DNA from: a virus
Lineage: Duplodnaviria; Caudoviricetes
DNA: 24,804 nucleotides
Virus record (IMG/VR): IMGVR_UViG_3300032260_000024
Coordinates: 1-24,804 of that record
Direction: 5' to 3' (one strand)
Of the stretch, positions 1-24,804 are shown piece by piece. Numbering within the stretch: the stretch's first letter is position 1; every line of letters begins with the position of its first letter. Under the pieces are notes generated by a model. The model had not been told where the DNA came from, did not search any database, and worked only from the letters and a program-made list of their open reading frames with translations. The position numbers were made by a program, and so were the translations under genes.

Positions 1-190
1 GCCAGTAGTGGGCAAGGTGCTTTACTTCCAAGCCGCAATTGGGACACTCAAGGTTGATGAATAAAACTTCCCTGATTTGATTCCGTTCTGATTCCTGCTT
101 ACCGTGATTCACGTATTCCAGTTCGCCTGGACAACCGAGTACAGGGCAGTTCCAAAGGTCGTGACTCAATTGGCATCGCTTGGTGGTCAT
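1..190 (-). CDS. Partial small zinc-ribbon protein (runs off the left edge)
   Basis: Manual translation from the ATG at 190, which overlaps the upstream stop as ATGA: MTTKRCQLSHDLWNCPVLGCPGELEY...LECPNCGLEVKHLAHYW. It has two Cys pairs (CPVLGC, CPNC) and is open to position 1. Not in the ORF track. Confidence 0.65.
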   Translation of the reverse strand, partial: MTTKRCQLSHDLWNCPVLGCPGELEYVNHGKQESERNQIREVLFINLECPNCGLEVKHLAHYW

Positions 191-420
191 ACCGGTTCTC
201 CGGTATCGCAGTCGAAAATCCCAAGACCTTCATCCGTCTCATCTTCCTCAAGCCCTTCCAGTCGTCGTCCGTAATTCACATCATCCACATGCTCGTTGAT
301 TTCCTTCTGTGCTTCCTCGATGGTCTCAAACGTTTGCGGGACCATATCCTCATCGCGGTCGCCCACACTCCAAGCGTTGACCCATCCATCGCACCACGTA
401 TTAGTTCTGACTTCGTACAT
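187..420 (-). CDS. Small acidic phage hypothetical protein
   Basis: 77 aa, AAGGAG RBS upstream of the ATG, co-oriented and tightly packed with its neighbours. Confidence 0.75.
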   Translation of the reverse strand: MYEVRTNTWCDGWVNAWSVGDRDEDMVPQTFETIEEAQKEINEHVDDVNYGRRLEGLEEDETDEGLGIFDCDTGEPV

Positions 421-433
421 GATAATTCTCCTT

Positions 434-619
434 TTAGATGCTCAGTTTCGTTCCCTCTTGATGATCCACGACAACGCGCAGGACAGTCTTTGCCAAACCG
501 ATAGGGGTTTTATCCCCCCAGAAGGTATCGACTCGTCCGTTCTCCTTCACTTTCAGGTGAAGCAATTGGATCAGGTTGTTGCCTAGTATTTCGGCTCTCT
601 CATCGGTCAAGGTTTTCAT
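434..619 (-). CDS. Small phage hypothetical protein
   Basis: 61 aa, ATGA-coupled to the upstream ORF; contains GRVDTFWGDKTPIGL. Confidence 0.7.
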   Translation of the reverse strand: MKTLTDERAEILGNNLIQLLHLKVKENGRVDTFWGDKTPIGLAKTVLRVVVDHQEGTKLSI

Positions 620-840
620 AGGTCGTCCTCATTCACATTCGGTTGAAAATACCAGCTACCAACCGTGTTGCCATTGGTGTCTTTGATGTTGTGGTCGTTC
701 CATCCGTTATCGACTTCGGCGGCAACACGTTTGAGAATCTTTGCCACTTCAAATCGGCATATCTCGCCGTTCTCAGGCATTCCCGGTTCATCCACTTTGA
801 AGGCCGCATTATCCATATCGAATTTCATTATGAATTCCAT
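616..840 (-). CDS. Small phage hypothetical protein (DNAAF...D-NGN-VG type)
   Basis: 74 aa, GAGG RBS. The pattern DNAAF...EVAKILKRVA...IKDTNGNTVG recalls a recurring uncharacterised phage early-protein family (recognised from memory). Confidence 0.75.
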   Translation of the reverse strand: MEFIMKFDMDNAAFKVDEPGMPENGEICRFEVAKILKRVAAEVDNGWNDHNIKDTNGNTVGSWYFQPNVNEDDL

Positions 841-842
841 AA

Positions 843-1049
843 TTATTTAGCCTCCTCGATCATCAGGTGTCCGGGACCATTGCCTTCTTCGTCAGACGAT
901 ATGAACGCATGTATTCGTTTGCCATCTTTCCGGCAAAGCACAAGGCAGGGCATGGACTCGGTGAATTCATCCCCGCCATCTTCTGCGATACTTGTCACGG
1001 TGAATCCTTTCAACCGCTCTAAATCTTTCTTGGTGTTTGGGTGCATCAT
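843..1049 (-). CDS. Small phage hypothetical protein
   Basis: 68 aa, AAGGAG RBS, C-terminal SDEEGNGPGHL motif. Confidence 0.75.
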   Translation of the reverse strand: MMHPNTKKDLERLKGFTVTSIAEDGGDEFTESMPCLVLCRKDGKRIHAFISSDEEGNGPGHLMIEEAK

Positions 1050-1085
1050 AATTTGATCTCCTTGTTCAGGGCTGGATTGCCCGCA

Positions 1086-1115
1086 TGAAAGGGAGACCCG
1101 AAGGTCTCCCCCTCA
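1086..1115 (-). terminator. C(UUCG)G hairpin; possible weak intrinsic terminator or mRNA-stabilising hairpin
   Basis: Minus strand reads GGGAGACC-TTCG-GGTCTCCC, an 8-bp perfect stem extendable with G-U pairs. It lies just after the stop of 1122..1703 and is followed only by TTTCA. Confidence 0.5.
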
Positions 1116-1121
1116 AACTGG

Positions 1122-1703
1122 TTATCCAAAGACAACTTCACCAAACAGGCAACACTGGAGGAACACGTCCCCCGTGATTGCATCATCGCTCTCGTTACGC
1201 CAGTCGCCGAAGTGTTTCGGGTATTTCTCAGCCATGCAGGTGATACCTTTTTCGACTGAATCCCAATTCAGTGTGTGAGTCTGAATGTCGTCGTCGTCCT
1301 CGGTTGCCTCGTCATATTCTTCCTTGTCAACAATCTGGAGCCCTTCTTTGTTCTTTCGCCATGCCTCACAAGCGAGCCCTTGAAATGTGTTTGTGATGAA
1401 ATACCAGTAGTTGGAACCGCCCTCAAGAGCCGAAGCCAAGAGGTTGTCGATTTGTTCCAGTTCAATTTCCAGCATGACAGGGACGAACATTTTAGGAGGT
1501 TTGGGGTTGATCTCAAACCAGATGGGACGGCCAGCAGGTCCGTTGACGAGTTGAGCCTTCGCGAAATACCTGTAGTCGGTTGTTCCGTTATCCTCAACGA
1601 AAGGAATCATGTGATACTGAATCCCTCCGACCTCTTGAATAACTCTATCACCGCCAGAATCTCTAACTTTGCAATCAGGTGAATCGATTAATTTGTATTC
1701 CAT
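1122..1703 (-). CDS. Acidic phage hypothetical protein (EGGxNYW...FGEVVFG family)
   Basis: 193 aa, TAAGGAG RBS. The C-terminal half (ALEGGSNYWY...DAITGDVFLQCCLFGEVVFG) resembles an uncharacterised phage family. Confidence 0.8.
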   Translation of the reverse strand: MEYKLIDSPDCKVRDSGGDRVIQEVGGIQYHMIPFVEDNGTTDYRYFAKAQLVNGPAGRPIWFEINPKPPKMFVPVMLEIELEQIDNLLASALEGGSNYWYFITNTFQGLACEAWRKNKEGLQIVDKEEYDEATEDDDDIQTHTLNWDSVEKGITCMAEKYPKHFGDWRNESDDAITGDVFLQCCLFGEVVFG

Positions 1704-1726
1704 GTCTTGATCTCCTTAGAAAGTTA

Positions 1727-1777
1727 AACTCAGACTCCCCGAAGGGAGTTTCGCCGTTCCCGGCTCGTCAGTGAGTT
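1727..1777 (-). ncRNA. Type I hammerhead ribozyme
   Basis: Minus strand reads AACUCA-CUGACGA-GCCG(GGAA)CGGC-GAA-ACUCCC(UUCG)GGGAGU-C-UGAGUU. This gives stem I (6 bp), the CUGANGA core, stem II with a GNRA loop, GAAA, stem III with a UUCG loop and a GUC cleavage triplet. All conserved core nucleotides are present. Confidence 0.93.
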
Positions 1778-2165
1778 AAATGAATGCTCCCGGCTCAACA
1801 TCGTTTCGTTTCAGGTCGAGCCCTTTCACATTAAAGAACATGGTAAATCGGCGGGTGTACATCCGAAGGAATGAGGAATAAGCCATTGCTCTGATCTTGC
1901 GTGAAAACTTGATGGTGGTCTTGGATGAATGATGAAGGGCAACAACGGGTAGGCACCAGTCGCAGTCCTCCTCGTACCAGCCGGAAGGCACGCGCATGTA
2001 GTCGGGAATGAGGAGGTTTGTCTCAGCGTCCACTTTAATACCACCATGACTGGCGGTATAGACGGCAGTAACGCCATGTTGCGCTTCCAGATTAGATGAA
2101 CGTTGAATCGGTCCCCAAGGTGAATGTCCCAAGTTTGGCTCCGGTACTCTCAAAGAATTAAGCAT
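1776..2165 (-). CDS. DUF7007-like protein; first gene of the early operon
   Basis: Motifs SPWG-IQ, TASHGG and GWYEEDCDW match my recollection of DUF7007. AAGGAG RBS. Confidence 0.7.
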   Translation of the reverse strand: MLNSLRVPEPNLGHSPWGPIQRSSNLEAQHGVTAVYTASHGGIKVDAETNLLIPDYMRVPSGWYEEDCDWCLPVVALHHSSKTTIKFSRKIRAMAYSSFLRMYTRRFTMFFNVKGLDLKRNDVEPGAFI

Positions 2166-2207
2166 AATGTGTTCTCCTTGTCTTAGTTAGATAAACATCT
2201 TACAAAG

Positions 2208-2236
2208 AAGATACAACCAGAAGGAATGATTGTCAA
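2208..2236 (-). promoter_or_regulatory. Sigma70-type promoter of the leftward early operon
   Basis: TTGACA (2236-2231), 17-bp spacer, TATCTT (2213-2208), about 40 bp upstream of the ATG at 2165. Confidence 0.8.
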
Positions 2237-2507
2237 CATGTAAACCGAAGAAAAGGGTAAAAAGATATTGGAATGTGTTGAAATGGTGACAATCGGGAGG
2301 ACTGGGTATTTGTAGAGTAATAATGGGGTGACAGGGCGATGGGCCAGTGTACGGGCTACTGATCGGGCGATATGTTTGGCAAAACATGTCGAGAAAATAG
2401 TGACTTGGAAGGGTCCAAAGATAGAAGGGTTTACAAAAAGGTGTTGCAAAGCAGACAGGGATTGTGTGACTCTTACCAGTAAGTCTTAAACACCACAGCG
2501 TCCAGAA

Positions 2508-2620
2508 CCCCGCAAACCAAAAACCTCCCGCAAAATCCCCAATTCTCCCGCAATCACACAAAAGTCGGCAACAACCGCTGACCTCCCGCAAAGACTCAAC
2601 CGACTTGCCGCAACAACCGC
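2508..2620 (+). repeat. Degenerate short direct repeats (CTCCCGCAA / GCAACAACCGC), ~20-bp period
   Basis: CTCCCGCAA at 2525, 2545 and 2583; CCCCGCAA at 2508; GCAACAACCGC at 2568 and 2610. Confidence 0.55.
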
Positions 2621-2705
2621 ATAATCCCTTCGTTGACTTCACTCTCCCCAAAACAGTACAATTCTCCTCGATATCAACTGCACACAAGCGTTGGAGGCAT
2701 CGATC

Positions 2706-3221
2706 ATGCAGTCAAAAGCAAAACTCGCAAAGAAATTACCGGGACCACGTAGGAAACTCACAGCGAAACAAGTGAAATGGCGTGACCATTATCTCGTACA
2801 CCGTAACGGTACTCAGGCATCATTACACGCTGGTTGCCCTGCGAAAAGTGCTTCCTCCTATGGATCAGTACTGCTGAAAAACCCTCTTATTCAAAAAGCT
2901 CTCGCCGAATACGACTTCGAGAAAACTTATCCGAAGGCAGTAGACAAGGGCTGGATAATCCAGCAGTTGCACAAGAGTTACGACACGTACCAGAAGAAGA
3001 ACGCTTCCTCGGCAGTCAGATGCCTTGAACAGCTCATCAAACTCAGTGATTTCGACCCCGACAAGTCCCCCGGCACATCAAAGGGTAAAAATACCCCGGC
3101 AAGTGATTCGGGGAAATTCAACGATATGACAACGGAGGAAAAGCTTGACGAACTCAGACGAACAACTGAACGCATTGCTGAATCAGTCAAGAGAGCTGGA
3201 CAATCGGGAAGCAAAGAATAG
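2706..3221 (+). CDS. terS: Terminase small subunit
   Basis: LTAKQ..W...YL...NGTQA...AG....A...GS.LLKNP.I is the Terminase_2-type HTH pattern. GGAGG RBS before ATG 2706; lies directly before terL. Confidence 0.88.
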   Translation: MQSKAKLAKKLPGPRRKLTAKQVKWRDHYLVHRNGTQASLHAGCPAKSASSYGSVLLKNPLIQKALAEYDFEKTYPKAVDKGWIIQQLHKSYDTYQKKNASSAVRCLEQLIKLSDFDPDKSPGTSKGKNTPASDSGKFNDMTTEEKLDELRRTTERIAESVKRAGQSGSKE

Positions 3222-4749
3222 CCTCTATGATTTCTCCTGCGTCATGGCCATCGAGGATATGCCTGTTGCCCATCATAAGCTGATCTGCACCAAACTGGAC
3301 GAGGTTGCCAGTGGTGTACTCGATAGGCTCATGATCCTCATGCCTCCCGGATACGCCAAGTCCACGTATGCCTCGGTCCTGTTCCCACCTTACTACCTTG
3401 CCAAGTACCCGAAGAAGAAGATTGTCGCTGGCTCATACAACACAGACCTAGCAGAGTATTTCGGAAAAAAAGCTCGCGAGGTGGCAGGCTCACGGAGGTT
3501 TTTCGAGATATGGCAACAAACCCTTGACCCCGGGGTCGGCAAGGCGAGATCGGAATGGGGCTTGACCAACGGATCGGAATATTATGGAACGGGTGTAGGT
3601 AGTGGAGTTACGGGTCGGCGTTCCGATTTAATTTTAATTGATGATCCGGTTAAGAGTAGGAAGGAGGCGGATTCGTTGACGGTTCGGAATGATACGTGGA
3701 ACTGGTATTTGACGGATATACGGAGTCGGAAGAAGCCGAATTGTGGGATTGTGATTATCAATACGAGGTGGCATGAGGATGATTTATGTGGGCGAATTTT
3801 AAATTTTGGGAGTAAGAGTGGGATAGAGGAGAAGCCGAAGTATGTGAGTGGGAGTGGTTGGTTTGAGGCTTATGATGGTGAGATGTGGTATGTGTTGAGT
3901 TTGCCAGCGATTGCGGAGGATCAGAGTAAGTTGGCGGAGCCGAGGGCGGGTAGTCGACCGGATAAGGCTGATCCGATGGGAAGGGCACCTGGGGAGGTTT
4001 TGTGGCCTTCGTATTATACGGAGAAGTTGGTGTATCAGGAGAAGGCGAGTCAGGACCCGCGGAATTGGAGTGCTTTGTGGCAATGTCGTCCGAGTCCTGA
4101 GGAGGGGACGTTTTTTGATCGGAAGGATTTAAAATTTTTTGAGGAATTGCCGAAATTTTTGCGGATTTACGGGAGTAGTGATTATGCGGTCACGAAGGAT
4201 GGGGGCGATTTTACGGAGTTGGGTATTTTTGGTGTGGATGAGCGGGACCATATTTATGCTTTTGACTGGTGGTATGGCAAAGAGAATAGCCTTGTGTGGA
4301 TGCAGAATTTGTTCCGGATGCAGAGAAAGAGGAATTGTAGCCTCTGGTTTGAGGAAAAAGGGCAGATAGAGAAGTCCATGGGTCCGATTATCGAGAAGCA
4401 TATGCGAGAGACCCGATTATTTTTTTCTCAGCACAAAATAGCGATGAAGCACGACAAGACGATGCGTGCGCAGACGATCCGCGCCAGGTTCGGGCAGGGC
4501 ATGGTTCATTTTCCCATGCAGTCGAGTCCCTACCATGGGAAATGGGTGGATCATGTCATCGGTCAGATGATGAATTTTCCGGACGGTACGAACGATGATG
4601 CGGTCGACGTGTTGAGTTTGCTCGGGTTGGGTTTGGGCCAGATTCACAAGGCACATATTCCGCTTGCATCTACCCCGAAACCGTCCTATCTTACGTTCGA
4701 TGAAATGTGCAAAGACGAAGTAAAACCGAGAAGTATTTACCGGCTATGA
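3145..4749 (+). CDS. terL: Terminase large subunit
   Basis: Walker A-like MPPGYAKS, G-GSGVTG-R, Walker B LILIDDP, TRWHEDDL and a C-terminal nuclease DDAVD. TTG start with a GGAGG RBS, overlapping terS by 77 bp. Confidence 0.95.
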   Translation: MTNSDEQLNALLNQSRELDNREAKNSLYDFSCVMAIEDMPVAHHKLICTKLDEVASGVLDRLMILMPPGYAKSTYASVLFPPYYLAKYPKKKIVAGSYNTDLAEYFGKKAREVAGSRRFFEIWQQTLDPGVGKARSEWGLTNGSEYYGTGVGSGVTGRRSDLILIDDPVKSRKEADSLTVRNDTWNWYLTDIRSRKKPNCGIVIINTRWHEDDLCGRILNFGSKSGIEEKPKYVSGSGWFEAYDGEMWYVLSLPAIAEDQSKLAEPRAGSRPDKADPMGRAPGEVLWPSYYTEKLVYQEKASQDPRNWSALWQCRPSPEEGTFFDRKDLKFFEELPKFLRIYGSSDYAVTKDGGDFTELGIFGVDERDHIYAFDWWYGKENSLVWMQNLFRMQRKRNCSLWFEEKGQIEKSMGPIIEKHMRETRLFFSQHKIAMKHDKTMRAQTIRARFGQGMVHFPMQSSPYHGKWVDHVIGQMMNFPDGTNDDAVDVLSLLGLGLGQIHKAHIPLASTPKPSYLTFDEMCKDEVKPRSIYRL

Positions 4750-4778
4750 AACCCTGAACCGTTGGAGGCGGAGAACCC

Positions 4779-4949
4779 ATGAATATTCCAGAAAAAATGA
4801 TTTACATGAACGCTAACCCGTCGACGCCCAGCCGATTGCAGGTTTACCTCTCGGAATTGCTCCTCGAGTTTTTGGACGCGAAGGCAAAGGCAATTCGGAG
4901 CTTCGACCGGCGCGTGATGGTTTCCTACGCCAAAGCGAACCGAAACTGA
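4779..4949 (+). CDS. 56-aa hypothetical protein coupled to the endolysin
   Basis: GGAG RBS; MNIPEKMIYMNANPSTPSRLQVYLSELLLEFLDAKAKAIRSFDRRVMVSYAKANRN; TGATG overlap with the endolysin start. Below the ORF-track cutoff. Confidence 0.6.
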   Translation: MNIPEKMIYMNANPSTPSRLQVYLSELLLEFLDAKAKAIRSFDRRVMVSYAKANRN

Positions 4950-5347
4950 TGGGCGACCTGACCTTAAACTTCTCAGCATACGAGTTTGCGTGCCATTGCG
5001 GAAATTGCACTCCCACGGTGCAAATGGACAAAGCCCATGTCAACCGGCTCCAGCGCATGCGGGATTTTATGGAGAAGGAGATCAACCCCACGTCCGGGAT
5101 TCGATGCCCTGCTCATAATAAAAAGGTTGGCGGAAAGCCCACCTCCAGCCACCTCAACGGAACCGCCACTGATATTGAGGTCGAAAACAGCTCTGACGAA
5201 CATCGACTGCTTATTGTCGAGGCGGCAATATACGTTGGGTTCACCAGGATAGGAATAGCTGAGCAATTCGTCCATGTAGACAATGACCCATCTAAAAATC
5301 CAGATCGAATGTGGATTTACCCACCCAAAAAGAAGGAGAGCGCATAA
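4949..5347 (+). CDS. Endolysin, peptidase M15A-like zinc peptidase
   Basis: Motifs NF...EFACHCG, SGIRCPAHNKKVGG..SSH..GTATDI and FVHVD. Confidence 0.9.
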   Translation: MGDLTLNFSAYEFACHCGNCTPTVQMDKAHVNRLQRMRDFMEKEINPTSGIRCPAHNKKVGGKPTSSHLNGTATDIEVENSSDEHRLLIVEAAIYVGFTRIGIAEQFVHVDNDPSKNPDRMWIYPPKKKESA

Positions 5348-5553
5348 TGTCTGAGGAAAATGAAACTCCACCTGTAGTCAAACCCGGAAAACAAACAAGC
5401 GAATTTTATGTAACCCTTGCCGGGATGCTTTCTGCCGGCGCTATGTTGGCGTTTGGTATTCCTGTGCCTCCGGAAGCTATTTTGGCCACAATTGGTGTGT
5501 TGGGCTCAGTTTATACCGCCGTTCGCGGCCTGGTGAAATCGAAAGGGAAATAA
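5347..5553 (+). CDS. Putative holin (two hydrophobic segments)
   Basis: TAATG coupling to the endolysin; KPGKQTSEF followed by two hydrophobic stretches and a basic C-terminal tail. Confidence 0.65.
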   Translation: MSEENETPPVVKPGKQTSEFYVTLAGMLSAGAMLAFGIPVPPEAILATIGVLGSVYTAVRGLVKSKGK

Positions 5554-5559
5554 TCCATT

Positions 5560-5916
5560 ATGCCTGATTCAGAATGGTATCAGAGCCTGGTTGTGCAATT
5601 AGGGGCGGGAGGGTGTTTTTCATTGATACTCACCTGGATTATATTGAAATTCTTCGTCAAGGTGAAATCCTCTGAAATTGAAAGATCCCCAATTGCGCAT
5701 GACCAAAACGGTAACGGTCTGACTTTCCAGAAATATCACGAGACAGTTATTCTCCCGAAACTCGACAAGCTACAGGAAGGGCATGAAACCCTGATCGGCA
5801 AAGTAGCCGCCCTACCCAGCAGAGGCGAAATCAACGAGGATCATAAAACCCTTCATGAGCGAATCACAAACCACGAACAGAAGTGTGTCAACTTTCAACT
5901 GAGACGCGAATCCTAA
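5560..5916 (+). CDS. Single-TM membrane protein of the lysis cassette (holin/antiholin-like)
   Basis: N-terminal TM (LGAGGCFSLILTWIIL) followed by basic residues and a helical soluble domain; adjacent to the endolysin and holin. Confidence 0.55.
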   Translation: MPDSEWYQSLVVQLGAGGCFSLILTWIILKFFVKVKSSEIERSPIAHDQNGNGLTFQKYHETVILPKLDKLQEGHETLIGKVAALPSRGEINEDHKTLHERITNHEQKCVNFQLRRES

Positions 5917-5967
5917 CCTTATATTTTCATCTTTTAAAATACAAATCAGATTGGAATGACAAAAAAA

Positions 5968-5983
5968 CGTTCCACATGGAACA
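5968..5983. promoter_or_regulatory. parS-like 16-bp palindrome
   Basis: CGTTCCACATGGAACA matches the parS variant TGTTCCACGTGGAACA at 14/16 positions; intergenic. Confidence 0.45.
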
Positions 5984-6046
5984 TTTCGGTGGTAATATTT
6001 TCGCAAGTTTTTGATTATAAACAGTGTGGTCCGAAGGAGACTCCCC

Positions 6047-6367
6047 ATGTTGAATGAATTAGTGCTTCAAACCGCGATTGTAGCAACGGCTGATGGTGTC
6101 GCCCATGAAAATAACGTCAGTCCATTTTTCCCGCGTCACAAGGTTATCGCTCGTGTCGATATGTCTGGATTCTCCGGAACTGTCCTGGTTGAGGGCTCCG
6201 ATACCGGTCTATTTGCCGGCGAAGAAACCACGCTATTTACGACCGGCGCCCAGACCACCGAGGATCGACCGTTGCAAGGGGAAATCACCCTCCCGAATTA
6301 CGTTCGCTCTACCGTCACGCGAAGTGCTGGTACTGTAGACTTCGTTAAACTGATTTCCGGAAACTAA
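6047..6367 (+). CDS. Small beta-rich protein, probably virion-associated
   Basis: AAGGAG RBS before ATG 6047; beta-strand-like pattern; immediately before the portal gene. Confidence 0.6.
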   Translation: MLNELVLQTAIVATADGVAHENNVSPFFPRHKVIARVDMSGFSGTVLVEGSDTGLFAGEETTLFTTGAQTTEDRPLQGEITLPNYVRSTVTRSAGTVDFVKLISGN

Positions 6368-6385
6368 ACCCTAAGGAGTGCGTCC

Positions 6386-8788
6386 ATGCCTCAAGACCGG
6401 CCGGGGATCGGCGAAGAAAACTCCGGGGAAAAGGTAGCCAAGCCGGTCAGTAATGACGATAATCTTGATATTTCCGTAGCCGAGCGCACCCACGTCAAGG
6501 AGTTGAAGGCGTGGGTTAAAAGATGCGAACGGCAGGAATGGCCTGATAACAAGACGATTGCGAAGATTTGCGAAGAAAACCGCACATACGTCGAAGGCAA
6601 ACAACACACTGATGGGGAGTCCGGACTTGTCCGGGCGAACCTCATTCAGGCCAGTATCCGCAGGACCACCAACCGAACATACGCCAGAAATCCCGAGATA
6701 TCGATCGTTCCCACGGAAGCGGTCAACGCCACGCAGTACAAACTTTTCCGAGCCTTCGGAAAAACCAGCGAAATTGTAGTAAATCACTTCCTCAGCAAAG
6801 CAAAAATAAAGAAAAAAGCGAAATCTAACCTCCGCGCCGCCAAGACGTGTCGAGTCGGCTGGCTGAAAGTCGGCCTGCAAAAGAACCTCAGGACCGATGC
6901 CCACATCAAGAGCCGTATCCAGGACCTCCAGGATAATATCCAAACCAATGAGGGATTGAAACTGGAGGTTACTGATCCAGACTTCAATCAGGAAGATAAC
7001 GACCTCAGGGAATCAAAAATACTCGAGAGACAGCAGTTAATTGAGTCCCTGAAACTCAAGGTCGAAGTGCTCCGCGCCGAAGGAATCACCCTTGATAGGG
7101 TAAAAACCGAGCACATGATCATCGACGTATCCGAAATAGAGTCCCTGGACGATTACGCTCAGTCTGAAAGGATCGGACAAAGATTTTTTATGTCTCCCAA
7201 AGTTGCAACCGAGCGATACGGGGATAAGGCCAAACATCTGAGCGTTTTCAAGCTCTCTGAGCGCGAATTATCGACCAGTGAAGGCACTTCGTACACCGAA
7301 GAAAGCGAAAAGCAGTCGAAGCAGACCAAGCAGTACGAGATTTGGGACCGCAAAAACCTAAAATATTACACGATTGGCGAGGGATACCCTGGCTACTTGA
7401 CGGAACCGGTATCCCCTCAGGACGAGGTTGGGGAACAGTGGTATCCGTATTTCCCCTTGGGCCTGAACAAGGTGGACGGGAAATTCTGGCCTCTCTCCGA
7501 TGTGGAGCTCATAAAAGAGTTACAGGACGAAATCTCCACCTCCCTCACCCAATTCAAAGAGCACCGCCAAAAGTCCGTTCCCTTCACGATTTTCAATAAA
7601 ACGTCGATCGATGAGGAGACGATGAAGAAAATCACCGACCCGAAGTTTATGGAATTCATCGGGATTGACGGGATTGCTGATAAGCCTTTGGATCAGATGT
7701 TCCATGAGGTCAAGCCAAATACAATCGACCCCCAGGTTTATGGGACTGCCCACCTTGAACAGAAGATGGAGCAGGTCATTGGATCCAATGAGGCGACTCA
7801 ACCGAAGAACAACCGGTCGAAAACCCTTGGTGAAGCGAAAATCCTCACCCAGGATGTAGCCACCGATTCGACCAGCGACCAGGACGACCTTGAAGAATGG
7901 TACGGAGATATCGCCCTTTACGTTTGGCAAATCCTCCTGAAAGTCCTCACCCCTGAACAGGTTGAACAGATTGCCGGTGAAGGTTCAGACTGGCCGAAAG
8001 CGCGTCAATCGCTCCCCACGATTTACAACCAGCTTCGGTTGCAGGTGAAACCAGGCTCCTCCGGAAAGCCCGACAAGCAGAGGGAGACTGAGACCTTGAC
8101 CACCCTCATGCCACCTATCACCGAAATGATCATGCAGATCGCTGATTTCAAGGAAAAGGGGCAGGATGAGCTGGCTGAGACTCAGACGAAAATCCTCCAG
8201 GAATTTTTGCGTAGGGCTGATGAGAAATTCGACGTTGCTGAGTTTTTCCCCGAGGATGACAATGCCGCGGAATTGAAGGCTCAAAAAGAGCAGGAACGGC
8301 AGGCTCAACAGCAGGCGCAATTGCAGGCAATCGAGTTAGATAATGCCGTGAAGCAGTCGGAAATCCAGAAAAACAACGCGGAAGCTGAGAAGAACATCGC
8401 CCTGGCAGAAGCCGCGCTGAACCCTCAACCACAGCAAGCCGACAATTCCGAGTTAGAAATTTTCAAGATTCAGGAAAAATCGGCCAGCGATATGAGAAAA
8501 GCTGAGCTCGACGCCGCTACCAAGGTGAAGATAGCTCAGGATAAGCTGACGGCAGACCTCGAAAAACAGCGTTTAACGAACCAGGCCCTTATTGAAGTCG
8601 CCAATATCGAAAGAGATACTGAGCTCCAAAAAGCTACTATCCAGGAAAAAATTTCCGACAAAAAACTGCTGGCCGAGAGCAACAATAAGGACAAGGATAT
8701 CGAAGGACAGAAGGAAACTGCCGAAATATCAGCGAAAGCCAAAGATGATGAAAAAAAGAAAGAGGCAAAGACTTCAAACGCTGAGTAG
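6386..8788 (+). CDS. Portal protein (podovirus type, long C-terminal helical barrel)
   Basis: 800 aa, downstream of terL. N-terminal NLI...I......YARNP.I, central YPYFPL...PLSDVELIKELQDEI, and a Q/E/A/K-rich coiled-coil C-terminus. Confidence 0.85.
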   Translation: MPQDRPGIGEENSGEKVAKPVSNDDNLDISVAERTHVKELKAWVKRCERQEWPDNKTIAKICEENRTYVEGKQHTDGESGLVRANLIQASIRRTTNRTYARNPEISIVPTEAVNATQYKLFRAFGKTSEIVVNHFLSKAKIKKKAKSNLRAAKTCRVGWLKVGLQKNLRTDAHIKSRIQDLQDNIQTNEGLKLEVTDPDFNQEDNDLRESKILERQQLIESLKLKVEVLRAEGITLDRVKTEHMIIDVSEIESLDDYAQSERIGQRFFMSPKVATERYGDKAKHLSVFKLSERELSTSEGTSYTEESEKQSKQTKQYEIWDRKNLKYYTIGEGYPGYLTEPVSPQDEVGEQWYPYFPLGLNKVDGKFWPLSDVELIKELQDEISTSLTQFKEHRQKSVPFTIFNKTSIDEETMKKITDPKFMEFIGIDGIADKPLDQMFHEVKPNTIDPQVYGTAHLEQKMEQVIGSNEATQPKNNRSKTLGEAKILTQDVATDSTSDQDDLEEWYGDIALYVWQILLKVLTPEQVEQIAGEGSDWPKARQSLPTIYNQLRLQVKPGSSGKPDKQRETETLTTLMPPITEMIMQIADFKEKGQDELAETQTKILQEFLRRADEKFDVAEFFPEDDNAAELKAQKEQERQAQQQAQLQAIELDNAVKQSEIQKNNAEAEKNIALAEAALNPQPQQADNSELEIFKIQEKSASDMRKAELDAATKVKIAQDKLTADLEKQRLTNQALIEVANIERDTELQKATIQEKISDKKLLAESNNKDKDIEGQKETAEISAKAKDDEKKKEAKTSNAE

Positions 8789-8789
8789 C

Positions 8790-8818
8790 TTGCGAGAATC
8801 TTGACGATGCGTTACATT
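8790..8818 (+). promoter_or_regulatory. Possible sigma70 promoter for the inserted module
   Basis: TTGCGA-N17-TACATT in the short intergenic gap after the portal gene. Confidence 0.3.
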
Positions 8819-8859
8819 GTCCACGAATATTATTGTAAATAACCAGCATGGAGGCGGCG

Positions 8860-9120
8860 ATGAGTGACAGTCAGTACAGGTGGGACTTAAAGATTGTTTT
8901 TATCGAGGGGGTAGAGTTAAAACCTCTTGAGAAAAAGATTTTTGATCTGGAAGATAAAGGCGATGGGTACGTGAAGCTTATTATGGTTGATCGTTTTGAT
9001 AAAGAGGGGAACCCCCATGTGACTTACCAATCGTTCAATAAGTCGCATATTTTATGCTTAACAATGACTGAACGAGACCGACCGACGATCATAGCGCCGT
9101 CGGGAATAATTACAAATTAG
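8860..9120 (+). CDS. Hypothetical protein
   Basis: GGAGG RBS before ATG 8860; fills the gap between the portal and the signal-peptide module. Confidence 0.65.
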   Translation: MSDSQYRWDLKIVFIEGVELKPLEKKIFDLEDKGDGYVKLIMVDRFDKEGNPHVTYQSFNKSHILCLTMTERDRPTIIAPSGIITN

Positions 9121-9134
9121 GGAGATATGGAGTT

Positions 9135-9605
9135 ATGAAAAAAATATTACTCGCAGTTTTATTCTTATTTTCCCTCATATCTACCTCCTATGCGGGGCCG
9201 AGTTTCTTCAAGGCGATTGATTGTAAGTTTGACGACGGCACGACTGCATTGCCATTCAAATACAACTCGACTGACGCATGCTCGGCAACGAAAGGTAATA
9301 TCGCTGTAGATACGGATTGGTTCCCGTCTGACATTACTATTAGTAATCCACAGCATTTCGACCCAGTTAGACATACTCTCCAGTTTTCCTGTCCAACTGG
9401 TACGGTCGTAAACCTACAGGTGGCGGGAACCGGCGTAACTGGAGACAAAGTGTATACACTTAACCAGGGAACCGCTCTAGGTGCGGCCGAAGGCCACCAA
9501 TTCAGCTTAATCGTAACTTCTGGAATGAGTTACAATGTCCAACACAAGACAGGCACGCAAAACTGTTCAGTCATGATCACAGAGACCTTTTCCGATGATT
9601 TATAA
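9135..9605 (+). CDS. Secreted beta-rich protein (Sec signal peptide, 4 Cys)
   Basis: MKKILLAVLFLFSLISTSYA|G; the mature part has four Cys. Confidence 0.75.
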   Translation: MKKILLAVLFLFSLISTSYAGPSFFKAIDCKFDDGTTALPFKYNSTDACSATKGNIAVDTDWFPSDITISNPQHFDPVRHTLQFSCPTGTVVNLQVAGTGVTGDKVYTLNQGTALGAAEGHQFSLIVTSGMSYNVQHKTGTQNCSVMITETFSDDL

Positions 9606-9813
9606 AAAATTAATCTATCTGCTTCTGGTTTTGTTGTGCGCCTTTGTCACATTTGCGTTCACCTTGCAAGGGTTGGATGGGTCTGCCATGCAAGGGGGTT
9701 CCCCGAAAATGCAGAGCCAGATTGTAGTCGAGCCACCGGTAGGCTTTAGCGTCATACGAAACGATGGTTCCAAGGTTTTAAGAAACGATAGCTCCGACAT
9801 TCTGAGGAATTAA
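9595..9813 (+). CDS. Small signal-peptide protein, possible tail-fibre adaptor
   Basis: MIYKKLIYLLLVLLCAFVTFA|F; repeated C-terminal VIRNDGS-VLRNDSS-ILRN; overlaps the previous ORF. Confidence 0.65.
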   Translation: MIYKKLIYLLLVLLCAFVTFAFTLQGLDGSAMQGGSPKMQSQIVVEPPVGFSVIRNDGSKVLRNDSSDILRN

Positions 9814-9816
9814 CCC

Positions 9817-12800
9817 ATGAAAAAAATATTACTTTTTCTTTTCGCACTGATTTTCTTCCTGGTCCCGCCGGCCCTGGCTGTTGATACTAAGGTTATTGAT
9901 GAAACCGGTATTGCGGCTGTAGCGGGTGAGGATGTTTTTTACTGTGTAGATGATCCCGGCGGTACCCCGCTGGATCGTAAGTGTACTTTTGACCAGACTA
10001 AAACTTTTATCAATGACGGAATGGTCGCTGGGCCGGCTTCCGCCACCGATGACGGAGTAGCCCGGTTTGATGGGACCACCGGAAAGCTTGTACAAGATTC
10101 AGGCACCACCCTATCCGATACAGGCGAACTTATCACGGATGGGCCGGTTGGCGTTGGCGACCCTGGCACGGAAGATTCCGGCGTCCCAGTCAACGGGGGC
10201 ACGTATGATAGTGCGCTAAAAGTAAATGATTTAGGTGGTACTGAACCCGCCCAAGCCGTTATCCACCGGCATTCAACAACGCTCCAAGCCGTTTTGATGG
10301 GCACCCGCTCAAAAAGCAATGATGATACCCACTCCCCTTTGACCAATAGTGATACCGCTTTTTCGATTTTTGGTGGTTATTGGACCGGCACCCATTATGA
10401 CCTTTTAGGATCCATTGATTTCCAGGTTCCGGCGTCCGGGACCGTTTCGTCTACTTCATCGCCTGGGGATATCGTTTTTAAAACGTCACCCGATGGAACG
10501 GACACTCCTGCCGAAGCCTTCCGGATAGGATCAGAGGGGGTGGTTACGCTCAATGATTTTGAGTTTGCCACGGAAAATTCCGCCGGGAAATTTACTTTTA
10601 TTGGGGAGTCATCCACCGACCCAACAGTACCCGCCGCCAATAATGGCATTCTCTACACAAAAGATGACGGGGCCGAAACCAAACTATATTTTAGAAGTAC
10701 AACCGGAATAACGGATCTTTTGGCGGGAGGGGGCGGGTCTTCACTTCCTGTTGCGGATACAACGTCCATAGCAGAGGGCTCTGCTGACGCAACAAAAGAA
10801 ATACGATTTGAGTTGGATGGGAATACGACTGGAACAACCCGCGTATTAACCGCTCCTGACTTTGACCTTGATTTAGGTTCGGTCATGGCTGGAGTCATTA
10901 ATGTAAAAAACTTTGGTGCCACCGGAGATGGGGTAACAGACGACACTGCGGCCATCCAAGCGGCAATTGATTTTGCAGAGGCCCAAGCGGATAAAGATCG
11001 ACAGCCCGTCCTATTCCCAGCCGGAAACTATTTGATAACCACAACCTCCTTGGTGATCCTAGAACGTGGGATGCGTTTGATTGGTCTTGGCGGTATTACC
11101 AGTCGGGAAGGACCTCCATTCACAGGAGCCACTCTCATTTCCCCTGACACGGGCGGTTTTACAATCCTCGACATTACTCCTGCCGATATAAGTTTAATCC
11201 ATGAAGGGGTGCAGATTGAAAACCTAAACTTTGTATCCACCGCTGTGGATAACTCCGGGTTCGGTATCGATTTCCAGAATATGAACCGGGGGTATGTGAG
11301 GGACGGTGGTTTTCGTGGGTTCAATAAAGCGATCAACATTCCCGCGGCGGATGACGACTTCGCTTGGTATCACTTAGAAAATAATATGTTCGACGATAAT
11401 ACAGTTGGCATATTCATCGCCGCAGATACGTCGGGTGGTCATGGAGCAATTGAAATATCCGGTGGAGACTTTAGTGTCGATGTGGGGCAAACCGGAATCG
11501 AGTTACAAAATGGGGTCGGGCAAGTAAGAATTCATGCTGTTGAAATGAATGGACAGGGCATTGGTATCAAGAATAGCGGCGGGCATAATATTATCAGTAA
11601 CAGTAATTTTGAGGATATGTCCCCTTCTATCCAGATTACAGGTGATGCAACTCAAAGCCACGGCGATTTCAATGTCATAAGTAATAATGCTTTTGTTGGG
11701 GACGGAGCAGGAACGGGGATAACCGTTGGGGCGGATTGTGTCAACAATGTCCTCATGGGAAATACATTCAGTAACTTGTCAACCTCTGTGTCTGATTCGG
11801 GGGCAAGTAATGTACGTGTTGATTCCGAAGGTATGGACTATTCTGCCTTCGGTTATGAATTTAAAATGAACAACCCTATATTTTCTGCAAACAGGGTTGC
11901 CATTTCAAATACGGCTCCTGCTCTTGATCTGGATGATACGGATGGCACCTATTTCCGGTTGAGGAGCCAAGGGGATTTATTTGCAATCAGGGACGAGGAT
12001 AATGTAAGAACACTAAACATTGACACCACCAATATTACAAACAGTACAACCGTTTCAGTTACAGCCCCAGACTTTGATGTAGACTTAGGTGGTATACCTA
12101 CAGGGTACATTAATGTCATGAATCATGGGGCGACAGGGGACGGGACTACTGATGACACTGCCGCTATCCAAGCCGCAATTGACGCATTGCCCACTAACGG
12201 TGGAGTTGTCTTTTTCCCGCATGGGACATACCTGATCACCTCTGCAATAACAACCACGCAAGCGGGGCTGGTACTACAGGGTGCCGGGGCCAAAAGGTTT
12301 AATGAGTCTGCCACGGGTGGAAGATATATTGGCTCAACGTTGCTCATGCAGGGAGCAACCAGGGATATCACGTACCTGGATATTTCAAGCTCTGGAGGTG
12401 TCGAGCATAGCGGTCCCAAGATTCGTGATTTGAATTTTATGACAGGCTCCGGTTCAGGCCACACTGGATTCCCTCGGATAGTCGGGAGCTCTGATTTAGA
12501 TTTTAATGATAACGGCGGGTCAGACGATACGATTGTGGCCGGCTCAAGCTGGACGGATAAATGGTTCACAAGTGGCGAGGATATTGAGGTCTTTGGTACA
12601 ACGGCAAATGATGGGGTTTATACCATCACCTCGATCAGCACGACAACGGTTACAAACGACACTCTCCACCTGGCCACAGGTTCGCTTGCCGGTTCCCAGG
12701 CTAATACAAGCGCATCTGTCAATGTTGCCGATATAGCTCTCAGAATTAACAGCATGAACCACTGGGAGATAAGTAACTCCAGCTTCATTGGTTTTAGGAT

Positions 12801-14082
12801 TGGTGTTTGGGCCTCAGAAACTTCTGGCGACGACAATGCGTGGAGCTGGATGCCTGGGAATTTGTTCAACAATAATATGATTGGTTTGCGTGGCGCCAAC
12901 AACGGAACGGGTAATGGCGCGGCCACACACATTGACGCAGGAACAATATTGGTTCCGGACAATGGCCTCGGTATATGGGTTCCGAACAACTCGCCATTCT
13001 ATAAGATCACAAATCAAAAGGGTGACGGCGGGGCCAACTCTACAGGAATCTTGATTGATGGGTATGCAACTGTCGTAGATAATGTGGCGTTTGAGGATGT
13101 AACATTCGGGGTAATCATTAATGCACCTGGCCCTCACGCCTCATCCGGAAAGTATAATCACATCATCGGTTGTCATTTCGCCAATGGGACTACGGCCATT
13201 ACACTTGGCACGGGTACTACCGACAACCAACTTATAGGAAACACCTATCAGGCAATAACGAACTATATCTCGGACAGCGGGACTAATAATACCGTCCTCG
13301 ACATGAGGCACAAGGCACTTGGTGGGCATGCCGAAGAACATACGTTTGCGACATCGGCGGCCATACCCTTAGACCTTGGCCAAGTGGAGCTTAGGCACGG
13401 CACGGACGGCGACGCGTTTACTTTGGCCGATGGGTTTGACGGGCAAACTGTAGAGTTAATATTTTCCAGGGACAACACGACGGGGTGGGTTAAGGTCACA
13501 CCCGCAAACCCGGACGGCTTCACCCATATTGAATTCACGGATCAAGGGCAGAAAGCAGTCCTTGAATTCAACAAAACAACCTTTGATACTTCCGGCTCCT
13601 GGCATATCGTAAGCAACACGGGCCGAACAATCGGAAATGATAAAGGGCTTCTCGATTCCAGTACAACGGGATCTGGTACAACGGCGGTAACAACCGAGGA
13701 AACTCTAGCAACCTTTTCCCTTCCTGCCAATTCCGTATATACGGCGGGTATGGGAGTTCGAGTTGTTGCGTGGGGGACAACGGGAGCTAATGGTAATGAC
13801 AAGCAAGTAAAAATAAAATTTGCTGGAGATACCGTGGCCGATACTGGAGTAGTTGCGGCAAATGGTATTCCTTGGCGGGTCACCACAGAAATAATGTATG
13901 CAGGTTCCTCTGCCAATGAAGCGAGTTCTTTTTCACTGTTCAATGACTCGGCTTCTTCGTGGTTCTACACGCGCTCAAACTCTTGGGGGAATGCCGTATC
14001 CATCACCATCACAGGTCAGAATGGTACAGCGTCGGCAAACGATATTGTGCTTGAAGGCTATAGAATAGAAATGATTGAATAA
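9817..14082 (+). CDS. Tailspike/tail-fibre-like protein with a signal peptide and two pectate-lyase-like beta-helix domains
   Basis: MKKILLFLFALIFFLVPPALA|V, then fibre-type segments (GPASATDDGVARFDGTTGKLVQDS; ATKEIRFELDGNTTGTTRVLTAPD). Two NV..[FH]GATGDG.TDDTAAIQAAID...[LF]FP.G.YLI motifs are each followed by an Asn-rich beta-helix. Confidence 0.85.
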   Translation: MKKILLFLFALIFFLVPPALAVDTKVIDETGIAAVAGEDVFYCVDDPGGTPLDRKCTFDQTKTFINDGMVAGPASATDDGVARFDGTTGKLVQDSGTTLSDTGELITDGPVGVGDPGTEDSGVPVNGGTYDSALKVNDLGGTEPAQAVIHRHSTTLQAVLMGTRSKSNDDTHSPLTNSDTAFSIFGGYWTGTHYDLLGSIDFQVPASGTVSSTSSPGDIVFKTSPDGTDTPAEAFRIGSEGVVTLNDFEFATENSAGKFTFIGESSTDPTVPAANNGILYTKDDGAETKLYFRSTTGITDLLAGGGGSSLPVADTTSIAEGSADATKEIRFELDGNTTGTTRVLTAPDFDLDLGSVMAGVINVKNFGATGDGVTDDTAAIQAAIDFAEAQADKDRQPVLFPAGNYLITTTSLVILERGMRLIGLGGITSREGPPFTGATLISPDTGGFTILDITPADISLIHEGVQIENLNFVSTAVDNSGFGIDFQNMNRGYVRDGGFRGFNKAINIPAADDDFAWYHLENNMFDDNTVGIFIAADTSGGHGAIEISGGDFSVDVGQTGIELQNGVGQVRIHAVEMNGQGIGIKNSGGHNIISNSNFEDMSPSIQITGDATQSHGDFNVISNNAFVGDGAGTGITVGADCVNNVLMGNTFSNLSTSVSDSGASNVRVDSEGMDYSAFGYEFKMNNPIFSANRVAISNTAPALDLDDTDGTYFRLRSQGDLFAIRDEDNVRTLNIDTTNITNSTTVSVTAPDFDVDLGGIPTGYINVMNHGATGDGTTDDTAAIQAAIDALPTNGGVVFFPHGTYLITSAITTTQAGLVLQGAGAKRFNESATGGRYIGSTLLMQGATRDITYLDISSSGGVEHSGPKIRDLNFMTGSGSGHTGFPRIVGSSDLDFNDNGGSDDTIVAGSSWTDKWFTSGEDIEVFGTTANDGVYTITSISTTTVTNDTLHLATGSLAGSQANTSASVNVADIALRINSMNHWEISNSSFIGFRIGVWASETSGDDNAWSWMPGNLFNNNMIGLRGANNGTGNGAATHIDAGTILVPDNGLGIWVPNNSPFYKITNQKGDGGANSTGILIDGYATVVDNVAFEDVTFGVIINAPGPHASSGKYNHIIGCHFANGTTAITLGTGTTDNQLIGNTYQAITNYISDSGTNNTVLDMRHKALGGHAEEHTFATSAAIPLDLGQVELRHGTDGDAFTLADGFDGQTVELIFSRDNTTGWVKVTPANPDGFTHIEFTDQGQKAVLEFNKTTFDTSGSWHIVSNTGRTIGNDKGLLDSSTTGSGTTAVTTEETLATFSLPANSVYTAGMGVRVVAWGTTGANGNDKQVKIKFAGDTVADTGVVAANGIPWRVTTEIMYAGSSANEASSFSLFNDSASSWFYTRSNSWGNAVSITITGQNGTASANDIVLEGYRIEMIE

Positions 14083-14103
14083 CCTTGGTATTTTGGAGAC
14101 ACC

Positions 14104-15204
14104 ATGACAATAGAAAATAAGCCGGAAGGCTCGGGTTCGGCTCCCGAAGATGGCGTAAAACCGGCCTCGCCAACCGATGAATCTACAAACCCTGCTGATA
14201 CGGGAGAGTCGCAGACTCCCACGGACGTAGAAGGCTCGTCCACCGCGAATGACCAGGCTGAGAAACCATCCTTATTGGATGCGATTGAACAGTCTATGGT
14301 CAATGAGTCAGGAGAACCGCTAGCAGATAAACCCGAGGTAAAACCCCAGGAAGAAGGCGCCACACCCGCAGACGCAGAAGCCCCAAAACCCGCGAAAGCG
14401 GAAGAAAAGGCCGAAACCGATGAGGAAAAAGCGCAAAAACTCCATGAGGTCCCCGAGGGCGTAAAGGAAGGCTCGAAAGCTCACACCAGATTCCAGGACC
14501 TTGTTTCAAACAACAAGCAACTGGCGATCGAGAGAGATTCCGCAGTCAGTGAAGCACAAACGATGCGCGAATCAGTAGCAGAGACCGGAATCAATAAAAA
14601 TGAATTCGGCGCTCTGCTGGGATATGCTTCTGAGAGAAAAAAAGGCGACCCGAAAAAAGCTTTGGCTTTTCTCGACGCCGAACGGAAGAATATTCTTCTT
14701 GAACTGGGTGAGGATATTCCTGCCCCTGATATCTTGAGCGATTTCCCTGATCTCCAAATTAAAGTAACCGACGGCGATTTAACCAGCGAGGATGCAGTCA
14801 AGCTTGCAAAGGCGAAAGTAACTGAGGCGGCGAGAGTAAAAGCCGACGAGGATGCTGATCTCCAGAGGCAAGCAGACAATGAGGCGAATGAACAGTTTGA
14901 AACCAACAAGGCGAAAGTCATTGCCCTTGAGCAAGGGTGGATGAAAGCTGACTTGGACTGGCCGGCAAAGAGAGAGTTAATGGCACCGCGTATAGCGGAA
15001 ATCAATAAACTCCCCCCTGAGCAATGGCCGAAGGCATTTGAAGATGCCTACAAACTGATCACGGACACCATCGAGGCTTCATCTCTCACGGCTAAAAAGC
15101 TCACCCCGGCCAGTCCGATTAATGGTGGAGGTAGTGATGAGGGCGGTGACACTGAACCCAAAACGCTACAAGAAGCTCTTGAAAAGGCGAACGGTTGGGG
15201 ATAA
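14104..15204 (+). CDS. Capsid scaffolding protein
   Basis: Acidic disordered N-terminus and coiled-coil middle (RFQDLV..NKQL); directly upstream of the major capsid gene. Confidence 0.75.
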   Translation: MTIENKPEGSGSAPEDGVKPASPTDESTNPADTGESQTPTDVEGSSTANDQAEKPSLLDAIEQSMVNESGEPLADKPEVKPQEEGATPADAEAPKPAKAEEKAETDEEKAQKLHEVPEGVKEGSKAHTRFQDLVSNNKQLAIERDSAVSEAQTMRESVAETGINKNEFGALLGYASERKKGDPKKALAFLDAERKNILLELGEDIPAPDILSDFPDLQIKVTDGDLTSEDAVKLAKAKVTEAARVKADEDADLQRQADNEANEQFETNKAKVIALEQGWMKADLDWPAKRELMAPRIAEINKLPPEQWPKAFEDAYKLITDTIEASSLTAKKLTPASPINGGGSDEGGDTEPKTLQEALEKANGWG

Positions 15205-15219
15205 TCGAGGGATAATCCC

Positions 15220-16272
15220 ATGCCAGTAACAGCAGACGAGATCGCAACCTCGGGAAAAACGGCGATTGATTTTCATCTCAAAAACAACCCGATCGATCAG
15301 GTAAAGATTGAACACCCCTGGTCAAAACGGTTGATGCAGACCAAGAAAGCTTATCCCGGTGGTAAGCAGTACATCACCGAGCAGTTGCGTTACCAGTACA
15401 ACAACAACTTCCAGTTTTACAATGGAAGAACGCAGGTAACGTACAACATCCGAAAATCCATCGAGCAGGCCCAGTACGAGTACAAGGGTGCGCACGATGG
15501 CTTCTCCCTGGACGAGGATCGCCTCGTTCGGAATGGTATTGCGGTCACTGATAACAAAAAGGCCGTAAGCACCCAGGCTGAGCGCGTTCAGCTTACCAAC
15601 CTCATGGAAGAACAGACCTCTATCCTGCGCCTCGGTTTCGATGAGCAGATGGAGAAAGCTCGACTCCGCGATGGTTCGGCAAGCACGGATGACATTCACG
15701 GCCTGGATCATTTGGTTTCTACCACTCCTGCACTCGGAACGGTTGGCGGTATCAATCGAGCCACGGCAGGTAACGAGTGGTGGAGAAACTGGGCAGTCGG
15801 GTCGTTGACGACCACGACCACGACCGGCACGATTCTCGACCAGATGGAACTCATGTGGAGAAACTGTACCCGAAACGGTGGAATGCCGAATTTCATCATG
15901 GTAGGTTCCGATTTCCTTGATGGATACCGGAATTTCCTTTTGAAAAGCTTCCACCAGATTCATACCATCGGAGGCGACAAGTTAGACTTCGAAGGTGGTG
16001 CAGGCCGTATCACGTTCAAAGGGATTCCGATGGTCTGGAATCCTATGTTTTCTGTTCTCGACGCCGAAGATTCCCCGACAATTGATTGGGAGAAACGGTG
16101 TTATTTCTTAAACATGAACTTCATTCGTGAGCGACCTATTGAAGGTCACGACATGATTTCCCGTAAGCCCCCACGCCCGTATGATAGATATGAGCATTAC
16201 TGGGGTCTGACATGGAAAGGTCAGGACACTCTCAGCCGCGGTAATGCGCACGCTGTACTGTCCATCGCCTAA
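15220..16272 (+). CDS. Major capsid protein (HK97 fold)
   Basis: 350 aa after the scaffold gene; GL..LV....GTVGGINRAT..WWRN, P.FI.VG and FKGIPMVW.P segments typical of podovirus capsids. Confidence 0.88.
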   Translation: MPVTADEIATSGKTAIDFHLKNNPIDQVKIEHPWSKRLMQTKKAYPGGKQYITEQLRYQYNNNFQFYNGRTQVTYNIRKSIEQAQYEYKGAHDGFSLDEDRLVRNGIAVTDNKKAVSTQAERVQLTNLMEEQTSILRLGFDEQMEKARLRDGSASTDDIHGLDHLVSTTPALGTVGGINRATAGNEWWRNWAVGSLTTTTTTGTILDQMELMWRNCTRNGGMPNFIMVGSDFLDGYRNFLLKSFHQIHTIGGDKLDFEGGAGRITFKGIPMVWNPMFSVLDAEDSPTIDWEKRCYFLNMNFIRERPIEGHDMISRKPPRPYDRYEHYWGLTWKGQDTLSRGNAHAVLSIA

Positions 16273-16380
16273 GAGGTTCAACCGGATTTCTTCCCGGCGA
16301 ACGGGGCTCATTACCCCTCTCTGATGCCGCCTCCAACGTTATCAGATATACCGGGAAGGACCCTTTTACACGGAGGCATT

Positions 16381-17175
16381 ATGCTTGCTAAAAGATGTGG
16401 CGTTATCATCGACAAAGGGATCATGAGTAAGAACCCGAAGATCGTGTTCGAACATGAGATCCCCGTACTGCAATTTAAATTCGGGGAAGGCGCCATTGAG
16501 CGTGTCAAAATTCCTCAGATGGTTCACTCTGCTATGGGGAAAAACAACGTACAGCAGGGATTTGTACGCTTCCCGATAGAAGAAATTGACCATGACGAGG
16601 AATACCAGCGCATGCTCAATATGTACGGGAAGCACGAAGAAGAAGATCGATTCGTGGTTCAGATGGCCTATGGCTACCAGCAGGAAACAAAGCTGGAGCG
16701 GTTGGGTGAACTCAAATACCGACCTTTGCTGATCGCCGGCCATGGGTTCAAGCCTTTACCTGCGCCTGTCCTTGTGCCGTTTGACGACGGATTGGGTGAG
16801 ATTTTTGACGAGGTTCCTGCCGATAAGGTGGATATGGTTAGAAAAGAAATGGGTGGAGAGCCTGTTTCTGTCGGCAACATTGATGAGGAAGATTTTATCT
16901 CTCAGGCCGAGTTGGATGCCTCTCTCCCTGCGCACAGCGAATCCCCTGTTGTAACCGAAAATCAGGCGGAGGAAGCAAGTGCTATCGGGAAAAAGCCGAC
17001 CATCGCTGATATCGACACCATGTACGAAATCGAGCACATGACCGTGCCTGGTATTAAAGCGATGTTGACGGAGCGCGGGATTGAGTTTAATCCCGACGAT
17101 CCTAAGGTGATTCTCCACGGTCTTTTTATGAACTCCATGGGTGCAGTCGGCGTTGACATGGCCGAGAAAGACTAA
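16381..17175 (+). CDS. Hypothetical protein with a C-terminal HeH/LEM-like motif
   Basis: GGAGG RBS before ATG 16381, which is preferred over 16324; C-terminal MTVPGIKAMLTERGIEFNPDDPKVIL. Confidence 0.65.
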   Translation: MLAKRCGVIIDKGIMSKNPKIVFEHEIPVLQFKFGEGAIERVKIPQMVHSAMGKNNVQQGFVRFPIEEIDHDEEYQRMLNMYGKHEEEDRFVVQMAYGYQQETKLERLGELKYRPLLIAGHGFKPLPAPVLVPFDDGLGEIFDEVPADKVDMVRKEMGGEPVSVGNIDEEDFISQAELDASLPAHSESPVVTENQAEEASAIGKKPTIADIDTMYEIEHMTVPGIKAMLTERGIEFNPDDPKVILHGLFMNSMGAVGVDMAEKD

Positions 17176-17178
17176 ATC

Positions 17179-18312
17179 ATGAGCTCTCCCGTATTCAAAA
17201 CCCTCGGTACACTTCGCGACAGCCTGCGCTCACGTCTTGGGTACGGGAATATGGGCTCCGCTTCTGGAGCCTTGCAAGGCAATCTCGACAGCATCCTTCA
17301 ATTATCTCAGTATCAATTGTACTGGATGTTTGACTGGCGCTATCTGCTAAAGACCTTTGATCAACTGACCGGCGTTGATCAGAGGTTTTATGCTTTGCCG
17401 AGCGACCTGGACGCAATGCAGGTCCAAAGCGTTGTCTCTGAGGAGATGGACGGCATTGGGGAAAACCACGTTGTAAACCACGACTTTCATCATAATCTTT
17501 TGGGATGGACGGACGAGAGCACGGGGACGGGATCAGTAGCGTTCAATGGCGGCGTGGCTCAGCTCATCAACGTGGATGGCGCTAATATAGGGATACTCGA
17601 TCAACAGTTGTCGGACCTTGATATTCTTGATGACTATACGATTTCTTTTGACGTAGTTGATCTCGGAGGGCCATTTACCAGCGGGATGAACGTTGCCATG
17701 GGAGAGGTAGATCAGGTCCCAAGCACGTTTAATCATATGGCGCTTGGAATTGGCTCCCATTCTTTTGATTTTACAAATGAAGTTGCAAACCCATTTATTT
17801 GGTTTTCACCCAATAATGATGGAACGGCGCAGACCATTGGTGTTGACAATATCAAAGTACAGAAGAAAAGCTCCGGAAGCTCAGATGGCAAAATCTGGCC
17901 GATGACTCCGGGTATCGACTGGCAACACGATAATTATAGCAACACGAACGGGCGTCCCCTGCGGTACGAGTTTCGGGATCAGGTTGAAATTTGGCCTCCT
18001 TCCGATGACACCAAATACGTCATCCGGTATGAATATTTAAAGAAATTAGGCGACTTCTCAACCGATGACGATAGGGCCACGATTGACGACAACGTTCTCT
18101 TTATGCACGCGCTGGCCACGGCCAAAGGGCATTACGGTCAAAAGGACTTCAATATCGTCCTTGCTCAAGCGAACCTCCTGATCAATAACATCCGGGGGAA
18201 AAACCACGGGAATAGGCGATACGTCAGACGAAACCCTCACGCAGACCGTTACCGACTCCGCGAGGATGACGACTACTGCGACCTTGTTCATAAAAATGTA
18301 CTGGATCTCTAA
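17179..18312 (+). CDS. Head-tail adaptor (tail tubular A-like) with an inserted CBM-like domain
   Basis: N-terminal TLGTLR..LRSRLG, W..L....GVDQRFYALPSD, G.P..Y...IEIWP.SD....R.EY; position after the capsid genes. Confidence 0.7.
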   Translation: MSSPVFKTLGTLRDSLRSRLGYGNMGSASGALQGNLDSILQLSQYQLYWMFDWRYLLKTFDQLTGVDQRFYALPSDLDAMQVQSVVSEEMDGIGENHVVNHDFHHNLLGWTDESTGTGSVAFNGGVAQLINVDGANIGILDQQLSDLDILDDYTISFDVVDLGGPFTSGMNVAMGEVDQVPSTFNHMALGIGSHSFDFTNEVANPFIWFSPNNDGTAQTIGVDNIKVQKKSSGSSDGKIWPMTPGIDWQHDNYSNTNGRPLRYEFRDQVEIWPPSDDTKYVIRYEYLKKLGDFSTDDDRATIDDNVLFMHALATAKGHYGQKDFNIVLAQANLLINNIRGKNHGNRRYVRRNPHADRYRLREDDDYCDLVHKNVLDL

Positions 18313-20186
18313 TGGGCTCACTGACCCTCGATGATTTCAAAATCGGTAAAGATAGTCGGAAAGGCGCATCCGTCGCCGACGCCGACCGCCTCATCCAGTT
18401 AACCAACGCATTCATCAACAAAGGTAAGATCCCCCAAAAACGCCAGGGGTCACTCCTCGACGTGACCTTGGAAACCGGTACCGCTGGACTCGCGTCAGCC
18501 AACGGCGTTCTGAATACATTTTACGGTATCGGAACGATTACTCACGCCGACCCGAATTACCTTGCTCACCTTGTTAATGGGACGGTAGAGCAGACTGTAT
18601 TTTCCGGGACGGGTCCGGATGACCTAAACTCGCATGGGGCATATTCTGGCTTGACGGACGCGCTTTATGAGTTCGAGATTGACGTCGTTGATTTGTTTAC
18701 CATCACAGCTTTTGCCGACTCATTGACCAACCCGGGAGTAGCGACCACGGTTACATCCACAGGCCATACCATCGTAAACGGCAGGAGATTTGGTATTTCG
18801 GGGACTACAAGTTACAACGGAGATCAATTTGCTTCGGACGTTACTGCGAACACTTTTGACATTCAAATCCCATTTGTGGCCGACGATGCAACCGGAACGG
18901 CAGAAGCCTCTACTTATCGGTGGCGTAAGGACGGTGGGGCATGGAGCTCTTCTTCGTGGGTCGTAGCCGGCTTCCCGATACAGTTTGAGGTCCCTGATCT
19001 CGGTCTGAATATTGAATTCGATAGCCAGGGTGCTGGTCGGCAGGTTGGCGATTTATGGTCGTTCAACGCGAAATTCTATAATTCCGTACAGACGATCCAT
19101 TTCGCAGACTCATTTCTTGGCTTTCTTTATGTCGTAGTCGAGTACGATACAGGGTACATCCGGCATCATTACCTGGACGGTTCTGATAACACGACAATCA
19201 AAGACACGAACTGCCCCCATACGGTTGCCGTATTGAAGATGGAGGAGAAAATTTGGGCGGTGGATGGTGATGTTGTTCGTTTTTCTGCGACCGGAAAACC
19301 TAAGGATTGGACGACAAGCCTGGATTCGGGGTTTCTCCCGACCGGTCTGAAAACAAGAAACGCCGACAACGCAATCGCCCTCGGGCAATACAGGAATCAC
19401 CAGTTGGTTGTTCTTTTTGAGGACGGCGCCCAACTATGGAATGTTGATCCTGATCCTGCCCTGCACAGTTACGAGAAATCTTTAGACGGTTTCCAAACGC
19501 GGTTCCCTCGATCGGTCCTTAAATTCGCAGGAGACCTTTTTGTCTTGAGTGATGGTGGTGTCCGTTCTACGACTGAAAAAGTATTCTCTGAGAACATTAA
19601 CGAGGAGGATGTTGGTAGCCCGATTGACAAGGATATCAAAGCGGTTCTGACAGACACCTCGACTGTTTTCTCAGGAAGATACAACAGCCTCGGGCAATAC
19701 TGGGTCATCATCGACAGTAACGTGTTCGTCTACACTTTCTCCAGTACCGGGAAAATATCGGCGTGGAGCATTTACACCTACGGCTTTACGATTGACGCCC
19801 TGGAGGAATTCAAGGGCCGGCTTTACATGAGGTCCGGGAATAGCGTTTACTTGGTCGATGAGTCGGTATTCCGTGATGATGGGGTCGCTTACGAGGCGGT
19901 AATCCAAACCGCTTTTCTCAATGCAAAATCACCAGGCGTTGATAAAATTTGGGATGGCCTGCATACGATATGCGAGGGTACGGCTGATGTCTCTTTTCGT
20001 TGGGACCCGAATAACGATGACTTTGAGACTTCCGCGATACAGCTTACTGGGGATACGACCGGCGGTGGGAGAGCTCCGGTTGAAATTAATTCGCCGAGCT
20101 TATCATTCATATTTAAAAATCAACTCGACGAGGCGTTTGAGGTCCAGTCGTTCACAGCATATTTTACGGAGCTTGGAGTACAATGA
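18312..20186 (+). CDS. Tail nozzle / tail tubular protein B-like
   Basis: DF..G.D.RK...L.NAFIN.G...KRQG start; beta-propeller-like repeats (VRFSATG.P.DWT...SGFLPTGL; ISAWSIY); TAATG coupling. Confidence 0.8.
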   Translation: MGSLTLDDFKIGKDSRKGASVADADRLIQLTNAFINKGKIPQKRQGSLLDVTLETGTAGLASANGVLNTFYGIGTITHADPNYLAHLVNGTVEQTVFSGTGPDDLNSHGAYSGLTDALYEFEIDVVDLFTITAFADSLTNPGVATTVTSTGHTIVNGRRFGISGTTSYNGDQFASDVTANTFDIQIPFVADDATGTAEASTYRWRKDGGAWSSSSWVVAGFPIQFEVPDLGLNIEFDSQGAGRQVGDLWSFNAKFYNSVQTIHFADSFLGFLYVVVEYDTGYIRHHYLDGSDNTTIKDTNCPHTVAVLKMEEKIWAVDGDVVRFSATGKPKDWTTSLDSGFLPTGLKTRNADNAIALGQYRNHQLVVLFEDGAQLWNVDPDPALHSYEKSLDGFQTRFPRSVLKFAGDLFVLSDGGVRSTTEKVFSENINEEDVGSPIDKDIKAVLTDTSTVFSGRYNSLGQYWVIIDSNVFVYTFSSTGKISAWSIYTYGFTIDALEEFKGRLYMRSGNSVYLVDESVFRDDGVAYEAVIQTAFLNAKSPGVDKIWDGLHTICEGTADVSFRWDPNNDDFETSAIQLTGDTTGGGRAPVEINSPSLSFIFKNQLDEAFEVQSFTAYFTELGVQ

Positions 20187-20656
20187 TTTTCAGGGAAATG
20201 ACCATGAAAGACGCCTCGGCGGTGTGCTGGTCTGATCTTCATGGAGCGGAGAATGATTCCGTGGTAGGGTATTTTTCTCCAGAATCCCAAGCCAAAGAAC
20301 TATTTGACTACTCGGTTGAGGCGTGGTCTTTGATCGGGAAAGACGGTGAGCCTAAGGCGATATGCGGGTTGACCCGGATATCCAGAACTACACTCACAGC
20401 CTGGTGCGTCATTTGTTCCAAAGAACGTAAGGTGTGGGGTTGCTTGGCGAAAGCCGCAAGAGCCATAGCGCGACGACATTTTAGCAAACACTCGGCAGAA
20501 AGAATTCACGCTCTTGCGTGCATGGACCGCCCTGAGCCCTTGAAGTTTTTGCAGAAATTAGGTATGAATGTACTGTGCCGAATGGATAGGTACGGGGCTC
20601 ACGGTAAAGATTTCAGTCTTTTGGCCATCACCAAAGAGGAATGGGAGCAGTTATGA
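20183..20656 (+). CDS. GNAT-fold acetyltransferase-like virion assembly protein (T7 gp13-like position)
   Basis: DGEPKAICG, RIHA......LKFLQKLG....YG..G.DF pattern; lies between the nozzle and the ejection genes. Confidence 0.7.
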   Translation: MIFREMTMKDASAVCWSDLHGAENDSVVGYFSPESQAKELFDYSVEAWSLIGKDGEPKAICGLTRISRTTLTAWCVICSKERKVWGCLAKAARAIARRHFSKHSAERIHALACMDRPEPLKFLQKLGMNVLCRMDRYGAHGKDFSLLAITKEEWEQL

Positions 20657-21576
20657 GCATCTTCTCGCACTTTTACATGCAATCTCCCGGGGATTTCCTC
20701 GATGAAAACATGTGTGATTGCCTCGGTGGTGGTGGTGGTGATGGGGGCGCCGCGGCACGAGCCGAAGCGGATCAAGCAGCCAGGGCAAAGAAGATTAAAG
20801 GTAATATCTCCCTAATTAACCTCCTATTTAAAAACGATCCAGCTAAAAACAATTCAAGAATAGAGGAGTTGAAGGGAGAACGTGACGCCCTTAGGCCCTC
20901 AAGAATTCCCGGGGCGCTTACGGGGGCAACGCCATTCTTTCATGGCATAACCTCAGCCAGCGGTATTCCCTCATTGGACCCTGATAGACAAAGGCGAAGC
21001 AATATAAATACGGCGATACAAAGACGGAAAGAAGCCAAGAAACTTCTAACTGGACCGACAAAAGTGGAGCGTGAAGCCTCCGCAATCAGCGATGTTGAGA
21101 ATTTTTTCTTTGATGATCTGAATGAGCAGAAAGCCGACGCCGAGAGGCTCAGCCGGTTTGAGCTTGCTCGACGCGGCGGAACCGGGGGTAGTCAGGATCT
21201 TGACACCCAGGAGCGATTCCAGAGAAAAGAGGATAAGGCCCGTCTTGATATTGGGAACGTGGCTCTCGACGCCCGGAATAATCTGAGGTCTCAGGATGAA
21301 GAACTCAGGGCCGCGCTTATTGGGCAGGCCAACGCTGGACTCGATAGAGACGTATTGACCGGTGACTTTATAAACTCCCTTGATAATTCCCTCCAACGCT
21401 CCAGGGATACAGCGAAGCTGACCAGATTTGATCCTTTCTTCCAGGAAGCGGGGAACCTCTTTACAAATGTAGAGCTTGCGCGTGGTATTCAGACCGGACG
21501 GAATCAGGCAGATGACAGGCTACAAAGCTTTTTCTCTGCTGACCCTAAACGAAACTTTGGGACGGTGAGAAACTAA
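20653..21576 (+). CDS. Internal virion/ejection protein 1
   Basis: ATGA-coupled start; CLGGGGGDGG then helical R/Q/E-rich sequence with LARRGGTGGS. Confidence 0.65.
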   Translation: MSIFSHFYMQSPGDFLDENMCDCLGGGGGDGGAAARAEADQAARAKKIKGNISLINLLFKNDPAKNNSRIEELKGERDALRPSRIPGALTGATPFFHGITSASGIPSLDPDRQRRSNINTAIQRRKEAKKLLTGPTKVEREASAISDVENFFFDDLNEQKADAERLSRFELARRGGTGGSQDLDTQERFQRKEDKARLDIGNVALDARNNLRSQDEELRAALIGQANAGLDRDVLTGDFINSLDNSLQRSRDTAKLTRFDPFFQEAGNLFTNVELARGIQTGRNQADDRLQSFFSADPKRNFGTVRN

Positions 21577-22385
21577 TGGCAATACAATTTATTCCACTAC
21601 TAATAGCTGGAGCCCTTGCCACAGCGGGCGGGGTAGCAATCAAGCAGAACGAAGTCAATAAAGCCCAAAAGCGTGCCGACGCCGCGAACGCTCTGTTGCG
21701 TAAAAATCAGAAGAAATTTGAGGACGAGGCTCAGTTAAATCTAAGAAGCTCCGTTGATAAATTCGGCAGTCAGGCACGCGAGGACGCCAAGAATAACGCG
21801 ATTGAGGAAGGTGAGGCAATATTAGGTCAATCTCTCGAGCGAGATCGGGGAGATTTTGCGACTTCTCCGGAAGGCAAGACCAGCAACGCTTTCATAGACC
21901 GCAGAGCGGGAGTACAAGAAAACCTTGACGCCCGAGCCGAACGGCTTAAAACGAATTTGGCCCGGGTCGTTGCACCTGGACAGCAGGGGTTCGAGGAGAA
22001 GTCAGGTATCCTTCGCGGTCAGCAGACAGACAATACAATACGCGGTTTGCAACGCGGCCAGCTTGGGGTCGACACATTAAAGGTAGATGAAGCCGGGCGC
22101 GTGAAAGATAACTTTCTAGGCGACCTTTTACTCGCAGTCGGACCCGCACTCGCAACCGGTGGGGCCTTAGGAGCGGCTGGGGGCGCGGCTGGTGCGGGGA
22201 CAAGTGTTGGGACTGGCGCCGCAACATTCGGAAATTTGGCAGGCTCAAGTGGCGTTACCCTTGGCGCGCTACCCGCCGCTACAGGGATTACTGGTGCTGG
22301 AGCCGCAGGGATAATCGGATCACAAGGTATACCATTACTGGCAAACAGCTTCACCCCGCGCAGAGGTTTTGCGCCTTCCAACTAG
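21576..22385 (+). CDS. Internal virion/ejection protein 2
   Basis: Hydrophobic Gly/Ala-rich N- and C-termini around a coiled coil; TAATG coupling. Confidence 0.65.
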   Translation: MAIQFIPLLIAGALATAGGVAIKQNEVNKAQKRADAANALLRKNQKKFEDEAQLNLRSSVDKFGSQAREDAKNNAIEEGEAILGQSLERDRGDFATSPEGKTSNAFIDRRAGVQENLDARAERLKTNLARVVAPGQQGFEEKSGILRGQQTDNTIRGLQRGQLGVDTLKVDEAGRVKDNFLGDLLLAVGPALATGGALGAAGGAAGAGTSVGTGAATFGNLAGSSGVTLGALPAATGITGAGAAGIIGSQGIPLLANSFTPRRGFAPSN

Positions 22386-22392
22386 AGGGATC

Positions 22393-23799
22393 ATGACGGA
22401 ACGACGCAGATCGGGAATAAATCAGCTTGCCAATGCCCTCGTAGGGAATACGGGTACACTCGCCCGACGACAGGGATTCAGAGACCAATCCGCCGGTAAT
22501 GCCAGTATCGCCAGCGCCTTGCTGAACCGCGTAAAGGCTACCGATGTGCAGACCCGAGCCGGTCAACGCGAGGAAGGCTTTAACCTTATCCGAAAAGGCG
22601 GGAACGAGGAACTACTTTCCGATCTTCTCATCTCAGACAAAATCAACCCACAGCAGGTAGGGAATCGCCGTTTAGCTGGCCAAGAATTCAGCAATATCGA
22701 GAGCGCCAGGGGTGCGATTGAAACAGGCGAACCCGACCTCGCAAGCCAATTGAATCAGCTTGGTAGCGGGAAAGCGATTCAGCGATTCGACGACGGCCCG
22801 AGCGGTCCCCTCAATCAGGCGACCGGAGAACTCACCAACCCGGAATTACTCGCCTCCAAAACCAACCTGAACAACGCCAAAACCGAAAAGAATATCTCCT
22901 TTCGTGATAAAGCCGATGAGGAAGCCACTCAGATTGCCGTCAAAACTCAAGCTTTAGTCGAGTCTGGGGGTAAGGTCCCTGCAACCGGTAGTGCTATCGC
23001 TAATTTCAATACGAAGCTTTTAGATGTAATGTCAGACCCTTTGAAAGGGGGCCGGCTGGATGTTGTGGAAGGTAAGCCGGGAGTAAAATTTAAGGACCTA
23101 AGCCCAAATGAAAGAACAGCATGGTTAGTGACCCAAAGGCGAATTTTAATTGAAGCTGATCCGGCGACTCAAGCAAAAATAATGGCTGACCTTGGAATAG
23201 ATGAACTCCCGCTGACTCCAGTTGAGTCCGGAGAAGCCGGAGAAGCCGAGGACCCTGGATTCTTTGAGCCAGGTGGAAGCTTCGTCGGCGACGCCTTGCA
23301 GAATGTATTCGGAGGAGAGCCACAACAACCAATTCCGTTAGCCCCCGCCTCCCAGGGACCTGGGGCTAATGTGGCGCCAACACCCACACCCGCACCCGCC
23401 GACTCTTTGGGAGGATCCCTTGGGCCTCAAGCACCCATACCTCCGCAAGTCGGTGGCGCGGGGGCGCCTGTTCTACCTGAGCTCCCTGTTCAACAGCCTC
23501 AACCAACTTCCCTGGACGGTATAGCGAATAGCGGAGGCCCCGTTGTTCCGAATGAACTTATCGGTGATTTACTCACCCGAGGGAAGGATGCGATTGCAAG
23601 GCAACTGAATGTGCCTCAGCCTCAAGAAATCAGTGTCCCGCCGGCCACTATCAGGCGAATGGAGGGAGCTTCAACGAAAAATCTCCAAGACCTTGAGTTT
23701 CAACTCCTGAGCCGCCTGGAAGGTGGAGAGGAGAACGGACCTGATACGGCCATGCTGAAAGCAATCCAAGCGATATTGGCCGAAAGAGGGGACAGATGA
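22393..23799 (+). CDS. Internal virion/ejection protein 3
   Basis: GAGG RBS before ATG 22393; helical N-terminal part and Pro-rich linker; position in the ejection cluster. Confidence 0.6.
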   Translation: MTERRRSGINQLANALVGNTGTLARRQGFRDQSAGNASIASALLNRVKATDVQTRAGQREEGFNLIRKGGNEELLSDLLISDKINPQQVGNRRLAGQEFSNIESARGAIETGEPDLASQLNQLGSGKAIQRFDDGPSGPLNQATGELTNPELLASKTNLNNAKTEKNISFRDKADEEATQIAVKTQALVESGGKVPATGSAIANFNTKLLDVMSDPLKGGRLDVVEGKPGVKFKDLSPNERTAWLVTQRRILIEADPATQAKIMADLGIDELPLTPVESGEAGEAEDPGFFEPGGSFVGDALQNVFGGEPQQPIPLAPASQGPGANVAPTPTPAPADSLGGSLGPQAPIPPQVGGAGAPVLPELPVQQPQPTSLDGIANSGGPVVPNELIGDLLTRGKDAIARQLNVPQPQEISVPPATIRRMEGASTKNLQDLEFQLLSRLEGGEENGPDTAMLKAIQAILAERGDR

Positions 23800-23800
23800 T

Positions 23801-24804
23801 ATGGCCGACCTCACTCTTGACGATCTTGGCTTAAAGCCATCCCCCAAAAAAGCCCCTGCGATAAAACCGACGCCATTACTCGCTGATGGGCTCGGTGACA
23901 ACACCGAAGCTGAACCTACCTTTGATGACCGTGACGCCCTCGCCGAATCTCTCAGGCAGGAAGCGTTAGGTTTTGGCGTCGACCCTTCGCTCGTTGTCGG
24001 GCAGGCGACCGCTGAAAGCTCTCTCAGGGAAGGTCTTGAAGGCGACAAAGACCTCGGCCTAAACTCCGCAAAATCCCCCCTACAAGTACGACCCGTTGCT
24101 GTCAACGAGACAAACAGGGTCAATAAGACTGACTTCGACCCGAACGATACTGATCAGCGCAGACAAGCGGGTATTGCCCACCTGGGGGATATCAGCAAGG
24201 ATCTCTCCTCAAAGGGATTCCAGGGCGAGGACCTACTCGACCTTTCGGCCGCCACATTCAACGCCGGTCAGACCCGCGTAAACCGCGATATCGAGAAGGC
24301 CCGGAAAAAATTCAACACTCCAAACCCTACCTTTGACCAGGTTGCCCCCTTTCTACCGGAGAGCACGCGGAAAAATGTGGTCAATTCCCGGGCGGGACGC
24401 AAGGAAGATCAGGTTAGGCAGTTAAAGAGGGGGAAAGTGACCGCGCCTGAAAGTGTGGCCCCAGGGGAAGAACAACCAGCTTTCCAGCTTCCCACCATGG
24501 AGAACACGCTCAATAACCTGAAAACGCTTGGCGGTATCGCCGAGGTGGTTATCGAGGATTTCTTAATCAGATTCCCAATTGAGGGCACTGCCGGCACGAT
24601 TAACGGAATTATTGAGGCCGTCCGGGAAGGTGATATAAACGCCTTCCCAAAAGGGTTTGAAGCCTCTCAAGGGACACTACCCCTCCCGGAATCAGAAGCC
24701 GGGAATAAGGTTCGCGAGGTTTTTGGTGAGGGATTCGACGCCGCTTTTAAATCGATCGATGACCTCACGGAGAGCCAGTTTGACGTTGAGAAGGACCCGG
24801 AAGC
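23801..24804 (+). CDS. Large internal virion protein, partial, with an N-terminal lytic transglycosylase (SLT)-like domain
   Basis: Manual translation is open to the window end: MADLTLDDLG...GVDPSLVVGQATAESS...SPLQV.P...AGIAHL...AATFNAG...LPESTRKNV. Missing from the ORF track because it has no stop. Confidence 0.8.
   Translation, partial: MADLTLDDLGLKPSPKKAPAIKPTPLLADGLGDNTEAEPTFDDRDALAESLRQEALGFGVDPSLVVGQATAESSLREGLEGDKDLGLNSAKSPLQVRPVAVNETNRVNKTDFDPNDTDQRRQAGIAHLGDISKDLSSKGFQGEDLLDLSAATFNAGQTRVNRDIEKARKKFNTPNPTFDQVAPFLPESTRKNVVNSRAGRKEDQVRQLKRGKVTAPESVAPGEEQPAFQLPTMENTLNNLKTLGGIAEVVIEDFLIRFPIEGTAGTINGIIEAVREGDINAFPKGFEASQGTLPLPESEAGNKVREVFGEGFDAAFKSIDDLTESQFDVEKDPE

Follow-up and report, generated by a model that had tools for sequence, protein, structure and literature searches.

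The window, by which we mean the whole 24,804-base stretch of DNA analyzed here, is a partial tailed-phage genome whose plus strand encodes, from about position 2700 onward, terminase subunits, an endolysin, a tail spike and a major head protein. The closest terminases among the matches listed are 34-40% identical, with cyanobacterial and Brucella phages among the sources, and no phage RNA polymerase was found among the 27 window proteins scanned on this partial contig. An 800-aa ORF (6386-8788, plus strand) with no Pfam or PHROGs match occupies the usual portal position, and a small hydrophobic ORF after the endolysin (5348-5554, plus strand; own ATG near 5348, also callable from a GTG at 5311) is likely holin-like.

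The minus strand carries seven small ORFs that run from 2165 to the contig end, with gaps of at most 13 nt at four of the six junctions. Tightly spaced, small and divergent from the terminase genes, they likely form an early operon. A sigma-70-like element (TTGACA-17-TATCTT; 2208..2236, minus strand) lies about 45 nt upstream of the first of these genes and agrees with 10 of 12 consensus positions, making it a candidate operon promoter with its position as the sole argument; three sigma-70-like sites occur in 1-3200 against 3.6 expected by chance, so the label ‘early operon’ is one that we infer from the layout. Three 20-nt copies (repeat D2, 2514-2591) ending in CTCCCGCAA also lie in the non-coding stretch where the two gene blocks diverge, and are possible protein-binding or packaging sites.

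The first minus-strand gene (1776..2165) encodes a 129-aa DUF7007 protein (Pfam PF22653, E=1.6e-21) whose Atlas clusters are mostly viral; a literature search for the term DUF7007 returned no paper. The second (1122..1703, minus strand) encodes 193 aa, of which residues about 65-193 match phrog_2355 (PHROGs, E=1e-11), and has 490 homologs, those listed covering 57-70% of the query. Across Pfam, PHROGs and the Atlas, the two proteins are annotated as no more than DUF7007 and viral clusters without a name. None of the listed homologs, mostly 120-155 aa long, matches residues 1-65 of the 193-aa protein (1703-1511, minus strand), a part that may possibly be a fusion or an extension; an internal ATG near 1490 on the minus strand of the same gene has an anti-SD-like CCTCCT ahead of it. 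Its start is preceded by a Shine-Dalgarno-like AAGGAGA (1711..1717, minus strand) 7 nt before the ATG at 1703, a leader motif found ahead of three genes of the operon (repeat D1). Directly after the gene stands a UUCG hairpin with a G-U extension (1086..1115, minus strand), followed by only three U. At -24.9 kcal/mol for 41 nt it is more stable than any of 1000 shuffles (mean -11.2, minimum -22.4), and the terminator scan did not list it; it is predicted to be a 3' barrier or a leaky terminator. The rest of the operon (2..1049, minus strand) consists of five ORFs of 68, 74, 61, 77 and at least 63 aa.

The ribozyme that is the subject of this analysis occupies the first operon junction, the 72-nt gap between the DUF7007 and phrog_2355 genes, and the junction holding the hairpin is likewise exactly 72 nt. 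The UAA stop of the DUF7007 gene (1778-1776) overlaps the 5' strand of ribozyme stem I, and the phrog_2355 gene starts 29 nt past the predicted cut. Only one of the six operon junctions carries a hammerhead; the type I descriptor found none at the junctions among the ORFs in 2..1049.

The hammerhead motif and its folding

By direct reading, minus-strand positions 1777-1727 form a complete type I hammerhead motif of 51 nt that is single-copy and consensus-perfect. Stem I (1777-1772/1732-1727, 6 bp) is open. It is followed by the core C3-U4-G5-A6-C7-G8-A9 (1771-1765; consensus CUGANGA), stem II (1764-1761/1756-1753, 4 bp) with loop GGAA (1760-1757), G12-A13-A14 (1752-1750), and stem III (1749-1744/1739-1734, 6 bp including A15.1-U16.1 at 1749/1734) with loop UUCG (1743-1740), all on the minus strand. 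C17 is at 1733, which places the predicted cut at 1733/1732. All core features of the hammerhead class (CUGANGA, GAA, A15.1-U16.1 and H17) are thus present at 1777-1727, with three helices round the core, stem II closed by G10.1-C11.1, and the type I arrangement in which loops close stems II and III. The sequence-only reading had claimed a complete type I hammerhead with these core bases, three stems, two tetraloops and this cut site; the letters read as it stated, and its predicted cut agrees with the position of C17. The claim is further borne out by the centroid fold of 1790-1715, which is exactly the hammerhead three-way junction, and by dinucleotide shuffles, of which 0 of 2000 matched with stems of at least 5/4/4 bp and 6 of 2000 gave any match to a loose descriptor (stems 4/3/3 bp). 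Its folding energy is unremarkable (z = -1.35, with 22 of 200 shuffles folding equally well).

A descriptor search of all 24,804 bases returned 1777-1727 as the sole type I hammerhead, and no second one emerged from five core-like matches that were checked in this partial contig. The locus therefore differs from clustered phage hammerheads, in which at least two ribozymes bound a gene or block, since one type I match is present in the partial contig. With a single copy in the window, a ribozyme-bounded circle is ruled out here, again as far as the partial contig extends.

When pairing probabilities were computed with ViennaRNA, the isolated element (1777-1727) gave 0.87, 1.00 and 0.95 for stems I, II and III, making stem I the weakest of the three helices. 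In longer RNAs the outcome for stem I depends on the segment folded. The 3' strand of stem I has a potential competing partner at the end of the upstream coding sequence (1788..1800, minus strand), and the stem I probability is 0.04 for 1800-1700, 0.01 for 2201-1700 and 0.50 for 1830-1690, and 0.74-0.83 for three longer segments at 37 C. With the 3' end held at 1715, it is at least 0.88 for 5' ends at 1778-1790, at most 0.06 for 1802-1818 and 0.80-0.87 for 1822-1850. Forcing the upstream coding sequence to be unpaired gave 0.44, and in co-transcriptional snapshots that start at 1830 the active fold is in place by 1728. Because the probability of stem I varies with the segment chosen, the fold model does not establish a switch; the 1800-1700 RNA that had been proposed for in vitro transcription is itself predicted to misfold. 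Nine nucleotides of the ribozyme, from G8-A9 through stem II into its loop (1766-1758), recur at 1796-1788 (minus strand), at the end of the DUF7007 coding sequence and inside the region of the predicted competing helix. The 5' cleavage product is predicted to keep stems II and III as 3' hairpins. We also considered whether cleavage gates ribosome access and rejected this on the fold model, with the probability that the ribosome-binding site is unpaired at 0.43-0.48 in the uncut and 0.37-0.43 in the cut RNA.

A compact phage subfamily and its position 1.7

Rfam returned no match on the whole window at E<=1. On 1690-1820 (131 bases), the RAGATH-1-hammerhead model (RF03152) scored 24.5 bits (gathering score 56.3) and Hammerhead_3 (RF00008) 20.9 bits (gathering score 48.5). 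The check suggested earlier, a search with the Rfam hammerhead models, thus yields sub-threshold alignments on the short segment, nothing on the window and no score at gathering level. Both models align with the phage element in the core and stem III; the 5' hairpin of RF03152, which pairs with loop II, is absent from the phage element, and RF00008 describes a type III ribozyme with an open stem III, whereas stem III of the type I phage element is closed. None of 17 related loci matched Rfam at gathering level either, indicating that the window is blank because the models do not cover the subfamily.

These related sequences are numerous. A pattern composed of the core and stem II matched at least 122 viral stretches, out of a total estimated at about 270, and narrower patterns added 22 viral stretches (partly from the same contigs) and nine metagenome stretches, one of which (L241) is the window itself and was excluded from the stem I covariation and position 1.7 counts. 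The GNAA loop was fixed in the narrower viral, GTDB and metagenome patterns, which enriches one subfamily. Among GTDB genomes, one contig matches the subfamily pattern, and in annotated phages there was no full match to 1790-1700, the best reaching 33% coverage. A full hammerhead closes in 103 of the 109 distinct viral matches with 70 nt on each side (86 type I and 17 type III); shuffling the flanks lowers this to 2.4 of 109 on average. Stem II is fixed by the search pattern, so covariation was assessed for stem I, with the alignment anchored on the core, stem II and stem III only. Pairs 1-5 of stem I are paired in 599 of 610 cells from 122 distinct sequences, using all four Watson-Crick types, compared to 320 after permutation; the helix covariation characteristic of the hammerhead class is therefore found in stem I.

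The placement of the ribozyme relative to genes is also shared. In 76 of 112 type I members, an SD-like motif and start codon occur within 60 nt past the cut (median 32 nt), against 14 when shuffled. An upstream ORF of at least 45 aa ends between -13 and +1 of C3 in 54 of the 75 members with 600 nt of upstream sequence (5 when shuffled), and of 98 members that have an upstream ORF, 81 place its stop in this interval, the stops peaking at -8, -7, -3 and +1. No paper on the overlap of hammerheads with stop codons was among those listed from the open-licence literature. The downstream genes are mutually unrelated: the 70 ORFs, of median length 69 aa, form 56 clusters, and a Pfam match was obtained for 2 of 69. 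A strong 3' hairpin was considered as a family trait and rejected, with 12 of 67 downstream genes reaching -15 kcal/mol.

The ribozyme does not track the genes that flank it in the window. An orthologue search with the upstream protein gave seven DUF7007 loci, none of which (0/7) has a type I hammerhead. The downstream protein found no viral locus in a single-sequence search; from its alignment (A1: 223 loci, 80 kept), whose first row spans residues 1-128 and only partly covers the conserved domain, a type I hammerhead turned up at 5 of the 80 phrog_2355 loci, each time 0.9-2 kb away from the match and never adjoining the gene. L240 carries a ribozyme almost identical to that of the window, stem I being the same, in an unrelated gene context, and near-identical cassettes are found ahead of unrelated genes. 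Taken together, and as read from the sequences, the ribozyme with its ribosome-binding site and leader behaves as a portable 5' module placed ahead of phage genes that are small and variable.

Several members depart from the single-copy layout. Arrays of at least three hammerheads occur in some contigs (L044-L047, L013, L115, L051 and L082), the L044-L047 copies sharing a common 30-nt leader after stem I, and types II and III are mixed in L018, L019, L051 and L087. Three copies (L137, L151 and L237) have an intact core and stems II-III with a U run replacing the 3' strand of stem I, and these are probably inactive or misassembled, judging from that replacement.

The base just past stem I shows a further regularity. 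In the window, the nucleotide at position 1.7 is an unpaired U (1726, minus strand) that faces U1778 and is predicted to form a trans-Hoogsteen pair with A1757, the final loop II base. Position 1.7 is absent from every search pattern, and it is U in 54 of 57 tetraloop and 18 of 21 hexaloop members, versus 1 of 37 pentaloop members, 34 of which have A. Collapsing by stem I hexamer, which partly removes relatedness, leaves U1.7 in 25 of 28 tetraloop versus 1 of 21 pentaloop members (Fisher p = 1.2e-9). U1.7 is kept in 32 of 33 members with an unpairable C or U at 2.7, and position 1.8 varies. We consider a single tertiary pair between domains I and II, U1726:A1757, likely in the window from these counts. 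The earlier description of the motif was accurate for all secondary elements and overlooked this likely contact. Pentaloop type I members have a 6-bp stem I in 39 of 40 cases (e.g. L038, L116, L118 and L169); the pentaloop with A1.7 may be a second docking design.

The same contact has been described in engineered and crystallized hammerheads (PMC11875169, PMC9217987). As presented in these two papers, O'Rourke and Scott found that an unpaired U seven bases past the cut pairs with the A at the end of a GNRA loop II, a U1.7:A contact giving rates like those of full-length hammerheads. An unpaired U facing U led to about twofold turnover at 0.5 mM Mg2+ in PMC11875169, where a section heading calls the residue not essential, and one engineered hammerhead in PMC9217987 did not benefit from the U1.7 design. 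The reverse Hoogsteen pair is a known conserved hammerhead contact (PMC6155905) and Figure S5 of Perreault et al. 2011 scores a related motif (PMC3088659), so the pair predicted in the phage element would be an already known contact, here in a compact and natural setting. Minimal A(L2.4):U1.7 hammerheads and the phage element share a 4-bp stem II, a GNRA loop ending in A, an unpaired U seven nt 3' of the cut and a U opposite at 2.7. They differ in that the former are engineered trans-acting RNAs, whereas the phage layout is natural, acts in cis and is conserved across a subfamily, with the contact predicted from sequence. No paper on U1.7 in natural phage hammerheads was among those listed from the open-licence literature, and the rule linking loop II to position 1.7, like the stop-codon overlap, may be unreported so far. 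If confirmed, the rule would lend natural support to a minimal hammerhead with a single contact and would improve the search model, since Rfam missed 17 of 17 related loci.

Proposed processing of the operon message and rival readings

Phage hammerheads of this kind are already known and are common in viral sequence collections. Perreault et al. 2011 described hammerheads that flank phage or prophage genes, for example in the Agrobacterium ardA cluster, PaP3, Bcep176 and the HHphage of HF1/HF2, and proposed that they cut phage transcripts into operon- or single-gene mRNAs (PMC3088659). The same study reports that native polycistronic constructs of about 2 kb were cleaved in vitro and in E. coli, and that an in vivo 5' end in halovirus HF2 maps at the hammerhead, 13 nt before an early gene (PMC3088659). 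The role of bacterial and phage hammerheads is still described as open in reviews (PMC6765202, PMC6155905). The window element resembles those of Perreault et al. in its consensus core, its intergenic position between small same-strand genes, the close next start codon and the proposed processing of a long transcript; it differs in being single-copy rather than clustered and type I, with a 6-bp stem I and no predicted pseudoknot. It is an ordinary, well-formed example, and by itself leaves the known picture unchanged.

The reading we favor, and regard as rather probable, is that constitutive cis-cleavage splits the operon message and places the downstream gene on a separate transcript. The hammerhead would cut its own RNA after C1733 soon after transcription and with no trigger, the cleavage presumably being fast at cellular Mg2+ with help from the U1726-A1757 pair. 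This would separate the DUF7007 cistron from the remaining, likely early, operon message. Hammerhead cleavage after C17 leaves a 2',3'-cyclic phosphate and a 5'-OH (PMC6765202), and the 3' product would accordingly begin with a 5'-OH end and a 29-nt leader, which retains the AAGGAGA, ahead of the phrog_2355 gene. Bounded by the hairpin at 1115-1086, it may decay and be translated independently of the upstream gene, with the ribozyme and ribosome-binding site acting as a portable 5' module. RNase E entry from the 5' end requires a monophosphate, which the 3' product would lack. RNase J1, on the other hand, accepts 5'-OH ends, and it breaks down the 5'-OH fragment left by the glmS ribozyme (PMC3997798), and the sign of the effect thus depends on the host; uncoupling with stabilization is favored since a strong leader is kept across the family. 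Several results weigh against the favored reading: the chance frequency of promoter-like sites, the competing fold of the weak stem I, a ribosome-binding site that is not opened by cutting in the model, a ribozyme not linked to these two genes, a 3' hairpin that the family does not share, and the small or absent gain from U1.7 in engineered hammerheads.

The sequence-only reading had already proposed a self-processing operon message. The family pattern, with a stop at the 5' edge and a ribosome-binding site and start about 30 nt past the cut, supports that proposal, which is not new. It had also drawn an analogy with T7. In T7 early mRNA, the protein nuclease RNase III cuts long hairpins at several junctions and leaves 5'-phosphate ends. 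The two systems are alike in that a polycistronic phage message is cut between genes. The likeness is otherwise loose, with one predicted self-cut at one of the six operon junctions, with 5'-OH and cyclic-phosphate ends, and with no phage RNA polymerase among the 27 proteins scanned from this partial contig.

Cleavage might instead be gated by translation, with terminating ribosomes clearing the competing helix and blocking the core while at the stop, so that the cut reports upstream translation. We judge this unlikely. The UAA stop (1778-1776) does overlap stem I, the stops of the family do cluster at -13 to +1 of C3 (81 of 98; 54 of 75 versus 5 shuffled), and a helix competing through 1800-1788 is predicted; however, the shuffle shows only that real genes end there, as plain genome compaction would also predict, and a UGA at +1 is built into the core. 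Moreover, the competing helix vanishes when the 5' end is extended to 1822-1850, the probability of stem I is 0.44 rather than higher when the upstream coding sequence is forced unpaired, and the snapshots from 1830 show the active fold by 1728. A broader proposal joins such gating to the subfamily as a whole. In it, a widespread compact type I subfamily invisible to Rfam would reach full speed through a single A:U contact, with at least two docking designs (a tetraloop with U1.7 and a pentaloop with A1.7), and placement over the upstream stop codon would make the cut termination-gated. This composite is also improbable, and the single A:U contact has so far been shown only in engineered RNAs, as PMC11875169 and PMC9217987 present it.

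It is less probable still that the cut serves as a decay signal, the cut end lowering or time-limiting downstream expression, as in glmS, or exposing the upstream piece to 3' decay. The degradation of the glmS 5'-OH product by RNase J1 (PMC3997798) provides a precedent, and short-lived early messages would presumably suit a phage. Yet a strong SD stays on the 3' product across the family and the 5' product is predicted to end in the stem II and III hairpins. That the ribozyme and ribosome-binding site are a passenger repeat, which spreads and favors gene swapping or RNA circles, with cleavage having little effect on the two genes, seems very unlikely to us. It would fit the near-identical cassettes ahead of unrelated genes and the repeated copies with a common downstream leader in one contig (L044-L047), but the retention of the core, the covarying stems and the loop-specific U1.7 across 119 distinct type I sequences suggests selection on catalysis. 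With one copy, the window allows no ribozyme-bounded circle within the partial contig, and Perreault et al. report detecting no spliced or circular products (PMC3088659). As for a resemblance arising by chance or an inactive motif incapable of cleavage, the energy z-score of -1.35 and the absence of any Rfam family at gathering score are what such a motif would give, but it is extremely improbable given 0 of 2000 shuffles at 5/4/4 bp and a family with covariation, and the Rfam blank reflects the models, which also miss 17 of 17 related loci.

Constitutive splitting of the message is a reading for which this locus offers a clean test piece, of whether cutting stabilizes, destabilizes or uncouples a cistron, because the ribozyme is single-copy, 51 nt long and consensus-perfect, bordered by a stop codon on its 5' side and a ribosome-binding site on its 3' side, with a hairpin following the phrog_2355 gene.
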